In this document: piece after piece, positions 1-64,000 of the stretch
Position numbering within the stretch: position 1 is the first letter of the stretch
Layout of the letters: every line of letters starts with the position of its first letter
Made by a program: the position numbers and the translations under genes
Source: Pecten maximus
Taxonomy: Eukaryota
Length of the DNA: 64,000 bases
Assembly: GCF_902652985.1 (NCBI RefSeq)
Contig: NC_047017.1
Location: 28,582,001-28,646,000, forward strand
Direction: 5' to 3'
Notes under the pieces: generated by a model
What the model was told of the DNA's origin: nothing
Databases searched by the model: none
The model's input: the letters and a program-made list of their open reading frames with translations, nothing else

Positions 1-142
1 CTAGTGTGACGTAACGAATGACCAGTGTGACGTAACAAATGCTTAGTGTGACGTAACAAATGACTAGTGTGACGTAACAAATGACCAGTGTGACGTTACA
101 AATCACCAGTGTGACCTAACAAATGACCAGTGCGACGTAACA
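1..142. repeat. 21-bp minisatellite (GTGTGACGTAACAAATGACCA), cut by the window edge
   Basis: About 6-7 visible tandem units with period 21. Confidence 0.9.
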
Positions 143-924
143 AAATGTATCCTACCATTTTGCCGGAATAATCACTAGTAATGCTGTGCAAAATAAAGTG
201 CATTAAATGAATGACCCAAAGTCTATTCGGCTGCAATTTTAAGCCAATAGGGACAGAGTGTATGGGGGCTCAATTTGATTGTTTAAGAAATGTTTAAGAA
301 ATGATTTTTCTCTTTTTGTTGTTCAGCTCGTCATGTTAAATTCTCTTTAAAACAACCATGTTACACACCAGTAAACAACAAATTAAAAAAAACCCAAAAA
401 AAACCTATCTTAATTACATTTTGAGGGTTTATTCATTTTTTTACTTACGCTACTTTATTTTGACGTTATACGCACTGACAGAATAGTCCGACATCTGATG
501 GAACAGCCAAACAGCAGGTTCTAATTTGGTGGGAATGTTGTCATTACAGGAAATATTAACAGAATATGGTTTCCACAATATCATCATCTATTTATTCCAT
601 TTCCGTGAGTTTTTAATCATTTACAGCTCAAATTCATTCATTGTTTCGACTTGTATCATGTCTTATAAAAAATATTTTCACAAAATGTAAAAAAATAGAT
701 TAAAGCGTGTGCGTGCCGAATCGTGACATCGACCACACTGTCAACAATGTATTTCCACGCGCCAGACTACTTTTGTTGGTAAGTACACAGCAGAAATACA
801 TATATATATCATGATATCAGGGCTTAAATAATATGATATAAAATCACAAAAGCATTTGAATGCAATAATTATTCAAATGGACCACTTTGTTCATGACACT
901 CACCTTCATTTATCAAGGTTCTTT

Positions 925-1500
925 TTTTACAATATTTACTTCAGTTGTAAAGATTTTCATAGTATTTGCTTTACTTGTAAAATTTTTTTACAGTACTTGC
1001 TTAACTTGAAAATTGTGTACAGTATATTCTTCACTTGTTAAGTTTTTTTAAAGCATTTGCTTCACTTATAAAGTTTTGTACATCATTTGCTTCACTTATA
1101 AAGTTTTGCACATCATTTGCTTCACTTGTTAAATTCTGTACAGTGTTAGCGTCACTTGTTAAATTCTGTACAGTGTTTGCGTCACTTGTTAAATTCTGTA
1201 CAGTGTTTGCGTCACTTGTTAAATTCTGTACAGTGTTTGCGTCACTTGCTACGTTTTTTAGTATTTACTTTACCTGTTAAGGTTTATACATCATTTACTT
1301 CACTTGTTAAATTTTGTACAGTGTTTGCTTCACTTATAAAGTTTTGTAGAGTATTTGCTTCACTTGTAAAATTTTGAACAATATCTACTTCACTTCTTGA
1401 AATTTGTACATCATTTGCTTCACTTGTTAAGTTTTGTGCAGTATTTGCTTCATTTGTTAATTTTTGTACAGTATTTGCTTCACTAGCAAAGTTTGGTATG
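925..1500. repeat. 30-bp degenerate tandem repeat starting at the SLC46-like stop codon and running into its 3' UTR
   Basis: Unit CAGTGTTTGCGTCACTTGTTAAATTCTGTA and variants; the first unit overlaps the TAG at 1483-1485. Confidence 0.85.
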
Positions 1501-4500
1501 CACATTTTCTTCTGTCTTCTGCATTCGAGAATCAAGGAATAACAATCTGAAAAAAGAACGAGAATATATAGGGTAAGTATTTTGGATAGATTTAAAATAT
1601 CACTTAAGCTATTGTGTTAATTTATAATCATGTCATACGCTGATTTTGCCTTATCGTCTGTTTCAAATTCCATTTATCATCTTATTTATCATTCAACTAC
1701 ATTATTCCGTTTGAAAATATTCTTAAAGGAGGGAAACAAAGCGAATTAAAACACTTTTCTATGCCCTATATTCTACCAGTCACCATTCTAAACTTAGGTA
1801 GCGTCTTTGTTCTTTTGTAATGAGAGCTTTCTTCTTTTCCCAAGAAAGGCGAACGGTAATATAAGTACATAGTATTAGTTGTGAACTTTACGGAAACATA
1901 AAACATACAGGGCTCAGAAAATACACCGAAGATAACATCAATACAATGACACCATACTTTTCGAGTTTGGTGACCAGATCTTCCAACTGACTTTTGGCAA
2001 AACCATCGGGAAAAAACTTTACACCTCTGTTGGTTGATATGTTTTTAGTTTTCATCCTAAGCTGATTACATTAATTGAAGAGCGAACCAGACCAGGTAAA
2101 TGGGGACGGACTTGCAAAGTCCAATAATTTCACCTATAGGTATATTGTCGATGCATTATCTTTCAGTCACAAAACAAAAAACAAACAAAAAAACAAACAA
2201 AAAAAACCAAAACAAAAAACAAAAACAACAACAACACTTTATTTACCTTATCGATCATATATACCCTGTATAGTTTTAAATTGGGGACAGTGCATTCTTT
2301 ATTATCAGTCGCTTATCTCGTTATGAACTACATAACCAACAGGCACAGTTTAAACCTAAGCCATGTGATAAACGGGATGATTCATTTTAGATAGCAAAAT
2401 CCCTGCATCCCTCTACCTATGGTATTTACACGTCCTAGCTGATTCGATAATCAAAGATTTGTTCCCAATTCCACGATTTCCGTGACAGATGTCTAGAGAG
2501 GTTGATGAAGACGTTTTATGACCAAATTATGATTTCATTTGGAAATATTCTGTCCCATTATGTGAAATGATTTCAGACATGTTCTATGTTTGTTGATATG
2601 CCTGGCAGTTCTGTTGTCACCACCCTAACTCTCATTTAAGATTGTAACCCGGATTAGACCTAGATTTGTATGGCGGGTGTCGAGGAAGAAGTAGAAGACG
2701 CTTATTCTTCTTGGGCACCTGGTCTTATTCTCGTTGTACTTTTTAACCAGTCTCCACGCAACTCCACATTTTTTGTCGATATCTTTCATCGTTAAATCGA
2801 TTTTGAGGTTGAATCATGGTTTCGTTATTACGTCGGTATTATTTTGTGTATTTGATGAAACCTTATTATGCAGTCATATATTCATAAGATGGCGGATGAT
2901 TATGACAACAGGGCCAATAAATATATTTTTATTACCATTCTAAGTTGTGAAACGACAACTTCAATAAATATAAACATATTTTGATGAAATTTTGTATACA
3001 GCCTAATATCAGAAAGATATCGGATAAGTTCAACCATTCGACCAATCAGATCGTAACATATAGAGTTATTGCCATTTGCCCTTTCGTCATTCTCTGATCA
3101 TGTGATCATTACTTGAGTGAATATATAAATGGATTGTGATGAAATTTGGTATGCTGTGAGCTTTATACCAATAGAATCTTGAACAAATTCCGCATCGAGA
3201 TCAATCTGATCGTAGGAGCTATGGCCTTTTGCAGTTTATGTCTAGGTAATGTTGATCGTAAGAACTATGACCTTTTGCAGTTTATGTCTAGGTAATGTTG
3301 ATCGTAAGAACTATGACCTTTTGCAGTTTATGTCTAGGTAATGTTGATCGTAAGAACTATGACCTTTTGCAGTTTATGTCTACGTAATGTTGATCGTAAG
3401 AACTATGACCTTTTGCAGTTTATGTCTAGGTAATGTTGATCGTAAGAACTATGACCTTTTGCAGTTTATGTCTACGGTAATGTTGATCGTAAGAACTATG
3501 ACCTTTTGCAGTTTATGTCTAGGTAATGTTGATCGTAAGAACTATGACCTTTTGCAGTTTATGTCTAGGTAATGTTGATCGTAAGAACTATGACCTTTTG
3601 CAGTTTATGTCTAGGTAATGTTGATCGTAAGAACTATGACCTTTTGCAGTTTATGTCTAGGTAATGTTGATCGTAAGAGCTATGACCTTTTGCAGTTTAT
3701 GTCTAGATAATGTTGATCGTAAGAGCTATGACCTTTTGCAGTTTATGTCTAGGTAATGTTGATCGTAAGAGCTATGACCTTTTGCAGATTATGTCTGGGT
3801 AATGTTATTGGGCCATTACCATGCAGGGGATACTACCATGTCTTTTAAAATGAATGACCTTGACCTACTTTCAATGTCACCGGGATAAAAAGTTGAAAGT
3901 TTCAAAGAAATAAAATCATCTATCAAAGATAAAACTACCGATAAGTGCCATCGGTCTCCTGTTTGTAAACATTGTATATACCTACACGATAAGAACACCT
4001 GCTATCACGTTATAGCCAGCGAACAGAAGAAATGTGAAACCTCGGAACCAATCAACCGTCGCGGCATAGATGGCGTTGCCAGTCACGCTTCCCAAAACAG
4101 CACAGATAGTCTCTACAGCGGCCACGCCGGCAAACAGGGTACCTGTGTAGAAAGAAACGATATAGAACTATGTAGCATCTGTACTTTACTGCGCGATAGA
4201 TTTCATGTAACGAACTTGTCTGTCTATTTGAGCTTTATTGATGAGAAATTGTCATAAGAGTAACGTCTCTCGCCTTGGTTTTCATGAGGTACCAAGTGAC
4301 TAACGATTCTTGTCTTGTTCCTGAGGTGCCACATAAATAAAGATACTTGCCTTATTGTTTACAAAGTATCACGTGACTAGCGATATCTACCTTGCTGTTC
4401 TGGGGTGTCACATGACTAACGAAATGTACTATGTTGTTCTGGAAGTGTCACGTGACTAACGAAATTTACTAAGTCCTGGAAATGCCATGTGACTAACGAT

Positions 4501-6022
4501 ACTTTGTACTTTGCAGTTCTGGAAGTACCACGTGACTGACGATACTTACCTTGCTGTTCTGGAGGTGTCATGTGTGACATGATGGCTCTGATGATCGGCA
4601 CAGGTAAAGCACCCATAAAACTGATGAAGGCAACTGAAACATACAATACAATGTACCAGTCACTAAAAATGGAGCGATACCTTATTTATTCAACATTCAT
4701 ATAACAGAGTGTCAATCTGGATTCAGTACACACGGTTAAGACTAATGTAAAAAAACAAATTTCGATCACATACCTATTAGCATCATGAGTTCATTGGTCG
4801 CCAGTGCCTCCAGAACGTAGCCTGCTATATAGGATAAGGACCCCAGGATACCGATCACGTGCTCCTGCATACAAGCCTGGAAGGGCTTGACAAGTCCCAT
4901 ACCAATGACGAGAGGAAGTCCTATCCGGAGGGTTGTGTACCAGCCCACCTTTACCGGCGTCCAACAGAACGGCGAGTTCAACTGATACAATGTTTCAATG
5001 CCCATCTTCCCAAAAATAGAAAGAAAACTGAAGAACAGAGCCGCCAAACATGCCCAGAACTTCCACCGTTTTCCAACAGATGAAATATCCTCAGTATAAA
5101 ACAAAAATATATTCTTAAATGTCTGTAATACACCGTGCTTTCGTGAATGTTCTTTTTTCAGAGTTTCTGGGAAAATGAGAGAAAACATAACTGCAACACA
5201 GGCGACAGAAGCACTGATGATCATAGCCTTGTAATAACCCACGCCATCAATGAGGTAACCAGATAGGGCGGACCCCACCAGGGCCCCCATGCCCACCGCT
5301 ATCTCTATCAACACTATGGCAAAGGCTCTCGACTTTCCTGCTCGGGTGATGTCCGCTACGGCAGCAAATCCTATCGAAAGAGAAGCAATCCAACCCCCAG
5401 TGGATCCGCCAACAAATTGGAAGACAAGCAAGGCGTATATGTTCCATTTGAGGTATATCCCCACCGCAAGCATCGCTGAAGCGATAAAAGTCCCAGTAGC
5501 GGTTATAAATATAAACGGTTTCCGTCCATACCTATCACTCAGGGATGCGAAGACGAGGTTAGAGAATATTCCTGGGACTCCGGAACTCAGCGATACATAT
5601 ATGATATAAGTGGAGGCGAGTCTCTGAATCTCCTGTTGGTCTAGATATTCCTGAGAAGTTTTATTTTCATAGCATCGGTTTTCATCCTCACTTTTGTTAA
5701 AATGTATACCGGGAAATTCTTCCTCTTCAATGACATCGTAAACGTATTGTGTAATGATCAGGGAATTGGTACTGAAGCAAAATATCATGAAAAAGAGTAT
5801 TGGTCCTAGTATGTAGAAGCGCAGAGGAGTTTTGACGGCATTTTCATTTTCAGTCGATTTCTTGATCACGTCCGCCGTTACTGACTGAGAAAGAAGAGGA
5901 GACTTTTCGTCGGAAACCTCAAGTGGCTGAAATGCGTTAGCTTTCGCGACACCCTTTGGGACAGGGTAGGGCGATCCCTCGGTCGGATTTTCCTGCTTGT
6001 CGGAGAAATCAGAAGGCTCCAT
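1483..6022 (-). CDS. SLC46 family MFS transporter (PCFT/SLC46A1-SLC46A3-like), about 517 aa, 4 coding exons: 6022-4774, 4633-4550, 4142-3986, 1546-1483
   Basis: Large ORF with many TM segments, MFS motif A (SLSDRYGRK) and SLC46-type YQLNSPFCW and RAIMSHMTPPEQQG|GTLF motifs. GT-AG introns have compatible phases (1,1,2). The 84- and 157-bp internal exons match the sizes I recall for vertebrate SLC46A1 exons 3 and 4. A polypyrimidine/CAG acceptor near 6088 implies an upstream non-coding exon. The last exon is the least certain. Confidence 0.88.
1930..2730 (+). mobile_element. Degenerate Penelope-like retroelement RT relic in the last SLC46 intron
   Basis: Broken translations LAKSNNFTYRYIVDALS (cf. 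FRYIDDVLS), DKRDD at ~2368 and YGIYTS*LIR at ~2418; many stops and frameshifts. Confidence 0.6.
3215..3810. repeat. 46-bp minisatellite (TCTAGGTAATGTTGATCGTAAGAACTATGACCTTTTGCAGTTTATG), about 13 units
   Basis: Near-perfect tandem units; flanks resemble a non-autonomous element (ATGACCTTGACC motif at ~3855). Confidence 0.92.
4255..4580 (-). repeat. Degenerate ~39-bp tandem repeat made of the SLC46 84-bp exon end plus its splice donor
   Basis: Exon end CACATGACACCTCCAGAACAGCAAG|GTAAGTATCG recurs as about 7 decayed copies, best at ~4381-4420 (CATGTGACACCCCAGAACAGCAAGGTAGATATCG). Confidence 0.75.
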
Positions 6023-6329
6023 TTTGTTTAGACGTTGCCAGTATTGTCTTTCATGTTTACAGCTCCCTGTTTCTAAATTCCGATCTGCTGGCGGGAAAAA
6101 AATCGATGAATTACAAAACGTCAAACGTGGAAGTAGACATATTTAACATCACAATCACATGGGGAGTAAATGTTTACCAGGAAAACTAAAATCAACACTT
6201 TAAACTTACACGTGCAGTTTTGGTTTAGTTTTTGAGTGCGTGCGTGCGACTGTATTGATGGACGATCGCGAGTGTAACTAGAAATAGTCAATCACATCGC
6301 GATAGCGTATACATGTGTGACACCAAGGA

Positions 6330-6715
6330 TGTCATTTGTAACGAGCCCCTGCGACATCTCATATCATTTGTAACGAGCCCCTGTGACATCTCATATATAA
6401 TTTGTAACGTGCCCCTACAACATCTCATATATTATATAAGTAACGAGCCCCTACAACATTTCATATATTATATAATTTGTAACGAGCCCCTGTGACATCT
6501 CATATATAATTTGTAACGAGCCCCTGTGACATCTCATATATTATGTAATGTGTAACGAGCCCCTGTGACATCTCATATATTATGTAATTTGTATCGAGCC
6601 CCTGTGACATCTCATATATTATATCATTTGTAACGAGCCCCTGTGACATCTCATATATTATATCATTTGTAACGAGTACCTGCGACATCTCATATACATT
6701 ACTATATCATTTGTA
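6330..6715. repeat. ~39-bp minisatellite (GTAACGAGCCCCTGTGACATCTCATATATTATATCATTT)
   Basis: About 10 tandem units with length variants. Confidence 0.9.
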
Positions 6716-6774
6716 AAGAACGTCTGTGCTTGGTTTAATTAGGAAATTTACATGCGTGGTAGCTATAACAAATA

Positions 6775-6965
6775 GGGGCCGCGGTGGCCGAGTGGTTAAG
6801 GTATCCTGGCACTTTATCACTGGCCCTCCACCTCTGGGTTGCGAGTTCGAAACCCAAGTGGGGCAGTTGGTATTTTTCGCCATGTACTCCGGGTTTCCTC
6901 CACCACCACCTAGTACGTTCTGACCCTGGCTGTTAATAGGACGTTAACATAATGAACCAAATCCT
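6775..6965 (+). mobile_element. tRNA-derived SINE
   Basis: A box TGGCCGAGTGG and B box GAGTTCGAAAC, followed by a GTACTCCGGGTTTCCTCCACC body and an A-rich tail; no complete cloverleaf. Confidence 0.75.
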
Positions 6966-7771
6966 AAACAAGTACTATATGAGAAATATGGTGGGATATG
7001 CTTGACAAGAAAACTAGCTATATCGGACAAACTTACCCGAGGCAGATTTTCACCAGTAACCGTCTGTGTCTTCTGAATGAGGCGACAGACATACATTACA
7101 CCCCTATAACAAACGTGCCCCAGATTACAACCTTTATCCACATGACTCACAGCCGAAAAAAAAACTCGTTTGTTATCACGCGGAAAACTGTTTAACATAA
7201 AAAATACGATTATTATCATGGAAATGATACACAACAAGTGCGCCCATTATGCTGCAAACCTGAATACCTACATGTTGCATATATATGACGCCATGTTTCG
7301 ATTTCACTTTCAGATAAGGTATATCGATTTTTAATGTATTACCTCTCAGTAAAAATAATATTGAAATATGTCGATCACACATGCCTTATGAATCAAGGAC
7401 GTATTTACCTCGGTCTTTATTTATGACGTAAAACTTGACGGTATTCCCTGTGATATATATACCGATTGACTATGTGAAGTTTCAAGAGTGCTCTCCTGTT
7501 AATATAATGTTCCATTAGTTAGTGTACCGGGTTTTCGACAGCTTTACTCTGATTAGACTCCTTGGCAGCCAGAGATGGTCGAGCCAACATCAATAACAAA
7601 AAAGTTTGTTAATTTCTTAACATTATCGTCGAGACTCGTGTCATAGGTATTAAACTCGTCTATCAATTGAAAGACTTTGACAGACGAGTCTAGACTAACG
7701 CTCTTACCAGTCAGAAATATACGATTTATGCTGCTATATATCAAAATACTCCTACACCGATCAAAAGTGGT

Positions 7772-8650
7772 ATGATATCTGAAGGCAGAATACATCCTTA
7801 CTTTATCATCAACTAGGTCTGATGTCTGAAGGCAGAATACATCCTTAACTTTATCATCAACTAGGTCTGATATCTGAAGGTAGAATACATCCTTAACTTT
7901 ATCATCAACTAGGTCTGATGTCTGAAGGCAGAATACATCCTTAAGTAACCATCAACTAGGTCTGATGTACACCCTTAAGTTTACCATCAACTATGTCCGA
8001 CATCTGAAGGTAGAATACATCCTTAACTTTATCATCAACTAGGTCTGATAACTGAAGGCAGAATACATCCTCAACTTTATCATCAACTAGGTCTGATATC
8101 TGAAGGCAGAATACATCCTTAAGTTTACTATCAACTAGGTCTGATGTACACCCTTTTAAAAGTTTATCATCAACTATGTCCGACATCTGAAGATAGAATA
8201 CACCCTTAAGTATACCATCAAATAGGTCTTAAGTCTGAGGGCAGAATATAGCCTTAAGTTTACCACCAACTATGTCCGACATCTGAAGGTAGTAGATGGA
8301 TGGTTGGACTCTCCTCAAACTCCTGGAGACAGATTGACAGGGCTCAAATAGGGGAATTAAATATACCATCAAATAGGTCGTAAGTCTGAGGGCAGAAAAC
8401 ATCCTTAAGTATACCATCAAATAGGTCTTAAGTCTGAGGGCAGAATACATCCTTAAGTTTACCACCAACTATGTCCGACATATGAAGGTAGAATACACCC
8501 TTAAGTATACCATCAAATAGGTCTTAAGTCTGAGGGCAGAATTCACCCTTAAGTTTACCATCAACTATGTCCGACATCTGAAGGTAGAATACACCCTTAA
8601 GTATACCATCAAATAGGTCGTAAGTCTGAGGGCAGAATATAGCCTAAAAT
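7772..8650. repeat. 48-bp minisatellite with alternating variants
   Basis: Unit GATGTCTGAAGGCAGAATACATCCTTAACTTTATCATCAACTAGGTCT; the right half alternates two variants; short unique insert at ~8292-8360. Confidence 0.88.
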
Positions 8651-9696
8651 ATGCCATGAATCAAAGTAATGGAAGTCTTGAAGGAGGGTTATTAAGGTAC
8701 ACCATACGGACATGGATACACTGACCTGTAAAAGGTGACATTTGAAATAAAGCAATTTCTGTATAAATTCCGATATGATTGTTGATGAACATTCACGAAT
8801 GAGTGTTCATTTTCAAATAAAGAACTTAAACTATCAAAGTTACCTGGTTATCAAACACTGGAACTTCAGATTTTTGTTTCACAAAGAATTGTCACCAGGA
8901 TGGGTGCCCAATACACTCCCGAAATCTGTCTGATTCCCACTCTGCTCCAACCACTTGTTATAATGTATATAATCAAAGTACTTTCTGAGCCGATATTTGT
9001 AAAATTGGATAAATGATTATTTGCTAATCATATTATCTAAATAATCCACTCAAGTTAATTGATAGTCGAGCTGGTTTATCAATCCTTCATGAGATGTTAT
9101 TGTTTAAAAATGACTAAGTTTGGGGCTTCCAGCTAAACTTAAAAGCACAGTTTTATAGAAAAGTTTAACAGAACTACATCCAAATATCATGACCCATGCA
9201 TGTTACTCAAAAAGATCTTCCGACCTTTTTCACCTTGCAAATTAGTCCATTTAAAGTTAAAACGTTTTATCCTTACTGACTGAAATTTTACCCAATCTAG
9301 TACAAGTAAATGTATATTGAAATAAAATCCATAATGCATACATTCATTACTTTTAGATATAAGAAGTATTGAATCCCTGGTGGCTAATGCTATTCCATAT
9401 TCTATGCCTTTTAGTTCCTTATTTTAGTCGTTTATTTTTCAATGTTGACCCCCGTGACCTTGAATATGGATCAAGGTTATTTCTTTATGCAAACTTTCTT
9501 GGTCTTGATACCATGACATCTCAATATAATTCAGAAAATATCCCCATTATCTTGATAAATATGTTGGGCTCCATCCTAGGAAGCTGCCCATATAAAGAAA
9601 ATGTTATTTACATAAACAATATGTGGATGGACGGATTGATAAACACTGTACCATGATATAAGCTCACTTGTCCATTCCGACTTTTGTTTTGTTTTT

Positions 9697-9728
<32 letters not shown>

Positions 9729-10809
9729 GGCAGACTGGTAACTACTTGCTAATCCATCGCTTGAACCATCTAAAATACAATCGGGACTGGTAATGACGAA
9801 CAGCATGGGCAGAGTTGGACTCTTCTAAAACCTTGGTAAGCTTTAGGAAGATGATTTTCTAATTTTATTATCCGTACAATGTATTTATCGTTGTATAAAG
9901 GATAGGTCATTAGGTTTTGCCGAGCTTGGTCATAATTTTATGACCTTGGTACTGTTCTGTCCAACACTAGATTGTGTCAGAGTATATTCTATTTTTTGTG
10001 GTGATATGGCTGAAACTGAACTTCCTTGTAGCTTTATCTCCCGAAAACTATTCCAATTTACCACTTATTCAAATTTGTTTACTATACAGGTTACCATGAT
10101 TGTCACTCCTACCGTTCAAATCTGGATAAGGAATTTGGTTTCGGAAACCGAAGAGAGCTGTTTTACTACTAAATAACTCGTTTTTTTATGACTTTTTCAA
10201 ATGTAATTTGGGGGATGTCAATCAGTCCAAATGCTCAAAACGAAATATTCAGAATAAAAGTATTTTCATAGAGTTACACACCTGTGTATGCATCAATAAA
10301 TATTCAAACATAGTTGTACACAGATCATAAAACATTCGATCTTTAGCAGGGTGACTGCTGACTTATTCATATTGTCATGGATAAAAGCTAGTCAGGATAA
10401 CAAATCAAATATCACTTTCTAAATGTTAATCATACCGGACAACCGAGTCACGTGTAAATAATCAGCCGTTCTCTTATTAGCGTTACCGTGATATTGATTA
10501 CATGTTATGGCTAAAATTTCCATCGTAAATAAAAGTCGGAAGAAATATGCTGCCTCAAACAGATTTCGGCAATTATTCAATGATTTGTTGGACTGACTTG
10601 CTGTGTAAAAGTGTGAAGAACATCGTGCACACTCCTAGAGGTCGAGGCCTGTATACATGTATATATATTCTTGTGTATGTCGATATAAAAACAAGCCATT
10701 TAAATCGTTATTTGTTGATAATGTGTTGTTGTCAACAGTGCATACCATTTACATGCTAGCATTATTAGATTATCAGTTTGGAAGGCAAAGTATAACTCCG
10801 ACTGCCAGC

Positions 10810-12357
10810 ACAAAGATCGGTGATATTATGCTCTCGATTCTTCTGTATGCTGACGACGTGGCGTTATTGGCGCCCGATGAGCCGTCCTTACAACGGATGA
10901 TGAACTGTTTATAATATAACTGGTGTCGGAAGTGACGTCTTACGGTCAACGTCGGAAAAACTAACGTCATTCACTTCAGAAACAAGTCTGTACCTAGATC
11001 AAATTTCCAGTTCAAATGTGGCGATCTCGATATACAGACCGCTGATCGTTATAAATACCTGGGTGTCTGGTTTACGGAACACTTGGACATTGAACTCACC
11101 GTTAAGGAATTAGCGAAATCAGCAAGTCGAGCACTCGGCGCACTATACAGCAAATTTAGATTCGCGGGTGGCATGTTTTTGGTGTGTTTAAGAACCTTTA
11201 TGAATCGTTGGTGGAGCCCGTACTTTTCTATTGTGCCGGTATATGGGGAGTAAATTCTTATCGTTTTGTTCAAACTGTGCAAAACAAGGCCGGGCGCTAC
11301 TTCTTGGGCTCCGGAAAAAATGCTTCGAACGTGGCGACCAGAGGCGACCTCGGGTGGAACTCGTGCGCAACGAAACAAAAAATAGAAGTGTGTAGGCTTT
11401 GGCTAAAAATCAAGTGTTGTGAGCCCGGGCGTCTTATAACAACAGTTCATATCTGGTCTCTCTCCCGAGGAAGAAGCTGGGACAAACGCGTGGAATCTCT
11501 GTTAAATGTACGGAACTTGAACTCTCTTTTAGAACCTAACCCGTCTTATACATCATGTCTCAATGAAGCAAAGCTATCGCTCCGACAAGAGGATGAAACT
11601 ACATGGTATAGACAGATGTGGAACGATTCTGGTAAAGACAACGGTAATAAACCTAGGACCTACCGAACGTATAAATATAGTCTAGCTCCGGAACCTTATG
11701 TGACTTTGATCATGAATTATAAACATCGACAAACCTTAACCAAATTTCGTTGTGGCAATTTGAACCTTAAAGTAGAGACGGGTCGGTATTCTCATCCTGT
11801 TACGCCTTTACAGGAGAGAAAGTGTACTTTATGTCATTCAGGCTCTATAGAAGATGAAACTCATTTTCTCATAGATTGTGACTTTTACTCAGATTTGAAA
11901 CTTTCTTTATACAACAAAGCATTATTTTATTTACCAAATTTCACAAATCTTGATTCTTCAATCAAATTACAATTTCTTATGCAAAATGCGAACTTACAAT
12001 CCACGTTAGCATCGACATTATACAACATGTACAGACGAAGATTATGTTTTAATTTTGTTTAATATGTACATTATCATGTATCTTTACCCAAATATGGAGG
12101 TTATGTTACTACACTGGTAGTTTTTACTAATCTTGCAATTTTAGATAAGTCGAAGTTGTGTTCTTAAATCCTAAATAAATTTAAGAAGATACTTGATATT
12201 CTTAATAGGTACAATTTTTTAAGTGTCTCGTAAGCCAAATATGGCTGGACATTTTTTACTCTAATTGGTATTTTTATCTATCATGACTGTGTTTTTACCA
12301 TGTTGTAAAAATGTGTGACACTCTAATAAATAAAATATTGTATTGTATTGTATTGTA
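10810..12357 (+). mobile_element. 5'-truncated non-LTR retrotransposon (LINE; RTE-X/CR1-group-like ORF2 3' half), inactivated
   Basis: LLYADDVALLA RT motif, then YKYLG and a C-terminal ETGRY..CxxC..EDETHF..C zinc knuckle; stops and a frameshift near 10910-11185; ends with AATAAA plus a (TATTG)n tail at 12324-12357. Confidence 0.9.
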
Positions 12358-12470
12358 CATTACCTGGATTTTACCTGTGTTCCTCCACATTACCTGAATT
12401 TTACCTGTGTTCCTCCACATTACCTGGATTTTACCTGTATTCTCCGACATTACATGGTTTTTACCTCTAT
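12358..12470. repeat. 30-bp minisatellite abutting the LINE tail
   Basis: CATTACCTGGATTTTACCTGTGTTCCTCCA x about 4. Confidence 0.85.
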
Positions 12471-12616
12471 TTTACACAAACTTTGAATTCATCTCATTTC
12501 ATTACTATTTAATCCATTTTTACATACCATATACCATTTCCATAAACTAGATTTGCAGAAGACAGCTATAGTACAACAACGTATATATATTATAGATATT
12601 TCTGTTTGAAATGATT

Positions 12617-13825
12617 AACAAGAGATCCCAGAGGGATCTTGGCGCCCACCATTGAATGATCTTCATAGGTTCCATGTCAGATTGATCTTTTCTCTTTTTT
12701 CCCTTCCTCTTACTAATCTGTGTAAAAAAGGGAAACTTATATATGAAATTTAAGATTTAGCGATAATGGTTGTCTGTCGACAATGTTTTCAGATTGGTCC
12801 AAAAATGCAATACGACGGACCGAGGAAAGCCTACATATGAAAATTGAGAAATGTCCCTTCAGTTCTTTCCATGTTGTTATCCGATTGGTCCCAAAATGCA
12901 ATATACATAACAAGCGACCAAGGGGAACCTACATATGAAATTTGAGAAGGATCCTTTCAGTACTTTCTGAGAAATAGCGATAACAAACTTCAATTGTCAA
13001 AATCCAAGATGGCTGGCTGTTGGCCATGTTGTTTTCCGATCCGTCCCAAAAAATGCAATATGCATAACTAGAGACCAAGGGGATCCTACATATGAAATTT
13101 GAGAAAGATCCCTTCAGTACTCTCTCAGAAATAGCGATAACAAACTTCAATTGTCAAAATCCAAGATGGCTGGCTGTTGGCCATGTTGTTTTCCGATCCG
13201 TCCCAAAAAATGCAATATGCATAACTAGAGACCAAGGGGAACCTACATATGAAATTTGAGAAAGATCCCTTCAGTACTCTCTCAGAAATAGCGATAACAA
13301 ACTTCAATTGTCAAAATCCAAGAAGGCTGCCTGTCGGCCATGTTGTTTTCCGATTGGTCCCAAAATGCAATATGCATAACTAGGCACCAAGGGGAACCTA
13401 CATATGAAATTTGAGAAAGATCTCTTCCATACTTTCTCAGAAATAGCGATAACAAACTTCAATTGTCAAAATCCAAGAAGGCTGCCTGTCGGCCATGTTG
13501 TTTTCCGATTGGTCCCAAAATGCAATATGCATAACTAGGCACCAAGGGGAACCTACATATGAAATTTGAGAAAGATCTCTTCCATACTTTCTCAGAAATA
13601 GCAATAACAAACTTCAATTGTCAAAATCCAAGATGGCTGCCTGTCGGCCATGTTGTTTTCCGATTGGTCCCAAAAGGCAATATGCATAACTAAGCACCAA
13701 GGGGAACCTACATATGAAATTTTAGAAAGATCCCTTCAGTACTTTCTCAGAAATAGCGATAACAAGAATTGTTTACGGATGGACCACAGAGGCAAGGCGA
13801 TTTGAATAGCCTACCATCTGATGAT
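12617..13825 (+). mobile_element. Non-autonomous pearl/HINE(Helentron)-like element with internal ~155-bp tandem repeats, copy 1
   Basis: AACAAGAGATCCCAGAGGGATCTT 5' hairpin, about 6 tandem 155-bp units, GGAC-type microsatellite remnant and a damaged terminal hairpin; same family as 38723-39913. Confidence 0.8.
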
Positions 13826-15272
13826 AATAATACGTGAACCAACCAAGCTTGTGCTGAGTTTGTGCTGAGTATGATAAACTGAAAAGCATGGTTTTATTAA
13901 TCAAATGCTAAGAAGTTTTGCTTTCAATTCATCTTTAACCTATCTTTAACTTTAGCTCACCAGCTGGCCAGAAGGGCTCTTAAAATCCCTACTAGACCTG
14001 AACACCTGAATTGATTTCCCCATAATTATCAAAATATCCGGGTGAGCATGCAGGCCTTCTTGTTGTCTAACAGACCCATGGTGACTCTCTAAGTCTAATT
14101 TACCCAATATTTGCCCTTGTAGCAGCAACCAGTATGTCTGATGGACTTCAGGCTTCTGAAGCATGGCTTTGATAACCAGTCTGCCATTCTTCAAAACAAG
14201 ACCAGTTTGCACATGCGTGCACGACACATTTTCTATAGCTCACATACATCATAGGTATTGAGAGTGGAGCACTGCATTAGACATTCCTCCAGAACAGTGG
14301 GTAGCTTCTCAGTTGTTATTGCAATTGTCAAGAACTACTGTAATGATTCTCTTATTATATCAGAATGAGGTACACACATTGAGGTATATATTCTAGCATT
14401 CAATATATTTTTTTGTAATTTTATCATAATTTATATGTTACGAAAACAGAGAGGCTTTCAGCATACCATCAAATAGATCTGATATCAGAAGACAGTGTAC
14501 AGTTAGATACTGTGCATGAAGAGTGATGTATAAAAACATGTTTTCAGTTATTTTTATGAATTTAAATATGGTAAAATGAACAATTCCCAAGACATCAAAA
14601 GTTTCAACAACAATTTAATGAATCATGATTTGGTAAAAAATATTACAGAGGAAAAGAAACTACATACAGAGAGAATTTATGAAATTAACACCAACTAGTA
14701 TTTGATGTTACAATCTAAATGTGATTCATACCCAATTATATTTCAACCGATCATTTCAGATATCCTTATTTGAAATAAAGTAAATAAACAAAACAAACAT
14801 TGGAGACTAACTCGACACTTCCTGCTAACTGATGCTAGACCTACAGAACAAACTAACCCTTGCATGCAGCATGTCAGTGTTATTCTGTGGATAATTCTTC
14901 TGAACAAAGTTTAAACAAAGGATCTACCTATTAAATGTTTAATAAATGGATACAACATAACACTGACAATGAACTGACGTTTTATGATAATGTAAAGGTT
15001 TCAAAGTTTAAATGAAACATAAAACAGAGTTCATTTTGAATAAATGGTTCTTCGAGGACAATCACATCTGCTGTGTCTATATTAAGTTCCAAATATTAAA
15101 AATGATCATTAATGGAATGGCCAAGGTTGTTTTTTCGAATTTTCTTTTTATTTGTTCAAAAGTCATGCCAACATACCTCATTACATAATAAAACTACCTA
15201 GAGTGTACAGATCTATCCAGATGTACACTGTACTCTCCAGTACACAATCAGTATAACTAAACCGCTACATAA

Positions 15273-15932
15273 AACAAGGGCCCAACGGGCCTGAATCGCT
15301 CACCTGCTATCCAGTGATCCTTTCATACATTAACATAATTATCAATAAGTATATCAGAGACCAGATGTAAGATCTTGGGGGTTCCCGGTTATTTGAAAAG
15401 GTGTCTATTTAACTATTTCAATATTAAATCAAGGTCAAGGTCATTCATTTGAACAAATTTCCTAATCCTTTACCCAAATATGCTACAAGTCAAATATCAG
15501 GTCTCTCGACCTTTTGGTTATTGGGATGAAGTCATGGAAATATTTTAGTCTCTTTGACCACTGTGATTTTGGATAAAGGTCAAGGTCATTCCTTTGAACA
15601 AATTTAGATGCCTAATCCAGCATGCTACATACCCAATATTAACTCACTAAGCTTCTTGTTTACTGAGAATGAGTCATTTTAACTATCTTAACCTATTTGA
15701 CCCCTGTGACCATGAACATATTACAAACCAAAAATCAGGTCTGGGCATTTTGGTTATTGAGAAGAAGTCATTTAAAGAATTTAGCCTATCTCACCCCTGT
15801 GACCTTGAATGTAGCTAAACGTCATTGTTTTGAACAAACTTGGTAGGCCGGAGGGACAGACAGACGACCGGACAGAGGATGGACGCCGCACCACGGCATA
15901 AACTCATTTGCCTTTCAGGCAGATGAGCCAAA
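15273..15932 (+). mobile_element. Non-autonomous pearl/HINE-like element, second family (AACAAGRGGCCC...GCTCACCTG)
   Basis: 5' AACAAG plus short hairpin, internal degenerate repeats, GACA/GACG microsatellite, 3' hairpin CTCATTTGCC..GGCAGATGAG. Confidence 0.7.
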
Positions 15933-16023
15933 CATAATCTGACCCAGCTTCAACTCCCTCACATGTTACTGTCACAATGATATATGATGGATACTGATGA
16001 AAAGAATGGCAGTGAAAGTTTGT

Positions 16024-17934
16024 TTATGATGATGACGCTTGCTTTCTTAACATCACATATATCTTCTCTTTCACCCAGTCTTTGTTGTGAGGAACATATG
16101 TGCCAATCTCTTTGTTAAATCTGAAAAAGACAAACATTTCACTATCATAATGGAAAATAATGGTATATATTACAACAAACCAGGGCTGTTTTCCTTTATT
16201 GCATTGCAAACGGTTGGACCAGAGATGTTTGTTTATGAAATAATGATAGACCTAATAAGTTTGTTTCTTTTGGAAAACCCTTGACAAAGACTTCCAATGC
16301 ATGCATTAATATCTGTAGGTTCAACAAGATTTAAGCAGATGCAGCTTGTTATGCATGTATGATGGAAAGAGCTAGGTCTATCAGAAATGTGATCAAAGAA
16401 GAAAGTGTTGTTTTTTTTTAAATAAACTTGTACAGCAGGTAGGATCTCTCTTCAGGAACAAAATAATCAAGTGTAATGATGGGATGTACAAGGTGTAACA
16501 AAAGCTAGAGGTACAAGAGTGAAGGTCAGTACTTACACTAGACAGCTGAGGTCAGCAAGCTGGTCCAGGAAGTCAAACAGCTGTGTAATATCATAGGTAA
16601 TGGAGGGACGATCGGCATTGACTTTCTTCAAATGCTCCTCAAATATCTTACAGATACCTACAATGTAGATTCAATAAATAGTTTTTATCCCAAAACACTT
16701 TTATTAGACATATTGCCAACAAAAACATTTAGGGGTACATATATCTTTCATTAAAAACAAGAGGCCCAGATGGCCTGTATCGCCCACCTGGTTGATTTGA
16801 CCAACATGAAAATGTGTCAGCCCCATCATATGTATAAATTTGAATCCCAACCACCTAGGGATGTTACCACTGAAATATCAATATCATACATTGTTCAGTC
16901 CCAGAGAAGAAGTTGTAAATATCAATATTGACAGATGAAATCCTTTTTGCCCCGCCCCTCATCAGATCCCTGGGAAGCTAGCCTCATCATTTTCACAAAT
17001 GTGAATCCCAGCCACATAGGGATGCTTCCTACCCAATTTGATTAAATTCTGATAAATGGTTAAGAAGAATTAGATTGTTGACGGATGCCATGGTATGGCA
17101 TTAAAAAATTGATCAGTGTGACATCTAAATCACTTTACATAATACAACATTTTTGTAAATTATTTGTTTGGTATGGAAGAAATATCTTTGATATCTGGAC
17201 TACAAATAAAAGCTATAAATCTTTTAAGGAATGATTCACCCAGGTTTTAGAATAACCTCAATGTAACAATATACAGATTCCACATGCCATACTCTCACTA
17301 TTGTTACCAACCCAGGCATTCTGATCCATCAGACTTACTTCCCTTTGTTTCACTTGTGATAACTTTAATGACAGCTGATGACCGGGGCATAGAATGCATC
17401 CAGGGGTTCAAAACATACACTCAATAGGTGCTACATTTAGATGTAGATTTGTAAGAAATTTTACTTAACTGCAAGAGAGTCGGGTAGTATTAGATAAATA
17501 TAGGTAGGCATTTAAAATATCCAAACAAAAAATAGAGTCGGGTAGTATTAGATAAATATAGGTAGGCATTTAAAATATCCAAACAATCTTTGGTGAGTGG
17601 TGGTACATTATATGTATACCCGGTAGATATATGTTCCAAACAGTCAAAAATAAACCGAGGGCCATAGCTTCATATATGGCTGGGAACACGACTCCAACCT
17701 TTGTATACAATAAGTAGTCCCAAGAAACAAGTAGAGGTAAAATAGTTTTAGCAAAGACATACCCTGTATGTCACCCATGATAAATTCTGTCAATGACAAG
17801 CTAGGTGTAGTAAGACGTAATTAAATGTGTATCCCTGATCATTTACCTTCCATGCATTCATTGATAGATTCAAAGTCGGAGTAGGTCCGTGTCTCTGGTT
17901 TCTGTGAGGCCTGCACAAGGAGGATAGAGTGAGC
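16024..17934 (-). CDS. ERH: Enhancer of rudimentary homolog, distal copy (ERH-A); exons 2-4 at 17934-17847, 16657-16537, 16120-16024; ATG exon not located nearby; 102 aa with the Met
   Basis: Translation [30 protein letters not shown]|[40 protein letters not shown]|[31 protein letters not shown]; 88- and 121-bp exons with canonical GT-AG sites. Confidence 0.95.
16756..17105 (+). mobile_element. Degenerate pearl/HINE-like element in an ERH-A intron
   Basis: Starts AACAAGAGGCCCAGATGGCCTGTATCGCCCACCTGG, as in the copy at 22069. Confidence 0.65.
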
Positions 17935-18694
17935 CTGGAACACACAAAAATAACTGGTGTTTTGTTTGTTTAGAATACAATGACAGAGTTTTGAAAATAA
18001 ATGGTTTTTTTTTTCTGAATAGCAAAACTAAATCATGTTTTGAAGATATCACCAAGAACAATAACATCAAACACATATAGGTTCCTTTTTAATGGATGGT
18101 AAATATATATTACTTTAAAAAAGATATGGAGGCTGTAAGCTAGTATGCATTGATTCACCTAATAATAATACACGTCCTATTAAAATAGGAGTTTAATGCA
18201 GTGATGATAATCTGCAAATCTACATTTCTTTCATTGGTAATGTTTGAAAATATTTCACAGGAAGCTGGAGTTAATGTTGCAATTCCCTTTCTTACATAAT
18301 TACATCTTAATCAGTTCTACAGTGCACATTTTCAGACCCACTTCTAAGATTTCTGAATAATATATGTACATCTTTCTAATGTATGAAGTTTTTAAAGATG
18401 AATTTATCTAATGAATATTTCAATGTAAATTTGAATTCATATTGAAGAGACCAACAACAAGAATTACACACAACTATATATCTCACCTGCCCTACTTTGT
18501 CAGTATGGTATAGGAAACTTCAAAATTTACTATTATTCCCCAAATTACCAAACTTTTCATGTTGATCATGTATATTATCATCATATTAGAATATTTTTTT
18601 TTACAAAAAAATCAATCTGGAAAAATATCTAAATGGTGCATTGAAATGTTTATGCTACAATCTAACTATATTTCACTTTTGATTTTGACACTGC

Positions 18695-19240
18695 TGTTGT
18701 TACCAGAACAGTAATATGCCAACCAGTCTTGTTACCACATGTACAGAAGTAATAGGCTAACCATAGACTTGTTACCACATGTACAGAAGTAATAGGCTAA
18801 CCATAGACTTGTTACCACATGTACAGAAGTACATGTAGTATGCTAACCATAGACTTGCTACCACATGTACAGAAGTAATAGGCTAACCATAGACTTGTTA
18901 CCACATGTACAGAAGTAGTATGCTAACCATAGACTTGTTACCACATGTACAGAAGTAATAGGCTAACCATAGACTTGTTACCACATGTACAGAAGTAATA
19001 GGCTAACCATAGACTTGCTACCACATGTACAGAAGTAATAGGCTAACCATAGACTTGTTACCACATGTACAGAAGTAGTATGCTAACCATAGACTTGTTA
19101 CCACATGTACAGAAGTAATAGGCTAACCATAGACTTGTTACCACATGTACAGAAGTAATAGGCAAACCATAGACTTGTTACCACATGTACAGAAGTAGTA
19201 TGCTAACCATAGACTTGTTACCACATAAGTAATATGCTGA
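18695..19240. repeat. 40-bp minisatellite (GTTACCACATGTACAGAAGTAATAGGCTAACCATAGACTT), about 13 units
   Basis: Clear tandem period of 40. Confidence 0.92.
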
Positions 19241-20186
19241 TCATGACCTTAGTCTTTGCTTTTGCACTTTCTCGTTCCTGACGAGACAAATGCCAGATGA
19301 TACAATGGCTGTCTTTTATAAATATGGTATATTATCTTTGACAGTTTAAGAACTATATGAAGCTACAAATTCCTTTTTGTATACTTTGACAGCAATAACA
19401 AAGAACAATTACGTTATCTTCATCATTTTATTACAAAAATGTCGCTATGTCACAATTTACCAGAATAGTACAATTTTATCATCACAATCTTAGATACTTC
19501 TATATTTCATTAATTTCCCACAGATACAAATTTCTAAGAAAATAAACAGCAAATAGTGCACTAATTGACTTGACAAGAACAGAAGCTTCATGCGCAACTT
19601 TTCACTCCACGATTTTGTGTATTAGCATATATAACAAATAATAAAGCACTACAGCATTAAATATTCACAGGGAAGATTAACATTATTATCAAGCAACAGA
19701 TCATGCATCTACTATTAAACCAGCTAATCCTCAGTAAAAAAACACCTACCCATATATACTGCATTCTGCTTTTTCAGTGTCCCATCCTTTTACAATAATT
19801 TAACATATCATCAAAGCTTCCCACAAAACATGACGATGAGTATTCTTTAACTAATAAATTGACCATATTAAATCATGTACGCTTAGTTTAGTCTACATGT
19901 TTACAGCCAAACATTGTTTGCTTGGAGTGAGTGGGGTCATGAAGTTTTTACATTAAAACAAGAAGGTTCCTCAGGTTAATTTTCAAGCTTTCCATTAACA
20001 CTGAATTTCCTTTGTCAAGCAAATTGTGAAATACATACATGTATGTTATATGGTTCAGATGGTCTAAGGTGAAAGCAGCTGTCAAGTTTATACCCTACAC
20101 TTGCAATACAGGTAGCATACAGCTATACGCTAAAGGCAAAAGCTCACTGTAAAACACAAACATCCAACCTTGAATGATAGTTACAA

Positions 20187-20585
20187 AACAAGTACTAATT
20201 GTAACAGCGGCCGTTATTAAAATGTCCCCCAAACTACTCCAACAGTTGTAAATCATGTTACCATGGCAACACAGGTTTTCGAAAGTGGTACCTTTGTGTT
20301 CGGCTTTCCTCAATACCCATATGTACCAATTTTCACTAAATTGAACAATATCTAAATTTCGACCAATCAAAGGCCACAAAATGACGGCCATTTTGAATTT
20401 CGTTGCGAGACATGCGCGTTGCACACCTTCTACCCCCACCAATACTCATGTGAAGTTTAATAATTATCCGTCCAGTAGTATAGGAGGAAATCGCTGGACA
20501 AGTTCACAACGGAAAGACAGAAGAATAATAATAAGAAACGGAGCAAACACAATCTGTCCCCCCACTTTGTTTTGGGGGACATAAT
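20187..20585 (+). mobile_element. Short pearl/HINE-like non-autonomous element
   Basis: AACAAG start, subterminal TGTCCCCC, 3' hairpin TGTCCCCC..GGGGGACA. Confidence 0.6.
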
Positions 20586-21737
20586 AACTTAACTATAAAT
20601 TAATGATAAACATATTACATAAAGAAGCTTTGATATACCTCTGAACATATTCAATGTGAACATTCATTTATACTGTCAGATCCTTTATCACATAGAATAT
20701 GAGAGAAATATGTTGTGAAAATGGAAGTTGTTTTCTCTAACCATGATACCAGTCTTATTGCAAGTCAACATCTCAATGTTAAAATGCTATGTTAGTTATT
20801 TTACTTCTAAAAGACACATTGGTTGTTATCAAACCAGGTAAACAAATATTGTGAAAACAATTTAAATACTCATTTTAATTGAATTTACAATTCATTACAT
20901 AAGTTAAAGTTTTCAAATCATCATTTGCTGTCTTAAAACCAGACACACATTGAAGACATTTAAAATTAAAATTAATTTCTTTTGTACAGGTACATATCAC
21001 AACCTTGTACATATTTTCATATTAATATATACAATATATGTACATTCTTGAATTAACCAGTAAATAGAGATTTTAAGACACATCGCCCCTATATCACAAT
21101 CACCCTATTCCTCTTTGGTTGAAGGCAAAATTTCTAGTGATAATCATCCTTTATTTTTATGTCCATTCAGAGTCTTGTGTTGCTTCATTGCATGGAAATG
21201 GAAAATACTCGGATTTAAAAAGGAGTCAAGCCAACAAAACAATGTCATGTTAACTTGTCAAGCCATTTAAATTCTTTGATTTCCTTTCTTAAAATAAACA
21301 GTCTTGGCAAATATCCTCTGTTGATTTACATCACTCAAAACATATATGATCTAATCACTTCAGGAGCACAAATTCAACGAAAAATGCCTCATACACATAT
21401 TTTACTGATAATTATTCGATGGTTTGTCATCTCATCCACATAAATCTTATTAAGATGTTTATATATGATTATTACGGAAATAAACATCACTTTCCTAATA
21501 GAAAAGAAAGAACTTTATGTGATTTTGGAACATGGTCATGCACTGCTCTCAATACATTATCCCAATTAGCTGAATTGTCAGTTTTGCCATTTCCTTTTCA
21601 ATGTTCCTGATGACTAAAACTTCATATACAGATTACACTTCATTAAAGAATAAAAATCTTGTATAAAACATCATTCCCGGTTCAAGACTGTTCCATCCTT
21701 ATTTTGATGCCTGTGCTAAAACAGTTCTAATTCATCT

Positions 21738-23656
21738 TTATTTTGATGCCTGGCGTCTCAGCATGATGTATATCTTTTCCTTCACCCAGTCTTTATTGTG
21801 TGGTATGTAGGACTTTGAGTGTTTCTGGAATCTACAAATCAAGGAAACATATAACACTGAAATGTACAGAAAATATGTCAGATTTCTGTTATCAAATCTA
21901 GTTAGCAATGAATGTAATATGAAGTACAAATACCTGGTTTTCCAGTGAGGAAATTATTTCCAGGAAACCAATTAAGGGTTGTTTCAATATTACAACACAA
22001 TTTACATTTCATTAATCACTAATAAGATTTTCATCCAAACAATAGTTGATTTCTGTAGTTTATATCACAACAAGAGGCCCAGAGGGCCTATATCGCTCAC
22101 CTGGTTGGATTTGACCAAGCGTCAAAATATGCTCATGTTCAATTTGATAACAGCTTTATTTGTGAATGTCTAACAATGCTATATATAGTTATCATCATGG
22201 GGAAGGGAACTCAATTGCTTCAAAGATAGAACCCAAAAATGTAGTCAAGTCTCCCTCTGGGAGTGGAAAAACCCAAAGAATTATTTCCACATCATGATTG
22301 TGTTTAAGTAACCAAGTCCACTAGGGGTGGGGAAAGACCGAAGGGCCTATTTCTACAACATGATTGTGGTTATCTCATGGTGGCCAGCGATGCCACATAT
22401 GGTTATGGGTTGAATTGGGAATCTCAACATTTTCAACACAACAAAAAAAGTGTTTATAGCAATATGGTCAAGTTGCTCACTTTTTGGCCCTGCCCTGGGG
22501 GTCAGCTGGACCATTTGTACATTTTGAATCCCTACCCCATTTGGATGCTTCCAGTCAAATATGAATGATTTCCATTGTTTAGTTTCAGATTCCGATCAGC
22601 GGCTATGAAGAAGAAGTCAATTGTTGACAGATGGATGCCACAGTATGGCATAAGCTCACCTTGGTCCTTCGGACCAGGTGAGCTAAAAATGTTGAGACAG
22701 ATGCTTGGTTTTTGTTTGCAAACTCCCAACAGTTATCTAACTGGCAATATCACAGTGAACGTTGATGTTACATTACAACCCCTGTCAGTAGCAAGTATTG
22801 ATAATATATATATATATATGTTAAAAGTTAAATTACCCAAAAAACATCATTTACATAATAGGTTTAAAAACCAAGTCGGTTTATGTAACAATTAAGACTC
22901 ACACAAGACAGCTGAGGTCCTTTAACTGGTCCATAAAGTCAAATAATTGACTGATGTCATAAGTTATGGAAGGGCAATCTGAATTCATCTTCTTCAAGTG
23001 TTCTTCAAATATTTTACAAATTCCTGTAAAAATAAACAAGCACAGTGCATTCAAAAATTCTTAAATTTATAAACAAAGTTAATACTCTACAGATCAAACT
23101 AAGGAAATTACCCCTAGCATGAAGCAAATCACTTTTGCAGTACATACAATCTAAACCTGCCCCACAATATTTATGAAGGAATTGCTTTAGTGTTATCTCA
23201 ATATGGAATGTTTCCATTTAATTTAAACTGAAAGGCTTTCCTTTTCATATAAATATGTACCTTCCATGCAGTCATTCACAGACTCATAATCAGAGTATGT
23301 CCTCGTTTCTGGCTTGTGTGTTGCCTGCACAAGCAGAATAGTGTGAGCCTGGAATAAGAAATGAAAATATATGTAATTGAAAACATTACATATAACATAT
23401 ACATATATATTGAAGTTGCAATTGTAGACCTGATGGCATTTTGTTGGAAATATACAAAACTTACACGAGACAGATGATTATCTTACTTTTTTGTATAAAG
23501 CTCATTATGGATGTTTAGTTGTCTACAAATGTCTTTTACAGACTGTCCACAGTTGCAATTTCTACTATACCTACATAAACATTATTATTGTATTTAAAAG
23601 CAATAGCAGGTTGAATTTTAGTATGCAAATTAATTTGCATGTAGTTTTATTACCAT
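21738..23656 (-). CDS. ERH: Enhancer of rudimentary homolog, proximal copy (ERH-B); ATG exon at 23656-23654 (or 24318-24316), then 23348-23261, 23023-22903, 21831-21738; 101 aa
   Basis: M|[30 protein letters not shown]|[40 protein letters not shown]|[30 protein letters not shown]; 88/121-bp exons, GT-AG sites; AAAATG|GTA first-exon candidates. Confidence 0.93.
22069..22689 (+). mobile_element. Pearl/HINE-like element in the last ERH-B intron
   Basis: AACAAGAGGCCCAGAGGGCC start, GCTCACCT subterminal repeat, 3' hairpin AGCTCACC..GGTCCTTCGGACC..GGTGAGCT followed by AAAAA. Confidence 0.75.
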
Positions 23657-23699
23657 TTTCCCCTTCATCTGCTTCGCTTATGCTTCTGATGCCTCACAC

Positions 23700-24747
23700 A
23701 GCAATTCAACTGTGAAACAATGTCACAATCTGCACGACGTCACAAATTTTCCAAAACGGTGAGAATACCGACAAAACTATCGAGCGGTATAAACTAGAAC
23801 CCATCAAAATTTGACTTAAATCAAATTGGTTAACTATTGACACTGCGTGACAAAAAAACTTAATATCAAATATTATTTCAGTCATTTTAATATAAATAAT
23901 ATCAAACTATTGATTTTTTGTGTTCACGTGGACATTGCAGTATAAACGTACGCGTACAACGGAATGCAATGGGTGTAAACGTTTTATAAATATAAAATCA
24001 TTTCCGTACAAGTTACGGATATCGTTGATAGATAACTGTTAAGATATCGCATCTCCTATTAACTGGAACTTCACGCGCGTAATTTTAACCTTCTGGTACG
24101 CTGGTGAAGCATCATCCAGCAAACTGAACGCTCCAAATCATGACAAGCAAGGGCTGCAAAACGTGCGTGGGAAACGCGATTCTATTAGCATGCATATATA
24201 CCAATATATAGCTTGTTTTCGTGTCAAAGTATGTCATATAAGAAAATATGTGACATATTTCATCTTTAAATGCATAAATTGGACAGATAAAAGGTAGCAA
24301 CCACACTATTTTTACCATTTTCAACGGGAAATATTAGGAAAGTATTTTCTCGCAAAATCTCCTCGTAGTCACTGCGGGATTGGATGTGCGGATCTCTCTT
24401 GTTTTTACTTCAGATTTGATATTCGATTTGAGAAACATCCCGAAAGACAAATTTTATTCAGAAATATTTTGCGATCCAAACATACGATTTCTGTCCTTTA
24501 AGAGTATTTATAACTATTTTAGGCAAAATATTTTTGACCGTAAATATATTTTGATCGCCTGGACAAATAAAGAAAGTAGCAAGCAGCTCGCAGTGTCGAC
24601 ATTCAGGATCAGTCATAAGCTTTAAAATCCAAATATGAATAAAACGTTTTGGTGATCTCAAAATTTGAGAGCCATGTAGGCAAAACCTGGAAACAGCTGA
24701 AACGAGAAAGGTTCAACATTTTTTTGTCAAGTTAAAGAAGAACAACA
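23700..24747. promoter_or_regulatory. Putative bidirectional promoter region between ERH (minus) and SLC39A9 (plus)
   Basis: Divergent start codons 430 bp apart (24318 vs 24748); locally CpG-retaining relative to both gene bodies; CRE-like GACGTCA at ~23736. Confidence 0.65.
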
Positions 24748-27700
24748 ATGGACGACGTATTAACTCTCATTTTGTTATCATTTGCCATGCTTGTTGGATG
24801 TTACCTAGCTGGTATGATCCCGATTGCGATAACATTTTCAGAGGTAAGTCGCTTCCAGCTGTGTTGGTTCGCAATTGTGCACTGAGAAACTGGTGATCGG
24901 TACCGGTTGTCCCTATCAGGTACACGTACCACTCGTCAGTCTACTACTGGTTACCTTCTTCCATGTATAACAATACCTGGTTCATTTGAGATATGGATTT
25001 TTGGAGATTTTTTCAAGTCTGTTGGATATATTGGGCGGTCCTCTGGTGAAAGTGTCTGGTTGTCACATCAGATTCATGAATCATATAAATACTGATAACC
25101 TCTTTCTACAGCAATTTTATAATAACCAATTTGAGGTATATCTTTGTTGCTAAAATTCTCCTAAATAACTTACAACTTAACTTTAAAAAAAATCCGTCCA
25201 AGTCGTATATATTTAAAAAAATATCTTAATTAAAGAGCTGAAATCATATAATTGTCAAGTTGATAATAATAATAATATATCCTTTTTTTGTGACTGGTAT
25301 AGAGACTTTATATAGAAGTCCTGAACCGGAAATAAACTTATATTGTCTGATTTTATTTAGTGATGAAACATCAGACAAATGCAAAAATAAAAATTATTTG
25401 AACATTGAAAAGTACCAAAAATTGAAAAAAGAAGAGAAAAAGTTTTGAAGTAAACAGTGCTTGGCCTATAATATGTGAGTTTTAGAGCTGTGTATCGCAA
25501 AGTGGGTAGCGATACGATTCATATCGCGGTACAGGGGTCACAATACGATTCATATCACGATATATGAGAAGCTGATGACCTATCAAATATCTGATGTTCC
25601 ATCTCTTACAGTTGTCATGTTTTGTTTGTGGTATTTTCTGAATATTAGAGTCCCACAAAGCATTCTTGAATTAAGATAATTTGGATTTGAAAGAATTCCA
25701 ACTGGCAGCTTTATATGCCGCTAGAACGACCTTGTCAGCCATGTTGCAATTGTTTACTACAAAACGTAAGCTAACGTTGGTCAAGGGAGATAACTACAAA
25801 TTTTCAAGTATCGCGATATAAATAAAGGACAGACTATACATCAATTCACCACTCTGCGATCCAATACATTGATGCATCTGTGAATCGTTACACCACTAGT
25901 GAGTTTGCTTATCATACGCAAGCTGGCATTTTCCCCCAACCTTTTGTGCCATCTAATATAATTATTATCTACTATATGGATTAGTGTTGTACTGAATTTT
26001 CAGAGTTTTTAGTTATACAGTATACTATATACATATGTACACTTGTAATTATATCGCTACCTTTTGTCCACAACAGTTATGGCCGCACGGTATAACAAGG
26101 GTGGCGATAGTATCAAATTGTGAAAATAACAACTATGGAATTGTAAAAGAGACTGCATTTCAAACGTTTTTTTAAATGCAAGTTTGAATATATATAGTTA
26201 ATATTGTCACAAATGTTTGATTATCAAAACCTTCTGTCCATGATCTATTAGTGTGTGGTTTTGTTTTGGAGTTTCCATCTCAACTGATGTAGCCAAATGT
26301 TCATACCACATATACACAATAAGCATACAAAGTGAGTTTGAAATCTGTCATGTTTTTATTACAAACAAAATCATAAGTGTCAGGTGTGACATAATAGAAA
26401 TATCCGATTATTGATCTACCTGAGCGAAAAAGCATCAAGCTAATTTACCTGTGCAATTTACAAGTGAAAACGGGAGATAACCTTAGTCTATAAATTAAAC
26501 ACTAAAGAGTTCCTTGATCACCAAAACCAGAACAAAATAGCAATGTTGTTAAGGAAGATATAAAGCGATTGGGAACGTTTGTATTGTAACAAACATGGTG
26601 GATGATATGGGGGTATGTGAGTGTGGCAAACTTAAAGCCACATACTCCCAAAGAAATGTTTACATTTCGAGCTCTTTACAGTTTTCAGACTTTAATAGTA
26701 TATACGGTACCTAACAAATTATCGTGAATCAAAAACTGAAAATGTGTATTTATGAAAGTATACGGGAAATTCCCAAAAATTATAACTGGGTCAGACAGAC
26801 CAAGTTTCTATGCGAAATAGTCCCATAACGCAACGGCGGGTTATCAGTCTATACATAATGGCGGAACGCTGAATGCGTGAGCCTGCCAAAACACACACAA
26901 GATTCTGCCAAAAAGAAACGTACAAGGGTCTGGAATCGGCAGAACCCGAGTACATTTGTATTTCCTTAGGTTGTATGCATATTGCTACATTTTGAAATTA
27001 AGGTATTTGGATGTATGTTTGTTTATTATTTTGTTCAGTAATTATATATAATTACGCAAATATTCTGTTAATGTTTGAATGAAGCTTTATTAGGCAAAGT
27101 TCACGTATACACTGTACTCGAAATAATGTAAACAACGGCCATGCATGTGTGTAGTTTATTTTCAGTGCACGTTGTTATAGCCTTGTTCTTGGCCCTAGCT
27201 GTGACAAATCTCGCGATAAAAATAACTGCGACAAGTTATTTCTATACACTGATGTCTCAAGGATTCCCGTGGTCTAACATCCAGGCAGCCTCATCAGTGA
27301 GGCTAGTGGTCATTTTAATGTTAGGAGAGCGTGAATGAGCATCTTGGATAGCCATTAATACATGTGTGCAACAAGAATTTTATGCTATTTGGGTGTATGT
27401 GTCTTCAACGCGGGAATTATATAGGAGGGTCAAGGGTACACTAGTGTTTAGCTCACCTGCCTGAAGGGCAAGTGAGCCTATGCCTTTGTGATCATGAGGC
27501 ATTCGTCGTCCGTCGGGCATCAACATTTCCATTTAAACAACAACTTCTCAATAACCAATTGCAAGAGGCTTGTAGCATGCTGGGATGAAGGGCTACCAAG
27601 TTTGTTCAAAAGAATGACATTGGCCAACATTCAAGGTCACATGGGTCAAGTAGACTAAGTAGACTGATATTTTTAAATGACTTTTTCTCAATAACCAAGA

Positions 27701-30700
27701 GGCCCAGTGATCAGATATGGGTCTGTAGCATGCTGGAGTGAAGCCAGGGCTAGCAAGTTTGTTCAAATGAATGACCTTGACCTTTATTCAAAGTCACAGG
27801 GGTCAAATCTGCTACTTCCTCGAAATAACCAAATGGTCCAGATAATCTATAATCTCAAGTTAGTGGGAAGTTTTGTTTACTTTTTATCTAGGTCAGATAA
27901 CAAAACACAAGGATGTGAGGCACCCATTATTTTAGTGTGACCATATGCTCAGTGATATGTTAAACATGTCAAGGTTTCTTGAAGTTAATATGTCAATATG
28001 TGGTAGTGATATGGTGACAAATATTGAGCTATATAAAGCTGATGATGAATTATCTATTACAGATAAGCTGATCATGACAGTCTCAGAAAGATCAGTTTTA
28101 ATATGCATACATGTACATGTATATACACGTATATGTCTAATCTAAACTTTATATTGTGCTTTAAGTATTTGCTGAATTAAATAACGGATCTTTAAAAACT
28201 GTGTATATATTAAATATGATGAAATGATGTACATATGCATGTAGAACATATATATAAAAGAGACAGAGACTGGATTAATTAGTTTATATTTTAATATTGA
28301 AGTTTGACCAATAAGATGTGAAATCTTAATATTTGCTTTTAACCAAAATTTGATCATATATACAATATAGCTATTTAATTTTATTGTTTGAAAATGAATT
28401 TGACTGAAGTTTCATAAGACTAAGCTTCATGAATAATGATGTTTGCATGAATGATACATGTCGTCCAGATTTGTCTTCACAATTTTATGTAAATTATAGA
28501 TATATATACATGTACATATATATATATGCTGATGATCTGGGTGATTGAACCTTTCCAAATAATTATTTCTGACAGAATTTATCATTCCCAAGAACCATAC
28601 TATATACCTGACCATCGTTGAGAGTTTGTAAGAATTATGACTCTATATAGTATAAACATGTACAGTAATAGAATAAGAACCATTATCATTCATCAACATT
28701 TTGCTCTGTTGCAGGAAAAGTTGAAGCTCATCACAGTATTTGGAGCAGGTCTCCTGGTTGGAACAGCTCTGGCTGTCATCATCCCTGAGGGGATCCATGC
28801 CATGAGTGAATCCAGTGCTGGTAATTATATATATATATAATCACTGTCAAACATCCTCTCGTCATATACATGTATTTCATATACAGCTTAAAATAACGAC
28901 CATAATAGAAAATTTATTTAAACTATTGATGACAATCCAACTTCAGCCAATGTGGATGCTATTACTATAAGTAATTGGTACCGGTGATTGTCATATACAT
29001 GTGTAGTTGGACTTCCCTTTGTTGAACACAGGAATGATATTAAATGAAATCATGCCAGTCATCATTTGTTTCCAATCATTTGACCTCACAATATTTATAT
29101 TTTTGTATACAGATATGAACTTGTGTGTAAATTATCAAGTTCAGAAGTGAAGTAACCTGTGCTGTAGTAGGGAAATGGAAAACATCACATTGATATATTT
29201 GTGCTTGCACAGAAATATTGTCTGGATCTAAAAATATTTTAGTAGAAACTTGATTTTCTGTGATATGTTACAGTCCATTTATATCATTAGAAAGTGCTTG
29301 CAGACTTTACAAATTCACAATCAATTCAGAGGCTAAAAACATTAGTATAGATTCATGATCGAAGAAACACTACATTTTGTATTAATTTGATTTTTATTTA
29401 CATCCAAGATGCACACAGTCATGAAGTTGTACACAGTGAAGTACCAAACAAAGAGGAAGGTGCACACACGGGGGATGACCACGCCCACAGCCACACCCAC
29501 AGTGTCTCTGACAACCACACTATCATAGGGGTGACACTAGTGGCAGGATTCATCTTCATGTTACTGGTCGACCAGATTGGTGGAGGACATACACATGTAT
29601 CTACAGGTGTGTATATATGGGGTCAGAGACTAGAGAAGTTGAGTAGAGATTTACCTCTACTGATGCTGTATCTATATTTTGTTTACTAATGTAAGAGTAC
29701 CTGTATATAATTTGCTTGAAGTGTTAGCGTTAAGCTAATTGTCACTTTTCCATCAACAAAAATTTTGACAATATATATTTTCAAGAGTAAAGCACTGAAG
29801 GTTAGACCGAAAGCTATTAAGAAATTGAGAAGATACTAGGTCAGGAGGTAGTGTATTCAATTTTGATGTGACTGTATGGAAGATGGAGAATTTGCAAAGG
29901 TGGGTTCAGGAGTGGGGATTCTGATAATAGATAAGAGAGTTGATATAGAGTATTTGGTCTGTTGTAACTGTAATGTCATGATGAAGATATTTGTTTATGG
30001 TTACCATATTGTGGGTAGGTTTCTACATCATGGTATAATGCACATCCTTGCATAGATCTGTCAGTGAACTTGTTATAACATGTCACTAATGTTTCAAGGT
30101 GTTGTGATAGTGACAAATCTACCAGCTCAACATGGTACTGTATCAAATTTTATGTAAGGATTCCACACAGAGCAAGCATATTCTAAAATTGGATACACTA
30201 GCTGTGACTTTTATGTTTGTTCTCTGATATTTTTCAAATTTACTTTGAAGTTGTGTGAATAAAACCTTAGGTTTTGTTAGCCTTGTCACATACCCGGTAA
30301 CCAGGTATATTCATGAATGTTTCTTTGCTTGTTTAATCCTACATTATCCTGTGTATGCTTTTACCTCCAGAAAAAGGTACTGGTAAGGTCTTTGATACAA
30401 CAATTTATCTGCTTTATTTAATAATAATAATAATGCTTTGAATGTTCTGAATCAGAATTATCATATACCCAGCTATCATCGTGTAAACTAATTATGTAAT
30501 ATTAATATTACCTTACCTGTATTACAATTCAGATAATTTATAGCAATTTCTTGAAAAGTACTGGAGGTATATTCCTTAAACTTCACATGTAGATTCTCCT
30601 TGGTCCTTTCTTGTGCCCATGGAATTATGAGTCTTATTGAGAAAACGAGATGGTCGATAGCCACCCATCTTGGAATTTGACTGTCAAAGTTTGTAATCAG

Positions 30701-33700
30701 TATATATATTTCTTGGAAAATACTGGAGGGTTAATATGAAGTTTCTCTTTGGCCCCAATGAATTTTCAGGAAAACAAGGTGGTGACAAGCAGCCATCTTG
30801 GATTTTGGCAGTTAAAATTTTGTTACTGATTCCTTTTAGATAGCTCTTATAGGATCTTTCTTAGACAGCATATGTATATTCCACATGTTATCAAAATATT
30901 TCAGATTTAGAAGAAGAGGGGAAAGAAGGGAAAAGTAGAGAGAAAAAAAATAAGTCTTTCATAGGACTGACATAAATCATTCAGTGGTGGTTGCCAGTAT
31001 CCCTCTGGGATCTCTTTTATGTTTTGCTAATTAAGCAACATTTTCACTTTTATGTATATTTTTTTTTAGCTTATTGATTTATTTCTAAGTGATTTCTTCT
31101 CTCTCTCTCTCTTTTTGTCAAGTGTTTTCCTTTTGTAGAGCACATGCTTGCTACAGTAACCATTAACAAATTCAACAGGATTATTGGGTAGATGCCAGTG
31201 TAAAAATAAATCAAATTTGAAATTAGAGGACACTTAAGTTGACAAATATAATTGTGTAAATTTGATTTGGTTTGGTTTGCTTTTAGTTTTGTTTAACAGC
31301 TTTTCAGCAATTAAGGTCAGTTAAGGATGGCCTCCCCTTTGTGCGAGATACATGCATCAGGCTTATGCGTGTGCATTGTAGGAGGCTGCATCGGGCTTAT
31401 GCGTGTGCATTGTAGGAGGCTGCATCGGGCTTATGCGTGTGCATTGTAGGAGGCTGCAGTATGTTGATGATTGTCTCTTTGTAATAGCACAGAACTGATG
31501 CAAACTTTATAGTGCTACCTCATTAAAGCAAGCTGCCAAGGACACCTAGCAGGACACCCCATTCGGTCACATTATGCTGAGGTGCAAACCAATTGTCCCA
31601 CTCCCAAAATGCTGAGTACTAAGCAGGGGAAGCAACTACCATTTGAAATTGTGTGGAGAGACGTTTTGTTTTTCAGTGTAAAGCAGAATGCTTTTGTGTA
31701 AAGCAGAATGCTTTCTTCTCTCAGCAATATAACTACTTTGTAGAATTCAGCATTCATTTGAGCTGATTGAATACTATACTTATGTAGGTTGTGGAATGAA
31801 TCTGTCATATTATTTTATAAATCAAATTTAGCCTGGGGTTGGGCATATGTAATCAATTTATATGATTCTTGCTTGAGTGGTTATCCCACTATCCATCACT
31901 ATGATCAACAACACAGATTGAATTTTTATAGTGGAGATATTTTGATTGCACACATATATCACAGACCAAATGTTGACTGTTTTAATGAATTTTCTGATAG
32001 AGATCTGGAATAGTCTCACTGTAAGGTTAAGGTTTGTAGCTGTAATTTCATGAATATAATCTTTTATGCTCTTTAAAATATTTTTCTGAGCAATGCTTTA
32101 CACAAGAGGCAGAGCTCAAACAGAAAAATATTTCCTTGTTTTTTGCAATTAATGAAAAATAGTTTGCCATGAATATATATACTTCTCCATTATCAGAAAT
32201 GTAAGGGCATGCATAGATTAACAATTTTTATAGGACTTCTACCGGTACTTACAATCAAGGTTTTTTTATGGTTTCACTTCTAAAGGCTCTACATTAAGTT
32301 TAATTGTACATTATCTCTTTGTAGATGCGGAGGCTAACGGAGCAGGGTCGGCAATCCAACAAAACCGTCATAAGATTACTGCCACACTGGGTCTGGTGGT
32401 ACATGCTGCAGGTACACACTCTTTATTATTGAAGTTGATACCTTACTGATATAAGCCCCTGTATCTTGGCCTTGCCAACACTTGGTCTGTTGGTACATGC
32501 TACATATACTCTCTTTATTATTGAAGTTAATTTTCCTTTACAGTAATTAAGCCCCTGTAGATAGTTATCAATCTGTATTATCAAGCGGAGATGTTTGGTT
32601 GTTTTTGGAAAAAAATACTATAATTTTAGTGAATTTTGTAGTTTGTTTAAAACTCACTATACTGACAAATAAGGACACATTTTGAGCTACTCAAGCCCAT
32701 GAAAATTTCTCTAGGCCAAGTGAATTTCTCTAGACCATGCAAGTTACTATAGGGTATGCAAGTTTCACGAGGTCAAGTGAACTTCTCTAGACCATGCAAG
32801 ACATTCTAGGATATGTAAGTTTCACTAGGTCAGGAGAGTTACTGTAGGCCACATAAGTTACTCTAGGCCATGTGAATTACTTTAGGCCATGTGAGTTACT
32901 TGAGGCCATGTGAGTTACTTTAGGCCATGTCAGTGACTCTAGGCCATGTGGGTTACTCTAGGCCATGTGAATTACTTTAGGCCATGCGAGTTACTCTAGG
33001 CCATGTGAGTTACTCTAGGCCATGTGAGTTACTTTAGGCCATTTGAGTTACTCTAGGCCATGTGAGTTACTCTAGGCTATGTGAGTTACTTTAGGCCATG
33101 TGAGTTACTTTAGGCCATGTGAGTTACTCTAGGCCATGTGAATTACTTTAGGCCATGTGAATTACTCTAGGCCATGTGAGTTACTTTAGGCCATGTGAGT
33201 TACTCTAGGCCATGTGAATTACTTTAGGCCATGTGAGTTACTCTAGGCCATGTGAATTACTTTTGGCCATGTGAGTTACTCTAGGCCATGTGAGTTACTC
33301 TAGGCCATGTGAGTTACTCTAGGCCATGTGAGTTACTTTAGGCCATGTGAGTTACTTTAGGCCATGTGAGTTACTCTAGGCCATGTGAATTACTTTAGGC
33401 CATGTGAATTACTCTAGGCCATGTGAGTTACTTTAGGCCATGTTAATTACTTTAGGCCATGTGAGTTACATTAGGCCATGTGAGTTACTTTAGGCCATGT
33501 GAATTACTTTAGGCCATGTGAATTACTTTAGGCCATGTGAATTAAATTAGGCCAGGTGAGTTACTCTAGGCCATGTGAGTTACTTTAGGCCATGTGAATT
33601 ACTTTGGGTCATGTGCATTACTTTAGGCCATGTGAGTTACTCTAGGCCATGTGAATTACTTTAGGCCATGTGAGTTACTCTAGGCCATGTGAGTTACTTT

Positions 33701-36627
33701 AGGCCATGTGAGTTACTCTAGGCCATGTGAATTACTTTAGGCCATGTGAAGTTACTCTAGGCCATGTGAGTTACTCTAGGCCATGTGAGTTACTCTAGGC
33801 CATGTGAGTTACTCTAGGCCATGTGAGTTACTCTAGGCCATGTGAGTTACTTTAGGCCATGTGAGTTACTTTAGGCCATGTGAGTTACTCTAGGCCATGT
33901 GAATTACTTTAGGCCATGTGAGTTACTTTAGGCTATGTGAGTTACTTTAGGTCATGTGAATTACTTTAGGCCATGTGAATTACTTTAGGCCATGTGAGTT
34001 ACTTTAGGCCATGTGAGTTACTTTAGGCCATGTGAATTACTCTTCATCATGTTACTAGTACATGTAGTTAGTCTAAGCTATCAGAGTTATTCTAGGCCTT
34101 GTGAGTTTCTCTATGCCTTATGAGTTTCTCTAGGCCCTGTGAGTTTTTCTAGGCCTTGTGAGTTTCTCTATGCAATGTTAGTTTCATTGTCATGTACTGT
34201 CTGTATTTGTAGCTGATGGTGTTGCTATGGGGGCAGCTATTATGATGCAGCGATCCCACCTGACCCTGATCGTTTTTATAGCCATCATGTTACATAAGGT
34301 AAGCGATTTGATAGCCGTCATGTTACATAAGGTAAGCGATTTGATAGCCGTCATGTTACATAAGGTAAGCGATTTGATAGCCATCATGTTACATAAGGTA
34401 AGCGATTTGATAGCCATCATGTTACATAAGGTAAGCGATTTGATAGCCGTCATGTTACATAAGGTAAGCGATTTGATAGCCGTCATGTTACATAAGGTAA
34501 GCGATTTGATAGCCGTCATGTTACATAAGGTAAGTGATTTGATAGCCATCATGTTACATAAGGTAAGCGATTTGATAGCCGTCATGTTACATAAGGTAAG
34601 CGATTTGATAGCCGTCATGTTACATAAGGTAAGCGATTTGATAGCCGTCATGTTACATAAGGTAAGCGATTTGATAGCCGTCATGTTACATAAGGTAAGC
34701 GATTTGATAGCCGTCATGTTACATAAGGTAAGCGATTTGATAGCCGTCATGTTACATAAGGTAAGCGATTTGATAGCCGTCATGTTACATAAGGTAAGCG
34801 ATTTGATAGCCGTCATGTTACATAAGGTAAGCGATTTGATAGCCGTCATGTTACATAAGGTAAGCGATTTGATAGCCGTCATGTTACATAAGGTAAGCGA
34901 TTTGATAGCCGTCATGTTACATAAGGTAAGCGATTTGATAGCCGTCATGTTACATAAGGTAAGCGATTTGATAGCCGTCATGTTACATAAGGTAAGCGAT
35001 TTGATAGCCGTCATGTTACATAAGGTAAGCGATTTGATAGCCGTCATGTTACATAAGGTAAGCGATTTGATAGCCGTCATGTTACATAAGGTAAGCGATT
35101 TGATAGCCGTCATGTTACATAAGGTAAGCGATTTGATAGCCGTCATGTTACATAAGGTAAGCGATTTGATAGCCGTCATGTTACATAAGGTAAGCGATTT
35201 GATAGCCGTCATGTTACATAAGGTAAGCGATTTGATAGCCGTCATGTTACATAAGGTAAGCGATTTGATAGCCGTCATGTTACATAAGGTAAGCGATTTG
35301 ATAGCCGTCATGTTACATAAGGTAAGCGATTTGATAGCCGTCATGTTACATAAGGTAAGCGATTTGATAGCCGTCATGTTACATAAGGTAAGCGATTTGA
35401 TAGTCGTCATGTTACATAAGGTAAGCGATTGGAGTTCTAGACTTAAGATACACTGTATTGAAGATCTAAAGATTCTTTAATCACGTATTTAACTTAAATA
35501 ACTTGACTACATAAATAAGTCTACAGTATTCACTAGATACATTTTTTTTTGTATTTATCTCCTGATACAACTAATACAACTGTATTTATTTTCAGGCACC
35601 TGCTGCGTTTGGTTTGGTCACCTTTCTATTACATGATGGTTTTGATCGCCCGAGGATACGAAGACATCTGTTAATATTTTCAGCATCAGCTCCAATTGCC
35701 TGTATTTTTACCTATGTCGGATTATCTGTCAGTCAGGTAAGACAATATAAACACTCGTAACTTCATCCGTTAGCTAGATACAATACTTGGAACTGTCTTA
35801 AATTCGAGCTATCAGCTAGCTAATATAGCTGTAACAGCTAAGAACAAGCCAGATTTGTGACAGAATTGTATTGATGGTTATATAGGGACGATAAAAGAGG
35901 GAGAAGATGGGCCTGTTTTATAATCACTCATGTCATTGGGATGACCTCATTACAAATATCTACTATTGTCTGGCATGCATTGTGCATAAAAGGGGACCAT
36001 TTTCAACTCCTCGGTAGCCATCACAAAATGTTTTGATAGGGCTTGTGGTAAGGATCTGAATCTGTACTGAAGAATAGTCTCAAATCACATGATCTTTAAC
36101 ATATGGTCATAACAGGCCACCTAGTGCAAAACACTATATGACTTTACTGATGTGTAACAGTTTGCTGAGACGTTAGCTTGCACACATGAGGCTGAGGCGA
36201 CTGAGATTTCACTAATGTTAGTAAAATGTGTACAAAATAAGTTGTTTGCTTTCATGCATTTATAATGACTGAAATTTTCATAGGTGCCAATAAGGTCCAT
36301 GGGCTATCATTTTATAAAAGTTGTGAACATATACAAAATGTAAAAGAGTCTTTTCATTAATATTTTCTTTTGTTATTTTAGGGCAGTTTAGGAAAACTTC
36401 ACAATTTTCAAACCACAGGAATTGCCATGCTATTTAGTGCTGGAACGTTTTTGTATGTGGCGACAGTACACGTCCTGCCAGAGGTGACCACACGTCATAC
36501 CAAACAGACAAATGCTGACAACACTGTAGTCATTCATGAACAGAAGGGATTCCGGCCGATTGACCTCGTGGCTATAGTGTCTGGGTCGGTGATACCCGTA
36601 TTGTTATCCTTTGGCCATAAACATTAA
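24748..36627 (+). CDS. SLC39A9: Zinc transporter ZIP9, 319 aa, 7 exons: 24748-24843, 28715-28820, 29409-29606, 32325-32411, 34213-34298, 35596-35736, 36382-36627
   Basis: [39 protein letters not shown], His-rich loop, [49 protein letters not shown]; all introns GT-AG with matching phases; total 960 nt. Confidence 0.96.
27447..27925 (-). mobile_element. Degenerate pearl/HINE-like element in ZIP9 intron 1
   Basis: TTTAGCTCACCTGCCTGAAGGGCAAGTGAGC terminal hairpin, CGTC microsatellite, internal repeats related to 15273-15932. Confidence 0.6.
29740..30290 (-). mobile_element. Old CR1/L2-like LINE relic in ZIP9 intron 3
   Basis: The minus strand at ~30155-30192 translates [13 protein letters not shown], a typical post-RT motif; otherwise decayed. 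Confidence 0.5.
30530..31017 (-). mobile_element. Older diverged copy of the 155-bp-repeat pearl/HINE-like family
   Basis: GCAGCCATCTTGGATTTTG and terminal ATCCCTCTGGGATCTCTT are shared with 38723-39913. Confidence 0.7.
31262..31640 (-). mobile_element. SINE-like body with an internal 34-bp tandem triplication (31350-31460)
   Basis: (AAACC)n-like tail on the minus strand and a GC-richer body typical of molluscan SINEs; head not recognised. Confidence 0.45.
32700..34165. repeat. 19-bp satellite (GCCATGTGAGTTACTYTAG) filling ZIP9 intron 4
   Basis: About 60 well-conserved units (32855-34040) with decayed flanks; ends about 50 bp before exon 5. Confidence 0.95.
34278..35430 (+). repeat. 33-bp tandem array of the ZIP9 exon-5 end plus splice donor (ATAGCCRTCATGTTACATAAG|GTAAGCGATTTG); 35 donors
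   Basis: GT donors every 33 bp from 34299 to 35421 (1122/33 = 34 extra units). Confidence 0.97.
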
Positions 36628-38722
36628 AACCCCACTACAGAGTCGGGAAACTTAATTGTGTGGTTTTAGTTTGATTCCAACTGCTAATGTTACAAAATTT
36701 ATTTAATTTGATGAAGCTATTTATTTCAAGTCAAGCACACTTTCAATGGTGCTGAAATTGACTTGATGTTGGAGCCTGCTCAGTCCTGTCTAGTGTTGTT
36801 GTCTAAATCTGTTTTTTTTTTTTATTGAATATTGGGCTAGAAATGTTCTGATTAGAAATTCAAATATGATAGCTTACTGAATATTTTAACATAACTTCAA
36901 TTTGGTTTAGTTTTCATCAATCAAATTATTAACCAGTGGACCAAACAAACAACAAGGAATATAAGATTTCATCTTTATATTATAATGTGTACAATGCAAC
37001 ATAGTTGGAATACGGGTTAGGGAGTTCCATTCTATGCCAGGGGACTGTTTTGGGTCCCTTTTTATCGACATATTGACAGGGCCAGCAGGTGAAAGCAAAG
37101 AATCATGAGATAGGGTTCTCAACCTCTGTAATAAGATTTCTAAGTTGCCAAACACTTAAGCCTCAGATGTGGCTAGTTGAGAATCTTTTCCCTCAGATTT
37201 GAGTTTTCTTTATACATGTTACCAAAAGTGGTGAAAAAATCTATTGATTTGTGTGTTAGGTACAATGTCATTTTTTTTTGTTATGTAAATCTACATTTAT
37301 ATATATTTTGTTTTAAATGAAAATCATTGTTTTAAACACAGGAATTTGGCAAAAATTTCCAGCCTACAATCTATATTTAATTTTGTATTACAGATATGGA
37401 CCATAGGTTGAGGATTTATGACAATCCCCTGTGTTTTTAAATACACATGTGAATTTTTTATACACATTTCAAAATCCATATCGGTCGTGTACATCATAAA
37501 AACATAGAATCCCTGGATGTCTCAATACTTTTTATTCACTGTTGTTTATCCAATTAAACTTTCTTTCTAAATTTTGTTTCTCAAAATAAAAAATTGATGA
37601 TCAATTTAATGAATCACCAAAAGATCATTGACCCAACTGGAGCAGACATTGATATTTATTCTAGTTCGGAAGTGTGCGGAAGTTATCCCAAATGCATTGT
37701 ACGTGTTATCAAATTCTTTTAAAATCAAATAATTGATGGAACATAAGACTGTGACAAAATACTCGTTTGATATTCATCAAGTCTTAAGAGACTTTACAAA
37801 AAAGTAAAGGCATTATATGTATTGTAGCCTGTTAACTGATGGACAGGTTGTAATCAGCCTGGCAGGCATCATGTGGTGTTACCTACAACACTTACTGTAG
37901 TATCACCATGTTAATTGTAATGTTTGTGATAGTTGTCTGCTGATTATTGATCTTGGTGTAGGATTGATATTATTGATAGTGCTTTGTTTGACCATTGTAA
38001 GGTAGAGATGGATTGGAAAAGAAGTTTATTTCATAGCGATTTTCCTGTATTCAGAAGGAAGCACATAAAAAGTTGCAAATAGAATCACTTGTTGAGAAAT
38101 GACTTAAATATTATGTAATGTTTAAATGTTTGTGACAATCCACACAACTACATGTGTATTGCTGTGAGGACTACACAGTAATATAACATTATCATATGAT
38201 GCTGGTGACATTATGAACTGGAATGAATTAAATCTGTATTATTCTGACAACACTCATGTTTAAGGTAGGTGTACATGTGTTTTGAATGAGGAATCTTTGT
38301 TGGTGTTATTTTGATATTTAATGACTGTTTTCCCGCCCCACTAAATGTAGGTTAGACTTGATATGGAATCATTGCTGGAGAGTCTTCCTTCCCTATAATG
38401 ACGTTATATAGTGTATCCCTATGGTGTCATATAACAACATTATGTGGTGAGATATAGAATCTTCAACTTACATTTTGACAGGTTTTCAAATAAAAATAAG
38501 GAGGAAAAAATTGAATGTATACAGCCATGATGTTGTGACATTTTCAACTGATGACTTAACCTCATTGTCCATATTATGTCTCATGATTTCTGACTGGCAC
38601 AGCCAAAGGAAATCTCTCTATGGTATATGATACTTGTGAGATCTGAGAAAATATTTCAAGGGGACATTCACTGGATAAGTGCTCAACTGTTATATTGGAA
38701 GTTAAGACTGAAAGTATCACCA

Positions 38723-39913
38723 TTTTTAGCCCACCATCATCAGATGGTGCGCTATTCAAATCGCCCTGCGTCCGTGGTCCGTGGTCCGTCCGTCCCCCCG
38801 TCCGTCCGTCCCTCCGTCCGTAAACAATTCTTGTTATCGCTATTTCTGAGAAAGTACTGAAGGGATCTTTCTCAAATTTCATATGTAGGTTCCCCTTGGT
38901 GCCTAGTTATGCATATTGCGTTTTGAGACCAATCAGAAAACAACATGGCCGACAGGCAGCCATCTTGGATTTTGACAATTGAAGTTTGTTATCGCTATTT
39001 CTGAGAATGTACTGAATGGATCTTTCTGAAATTTCATATGTAAGTTTCCCTTGGTGCCTAGTTATGCATATTGCGTTTTGAGACCAATAAGAAAACAACA
39101 TGGCCGACAGGCAGCCATCTTGGATTTTGACAATTGAAGTTTGTTATCGCTATTTCTGAGAAAGGACTGAAGGGATCTTTCTCAAATTTCATATGTAGGT
39201 TCCCCTTGGTGCCTAGTTATGCATATTGCGTTTTGAGACCAATAAGAAAACAACATGGCCGACAGGCAGCCATCTTGGATTTTGACAATTGAAGTTTGTT
39301 ATCACTATTTCTGAGAAAGTATATAGGGGATCTTTCTGAAATTTCATATGTAGGTTTCCCTTGGTGCCTAGTTATGCATATTGCGTTTTGAGACCAATCA
39401 GATAACAACATGGCCGACAGGCAGCCATCTTGGATTTTGACAATTGAAGTTTGTTATCGCTATTTCTGAGAATGTAATGAATGGATCTTTCTCAAATTTC
39501 ATATGGAGGTTCCCCTTGGTGCCTCGTTATGCTAATTGCATTTTGAGATCAATTGGAAAACAATATGGCCAACAGACCGCCATCTTGGATTTTGACAATT
39601 GAAGTTTGTTATCTCTATTTCTCAAAGTACTGAAGGGATCTTTCTCAAATTTCATAAGTAGGTTCCCCTTGGTCCCTTGTGTTGCATTTTTGGACCAGTC
39701 TGTCCTCAAAACAACCTGGCAAACAAACAGCCATCGTTAAATCTCAAATTTCTTATATAGCTAGGATTCCCTTATTTGAAAAGTACTGGAGGGGTGTCTC
39801 AATTTGCACAGATTAGTAAAATGAAGGGAAAAGTAGAGAAAAGATCAATCTGACATGGAACCTATGAAGATCATTCAATGGTGGGCGCCAAGATCCCTCT
39901 GGGATCTCTTGTT
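38723..39913 (-). mobile_element. Non-autonomous pearl/HINE-like element with ~155-bp internal repeats, copy 2 (more intact)
   Basis: Terminal hairpin GCCCACCATCATCAGATGGTGCGC, (CGTC)n microsatellite, about 6 tandem 155-bp units; the other end is the reverse complement of 12617-12720. Confidence 0.85.
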
Positions 39914-40054
39914 ACTGTATACAGACCCCCAAATGTTGCTTTCTTGTTGAAAAAGTTAAGGATTTAAGTAGTGAACATCTTGTGAAATGTCTCCTTTTAC
40001 ATGTGATATGGTTACGGTAAATGATTTAAGGGGTGGATTACCTGTACTTGGATC

Positions 40055-40245
40055 AAGTTTCTGTAACAGACTTATCTCCCTTTACCTATGACTGGGTTTC
40101 TGTAACAGACTTATCTCCCTTTACCTATGACTTGGTTACTGTAACAGACTTATCTCCCTTTACGTGTGACTGGGTTACTGTAACAGACTTATCTCCCTTT
40201 ACGTGTGACTGGGTTACTGTAACAGACTTATCTCCCTTTACTTGT
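40055..40245. repeat. 39-bp minisatellite, about 5 units
   Basis: CTGTAACAGACTTATCTCCCTTTACSTRTGACTGGGTTW. Confidence 0.9.
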
Positions 40246-42199
40246 TATCAGTAGATGCTTATTTCTTTTCAGTTGTGATAATCATAGATCTATTCCTATA
40301 TTGTTTGCTACTAGTATTTCAGACAGACTGTTAGAGACTTATGATATGGGCTGTTTTATACCATATTCTGTTGACATCTACAGATTTATTTCACGGGTAA
40401 GTCCCAAATCATCATTCTTCATATTCAGTGAAAACTTCCAGGAAAACATATTACATACCATTTGTTTTTCATCTTCTGACTTTGGTCTGACATATTGGTT
40501 AGCTCTATCATGAATATATACTGCAAGTCCCATTGTCATAGATATACAGATACGGGAGTACTACACCATCGCATGTCATTAATATCACTGCACATTCTAT
40601 AATTTTGTATGACATCATTCTAATGAGTGCATTCCAACAGATTTCTGATTTGTCCGTGGCTGTGAAGTTGATTTTGTACGTATAGATTTGTTTCTGCCTG
40701 TCTCAAGCTTGTTATGTTTCTTTATTTTATTGATGGTAATGGGTTTTCATTTTGATATGATACTTTTTCTTGATGCTCATGTTAATTCAGTAATACCATG
40801 AGACTAGTGTCGGACTGTAGTGTGTATAGGAATGTCTAGTGTACAGAAGAGGCTTCAACACTTAATATATTGAAGTTTACTTGACTTTGTGTTTCTTGAC
40901 AAGGAATTCAATTATGTAAATGTACCTATATATACTTCCCCCTATGGTCATTTTGTATTATTGTTGTTCATTGTTTTACAACAACTGTGAAACAGGTTAT
41001 ATCAATCGACTATTGATATCAAATAAGACATAACAGGAGAGGTTGTATGCTGAAAAGAAGGGGAAGGTTGGAGGGGGGGGGGGGGGGGGGGGGAGGAGGG
41101 GTGTGTGTATATATTCTTAAAAGATATATATAAAGGATGGGTTTGGGCTTTTGAATGTACAGGAGTAAAGTGTATGTGTATCAGGGTGGAGGTGGTAGAG
41201 CTGAAGCCGAGTATTACAAGGAGGTGTGGGAGTGTGTGTGTGCGTGTGTGTGTGTGGGGAACTCGTTAAGTTCTGTGACATACATCTTGTATTAACATAA
41301 ATCAGTTGTGGTGACAAATTGCAGCTAGTAAATACATTTTCGTATCCAATACTGAATCGTCATTTCAGGGTATGTAACATGGTTGAGAAAGTTCCAGTTC
41401 ATTCAGTGATCTGCCAAAAATGTTTATCTCCTGAAATGATTTCATCATTATGTACATTAACAGTTAATGATATTGTAAATAAAGTTATAAAGAACATTGT
41501 CAAAAAAGTTGTAGAAATTTGTAAACCGTTAAATATAACTTTTGACATTTGGAGATGTATGTTCTATAATATAGGTAATACCCAGGGAGGTATGGGGTTG
41601 ACATTTACACTTCATTGTTTAATGTACATAGGTGTCCCAGTTTCTTGAATGTTCTGTTATCTTATAACTTGTTAATGATTTTTCCTATATCACTTCGCCA
41701 TACCATAGTTTTACCGAAGAGAGGCATTATTGGAAGATCTCAAGAGAAATATTACATTCTATACAGCTTTTCTACGAGTTGTCTTAATAAAACGTTTATG
41801 AAACTGGTTTAACTTGATTTCTGATGAAGTGAGTGTGGTGTGAACCAAAGGACAGTATGTAATATCAGGGGTGTAAGTCCCTGGTAAAATATCGGTTTGA
41901 AGTGGAATATTTATGTTATATCATGTCCAGGAGAGCTGTGTTTGAACATCTGATTTCCTGATGATGCATATTTTTGATACTACCATGTGTAGTAGACTAT
42001 TGTCATATTGTGATAATGAAATTGCATTAAAAAATGAGAATACAACAAATTGTATTTACTTGTTTTCCTTTCATTTCCTAGCTGTCAGTCTAACCTGTAA
42101 TAGTATATAAAGTCAAGACTATATCAGATCGGATTATGAGTAAACATCTTCCGCCATTATACCACAGCTCCACATCCAAGTTCTAAAAAACGTTTCAGT

Positions 42200-43097
42200 T
42201 GCACAGTGACGGTCGGCCCGGTACTCTTGACATGATCACAGTGGCGATCGGCCCGGTACCCTGATATGATCAAAGTGATAGTCGGCCCGGTACCCTGACA
42301 TGATCACAGTGATGGTCGGCCCGATACCGTGACATGATCAGTGACGGTCGGCCCGATGCCCTGACATGATCAAAGTGACGAACGACCCGGTACCCTGACA
42401 TGATCACAGTGATGATCGGCCAGGTACCCTGACATGATCACAAGTGATGGTCGGCCCGGTACCCTGACAAGATCACAGTCATGATCGGCCAGGTACCTTG
42501 ACATGATCACAGTGATGGTCGGCCCGATACCCTCATATGATCACAGTGATGGTCGGCCCGATACCCGTGACATGATCACAGTGATGGTCGGCCCGATACC
42601 CTGACATGATCACAGTGATGGTCGGCTCGATACCCTGACATGATCACAGTAATGGTCGGCCCGATACCCTGACATGATCATAGTGATGGTCGGCCCGATA
42701 CCCTGACATGATCACAGTGTTGGTCGGCCCGATACCCTGACATGATCACAGTGATGGTCGGCCTGATACCCTGACATGATCACAGTGATGGTCGGCCCGA
42801 TACCCTGACATGATCACAGTGATGGTCGGCCAGGTACCCTGACAAGATCACACTGATGGTCAGCCCGTTACCCTGACATGATCACAGTGATGGTCGGCCC
42901 GGTACCCTGACATGATCACAGTGATGGTCGGCCCGGTACCCTGACATGATCACAGTGATGGTCGGCCCGATACCCTGACATGATCACAGTGATGGTCGGC
43001 CCGGTACCCTGACATGATCACAGTGATGGTCGGCCCGATACCCTGACATGATCACAGTGATGGTCGGCCCGATACCCTGACATGATCACAGTGATCA
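42200..43097. repeat. 34-bp GC-rich minisatellite (CAGTGATGGTCGGCCCGATACCCTGACATGATCA), about 26 units
   Basis: Clear period of 34, more degenerate at the left end. Confidence 0.95.
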
Positions 43098-43544
43098 TAG
43101 CGACACATTGTCTAATAAATGATATGAATGCCTGGATTTATATACAAATATTGATAAATGCAAATGGATGCGAATTAATCTTCACAAGATGAAATTATAC
43201 GCCCGATTAGATTTCGGTGTTCACCGGTTTGGGCAAAATGTCATTTATAGACCGCATTTGACGACTTCGAAAATGATGATGATAATAAAAATGATTAAAA
43301 AAAACCCGCAAAAACTGCCGGTGTAAAGGATGTGTCATGAACCCATGGAAACATTTATTTTATTGAAGGGTTTGTAGGGGTATATCCGTGTGAGCCCCAC
43401 TGACTTTATTTGGAGTCTACGTGTCACTCCGGAGTATATGTGAGATTGTTTGATGGCAAACCTGCTTAGAATAACAGCAGCAAACGTTCGGAATATACAT
43501 TGTACACGCTATCTTATGTTCTCTTATAATGATACGTTAAACAA

Positions 43545-43744
43545 ATTTGATTTAAACATATTTTTATTGTTAAATATAACAACAGGAATAGGACACAAGT
43601 TATCGCAACTTAAAAACGCCTTCCAATAATCATTATGTACATAATATGAATTTACAACATAATGCAGTATATGAAATTTGGATATGATGTAAGAAAAGAG
43701 AGAGATGGGGGACAAAATGAAAAGTTGATATGTTAATGCTAGTT

Positions 43745-43799
<55 letters not shown>

Positions 43800-45220
43800 A
43801 AATCGATTACTGGATTTAATAAAATTTTGAACATATTGAAAAATATAGCCGTTTTGTTCATCAGATAATTTATGAGAGAATAACATTGAGCGTCACATTA
43901 CAATAGCGGGAGAGATTATCAAATAAAGTTTCACGCTCTCTTCTGTACAATATACAATCAAAAAAATAATGATATATGTGTTCACACTCATTACCACATG
44001 AACAGGTTGGATCATTTATTATATTTACTCTGTACAGAACATAGTTTAAGCTACTACAAACATGTCTTAACCTGTGTGTAAAACATTTAATTTTCTATTT
44101 CCAGTTAGATAATAAATAGGTAATACATCACGATTGTTTTCTATTTTGGATTTAAAACTACTAATGGATGGCTGTTTTCTGACATCAATAGGTAGATTAT
44201 TCCATAACCTAACAGAAGATGGGATAAAGGATTCATAAGAAGTAGACAATCGAAAATTTGGAACGGTATAGTTTTCCTTATTTCTAACATTATACGAATT
44301 ACGTTTACCTACTCTTGGAGGAAGAAAATTGCTAAAATAGGAAGGAGTTAAATCATTGTGGAGTTTATACATCATTGAAAGTTTACGGAACTTTCTTCTT
44401 TCAGATGAAGGTTGGAGCTGGGATTCCTTATATAGAGATTGTTTGCTAGAGAAAGATGGCATGCCGGTAATGATTCTTGCTGCCTCAAGTTGAACTTGTT
44501 CTAGTTTATTTACATCTGCCAGAGAACAACCATCCCATACCTCACAAGCATATTCCAATACAGGCAACACAAATACTCTATAAATTCGTAATTAAGTTTT
44601 TCTACTCAACAAAAATTTGAATTTCCTTAATACCGATACCTTTTTCATACATGTTTTTATAATTTCTGCTATGTGCAGGGACCACTTTGCATCCGAACTG
44701 AGAATCACACCTAAGTGTCTATGGTTACCAACTAATTTCAAAGTTTCTTCTCCAAAAGTAAGGTTCAAGGGTGGAATATTTTTTGAATTTGTTATTAGCA
44801 ATACATCAGTTTTTTGTGGGTTAAATTTAGTGAGCCAGTCTTGAGACCATTTATTGAGTTTTTGCAAATCATTATTAAGAGATCTTTGAATCTCTAAAAG
44901 AGATGATGAAGAATACATTAACGAAGTGTCATCAGGAAATAAACGAGATATACTATTCATATTATCAACAATATCATTTACATTTTATATATATTAAAAA
45001 CAAAAGGGGTCCCAAAACGCTTCCCTGTGGTACGCCAGCAGTCGTATAACCTGTATTGGAGTACACATTTTTAACTAAAACTTGTTGCTGACGATAGGTA
45101 TAATTTTTTAACCAAACTAGAAGATCATCCCTAATACCATATGCTTCTAATTTAATTAACAAACCCTTGTGCCATACACGGTCAAACGCTTTGGAGATGT
45201 CGCAAAAGATAAGACATGCG
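43545..45220 (-). mobile_element. 5'-truncated CR1-group LINE, frameshifted pseudo-ORF2
   Basis: CDISKAFDRVWH, GVPQGSVLGPLLFLIYI, LFPDDTSL (FADD mutated), HLGVILS, PVLEYACEVWD across three frames; AATAAA near 43562; (GA)n at 43749-43796 in the 3' UTR. Confidence 0.92.
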
Positions 45221-45511
45221 TAAACAAATGTAACTGATGAAGCAATGGATTTAATGTAGACTTGCCACACATGCAGCCCCTAAGTTTCTAATACTAGATT
45301 ATCTCCCCCTAGTTTGAATCCTATAATCAGACATACCCCAGACACCAAAATCATAAAGGTCAATGTTATCTATAATTTCAATATTCTAGAGTCAGGAGGC
45401 CAGTCTAGGTATAATGTAACTCCTCCCATAAAAACATCTGTTTCGGTTCATTTTCACTCTTTTGTGGATGACTAACCAGTTTTATATAACTACCTAATTC
45501 ATACCAAAGGC

Positions 45512-45625
45512 GATTGCTTCTGGTTAGTATCAACAGAAAAAATCTTAGCCCCTACTCCTATATTCCGTTGATAGAGAAGGAGTAGGGCATACTAGTTTTT
45601 CTATTAATACTAACCAGAAGCAATC
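45512..45625. mobile_element. Short imperfect hairpin (MITE-like)
   Basis: GATTGCTTCTGGTTAGTAT...ATACTAACCAGAAGCAATC inverted arms. Confidence 0.6.
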
Positions 45626-46064
45626 ACATGTGTTGATACTTACGAGCCTATTCAATATCTGTACAATCCTTCAAACGAGGACAAACTTAACGTTACTTTT
45701 ACTACTGACTATCATATATATATACTAGTATCAACAAGGCTTAACGTTCGTCTCAACTGTAGTGTTAACAAAACTCAAAGACAAAAGCCGGGTTTTCATA
45801 AGGAACAGATTTTCACAGGAGAACACATTATCTCTATACATTGTACATCGCTATATGTTATATGCTGAATTAGGACCTTTTTCTTTCATATTAACAGTCA
45901 TAAAGTTATTTTCTAGCTTTCCCCAATCCATTACCGTTTATAGGTATTCATTCATTCATCTATTTTTTTTAATTGAGAAGAGAGTGCGATACGGTTTTAG
46001 AAATCTGACGGAGTAATTCATCGAAAGATAATCACAAGTAAATGATGTTTAATGTAGTAATGTT

Positions 46065-46206
46065 TATGGCAAGCCAAGTTGTCATTTATTCGTGGAGCAA
46101 TTTTGATACAGTATTATTTAACAAATCATATAAGATGTCTTATATAATTTGGTTAATTCCTAGTTCAACGTTGCTCCGAGAATAAATGACAACTCGGCTT
46201 GCCATA
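46065..46206. mobile_element. Short imperfect hairpin (MITE-like), TA-ended
   Basis: TATGGCAAGCCAAGTTGTCATTTATTC...GAATAAATGACAACTCGGCTTGCCATA. Confidence 0.65.
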
Positions 46207-47359
46207 CATTTAACTGTTTCTACTATTCATGATTAAATCTAGCTTGACACATCACATGTCTCATATTTGCCCGCAGCATGGCTGCGCAAATCCACACTGC
46301 TAGCGATATATACAACATGTCAACCTCTTTTCACACTGAATAAAATGATAATATATTATGAATATGACGATTTTAATCTGTATCAGACCATTGTATGCAT
46401 TTTCTCTCGGCTCCGTCATCGAGCGGAGGAGGGTTCCTTATCTCGAATTCAAATCTTTTGTCAAGTTTTGGTGACCGAAATTGCTATCCACTTTCTTACT
46501 GAGTTCTTGGCTATCTTAACAATTTCACACCAATATTAGTTTTTATCTCTACCGAACGTGCACGTCTTGGTAAAACAATATGGTATACAGGACTATTCTG
46601 TCAGAGACGTGTGTTCTAGTTCTTTATATCATTGAACATATGTTTACGTAAGAGAAAACCATACACAGGTATCATCAGTCAGTATTTATACGCTGAGGAT
46701 TTGGTGGTTTTTTTCTGAAAGTGTTATTATTCTATAACTTTATATAATTTTGGCTATGCGATGGCGTTCTCGTTGGAGCTATGGATGAATTTTGCTATCG
46801 AGGTGTGATTTAAGATACAATAATAACCCAGGTGTTGATTAAAACTACCTATCTGGTCAGGACAGAAAAGCTCAAATACTAGTTAAGGATAAACAATCTG
46901 AAAACTTTATCTTACAAACAGTCCATGAAGAATTGTATAGAATGACTGGTGTAAACACTAATAGTATTAACTGGGTTATTTTAATGAAACAAAAATGTTC
47001 CTGTTTTTTTAAACCAGGGTGATTGATGTAAAAATTGACTTCTTTTAACGAATTTTGATCAAGCGAAGCAAAGTCTTCTTTATATGACTAATTCATCTCC
47101 GAAATGTGAGGTATTCAGATTTCTTGAATCAATACCATAGAAATTCGAGAAATTTATTCACAAAGTTACGTATGGCATCTTCTTAATTTTACTAAAGTTG
47201 CTTTGCTAATATCATTTCTCATATTTGTATGTCCATGTTACCGTGTCTAATGACGTACATTTGTATCTATATTAAAATATATCATTGACATCGGTCATTG
47301 ATTTAAAATTAACTATTAAGTAAACAGAATTATAAGGTAATATACAATTTATGCAAATT

Positions 47360-48550
47360 TGTATAGTTCGCAGGTAAACTATAGTTATTGTATCTACTAA
47401 TGTATAGTTCGCTGATAAACTATAGTTATTGTATCTACTAATGTATAGTTCGCTGGTAAACTATAATTATTGTATCTACTATGTATAGTAAGTTCGCTGA
47501 TCAACTATAATTATAGTATCTACTAATGTATAGTTCGCTTGATAAACTATAATTATTGTATCTACTTATGTATAGTTCGCTGATAAACTATAATTATTGT
47601 ATCTACTAATGTAAAGTTCGCTGATAAACTATAATTATTGTATCTACTTATGTATAGTTCGCTGATAAACTATAATTATTGTATCTACTAATATTTCAAT
47701 TTCTACTCAAGTTGGACTCGATGAAACTACCAAACTTAATCTTTTTCATTTGCTCATGAATTTGACTAGATTAACACTGATCAGTGCGTATGAATACATG
47801 GTTAAAATCCTTCCGCGGAACTATTTCACTTTTTCTACATTGTTGTTACAGTATAAACATGGATTAATTATGAAAATTATCAAATTTATAATGTATTTTT
47901 GTATTTTATGAAAGACCAGATATGCTAGATACTTTTTTTTGGACAAAATAATGCTGTTTTTAATCCTAAAATTGCGGACTATTTTACTCGACCGCACAAT
48001 CCGGAACTCCTCGGGCTTTTCCACATTTAGACTTGCACAAGCTACAAGATATTAAAATAGACCGACTTTTTTATTCGAAAAAAAAAACAATTGAAATATA
48101 AGGATTGAATCTAGATTTGGTCGATTTCATGGGGTCATGAATTGAGTTGCTCTTGAGACAAATTAAACATGAACTGCTTCGCAGTTCATTAAATTTGTCT
48201 CAAGAGCAACTCAATTCATGACCCCATGAAATCGACCAAATCAAGATTCAATCCTTAAATGTATAGTTCGCTGGTAAACTATAATTATTGTATCTACTAA
48301 TGTATAGTTCGCTGGTAAACTATAATTATTGTATCTACTAATGTATAGTTCGCTGGTTAACTATAATTATTGTATCTACTAATGTATAGTTCGCTGATAA
48401 ACTATAATTATTGTATCTACAAATGTATAGTTCTCTTGTAAACTATAATTATTGTATCAACTAATGCATAGTTCTCTTGTAAACTATAATTATTGTATCT
48501 ACTTATGTATAGTAAGTTCCCTGGTAAACTACAATTATTGTATCTATATA
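47360..48550. repeat. 41-bp minisatellite interrupted by a ~570-bp insertion (47691-48257)
   Basis: TGTATAGTTCGCTGRTAAACTATAATTATTGTATCTACTAA units on both sides of the insert. Confidence 0.9.
48099..48257. mobile_element. Near-perfect 159-bp palindrome (hairpin MITE or element end)
   Basis: TAAGGATTGAATC..GAACTGC TTC GCAGTTC..GATTCAATCCTTA; arms about 78 bp with few mismatches. Confidence 0.85.
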
Positions 48551-48554
48551 CAAA

Positions 48555-49520
48555 ACGTAATATTTTTACGGATGCCTAATTTGAATTTCGTCCTAGAGTC
48601 AGAACTGTGGACGCTATTTTTTGCTTTAAAATTAATTTTGCAAAAAAACTTTTTCAGAAAAAGAGATTATATTTCTGTGTTATTGATTTCCGTAAGGCAT
48701 TTGTTTATGTTATTATTCCTGTGGAACAAATTACCAAAGATGGACATCATAGGTTAATTGCTAAAGACAGTAATGTCCCTTTATTCATTAGTAAAGTCCT
48801 GTGTATTAAGTAACGGCAGATGCTCAGATTATTCCACAACCAATATCGGATTGAGGCCAAGCGAAATATTGTCCTCTTACTTTTTCTTTATTTGTTAATG
48901 ATTTTGAAAAATAGTGCCTTCAGTTACGACTTTGGATAGCTTAGCTAAATCTTCTTTTGCATGCAGAGATGATTTAGGTTTGATTTCTGAAACAATCGAA
49001 GGTCTACAAAATCATTTAGGTAAGTTGATGAATACTCCCAAAATGGAAACTAGTTGTGAATACGGATAAAACCAAAATAGTTGTTTTTAGAATTGGACGG
49101 CGAATAAAATAAGTACTGGAGCTATAATGACAGTAATTTTGAGATCGTAGACAATTTTTGTTATCTTGATGCCCTATTTAGATTTAATAAAAATTTTACC
49201 CATATGGTTAAGCATGTAGCTGATCATGGTCGTAAACCACTTTTCGCTCTATGATCCAAATATCAACGCGTTCAATTAAATATTAAGACATTGTTAGACC
49301 TTTTAAATACATTTATGGAAGCTTTTTTAAAGTTATGCTTGTAGAATATAAGGGAGGTCAAATTGCACAGTAATAAAAAAGATCCAATTGGAATTATGCA
49401 AAAAAAAAAAAAAAAAAAAAAATGAAGTCAAGAAATCTGCCTTTAATGGTATAGTTTATATTGTATAAGGTCCATTGCCATTGGCAAATGAACACATTTT
49501 TAGAATGATAACATATTGCA
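48555..49520 (+). mobile_element. Heavily decayed LINE RT relic
   Basis: KKRLYFCVIDFRKAF (cf. FVDFxKAFD), later ADDL and WKLVVNTDKTKIVVFR fragments. Confidence 0.7.
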
Positions 49521-50090
49521 AAATGGAAATCAAATTAATTAAATCTATATATATATACAAATGTATATACAAAATGTACAATTAGTACTGTATGTCCTGA
49601 CTATTAGTAATGTACTGTATGTCCTGACTATTAGTAATGATTTGCTGATGAGTTTAAAAGTTCAAACCACAGACAAACCTTCGGTTGAATCATATACCAT
49701 GTGTCCATATTGTTTTAATTGTGATATCACTACTTTTCATTCATAATTCTTAAAAATAAATGTGATTAACTGGAAATTGTCCAACAGGTTATGACTATAC
49801 AAGCCTTATCTCGAGATACACATAGTTTTAAGTAATAGTATGATAATTTAAAGATTAGAGATAGCTTAGAACATATTGATATGATTATACAAAACTGAAA
49901 TATTCGGCTAGTAATAAACTTAATGTGATTTTTACGGATCTTTACGACAGTAACCTCATAGTGTCAGAATTTCGGTGATATAATGTGGTCTTAGGAAGTC
50001 TAACATACCGGTCGGTGAGGTATAATATTACAACTAGTCGGAGCTGTAAAAGGTTATGATGTTCTGATCCTACCTGGGCACTGTGATACG

Positions 50091-50176
50091 CCCCCGGCCT
50101 TTCGTCATGTTACGAATTGTGCAGCACGTGGAAGGAACTTTGAGAACAGGAAGTCACGGTACCAAGGGTATTTAAA
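50091..50176 (+). promoter_or_regulatory. TATA promoter of Gly/Tyr-rich gene 1 with bZIP-like, E-box and ETS-like motifs
   Basis: TATTTAAA at 50169, CACGTG, CAGGAAGT; motif order shared with 61054-61145; non-coding exon donor at 50222. Confidence 0.7.
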
Positions 50177-50724
50177 GGCCAGAGCCCGATCTTTTCGTCA
50201 CATCAAGTTGACGTCCAACAGGTAAGTACTTACATCTGAGCGGGAGTCTAGCTAGTATAGTATAGATTTATTTTATAATACATAGAAAAATATTTTCATA
50301 TCTTTGATATTTGCACTACATTTTGTCTTGACATCTTTCCTTTATTTTCTTTTTTCTCCCCCCCCCCCTTTTTTTTTCTTTTTTAACCATGTAACCAGTA
50401 GAAAACAATTTTCATAAGTTTCTTAATTGATATTCACCAGTTCAACTTTTTTGTCTATACGGCTTACTTTATAACACTCCATCAGAGTTGGTAGATAATT
50501 ACACGTGTCGGAATATAATGGCAGCCGAACATTCAGTATTAATATAAAAAGTCAAACTCGATCATTCCTTTTGTGGATTATCGCAAAGTAACTGTTTCCA
50601 TCAAAAATATTTTAATGGGTAAGTTCTTAGTCTAGACCTCTGCAAGACAGTGTGATTTGATTTAAGCTTAAAGAAGTGGTTGTTTTGAGAATAAACGTTG
50701 TTCATTTTGTGTATTACAGTCACC

Positions 50725-51398
50725 ATGAAGTCGTACTCTGCCGCTCTCATCGCTATATGCCTCTGTCTCGGCGTGTCATGCGCAATGGGAGCCGGATACG
50801 GTTCCGGATATAACAGCTACGACAACTATGGAAGCATTGGAGGCGGATATTCCATGGGGTACGGAAAAGGATACAGTGGTTACGGGAGTGGATACGGACA
50901 CGGTTATGGAAAAGGTCACGGGAAGGGATACGTCTCCACCGAGACTATTATCAGTCAACCTTACGCCCAGCAAATCGCTCTGCCACCACCACCACCAGTC
51001 CAGGATAATGATGGACTTTTTGGACTCGGTGGAGGATCCGGACTTCTGTGTAAGTGTTTGCAAAGCTAAAAATAAAGGTTTATAAAGGTTCATAATAGAC
51101 TATAATTGATACGGCTCACCATTAGTGCACATATTCTAATTTTGTGTTTTGTGTTATTCCAATTATCATAATCCCGAATTATACTTTTGAACCCTAAAAT
51201 TACCAACAAATACTTGAAGGAAAAATAATTGCGTGGCGTTGATTTATTTTCACAATTCGGTATTTACTGTATTACTAAATTCATGATTAAATGTATCATT
51301 AATGTGTATTCTGTACAATCCTTCTATATTGTTTCCCTTCGTTTTCAGTGCTCGGTCTGCCCCTTCTCCTTCTCCTGAGGAACTCCAACTCCGGTTAA
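50725..51398 (+). CDS. Secreted Gly/Tyr-rich low-complexity protein, paralog 1, 124 aa; coding exons 50725-51049 and 51349-51398; non-coding exon ending at 50221; 3' UTR exon from 51826
   Basis: Kozak CACCATG, signal peptide MKSYSAALIAICLCLGVSCA, GYG repeats, poly-Pro, tail GLLLLGLPLLLLLRNSNSG*; GT-AG sites conserved in the paralog; ATTAAA at ~51902. Confidence 0.88.
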
Positions 51399-51994
51399 AC
51401 TCCTGACGTTAACACTCATTACTGTAGAAGCAACTCTGTGATGTAAGTATATTTAGACCTTTGCTTTATTTAGTGATACTACTAATGTCTCGCGATGTTA
51501 AGTTCCTGATACATTGTCAGTTTAATATGGATCTTTGCATCCTGTGACATATAACATGTCCTATAATGACTGGCCATAGCATTGGAATTCTGTCACGGTT
51601 TACTTCAGAAAGTAGCTTGTTACAATTATCTTATGAACAAAAATACAAATTTGTCACTTATGGATGTTTTAAGTTCGATAGAAAATATTATGGAACAGTG
51701 CCTGTTAGATTAGACTTGCTTTCTGCGTCAAATTCCTTAATTTTGTAAACATGTATACCCTAATTACTTTGTATTTCTTATGGCTATAACAATGTGCTTA
51801 ATTGTATTATTTCTTCTCGTTTCAGACATCGCGCAATATTGGCAGTTAGCACTTCGTCTGTGTGTAATTTATTTGTATACTTATGTGGTTTTTATTTGAT
51901 GATTAAATATGTAAATCTTAGTTATGTTGTTACATCTTGTTTTATTTTCAATCTACATTGTGTTGATTTAAGGACGTAAGTGAATATTGGAGTA

Positions 51995-54900
51995 ATGTCT
52001 TAGACATATAATCAACATGACTGTCACATTGTCTTATAGACAAATAACCAACAGGACTGTCACGTTGTCTTAGACATATAATCAACATGACTGTCACATT
52101 GTGTTAGACATATAACCAACAGGACTGTCACGTTGTCTTAGACATATAATATACAGGACTGTCACATTGTCTTAGACATATAATATACAGGACTGTCACA
52201 TTGTCTTAGGCATATAATCAACAAGACTGTCAAATTGTCTTAGACATATAATCAACAGGACTGTCACATTGTCTTAGATATATAATCAACAGGACTGTCA
52301 CATTGTCTTAGACATATAATATACAGGACTGTCACATTGTCTTAGGCATATAATCAACAAGACTGTCAAATTGTCTTAGACATATAATCAACAGGACTGT
52401 CACATTGTCTTAGACATATAATCAACAGGATTGTCACATTGTCTTAGACATATAATCAACAATACTGTCACATTGTCTTAGACATATAATCAACAAGACT
52501 GTCAAATTGTCTTAGACATATAATCAACATGACTGTCACATTGTCTTAGACATATAATCAACAGGACTGTCACATTGTCTTAGACATATAATCAACAAGA
52601 CTGTCACATTGTGTTATAGACATATACTCAACAGGACTGTCACATTGTCTTAGACATATAATCAACAGGACGGTCACATTGTCTTATAGACATATAATCA
52701 ACAGGACTGTCACATTGTGTTAGACATATAATCAACAGGACTGTCACATTGTGTTATAGACATAATCAACAGGATTGTCACATTGTCTTAGACATATAAT
52801 CAACAGGATTGTCACATTGTCTTAGACATATAATCAACAGGATTGTCACATTGTCTTATAGACATATAATCAACAGGACTGTCACATTGTCTTATAGACA
52901 TATAATCAACATGACTGTCACATTGTCTTATAGACATATAATCAACAAGACTGTCACATTGTCTTAGACATATAATATACAGGACTGTCACATTGTCTTA
53001 GACATATAATCAACAGGATTGTCACATTGTCTTAGACATATAATATACAGGACTGTCACATTGTCTTAGACATATACTCAACAGGACTGTCACATTATCT
53101 TATAGACATATAATCAACAGGACTGTCACATTGTCTTATAGACATATAATCAACATGACTGTCACACTGTGTTAGACATATAATCAACAGGACTGTCACA
53201 TTGTCTTAGACATATAATCAACAGGACCGTCACATTGTCTTAGATATATAATCAACAGGACTGTCACGTTGTCTTAGACATATAATATACAGGACTGTCA
53301 CATTGTCTTAGGCATATAATCAACAAGACTGTCAAATTGTCTTAGACATATAATCAACAGGACTGTCACATTGTCTTAGACATATAATCAACAGGATTGT
53401 CACATTGTCTTAGACATATAATCAACAGGACTGTCACATTGTCTTAGACATATAATCAACAAGGCTGTCAAATTGTCTTAGACATATAATCAACAGGACT
53501 GTCACATTGTCTTAGACATATAATCAACAGGACTGTCACATTGTGTTATAGACATATACTCAACAGGACTGTCACAGTGTCTTAGACATATAATCAACAG
53601 GATTGTCACATTGTCTTAGACATATAATCAACAGGACGGTCACATTGTCTTATAGACATATAATCAACAGGACTGTCACATTGTGTTAGACATATAATCA
53701 ACAGGACTGTCACATTGTGTTATAGACATAATCAACAAGATTGTCACATTGTCTTAGACATATAATCAACAGGATTGTCACATTGTCTTATAGAGATATA
53801 ATCAACAGGACTGTCACATTGTCTTAGACATATAATCAACAGGATTGTCACATTGTCTTATAGACATATAATCAACAGGACTGTCACATTGTCTTAGACA
53901 TATAATCAACAATACTGTCACATTGTCTTAGACATATAATCAACAAGACTGTCAAATTGTCTTAGACATATAATCAACATGACTGTCACATTGTCTTAGA
54001 CATATAATCAACAGGACTGTCACATTGTCTTAGACATATAATCAACAAGACTGTCACATTGTGTTATAGACATATACTCAACATGACTGTCACATTGTCT
54101 TAGACATATAATCAACAGGACGGTCACATTGTCTTATAGACATATAATCAACAGGACTGTCACATTGTGTTAGACATATAATCAACAGGACTGTCACATT
54201 GTGTTATAGACATAATCAACAGGATTGTCACATTGTCTTAGACATATAATCAACAGGATTGTCACATTGTCTTAGACATATAATCAACAGGATTGTCACA
54301 TTGTCTTATAGACATATAATCAACAGGACTGTCACATTGTCTTATAGACATATAATCAACATGACTGTCACATTGTCTTATAGACATATAATCAACATGA
54401 CTGTCACACTGTGTTAGACATATAATCAACAGGACTGTCACATTGTCTTAGACATATAATCAACAGGACCGTCACATTGTCTTAGATATATAATCAACAG
54501 GACTGTCACGTTGTCTTAGACATATAATATACAGGACTGTCACATTGTCTTAGGCATATAATCAACAAGACTGTCAAATTGTCTTAGACATATAATCAAC
54601 AGGACTGTCACATTGTCTTAGACATATAATCAACAGGATTGTCACATTGTCTTAGACATATAATCAACATGACTGTCACATTGTCTTAGACATATAATCA
54701 ACAAGACTGTCAAATTGTCTTAGACATATAATCAACAGGACTGTCACATTGTCTTAGACATATAATCAACAGGACTGTCACATTGTGTTATAGAAATATA
54801 CTCAACAGGACTGTCACAGTGTCTTAGACATATAATCAACAGGATTGTCACATTGTCTTAGACATATAATCAACAGGACGGTCACATTGTCTTATAGACA

Positions 54901-55745
54901 TATAATCAACAGGACTGTCACATTGTGTTAGACATATAATCAACAGGACTGTCACATTGTGTTATAGACATAATCAACAGGATTGTCACATTGTCTTAGA
55001 CATATAATCAACAGGATTGTCACATTGTCTTATAGAGATATAATCAACAGGACTGTCACATTGTCTTAGACATATAATCAACAGGATTGTCACATTGTCT
55101 TATAGACATATAATCAACAGGACTGTCACATTGTCTTAGACATATAATCAACAGGATTGTCACATTGTCTTAGACATATAATCAACAGGATTGTCACATT
55201 GTCTTATAGACATATAATCAACAGGACTGTCACATTGTCTTATAGACATATAATCAACATGACTGTCACATTGTCTTATAGACATATAATCAACAAGACT
55301 GTCACATTGTCTTAGACATATAATATACAGGACTGTCACATTGTCTTAGACATATAATCAACAGGATTGTCACATTGTCTTAGACATATAATATACAGGA
55401 CTGTTACATTGTCTTAGACATATACTCAACAGGACTGTCACATTATCTTATAGACATATAATCAACAGGACTGTCACATTGTCTTATAGACATATAATCA
55501 ACATGACTGTCACACTGTGTTAGACATATAATCAACAGGACTGTCACATTGTCTTAGACATATAATCAATAGGACCGTCACATTGTCTTAGATATATAAT
55601 CAATAGGACTGTCACATTGTTTTAGACATATAATCAACAGGACCGTCACATTGTGTTAGACATATAATCAACAGGACCGTCACATTGTCTTATAAACATA
55701 TACTCAACAGGACTATCACATTATCTTATAGACATATCATCAACA
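51995..55745. repeat. ~3.75-kb satellite of 34/36-bp units (TTGTCTTAGACATATAATCAACAGGACTGTCACA), about 108 units
   Basis: Continuous tandem array with recurring diagnostic variants. Confidence 0.97.
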
Positions 55746-56349
55746 AGTTATATAAAGAGTTTCCAAAGTTTAGGCCTTTATCATTACTGACAAGACTTGA
55801 AGGAGCAAACAGCCGTATAACGGTCTTTAAATCATTTTCTCGCCCATGTTTCTTACTCTGTTTTTAAGGTGCTAATACTTTGTTTGTCTTGTACAATCCT
55901 TAAAACCAACAACAGACAGTAGTGTCATATTGCATTGGAAGTAGTTACATTTTCCCTTTAATTGTGATTGGAACAGTATCACTGAAGTATTGAGTAAGTA
56001 TATAACACAGATTTCGGTTTGATTGACAGAGTAACACAGTACATCATTACAATTGTTCTGTATATCGATTAAGAATGATATTTTTCCCGGCGTCGATATT
56101 TCCCTCATATCTAAGCTCTCTGTTTATACGATATGTTTATTCCATGCATTATGGTTCTTTACATATTAATGAAGCTTAAATGAACCAATTAAAAATTCCA
56201 TGACTGATATACATCGAGAAGTTTAACACAGTTAATTCCTTAACAGCATTAATCACCAATTTATTCTATTGCTGGTCTTGTCTCTGTGTAAATAATATCT
56301 TTATACTGATTCTCTTTGCCATCATTATTCAATATTACACCAGTATGTT

Positions 56350-57880
56350 ACGATGGTCGACAAGAGCCTGGCAAAACGAAATGAAAAAACTGTAGCACTT
56401 TTTTTCATGGTACATTTTTTTCACATCTTTTTGTACCATTGTATGGTACAGAAAGATGTGAAAGCGGAGTTGAAATGAGTCAGTCGCTTTTGTATCTTTT
56501 TGTACAAAAAAGCGGCCGAAAACAGCCATGGTACAGAAACATATGAAACGGCCAGACATAAGGGTTACTGAGTTTGACAAATGACTCCCAGATAAAGCTG
56601 TCATCACATAGCCTGCCAATTAGTATCCGAAATGTCTAGCTACTGGATGATCCAATCGTCATGTATATTGATGTTGGGCTTGCAAAATGATCAGTTGTCT
56701 ATTTTAACTTTTAAATTACTTTTCATTTTAAAAACAACGTCTTTAATAATTTTTCCAGTGACGAATTATTTGTACTTACATTGTCAATGTATCCAGTCTG
56801 CCTCAACTTCTCGAGTAAAAGAAACTAAAGACACCTATGGGGTCCGTTTTGGGGAAATGGGACCATCAATTTTATTACGTAATAAAAACTTCTCGAGTAA
56901 AAGACACCGATGGGTTTCGTTATTACGCTTTTAGCAGTGAAACATCGAAAAGTAATCATTCTATAAAAGTGATATTTAATCAAAACCCTGCATACAAACG
57001 ACAATGGAAAAAGTTAAAAGATGATCCGGTATATTTTGCTATGAAAATGTAATAAACAGCATATCTAACAGCATCTTCAATAATACCAAATATGTTTCAC
57101 TCATGTGACTAATATTTTGATACTTTTCACGAATGCGCAAATATCGAAATATTAGCCCCACTCGTAAAATATAGTTGGTTTTACTGAAGACATCGAGGAA
57201 TATATATATTTTGTAAGACTATTAGAGAAATGCTGTAATATTTTTTCAATCGTTCAATTGTTTATCTCTAAAATAGAAATGACGACATTATACAAGTTTA
57301 ATTCAATAATTTTTAGCCCCTAAGGTACACCCCAATACTTACACTAAAGTTTCGACTCGATTTGTGTCCTCAGAAGTGATTAATAAACTTTGTAGCTTGT
57401 TGTGACGGTGTTATCAAACCTTTGCTATTCGGGGTCAGCCCTGATCATGGTGTTGGATAACGACATTCCGATGTTCTGATGGTACAGTTTTTTCACATCT
57501 TTTTGTACCACGGATGGTACAAAAAGATATGAAAAAACTGTAACATTTTTTTTCTTGGTACACTTTTTTCATATCTTTTTGTACCAAAAAATGGTACAAA
57601 AAGAAATAAAAAAGTGTAACGCGGTACAAAACCTTTCACATCATTTTGCCGGCTGATACCGGCTATTGGTACATAAACATGTGAATATAAGCTGTGTTTT
57701 TTCCTAAGTAGTTTATAATCTTTCTGTAACACATATAGTACAAAATGATTTGAATTTTCACATCTTTTTGTATCATGGTACACTTTTCTATGGTACAAAA
57801 AGATATGAAAAAACTGTACCATTGAAAAAAGTGTTACAGCTTTTTTCATTTAATTTTGCCAGGCTCTTGTCGGCCATCGT
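56350..57880. mobile_element. Non-autonomous TIR DNA transposon with an 8-bp target site duplication
   Basis: TIRs ACGATGGYCGACAAGAGCCTGGCAAAA extending imperfectly for about 90 bp; AGTATGTT at 56342-56349 and 57881-57888; subterminal TGGTACAAAAAG repeats; no transposase ORF. Confidence 0.85.
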
Positions 57881-58609
57881 AGTATGTTTATGAGAGTCAG
57901 AAAAAAAAATTGCCACTATTTCAATAGAAATGTGCAAATGGGCACTGTCCATCGTATTCCGTCTGTTGTCGTGCGCCTTTGAAATCATATGGGTCATTTC
58001 ACTATGCACTGTCTAATGTTTTGATAATGCATGCTTAGTAATGGTATAACCTCTTCACGGTACGATTAAATCATTTGATATTAAACATAACATGACTATT
58101 GTCGTTACAGTGTCCATTTAATATCTGAGTTTTCACCTGTCCGCCTAAAAGATTTATAAACTTGTCCGGAGTTCTGAGAACATTATAGTACCGGAAGTAA
58201 TTGTTGGTCCTCATGAAGAATACAATCTGCACGCATCTCAACTCTCATTATGTAAATAACAGCGTATCACTATCATGATTTGTTGAAGTATTCTTCTTAA
58301 ACAATTTGAAATGCTCAAGTATACTCACTTTTTTCGTCCGATAAATAATTTCTTTCATAAAGAAATAAAACGACAAATACTACCATTTCTCTTCTGTCGA
58401 CGATCTCTACTTTGGTCCACCGATTCCCCGATGAATGCCGTTACCCTGCTGGTAGACTCGAGTCCCCGAGCAATCCCGTTAACCTGTATGCTACGTTTAC
58501 AATTTAACGAATGATGGCGCCTGGTTAGAAAAGTGATTCATTTTCTTTTTAAATGATTTATTATGCACTAATCGCGACGATGATTTAACTGTAATATAAA
58601 GGTGTAATG

Positions 58610-58690
58610 AAAATGCCCTGTCCGCGCCGGAATTCGAACTAGCAACCTTTCCCTCTCAAGCCAAGCATCTTACTACTAGGCTGACAAATA
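58610..58690 (-). mobile_element. Degenerate tRNA-like SINE head
   Basis: Minus strand AGCCTAGTAG (A-box-like) and GTTCGAATTCC (B box). Confidence 0.4.
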
Positions 58691-61053
58691 ATTCTCGGTA
58701 GAATGAGCTATTAAGGTGATCTATACTCTTCACTTTTACACTACTGTATCCTTCACAAAGTCTGCGCCCATAAGACAACCACAACCCAGATTATTTAGCT
58801 CCCAGGAAGCCTCTCAATTTCCTGTAACTTTTATTGAGAACAGCACCAAACCTGTAATGGAAGGGAGACTTACAACAAAGTAATCCTACAGAAGAGTCAG
58901 CATCTACAACACATTATTGCTGACAAGACAAACATTCAATCACAATGATAAATAAGATAATAAATGGAAAATAAAGTCATTACAATGATAAATAATATAA
59001 TAAATGGAAAATAAATCAATTACAGTAATAAAAAGATAATAAATGGAAATCGAATTAATTACAATGATAGATAAGATAATAAATGGAAAATATAGAAGTA
59101 ACTTTATCAAATAACATAACAATGTATAACGAAATACACGTTATGCAAATTTAGTACCCAGCATAATAAATTAACACATGTAGGAATAGGTTAGTCTATT
59201 GGAGAACAGTTTACAATACTAGTTGTGAGTGTTTCTCGTGAGATCATATAAACAGGGGTTTATATATCACATTATAATTTGAAATATAGCATTAGCATTT
59301 TTGAAATATGATTGACTGTTGCCAGACGAAGTATGATGTATTCATAGGTTATTTTGTCACCAATGAGTAGTGTGACTAATTACACAATGTCTCCCGTGTA
59401 TTGATTTTACACCATAACTGATCTGGTACAGGTAGATTTACAACGGCACTGTAAAACTATATGGGTATATACCATACATTTGCCCACACTTATGACATAA
59501 TTCTATTTTTTTCCCGGAATGTTATAGACATACGATTAGTTTTGCTATTCTTTATACGGCTTCTCTGTTTTGAGGAATTTCATTAACAATTCCACAATAT
59601 GTGAAGAGCTAATTGAATTCTCACGAACCTAATATTAATCTGCATAAACCATGGTCACCATTCATTATTATTCATTACTATTAAGAACGAACCTTTTCTC
59701 CGGAACAAAATGCTTCTAAGTATACCAATTTCCTTTAGACATGTAATGTAATTTGTAATGACAACGATCTTAAGTTAGACGTCAGGTCATGTCTTTTATC
59801 AACATGTATTCTAAATTCTTATGTGTATTGTTTATTTACACCATATATTATTAAAAAAGGCAATGTGGTACGGAAATTTGGTATGTGAACAAATATATAT
59901 ATATATAAGCTACTGATTTTTGTGAAATCAGCATATGGCCATCGTCGGTCTATAGTCAATAGATATCGGTCTGATCCTAAGATGATCGTCATCGTCAAAT
60001 GAACATATGGACCATCGTCTTGATCCTGAGATAATCTTTGTCAAATCATCATATGGACCATTGTCCGTCTACTTTAAATGAATACCGGTCTCATCCTGAG
60101 ATGTTTGACTCTCTTTGTTAAACTTTATTTAAAAACACTATGATAGATTAAATCATATCAAGACAAAACTACTTATGATGACCTTGACAAGGCCGTTAGA
60201 CGATTACATACATCTATCAAGAGATATTCAAAACATTAAGAGTAAATAAAAACAAAAAATATCCAAGTCTAACTATTGTCGCCATAGTAATAAATGATAT
60301 AGTTATTGGCTGCAGGCAAAACATATACAATGTACCTCTATCTATATCTATATATAATGACGGCAATTAGGGTGGTCCTTACATGTATTTGACGTGATAT
60401 ATATATATATATATATATTAGTCCTTTCAGTTAAAATGCTTTATGACCATTGTTTTGATTTTCTACAGGAACAGTATCTAAGTCTAATTTGTTGACTAAG
60501 ACAGATAATCATTATCTGTAGGAAGGCGCTCAACTTTACTGTTTCGTTGTGGACTCGATATATAATATTTATTCGTATGCTTCTAAATTTGCGTTCCTTC
60601 TCGCATTTTCTCTTAATTTCTTTTTGTTGTCTCTTTCGCAATTTGTGAAATCATTTGTGATATGAACATCAAAAAGTGATTATGATGTTCTTGAACATTT
60701 TCGTTTTAATATCCGGAGAATACAGACAGATTAGGATAGTTCGTCTTTCAGCCATGGATTCATATTCCTCATTACAAACGTTTAACAACTCTTAACGATT
60801 TAACATAGTATAAAGAACAGGCTGCACATATCGATGTTAGCATTCATTAACTTTGATTTGGGATGGGTACTTGCTGAGATAAGATACAAAATTTAACTCA
60901 TGAGGTAGAAGTTACATTTGTTTTGCTAATTTGACAACATCCTAAAGGAGGTTTTAAGTATCGTGATCAGATTTAACATTAGCTCATTACTACCGGTGTG
61001 TACTTTACTTGATAAGATTAAGTCACCTGTCAGTGCTTAGTGCTTGAACACAG

Positions 61054-61145
61054 CCCCCGGTCATTCGTCACGTTACCTTACAAACGGCACGTGGAAGGGG
61101 TCCGGGAACAGGAAGTCACGAGACAGGAGGACAGGGGCTATATAA
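61054..61145 (+). promoter_or_regulatory. TATA promoter of Gly/Tyr-rich gene 2
   Basis: TATATAA at 61139, the same upstream motifs as gene 1, non-coding exon donor at 61181. Confidence 0.72.
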
Positions 61146-61413
61146 GGGCTGGAATCAAACATGAACCTCACACTAAGCTGGTAAGTTCTCATAGCGACAC
61201 ACCGATAGATCAGCATACTAGTCGTGTAACTACTTAATAACAAGTCGTTGGATATTTTAAGCAAAAAATCCAGTAGCAGTTATAAATGTTTAAGCATTAA
61301 TTTACTTGTTTTGGTGACTTATTTGAAAATATTACATTTAGAATCAATACTGATATATTTTTAAACATATATATTTTCTGAGTTTTTTTTTTTTTTTGTG
61401 TATTTCAGTCACC

Positions 61414-62318
61414 ATGAAGTCGTCCTCTGTCGCCCTCATCGCTATATGCCTTTGTCTCGGCGTGTCATGCGCACTAGGAGCCGGATACGGTTCCGATTAC
61501 ACTAGCTATGATACCTATGGAGGTATGGGAGGCGGATACAGCATGGGTTACGGAAGTGGCTACGGAAGTGGATACGGAAGTGGCTACGGAAGTGGATACG
61601 GAAGTGGATATGGAAGCGGATACGGCCACTCAAAGGGATACGGAAAGGGATACGTCTCCACCGAGACTATCATTAGACAACCCTACGTACCAATGACTCC
61701 CCCATTGCCACCACCAGTCAACAACAATGACGAAGGACTTTTTGGACTCGGTAGTTCTGGACTTCTGTGTAAGTGCTGATTAAATTATTTTAGTAAAATA
61801 ACACTGTTTATTTAACAGTTTATCTACTTCCGATAGAATCATTGTCAAATCATATACATAATACATTGATTGCCATCGCGTTTACTCGTTTAAGTAGCTT
61901 CTATCACTTCTACTATCGAATGTAAGGATTATTGAAGGCTTATTATCACCTTACTAGATACTCCCAAATTTCGGTCTTCTATTCTCTTGGAAGTGCCCGA
62001 TGAAATTTGTGACAACGGGTTTGGCAAATGACGCTTTCCCTTCATATCACATGTTATTCCCTTTCCCTACAATTCTTTCTATTATTTATATGTTGCCATC
62101 GTTTAAACCATTTCTATTAATATTACCAGTTTATTTGTTGCTGTTTATAACGTGTGTTTTCATTCATTTTCACAATTTTGTATTAACTGCATTACTTAAT
62201 TTATAATTAAAGGTATAATTTATGTCCATTCTGTGCAATCCTTCTATATTGTTTCCCTTTGTTTTCAGTGCTCGGTCTGCCCCTTCTCCTTCTCCTGAGG
62301 AACTCCAACTCCGGTTAA
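61414..62318 (+). CDS. Secreted Gly/Tyr-rich low-complexity protein, paralog 2, 134 aa; coding exons 61414-61768 and 62269-62318; 3' UTR exon from 63056
   Basis: Signal peptide, (GYGS)n, YVSTETII, Pro-rich segment, identical hydrophobic tail; exon structure identical to paralog 1; ATTAAA at ~63127. Confidence 0.88.
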
Positions 62319-64000
62319 ACTCCTGACGTTAACACTCATTACTGTAGAAGCAACTCTGTGATGTAAGTATATCAATTTATCAATAATTTGTAAGAATAAA
62401 AATCCGTTGTTACTTAAGTTAAAGAGGCTATTTCCTTTCCCCTCGCTAACGTTGTGATATTCTTTACGATCGCTAACCAATGAGTGGTTAAACTTGACTG
62501 CGAACAGTCATTTTGTTTTATCTGGTCTTAAGTACAACAGAAAATTCATAAAGTTCTAGTTAACAATTTGATTTGTCTGGCCTTTAATACAGCGAAATAA
62601 TCCCTATAGTTTTAGCTAGTAGTTTATTTTGTCAGGCTAGGAAAGCATCCATATCGTTTTAGTTAATAATTTTAGTCTGGTCTCTAATGCAACAGAAAAA
62701 GTTTGTCTGGTTAGAGATAGATCCATATTGCTTAACTTAATAATTTGTTTTGTCTGGCTATTAGTACTATTGAGCAATCTACATAGTTTCTCTCTGCCAT
62801 TTAGTATTACAGATTTTATGTCAATAATTTGTTGTGTTGGGCGTTTAGGAACTGCTGATAAATTCACATCGTGAACTAACTAATTTATTTTACCTTGTTT
62901 TCTATATAGACGTATAAGTTGTTATCAAGTCTTTCATTTTCATCTTCCGGGACCTTTTGTTAAATTATATACATGATTTTATGAATATACTAAATATGCT
63001 AATTGGAATACTTTGTATTCATTACTGTTAAAACTATATTTACTTTTCTTTTCAGATATCGCGCAATACCAGTTACCAGTTCGTCTGTGTGGACATTATT
63101 TGTATGTTTGTGTTATTGTTATGTTGATTAAAAACTTAAAGAAAAATGTACTCTTTGATTGGTATTTTTAACTTGGCTACTGAGAAATTACGTCAATGCA
63201 AAACGCAAATCAGGTAACATAGATAAAAACCGTCCGGGATATGTCACGTGACAAGACAGAATGACTGGATATAACGTCATTTTGATGATTGTGCCTGTAG
63301 TTATACTATCATTTGACAAGAAACAGAGTCTGAATGAGACGTCAGCTTTATAACTGTACCAGTAATTTTACTTTCAAATAAGAAGACAGAATGGCATGAG
63401 ATGATGTCATGTTGATAATTGTTCCTGTAGTTACACTATAACATGTAAAGACAGAATAACCGGAGGTGACGTCATGTTTATTATTGTACCGGTAATTATG
63501 ATATCACATGAAAACACAGTATAACAAAATCCTCTATTCATGACATCAAATTATCTCTTTTCCGCTGATAATATAGTGAAAGGTTTGTTTCGCTTAGACA
63601 TTTGATTTTTTTTATATAGCAATAAACAACATTTTGGTTATATATAATTATGATTATTTATCAAAGGGTATACATGTACCTATTTCGTTTACTCCCAGGT
63701 CATAAATATTTTATGAAATCAAATCATTGATGCTGTTCCGTCTTTCATCATGTTTTCCCCTCCCGATATCCACTTATGAAGTCTGTCTACACTAAAAAGG
63801 AGGACAAACCCGTAATATTTTTCTGCTTACAGTTCATCTTCTTTTTTCTACATCTAAAATATTCAACTATCCCCTCCCATTTAAATGTCTTATTATAAAC
63901 AATATATAATTTAGACAAAATATTTCTCAGTGTGACATTCAACTTATATAAAACAAACGAAGACTGAGCAGCTGCTATCCCATTTTCATGTAAAGTTACT

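Follow-up and report, generated by a model that had tools for sequence, protein, structure and literature searches.

Two complete sets of exons 2–4 of the gene for enhancer of rudimentary homolog (ERH) follow one another on the minus strand of the 64,000-nucleotide window of Pecten maximus contig NC_047017.1 that was analysed (positions 28,582,001–28,646,000; positions below are those of the window). The proximal body, ERH-B, consists of exon 2 (23261–23348), exon 3 (22903–23023) and exon 4 (19400–21831), the last of which is coding over 21831–21738, with its stop at 21740–21738, and continues into about 2.3 kb of 3′ UTR. The distal body, ERH-A, consists of exon 2 (17847–17934), exon 3 (16537–16657) and exon 4, whose coding part with stop occupies 16024–16120. 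Exact exon mapping and translation bore out the first-pass annotation of two intact tandem sets: AG acceptors and GT donors are in place in both bodies, and both frames are open when read from an exon 1 that contributes an ATG alone. Exon phases are identical between the bodies, and sizes are 88, 121 and 94 (ERH-B) or 97 nt (ERH-A). The encoded proteins of 102 (ERH-A) and 101 (ERH-B) amino acids share 80 of 102 aligned columns (79%) and differ by 21 substitutions and one C-terminal indel, in line with the roughly 21 of 101 residues first reported.

ERH, usually single-copy and among the most conserved animal proteins, is a small nuclear adaptor that forms homodimers through its beta-sheet face. 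Both scallop proteins match the Pfam ER family (PF01133) over profile positions 2–98 of 98, with 152.1 bits for ERH-A and 155.7 bits for ERH-B where 25 bits is the curated threshold, and both are similar to human ERH of known structure (1w9g, E = 1.6e-47, residues 1–100 gapless). A word search with the open frame around ERH-A exon 2 returned one match, and that database protein was then used for the full-length search. A whole-genome six-frame search confined ERH exons to this locus in the 918-Mb genome and revealed no other ERH copies or retrocopies. At the DNA level, only the exons align between the two bodies, at 75–88% identity, which indicates that the duplication is old. An ATG-only exon 1 followed by three coding exons is the metazoan ERH structure, and it is found both at the scallop locus and in oyster, where an ATG|GT exon is followed by three exons at matching positions of the protein.

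Both candidate first exons of the form AAAATG|GTA named in the first-pass annotation exist upstream of ERH-B on the minus strand. Exon 1a (24316–24440, with a provisional upstream limit; contig sequence reaches 24344) carries a 5′ leader and the ATG at 24318–24316, with its donor GT at 24315–24314. Exon 1b (23654–23760) ends in ATG|GT at 23656–23654 and contains a block of about 60 nt that is near-invariant in four scallops; no similarity was detected between exons 1a and 1b. In the intron between them lies a conserved non-coding element (24076–24190, minus strand), in which a four-species alignment shows two cores, about 15 and 24 nt long, to be near-invariant; the element may act on exon 1b as a promoter or enhancer. 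It holds only a 5-bp hairpin without compensatory changes, and a structured RNA or small nucleolar RNA in intron 1 was dismissed, there being no Rfam match at E ≤ 1 over 15000–25500. On the opposite strand, translation identified the first coding exon of a ZIP9 (SLC39A9-like) gene (24748–24843, plus strand), whose ATG is 430 bp from the ERH ATG, a head-to-head spacing that implies a putative bidirectional promoter region. A Zip-family gene is likewise head-to-head with ERH at 421–429 bp in three other scallops and at 567 bp in oyster. Apart from a MITE-like repeat, CpG observed/expected values reach about 1 or above only across 23600–24600, which by this measure of composition is the sole CpG-retaining, promoter-like zone.

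Spliced junctions were sought in assembled contigs of four public RNA runs (X1, X2, X7 and X8), so that the evidence consists of short contig overhangs and not of raw reads; the contigs were built from 31-mers, rare forms are dropped from them and their depth cannot rank forms. All four runs were taken to hold RNA because ERH-B splice joints are present in each (exon 2 to exon 3, listed as 23022→23260, and 21831→22903 between exons 3 and 4), and run X1, recorded as RNA by guess alone, was accepted on the same ground. Contigs join the final 24–29 nt of exon 1a, up to and including the ATG (24316), to exon 2 of either body. For ERH-B, a loose contig end of 23 nt at 23349 in run X8 equals 24317–24339 exactly, on a contig that holds ERH-B exons 2–4 and 3′ UTR, and the ERH-B contig of run X2 has a matching 23-letter overhang by its record coordinates; both place exon 1a at acceptor 23348. 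For ERH-A, a loose end of 28 nt at 17935 in run X1 equals 24317–24344 exactly and places exon 1a at acceptor 17934. This contig (record 1, 238 nt) comprises 28 nt of exon 1a, 17935–17844 and 118 nt that match exon 3 from 16625, and is the single, unbranched record over 17934, running through ERH-A exon 2 into exon 3. The junction to ERH-A is displayed in this one contig of one run, and run X7 has no contig over ERH-A exon 2. Because the exon 1a sequence is unique in the genome and no further ERH copies or retrocopies exist, the overhangs can only derive from exon 1a.

The two joints proposed for 24316, to 23348 and to 17934, are therefore both present, and the proposal of a shared upstream ATG-only first exon holds for exon 1a in contigs of X1, X8 and X2. 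ERH-B is nested, as had been surmised, in intron 1 of ERH-A (6381 nt), since the junction from exon 1a to ERH-A spans it. The variant of that proposal in which two interleaved first exons each serve their own body gained no support, because exon 1a feeds both bodies and 23654 does not serve as a donor in any spliced contig. In run X8, an apparent backward joint (21800→17844) was discarded as an ERH-A mRNA contig whose exon 4 part had been placed on the similar exon 4 of ERH-B, since the 6000-letter stretch used for placement did not include ERH-A exons 3–4; its loose end is equal to the sequence from 16028 onward.

Contigs with short overhangs might also arise as chimeric joins at a short sequence common to both second exons, and the first 6 nt that these exons share, the overhangs of 23–28 nt and the 31-mer assembly all leave some room for such an artefact. 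However, a 31-mer with 24 nt in exon 1a has its other 7 nt in exon 2 and thereby reaches the first position at which ERH-A and ERH-B differ, so each junction word must exist in the reads; the X1 overhang extends to 28 nt on an ERH-A-specific contig; and independent gene models in three species concur. The overhang lengths also seem to be those that branching in a 31-mer assembly graph would produce: we would expect 24 nt where both exon 1a junctions occur in a run (X8 and X2) and 29 nt where unspliced RNA is the sole competitor (X1). We regard a chimeric origin as extremely improbable.

A dedicated first exon for ERH-A between the two bodies would speak against a shared start, and none was found: in contigs of the four runs, no joint into 17934 originates in 17935–23829, and the sole contig over that acceptor continues into exon 1a. 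As the first-pass annotation had stated, the stretch between the two bodies (17937–21737) holds no convincing ATG|GT, the matches lying in the ERH-B 3′ UTR (20744 and 19866), in the MITE-like repeat (20264) and in a 40-bp tandem satellite repeat of 12 copies, and a CpG scan likewise agreed that it has no CpG-rich, promoter-like stretch once the MITE is set aside. A contig of run X2 that leaves the region at 18015, 80 nt upstream of ERH-A exon 2, was considered as an upstream exon and rejected, since its loose part maps to another chromosome (C14); it shares only 18 nt with the region and is otherwise unrelated, repeat-type sequence. These results bear on the reading of the locus as two independent tandem genes, in which ERH-A would have its own promoter and ATG exon between the ERH-B poly(A) site and 17934 and the junction from exon 1a would be rare read-through. 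Tandem duplicates usually retain or gain promoters of their own, 17935–19400 is thinly covered by contigs and rare forms are lost from them, all of which favours that reading; against it, in addition to the absence of joints, of convincing ATG|GT sites and of CpG retention, stand the lack of conservation among scallops upstream of ERH-A exon 2 and the start codon that is common to both RefSeq models in Pecten and in Ylistrum. Two independent genes are thus, in our judgement, very unlikely, and a shared exon 1a remains the preferred reading. A minor ERH-A-specific first exon, or splicing of exon 1b to ERH-A, could nevertheless exist, because contigs lose rare forms.

The 3′ end of ERH-B is also covered, by contigs that are continuous from its exons to 19393 (X8) and 19442 (X7) and by a separate X2 contig that ends at 19414. 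An AATAAA at 19432–19427 lies near these ends, and a 3′ UTR block (19696–19480) is conserved in Ylistrum.

Exon 1b raises the further possibility of preferential pairing, in which exon 1a would serve mainly ERH-A and exon 1b mainly ERH-B, each from its own promoter, so that choice of promoter and not of splice site would pick the protein. Consistent with it are the strong conservation of exon 1b and of the element upstream of it in four scallops, a RefSeq isoform that joins exon 1b to ERH-B in both Pecten and Argopecten, and the contigs of run X1, where ERH-A is joined to exon 1a and the ERH-B exons are spliced together but on a contig that retains the intron from exons 1a and 1b to ERH-B exon 2. 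An upstream in-frame ATG in exon 1b (23668–23666) adds MKGK, and RefSeq isoform X1 of Pecten (105 amino acids, MKGK followed by ERH-B) uses this start; its Argopecten counterpart begins MTIKM. However, the joints from exon 1a to ERH-B in X8 and X2 mean that such pairing is not exclusive, no joint leaves 23654 in contigs of the four runs, which read through exon 1b unspliced, and in Ylistrum the two ATGs of exon 1b, upstream and terminal, are in different frames, so that an mRNA initiated there would bear an out-of-frame upstream start. We consider preferential pairing unlikely and retain a shared exon 1a, with exon 1b as an additional route to ERH-B.

Comparison with other molluscs, which had been suggested as a check, showed the same layout in Ylistrum, Mizuhopecten and Argopecten: ZIP9 divergent from exon 1a, then exon 1b, ERH-B exons 2–4 and ERH-A exons 2–4. 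The exon 1a ATG|GTAAA is conserved in all three, and oyster has an ATG-only exon 1 and a single ERH body. In the tree, scallop ERH-A and ERH-B are sisters (support 90/89), with an ERH-A clade at 98/94 and an ERH-B clade at 89/88, and the duplication dates from the scallop stem lineage. For joined exons compared between Pecten and Ylistrum, dN/dS is 0.020 for ERH-A and 0.029 for ERH-B, and dS between the two paralogs is saturated; both copies are under strong purifying selection. In Argopecten, the ERH-A body seems to be decaying, which suggests that the two-body state is not indispensable; over the 22.5 kb of that locus covered, ERH-A exon 2 has a +1 insertion, which may be a true loss or an assembly error.

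The idea of a shared gene is already in databases. RefSeq lists ERH-A (XP_033735182.1) and ERH-B (XP_033735183.1), both identical to the proteins derived here, as isoforms X2 and X3 of one gene with consecutive accessions, and the product of exon 1b plus ERH-B as XP_033735181.1. In Ylistrum balloti, the two annotated coding sequences share their start base at the exon 1a ATG, and an earlier GenBank model for Mizuhopecten fused both bodies into a 217-amino-acid protein. Look-ups of the 105-amino-acid Pecten isoform and of Mizuhopecten isoform X2 returned no record. The RefSeq models of Pecten maximus, Ylistrum balloti and Mizuhopecten yessoensis (‘enhancer of rudimentary homolog isoform X1/X2/X3’) are automatic and come without a description, and literature searches on scallop ERH and on shared-first-exon duplicates found no paper that treats this locus. 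The shared-exon design explains both the ‘isoforms’ label and the older fused model.

We consider it highly probable that the locus works as a single unc-60-type transcription unit, with a shared promoter and exon 1a and two alternative ERH bodies. Transcription would begin in the promoter region common to the head-to-head ZIP9 gene, and exon 1a would give the 5′ leader and the initiator methionine alone, with a phase-0 donor at 24316 that has two possible partners, a proximal acceptor at 23348 and a distal one at 17934. Use of 23348 would yield an ERH-B mRNA that ends by cleavage and polyadenylation near 19400. To yield ERH-A, the donor would stay idle while RNA polymerase II crosses the ERH-B exons and poly(A) site, and would then be spliced to 17934. 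The arrangement would have originated in the stem lineage of scallops, when exons 2–4 but not exon 1 were duplicated in tandem, each duplicate being at once a full coding body because exon 1 encodes methionine only. By analogy with ASD-2 and SUP-12 at unc-60, we infer that the two routes compete under regulation, with repression or skipping of the proximal acceptor, the ERH-B poly(A) site or both. Four-species alignments revealed no conserved blocks of splicing elements beside the ERH-B or ERH-A acceptor (55–60% identity), so sequence conservation lends this regulatory step no support here.

To our knowledge, loci in which a start-codon-only exon is shared by two whole paralogous proteins, with splicing and polyadenylation selecting between them, are very rare, and unc-60 is the textbook case. 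That locus, which encodes the ADF/cofilins UNC-60A and UNC-60B, was reportedly studied by McKim in 1994 and by Ohno and Kuroyanagi in 2012. In Caenorhabditis elegans unc-60, a common first exon holds the initiation codon alone and is followed by two exon series (PMC3875643). The scallop locus resembles it in that the shared exon gives only the start codon to two paralogous bodies, as seen in the junctions of X1, X8 and X2, in that the bodies have their own stops, with an own poly(A) site seen here for ERH-B, and in that the distal product needs the exon 1 donor to go unused while the proximal body is transcribed; the ERH-B contig of X1 with intron 1 retained likewise recalls the partially spliced intermediates of unc-60. 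It differs in encoding ERH instead of cofilin, in having paralogs that are 79% rather than 38% identical and an extra conserved first exon 1b, and in showing nothing conserved near the proximal acceptor.

Other systems are similar in part. As in the cholinergic locus (unc-17/cha-1, with VAChT in the first intron of ChAT), a common 5′ exon leads to both products, one body is nested in intron 1 of the other, and the same cells may require both proteins. The cholinergic proteins are unrelated, however, and their common exon is non-coding, whereas in scallops the shared exon has the ATG and the bodies are duplicates. As with mutually exclusive exons, the duplication is in tandem inside a gene with matching intron phases, but the duplicated unit is a whole coding body in which only methionine is shared, and this unit brings its own terminal exon with a poly(A) site, so that choosing between the bodies couples splicing to polyadenylation. 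C. elegans erh-1 and erh-2 are also two retained paralogs of the usually single-copy ERH, and they are separate genes with separate promoters, far more diverged than the scallop pair. C. elegans ERH-2 is a subunit of PETISCO (7ejo and 7o6l are among the structure matches), indicating that ERH paralogs can specialise in partners.

ERH-A and ERH-B may form heterodimers as well as homodimers. The model of the two together scored 0.82, against 0.00 for the best of three controls, a pass that may reflect memory of the solved ERH homodimer; among solved complexes 51 of 78 reach that mark, as do 2 of 108 mismatched pairs, and close relatives of true partners usually pass as well. Contacts agree by 100% across three runs, with a partner pLDDT of 90, and the predicted interface comprises residues 5, 7, 14–15, 17–20, 70, 73 and 76–81. 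Five of these 16 positions (73, 76, 77, 78 and 80), along with much of the surface, differ between ERH-A and ERH-B, so the dimers might differ in their sets of partners. We tentatively suggest, as a possibility short of an even chance, that the ratio of ERH-A to ERH-B is set cell by cell through regulated bypass of the proximal acceptor and poly(A) site, and with it the mix of AA, AB and BB forms of an obligate dimer with differing partners, and that this switch has been kept since the origin of the scallop family. If so, ERH partner specificity and splicing–polyadenylation coupling of the unc-60 kind would become testable outside nematodes.

On the reading of a single transcription unit, the unc-60 design would have arisen independently in molluscs, in a highly conserved and usually single-copy protein, and an ATG-only first exon would let a promoter-less tandem duplicate work from the outset. 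The locus would offer a natural system in which to ask how a donor stays in reserve while a full gene body upstream, with its poly(A) site, is transcribed, and whether the homo- and heterodimers of ERH paralogs are functionally distinct. The two-body design has been maintained across four scallop genera, with strong purifying selection on both bodies.

The window holds two complete sets of ERH coding exons 2–4 on the minus strand, a proximal copy, ERH-B (23348–23261, 23023–22903 and 21831–21738), and a distal copy, ERH-A (17934–17847, 16657–16537 and 16120–16024), with identical intron phases and AG/GT boundaries at 6/6 exons. From an ATG-only first exon, the frames stay open for 101 aa (ERH-B) and 102 aa (ERH-A); the two proteins are identical at 80/102 aligned columns, match the Pfam family ER (PF01133) end to end and are both similar to human ERH structures (E 1.6e-47). 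When the two regions were compared, the exons alone aligned, at 75–88% identity, and the introns gave no alignment; no further ERH exons came up when all 918,306,378 bases of the assembly were searched in six frames. The first-pass annotation, which had described two full exon sets with intact frames and splice sites, two upstream AAAATG|GTA candidates and no credible first exon or promoter-like CpG stretch between the copies, was therefore accurate: coordinates, boundaries and frames bear out the exon sets, both candidates are present (exon 1a, ATG at 24318–24316, and exon 1b, ATG|GT at 23656–23654), the remaining ATG|GT sites lie in the B 3′ UTR, a MITE or a 40-bp satellite, and CpG observed/expected is at least ~1 only in 23600–24600, the MITE apart. 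High-copy repeats lie at 22030–22229 and 22630–22829 in the B exon 3–4 intron, with summed contig depths in the thousands, and one repeat piece is common to the A exon 2–3 intron (16756–16819). The window contains no N positions.

Public RNA runs were searched with 15700–24450, and Logan contigs of four runs, each from a different study (coded X1, X2, X7 and X8), were placed on 17830–23829. The B splice joints, as listed 21831→22903 and 23022→23260, occurred in 4/4 runs, so all four contain spliced RNA. A 238-nt contig from X1 spans ERH-A exon 2 and enters exon 3, its loose end mapping to 16625; upstream of the A acceptor, its 28 letters equal window 24317–24344 exactly, a sequence that finishes with the ATG of exon 1a, the distal candidate. 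In X8, a 2672-nt contig contains B exons 2–4 and the 3′ UTR, and the 23 letters upstream of 23349 equal 24317–24339; judged from record coordinates, the X2 B contig has the identical 23-letter overhang. Since the exon 1a sequence occurs once in the genome, these overhangs mean that one ATG-only exon is spliced to both ERH bodies, as proposed in the first pass, with 1a→A seen in the X1 contig and 1a→B in X8 and, by coordinates, X2. The other proposal, strict interleaving of dedicated first exons, is not supported: exon 1a serves both bodies and, in contigs of the four runs, no joint leaves 23654 (exon 1b); nor did these contigs contain a joint into 17934 from within 17935–23829, where a dedicated ERH-A first exon might have been found. 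Exon 1a is separated from A exon 2 by a 6381-nt intron that holds all of ERH-B, which is thus nested in ERH-A intron 1 as anticipated. The overhang lengths would fit the branching of an assembly graph built from 31-mers: the first word to separate 1a→B from 1a→A would consist of 24 nt from exon 1a and 7 nt from the start of exon 2, and 29 nt would mark the branch against unspliced RNA, as in X1; overhang length thus suggests that X8 and X2 both contain both junctions. Runs differ in the transcript forms that their contigs display, which is compatible with regulation, although contigs cannot quantify forms.

In X8 and X7, single contigs extend from the B exons through 21738 to 19393 and 19442, respectively; X2 has a separate contig that stops at 19414. 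An AATAAA lies at 19432–19427, just before the B contig ends; the ERH-B 3′ UTR is therefore ~2.3 kb long, and its end (19696–19480) is conserved in Ylistrum. This 3′ UTR also contains, at about 20240–20600 (minus strand), a MITE-like element that has inverted ends; contigs break there or carry indel variants (a 38-nt skip, a 10-nt insertion). Past the B poly(A) site and before A exon 2 comes a 40-bp tandem repeat (18710–19226, ~13 copies 90–95% alike), which offers many decoy donor-like sites because every unit carries ATG|GTTAG. A ~155-bp satellite lies 3′ of ERH-A (12610–13825), and Argopecten irradians has arrays 79–86% identical to it separating body B from body A (L007:13470–14628). In X1, the B exons are mutually spliced, and the contig is unspliced from 23260 to 23829 and ~515 nt further; it would end near 24344, inside exon 1a, if collinear with the genome, hinting that X1 holds B-region RNA retaining intron 1 beside the 1a→A junction in the same run.

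RefSeq models already imply this design. The open frame surrounding A exon 2 served as query for a word search that returned one protein, from Ylistrum balloti, and subsequent cluster look-ups led to Pecten maximus XP_033735182.1 (‘ERH isoform X2’), identical to the ERH-A translation, and XP_033735183.1 (‘isoform X3’), identical to that of ERH-B. A third model, the 105-aa ‘isoform X1’, is MKGK plus B and uses exon 1b, with translation beginning at an upstream, in-frame ATG (23668). Database proteins identical to the translations stood in, by their identifiers, for spliced exon models in searches. Automatic annotation thus handles the locus as a single gene with isoforms; our literature search found no publication describing it. 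Exon 1b with its leader is a conserved non-coding part of the locus. In Ylistrum (L006:11440–11477), a 5-nt insertion shifts its conserved upstream ATG out of frame with the terminal ATG, and therefore the MKGK-type N-terminal extension of Pecten, Argopecten and Mizuhopecten is not conserved there. A conserved non-coding element of ~115 nt lies between exons 1a and 1b (24076–24190, minus strand). Across four scallops, two cores within it are near-invariant, and one core could fold into a 5-bp hairpin; Rfam held no match for the element, and no conserved elements were found beside the B or A acceptor.

The layout recurs in other scallops. Both annotated coding sequences of Ylistrum balloti begin at one base, end after B (101 aa) or A (102 aa) and were rebuilt exactly from its locus, and Mizuhopecten has exon 1a, exon 1b, B exons 2–4 and A exons 2–4 in the Pecten order, an old GenBank model fusing both bodies into a 217-aa protein. 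At Mizuhopecten L008:17061–17187, the 3′ end of A exon 2 and its donor precede a tandem series of three or four partial copies of this 30–40-nt sequence, with ESVNECMEGK-like frames. Argopecten irradians keeps both first exons, 1a and 1b, together with an intact B body. Of the A body, exon 2 alone is present (L007:15989–16077); it is identical to Pecten A at 27/27 residues and carries a 1-nt insertion close to the 3′ end, the next 6.4 kb contain no A exons 3–4, and no A protein is annotated. This lineage may be losing or have lost the distal body, or else an assembly error may explain the pattern. Oyster has ATG|GT and a single set of exons 2–4, with ZIP9 as head-to-head neighbour as in scallops. 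This Zip-family gene also stands head-to-head upstream of ERH in Ylistrum balloti and in the window (24316–24843, both strands), with 430 bp between the start codons in Pecten; the distance is 429, 421 and 429 bp in the three other scallops (L006, L007 and L008) and 567 bp in oyster (L011, ~9430–10003). Human ERH and SLC39A9 are presumably likewise divergent neighbours at 14q24; if so, ERH/ZIP9 is a very old bidirectional pair.

Scallop A and B group as sisters in the protein tree (support 90/89; A clade 98/94, B clade 89/88), which places the duplication in the scallop stem, after the oyster and ark clam split and before divergence of the four genera. Values of dN/dS between Pecten and Ylistrum (A 0.020, B 0.029) indicate that both bodies are kept by selection; dS between A and B is saturated, and A evolves faster than B, above all in Mizuhopecten. 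ERH is a homodimer in solved structures. A modelled A+B complex scored 0.82 (best of three controls, 0.00), a mark attained by 51/78 solved complexes and 2/108 mismatched pairs, with contacts 100% alike across three runs and a partner pLDDT of 90; because this pass may reflect memory of a solved relative, it represents likeness to the ERH dimer and no proof of A–B binding. At the predicted interface, A and B have different residues at 5/16 positions (73, 76, 77, 78 and 80).

The scallop locus combines a single promoter region, an exon 1a joined to either acceptor, a B poly(A) site within A intron 1 and a conserved exon 1b. For ERH-A to be made, the exon 1a donor would have to stay unused as the B acceptor appears in the nascent RNA, and RNA polymerase II would have to read past the B poly(A) site; the A/B choice would then be a competition settable by trans-acting factors. 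This proposed mechanism is the way of working of Caenorhabditis elegans unc-60, in which a common first exon with the initiation codon alone is followed by two exon series, and the proximal acceptor is repressed in muscle by ASD-2 and SUP-12 (PMC3875643). The intron-1-retaining X1 contig also hints at a resemblance to partially spliced unc-60 intermediates. Scallop ERH provides a second example of the unc-60 design, one that is independent and conserved and belongs to another phylum and another protein family.

Follow-up and report, generated by a model that had tools for sequence, protein, structure and literature searches.

How is the end of an exon chosen when the same strong 5' splice site is offered 35 times in succession, each time in the same reading frame? 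The question is raised by the ZIP9 gene of the scallop Pecten maximus, which lies in a stretch of 64,000 nucleotides (contig NC_047017.1, positions 28,582,001 to 28,646,000, forward strand) that was analysed as a whole and is called the window here; coordinates count from its first letter. A preliminary description of this DNA offered two alternatives, namely that the first of the 35 equal donors is reliably picked, or that the length of the array tunes the dosage of functional ZIP9. Our own reading, to which we give a probability of roughly 0.85, is that the array is a young, locus-specific minisatellite of ZIP9 intron 5, in which donor 1 is used and the copies are silent pseudo-sites.

Identity and Exon Map of the Gene

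Judged by its Pfam match, its top protein matches and its conserved ligands, the gene is assigned to subfamily I of the ZIP (SLC39) transporters, as the orthologue of ZIP9. The sequence P0151 scored 129.1 bits against the Pfam Zip profile (PF02535; cut-off 35.1), with exons 5, 6 and 7 falling on profile positions 192-216, 218-257 and 270-299, respectively. A protein search returned as top matches ZIP9 from scallops, ark clam and starfish, and the Pecten maximus RefSeq entries "zinc transporter ZIP9-B-like" (isoforms X2-X4; ZIP9/SLC39A9) are 98-100% identical for exons 5 and 6. Exons were searched singly, and full-length comparisons were made via the RefSeq proteins. The exon map is given in Table 1.

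The motifs HAAAD and MLHK are invariant across the scallop ZIP9 sequences in an alignment of isoforms and orthologues. An AlphaFold3-based modelling preprint places the M1 metal site of human ZIP9 at H155, D159 and H185, to which the scallop HAAAD (H..D of TM4) and MLHK (H of TM5) correspond; the preliminary description had taken the histidine of MLHK for a metal-site residue of TM5, in agreement with the M1 ligand H185 named in that model. A search of PDB sequences with scallop ZIP9 gave 0 matches even at E = 10.

Two further features flank the region. The optional micro-exon in intron 3 adds EK or EKGT and thereby yields the isoforms of 321 and 323 aa seen in the isoform alignment. The minisatellite of intron 4, which is unrelated to the 33-nt unit, stops 30 nt before the acceptor of exon 5, and holds 40 copies of GTGAGT and 60 of YTYTAGG.

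Table 1. Features of the ZIP9 locus in the window
Feature	Position	Strand	Evidence
Coding portion of ZIP9 exon 1, from start codon at 24748; 3' boundary approximate	24748..24843	+	tblastn with RefSeq isoforms P0160/P0161, residues 1-32, 100%
ZIP9 exon 2; ends approximate	28712..28819	+	tblastn, residues 32-67, 97%
ZIP9 exon 3; 5' end approximate, donor CAG/GTGTGT	29408..29606	+	tblastn, residues 68-133, 100%; sequence
Optional micro-exon of 6 or 12 nt; donors 6 nt apart (AAAAAG/GTACTG/GTAAGG)	30371..30382	+	isoform alignment; motif after cag acceptor
ZIP9 exon 4; end ...HAAA, donor CAG/GTACAC	32325..32411	+	tblastn, 100%; sequence
19-bp minisatellite in intron 4, 71 copies	32836..34183	+	Tandem Repeats Finder; motif counts
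ZIP9 exon 5, 86 nt; authentic donor AAG/GTAAGC at 34298/34299	34213..34298	+	sequence; Pfam Zip; RefSeq proteins; loose ends of RNA contigs
34 full 33-nt units with 34 phase-0 pseudo-donors	34299..35420	+	Tandem Repeats Finder; register reading; genome search; shuffles; donor count
Incomplete final unit (GTAAGCGATT), then the unique 3' remainder of intron 5; acceptor ttttcag	35421..35595	+	sequence; DNA contigs of an independent sample begin at 35428
ZIP9 exon 6; donor CAG/GTAAGA	35596..35736	+	Pfam Zip 218-257; RNA contigs, joint 35736/36382
ZIP9 last exon; coding to 36624, TAA at 36625-36627, 3' UTR to about 38728	36382..38728	+	tblastn, 100%; RNA contigs of 2833, 2950 and 1466 nt

Anatomy of the Donor Ladder

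Tandem Repeats Finder reports the array at 34274-35430, with a period of 33, 35.1 copies, 99% matches and 0 indels. Its first monomer (monomer 0) is made up of the final 21 nt of exon 5 and the opening 12 nt of the intron, and behind it stand 34 more in head-to-tail order. With the register set by the donor, each of these full units is GTAAGCGATTTGATAGCCGTCATGTTACATAAG or a variant of it by 1-2 nt, and 30 of the 34 are identical. The variants at 34365 and 34398 carry GCCATC, the same as the exon copy, that at 34530 combines GCCATC with GTAAGT, and that at 35388 carries AGTCGTC; a 35th GTAAGC at 35421 is followed by unique intron. The donors thus number 35, of which 34 read AAG/GTAAGC (AAGGTAAGC) and one, donor 8 at 34529/34530, reads AAG/GTAAGT (AAGGTAAGT), a perfect match to the consensus. 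By our own count the donors of the array offer 7 contiguous pairs to U1. All 35 fall in phase 0. Over the whole 1122 nt the reading frame of the exon is free of stops (the +2 and +3 frames hold 102 and 35 stops); each unit is translated into 11 residues, with I replacing V in three units. Both the composition of the unit and its 34 extra near-identical copies, and the 35 equal in-frame donors with a single GTAAGT and no stop, are therefore as the preliminary description had them, as judged by Tandem Repeats Finder, the register reading, the donor count and the frame check. Splicing from donor 1 places the whole array inside an intron 5 of 1297 nt.

An open in-frame ladder is unsurprising in itself, because a period divisible by 3 is expected in about one third of cases, 21 of the 33 nt are already in-frame coding sequence, and the four intron-derived codons are stop-free with a chance of about 0.83; the probability that such a ladder arises by chance is about 0.25-0.28. 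Selection keeping the frame open was considered and, given this probability, rejected as unnecessary.

Locus Specificity and Presence in Independent Animals

The 22-nt core of the unit occurs 35 times in the window and 0 times in 100 shuffles. In the 918-Mb genome (918,306,378 bp in 3,983 scaffolds; a PacBio-based, curated assembly) the whole unit, allowing up to 3 mismatches, has 34 matches, every one at the ZIP9 locus, while the reversed control has 0. The array as a dispersed repeat or as part of a transposon was rejected on this count (34/34). Minisatellites as such are abundant, making up 15-24% of Pecten maximus DNA in a sample of 200 kb. A strong donor motif was present in 2 of the 47 arrays of this small and underpowered sample, where about 0.75 would be expected, and in none of the reversed control; a search of these two arrays (L015 and L023) for a link to exon boundaries established none. 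The near-identity of the units points to a recent neutral expansion rather than to a conserved element.

The array is real and present in independent animals. Four additional samples, each from a different study, contain words that run from unit to unit; they comprise one DNA run (X4) and three RNA runs. In X4, which derives from another sample and another study, the unit contig has a depth of 395 against 31-33 for the single-copy flanks; the main unit thus stands at about 12 times single-copy depth, compared with 30 identical units in the reference, a contig depth not being a genotype. The X4 unit contig measures 61 nt instead of 63 nt, which implies a second unit type. The scallop array is probably polymorphic in length.

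Donor Use in the mRNA

The choice of donor was read from Logan assembled contigs of three RNA runs (X6, X9 and X11) from three studies, tissues unspecified. The comparison covered the stretch from the last 10 units through exons 6 and 7 to the 3' UTR, with the exon 5 side taken from contig loose ends. Splicing from donor 1 would give ...GTTTTTATAGCCATCATGTTACATAAG joined to the start of exon 6 (GCACCTGCT), and splicing from a downstream donor would give GATTTGATAGCCGTCATGTTACATAAG (unit end ...GATTTGATAGCC(G/A)TCATGTTACATAAG) joined to the same start. Exons 6 and 7 are joined in contigs from all three runs. In contigs of X9 and X11 the unique exon 5 letters ...GTTTTTATAGCCATCATGTTACATA stand directly ahead of exon 6, which identifies donor 1, and the X6 contig reaches 173 nt past exon 6. 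The mRNA contigs pass the exon 5/6 junction unbranched, and the joint of a unit to position 35596, for which the preliminary description had suggested a search, occurs 0 times among the contigs of the three runs. At contig level, mRNA is spliced from the authentic donor, which lies furthest upstream; contigs lose rare variants, so that downstream-donor use below roughly 5-10% would escape.

The protein records are of the same kind. The three RefSeq isoforms (319, 321 and 323 aa) all read IAIMLHK/APAAFGL across the junction and differ solely at the micro-exon of intron 3. Isoform X1 is absent from the recovered set, in a search that should show any version of 221-703 aa with exon 5, and a protein with exon 5 followed by a unit was found nowhere in a collection of 5.8 billion proteins. 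With contigs and RefSeq isoforms both using donor 1, the first of the two alternatives posed at the outset is borne out. The isoform range proposed earlier is correct as arithmetic (319 + 34 x 11 = 693 aa), but the 35 isoforms themselves find no support in RNA or RefSeq.

Units are nonetheless visible in RNA, as closed-cycle contigs of 63 nt with depths of 15.7, 4.8 and 2.0, against mRNA depths of 44.2, 19.9 and 6.55. Spread over about 30 copies, the unit words come to about 1% of exon depth for each copy, lower than a piece of intron 6 in X6, which stands at 7%; this level is that of unspliced RNA. Under even use of the donors, arithmetic from contig depth limits their share to at most about 2% of transcripts.

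Among the rival readings, the one that survives best is that the nearest donors are leaky, donor 2 and perhaps donor 3 being used at a low constitutive level with 11 or 22 residues added to TM5. That the downstream donors are identical, strong and well paired with U1, that their in-frame products would escape NMD and that contigs are unable to prove absence all speak for it, but the three RNA runs are without a unit-to-exon-6 joint or a branch at exon 5/6, the protein collection is without the corresponding product, and RefSeq, which does model donor variants 6 nt apart at the micro-exon, models none at exon 5. We regard such leakage as unlikely, and as a possible minor addition to the main explanation, since its products are most likely non-functional. 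Rather less probable is a low but real use of downstream donors whose share scales with a copy number that varies between animals, which would produce an NMD-immune ladder of defective ZIP9. If true, array length would be a heritable modifier of zinc-transporter dosage, and the locus a natural assay of 5' splice-site choice among 35 sites in a mollusc, including the perfect-consensus donor 8.

A functional ladder, in which choice is spread across many of the 35 donors or in which array length acts as a heritable regulator of the functional share of ZIP9, appears highly improbable. It would account for the open frame through all units and the phase-0 position of each donor, and the X4 depth suggests another copy number or composition in another animal; the openness of the frame, however, is expected by chance, in each of the three runs the dominant mRNA is spliced from donor 1, and the per-copy level of unit words is that of pre-mRNA, with even use bounded as above. 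Moreover, an 11-residue insert with D and K beside the metal-binding histidine of TM5 should wreck the transporter. For the earlier proposal that array length tunes ZIP9 dosage we thus found no support.

Origin of the Array and Its Consequences

The young, silent minisatellite that we favour would have started with a tandem duplication of the 33-bp segment lying across the donor of exon 5 (21 exonic and 12 intronic nt), and slippage or unequal exchange could then have expanded it to 34 extra, near-identical units, repeating the strong donor AAG/GTAAGC in frame 34 more times as a by-product. The preliminary description had suggested that similarity between exon and unit seeded the array. This argument is weak: the GATAG in the unit comes from the copied exon itself, and the breakpoints share a microhomology of only 2-5 nt (CGTTT vs CGATT). 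The spliceosome takes the first, authentic donor, and the copies leave with the intron. We infer that donor 1 wins through its position, favoured either by exon definition over the short exon 5 or by the 5'-to-3' order in which donors appear, as in the "oriented scanning" of the human F7 intron 7 repeat, and that the array itself is without function. Use of the nearest pseudo-sites in IFI6 and CBS (see below) and the perfect consensus of donor 8 count against a reading in which donor 1 alone is used.

When U1 binds sites that are not themselves spliced, splicing and polyadenylation close by can be influenced. The 34 unspliced donors might accordingly serve as an intronic platform that recruits U1 snRNP and helps to define exon 5 or to block premature cleavage. 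Exon 5 is indeed correctly spliced despite two flanking arrays rich in splice-like motifs, but the exon 5 and 6 peptides of scallop orthologues are identical, with no sign of a need for such a device, and both the near-identity of the units and the abundance of minisatellites in this genome fit a recent neutral expansion; we give the platform very little credence. Finally, that the assembler made the array or its length, a possibility raised in the preliminary description and prompted by the difficulty of polishing thirty identical 33-nt units (the length given here is as assembled), is next to negligible given the unit-to-unit words in independent DNA and RNA samples, the excess depth in X4 and a curated PacBio-based assembly in which a 1.2-kb array lies well within read length.

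Taken as a silent minisatellite, the array reveals no new mechanism. It is a clean natural case of the first-donor rule in a lophotrochozoan: the rule had rested on mutagenesis in one human gene, and the scallop locus carries the observation over to an animal far removed from humans and to donors that are strong; it would also be a convenient substrate for minigenes. The array also puts a conserved metal-binding helix at risk of mutation: exchange between unit and exon copy would introduce I-to-V and F-to-L changes. Annotation is affected too, as gene prediction, meeting no stop in the frame, may run on through arrays of this type. The bay scallop RefSeq model of the same gene appears to hold repeated units at an exon end.

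Comparison with Known Boundary Minisatellites

Minisatellites with a boundary-spanning first monomer have already been described in human genes (F7, IFI6, CBS, LMNB2 and PDGF; PMC1557585) and in amphioxus, as "mirages" (PMC3087553), and in these usually the first donor alone is used and the pseudo-donors are silent (PMC1557585, PMC3087553). A close parallel is the 37-bp VNTR of F7 intron 7, which shares with the scallop array a boundary-spanning first monomer, identical pseudo-donors and use of the most upstream site, and for which mutagenesis showed "oriented scanning" (Borensztajn et al., 2006; PMC1557585). There, pseudo-sites function once the first site is mutated, and only those with a perfect consensus could divert splicing to themselves (PMC1557585). 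F7 differs in having 5-9 monomers of 37 bp with 4 nt exonic, a weak donor (TGG/GTGGGT) and mostly frame-shifting pseudo-sites, as opposed to 35 strong donors, all in frame, and 21 coding nt per unit in the scallop.

Long donor ladders like that of the scallop are found in IFI6 (6-16) intron 2, with 25 pseudo-sites, and CBS intron 13, with 15-20 monomers (PMC1557585). In both, however, the two nearest pseudo-sites are constitutively used beside the authentic donor (PMC1557585), whereas the scallop contigs and recovered RefSeq models show no such use. LMNB2 (100-bp x 10-15) and PDGF (81-bp x 16-18) likewise repeat the donor and use the authentic one alone (PMC1557585), but these are vertebrate genes with longer monomers and fewer copies.

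In-frame splice sites also compete at one exon end in NAGNAG acceptors and GYNGYN donors, and the ZIP9 micro-exon is a real case of tandem donors, 6 nt apart and both present in RefSeq models. In those systems the sites, a few nucleotides apart, are overlapping or directly adjacent and in use side by side, while in the scallop ladder they are spaced 33 nt apart and the first alone is seen in use.

The amphioxus mirages, described in Adh3 and the globin genes BflGb6 and BflGb9 (Ebner et al., 2010; PMC3087553), leave regular splicing undisturbed and undergo concerted evolution within the array, with edge copies escaping homogenisation (PMC3087553). The globin mirages comprise 3-6 units of about 150-160 bp with 81-100% identity, some of them at acceptors (PMC3087553), compared with 34 short units of >99% identity in the scallop. 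Like the mirages, the scallop array has its variant copies at both ends, in the exon copy and in unit 34.

The 33-nt array in ZIP9

The proteins encoded in the window are annotated in RefSeq as 'zinc transporter ZIP9-B-like' of Pecten maximus, and homologues and RefSeq isoforms together place seven coding exons and an optional micro-exon, which were compared one by one alongside full-length comparisons with database proteins. RefSeq isoforms X4, X3 and X2 (319, 321 and 323 aa) differ solely in EK or EKGT, which the micro-exon explains (none, +EK and +EKGT, respectively).

Features of ZIP9 and of other repeats (window coordinates unless a sampled 10-kb genome piece, L015 or L023, is named)
Feature	Position	Strand	Description
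ZIP9 coding region	24748-36627	+	seven coding exons and optional micro-exon
Optional micro-exon	30371-30382	+	6 or 12 nt, cag|AAAAAG|GTACTG|GTAAGG; two donors, 6 nt apart
ZIP9 exon 5	34213-34298	+	86 nt; donor AAG|GTAAGC
33-nt array	34274-35430	+	period 33, 35.1 copies
ZIP9 exon 6	starts 35596	+	begins APAAFGL
19-bp minisatellite	32836-34183		intron 4; unrelated to the 33-nt unit; 71 copies; ends 30 nt before exon 5 acceptor
46-bp array	3207-3806		13 copies, 97% identity; unit with acceptor-like TTTTGCAG and, 11 nt later, donor-like AG|GTAATG
34-bp array	L015:1264-1484		unit with strong donor motif GAAG|GTAAGA
83-bp array	L023:1226-1644		unit with strong donor motif GTG|GTGAGT

The repeated unit joins the last 21 nt of exon 5 to the first 12 nt of intron 5, and Tandem Repeats Finder reports 99% matches and no indels. 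Counted from the authentic donor, 34 full units occupy 34299-35420, after which the 35th GTAAGC enters unique intron. Thirty of the 34 units are identical; three have GCCATC, as in the exon, in place of GCCGTC, one of these also carrying the GTAAGT that makes donor 8 a perfect consensus site, and the last unit differs by C>T. Each of the 35 donors is in phase 0, and no stop interrupts the exon reading frame over 1122 nt, as the preliminary description had it, and its arithmetic of 319 to 693 aa holds. Across the assembly (918,306,378 bases, 3,983 contigs) the unit has 34 matches with at most three mismatches, every one at the ZIP9 locus (reversed control, 0), which rules out a dispersed element and indicates that the repeat arose at this locus.

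The array is present in at least four further samples, all read as assembled Logan contigs and compared over 35091-38800. In a DNA run whose sample and study are not those of the probable source of the assembly, the unit contig has a depth of 395, against 31-33 in the single-copy flanks, and contigs of the unique intron begin at 35428, directly after the array; each of three RNA samples (runs X6, X9 and X11, from three studies) yields a closed-cycle contig of 63 nt, and such a cycle requires junctions between units. The unit contig of the DNA run is 61 nt, as opposed to 63 nt for a closed 33-nt cycle, implying that this animal also carries units of another type. Animals probably differ in how many copies they have or in the make-up of the array, as judged from contigs, whose depth is not a genotype. 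One X9 contig on unique intron 5 (~35463-35554, depth ~8) diverges at 35554, where 255 letters unlike the reference begin, and may represent an insertion allele or unspliced RNA of another haplotype.

Donor choice in RNA

RNA contigs of 2833 nt (X6), 2950 nt (X9) and 1466 nt (X11) contain the exon 6-exon 7 joint (35736/36382) and the 3' UTR. In X9 and X11, exon 6 is immediately preceded by TGATTGTTTTTATAGCCATCATGTTACATA, the unique part of exon 5, in which both carry a synonymous C>T at 34271 (ATC to ATT, Ile); the X6 contig likewise continues 173 nt past exon 6. The mRNA contigs cross the exon 5/6 junction unbranched, and none of the contigs from the three runs joins a unit to 35596. The three RefSeq isoforms recovered (X2, X3 and X4; X1 is not among them) read IAIMLHK|APAAFGL, with no donor variants modelled at exon 5, by a pipeline that modelled the micro-exon donors and is therefore able to see small donor variants in ZIP9. 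A search with exon 5 plus three units returned no protein carrying a unit among 5.8 billion. At the level of assembled contigs, these data show that, out of 35 identical strong donors, splicing uses the first. Of the outcomes previously envisaged, it is reliable choice of the first donor that the RNA contigs and RefSeq isoforms bear out; the proposed ladder of 35 isoforms finds no unit-exon 6 joint in the three RNA runs, and dosage tuning by array length is left without evidence.

Some unit sequence does occur in RNA, with word depths of 15.7, 4.8 and 2.0 in the three runs, where the mRNA stands at 44.2, 19.9 and 6.55. Divided among ~30 copies this amounts to ~1% per copy, an intron 6 piece being higher (7%, X6), and a contribution from unspliced RNA suffices as an explanation. 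Were even donor use the source of all unit depth, it would account arithmetically for at most ~2% of transcripts. Donor 2 might still be used at a few percent, a level that RNA contigs, which drop rare variants, would miss; the result describes the dominant mRNA.

Position is the probable basis for use of the first donor, which by our own count offers 7 contiguous pairs to U1. Exon definition would couple the exon 5 acceptor with the nearest donor downstream, as the 86-nt length of the exon would favor, and the same outcome emerged when the repeat in intron 7 of human F7 was studied by mutation (PMC1557585). Eleven inserted residues, D and K among them, would adjoin the TM5 histidine, which, in keeping with the metal-site role first ascribed to it, equals human H185 of the M1 site (H155/D159/H185; AlphaFold3-based preprint). 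Such an insert should disable the transporter, so that leaky products, if any, would be waste rather than tuning.

Origin of the array

The ancestral boundary is likely readable from the post-array sequence (GTAAGCGATT|GGAGTTC) and the exon (…TTTTTATAGCC…). Tandem duplication of a 33-nt segment, TTATAGCC… to …GCGATT, gives the observed unit with one T>G substitution, and the G-type change that came afterwards (V for I in the protein) marks the unit that went on to expand. The suggestion that exon-unit resemblance seeded the array is weak, as the longer resemblance is mostly copied exon and breakpoint microhomology is limited to CGTTT versus CGATT. Variant copies lie at the two ends of the array, one being the exon copy and the other unit 34, as in amphioxus boundary repeats, where cluster ends escape homogenisation (PMC3087553). 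The open, in-frame ladder requires no selection, because the prior for a period that is a multiple of three is ~1/3, 21 of the 33 nt were already in-frame coding, and four intron-derived codons are stop-free by chance with a probability of ~0.83.

Other repeats

The intron 4 unit reads ...CAT|GTGAGTTACTTTAG|GCCAT..., in which a donor-like GTGAGT (40 exact copies) precedes an acceptor-like YTYTAGG (60 copies); splice-like motifs thus flank exon 5 on both sides, and splicing is still correct. Judging from its unit, the 46-bp array may be another splice-junction-derived repeat. Minisatellites (period 10-150, at least 4 copies, at least 80% matches) make up 15% of the window (14 arrays) and 24% of a 200-kb sample (47 arrays; L009-L028, 20 pieces of 10 kb spread over G000:C2); the Pecten maximus genome paper gives 0.99% simple and 16.7% unclassified repeats. 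Units with a strong donor motif occur in 2 of the 47 arrays, those in L015 and L023, against ~0.75 expected in this small sample (200 kb).

Among ZIP9-like proteins of other animals, isoform X2 of Argopecten irradians (P0152, 260 aa) begins within a 29-aa unit of ~2.6 copies, composed of the exon 3 end plus GKC, three residues consistent with reading through a GGTAAGTGC-like donor. Judged from the protein sequence, ZIP9 in this second scallop seems to contain a separate repeat that spans the boundary of another exon and is included in the gene model. A vertebrate-like ZIP9 fragment (P0001, 312 aa) carries a TM4-TM5 block of ~75 residues (DGVALGAA...VGLSQ) twice in tandem, probably because the source record is mis-assembled or models a duplication wrongly.

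Comparison with known boundary repeats

Several genes have minisatellites with the exon-intron boundary inside the first monomer (PMC1557585). The two nearest of 25 pseudo-sites are in use in IFI6, and two pseudo-sites in CBS (15-20 monomers); the authentic site alone is used in LMNB2 and PDGF, as is the first site in F7 with 5-9 monomers (PMC1557585). In amphioxus, splicing is undisturbed by the counterparts termed 'mirages' (PMC3087553). The scallop ZIP9 array belongs to this known kind and resembles F7, LMNB2 and PDGF in that the authentic first donor is the one seen in use; it stands out by its 35 strong donors, all of them in frame.
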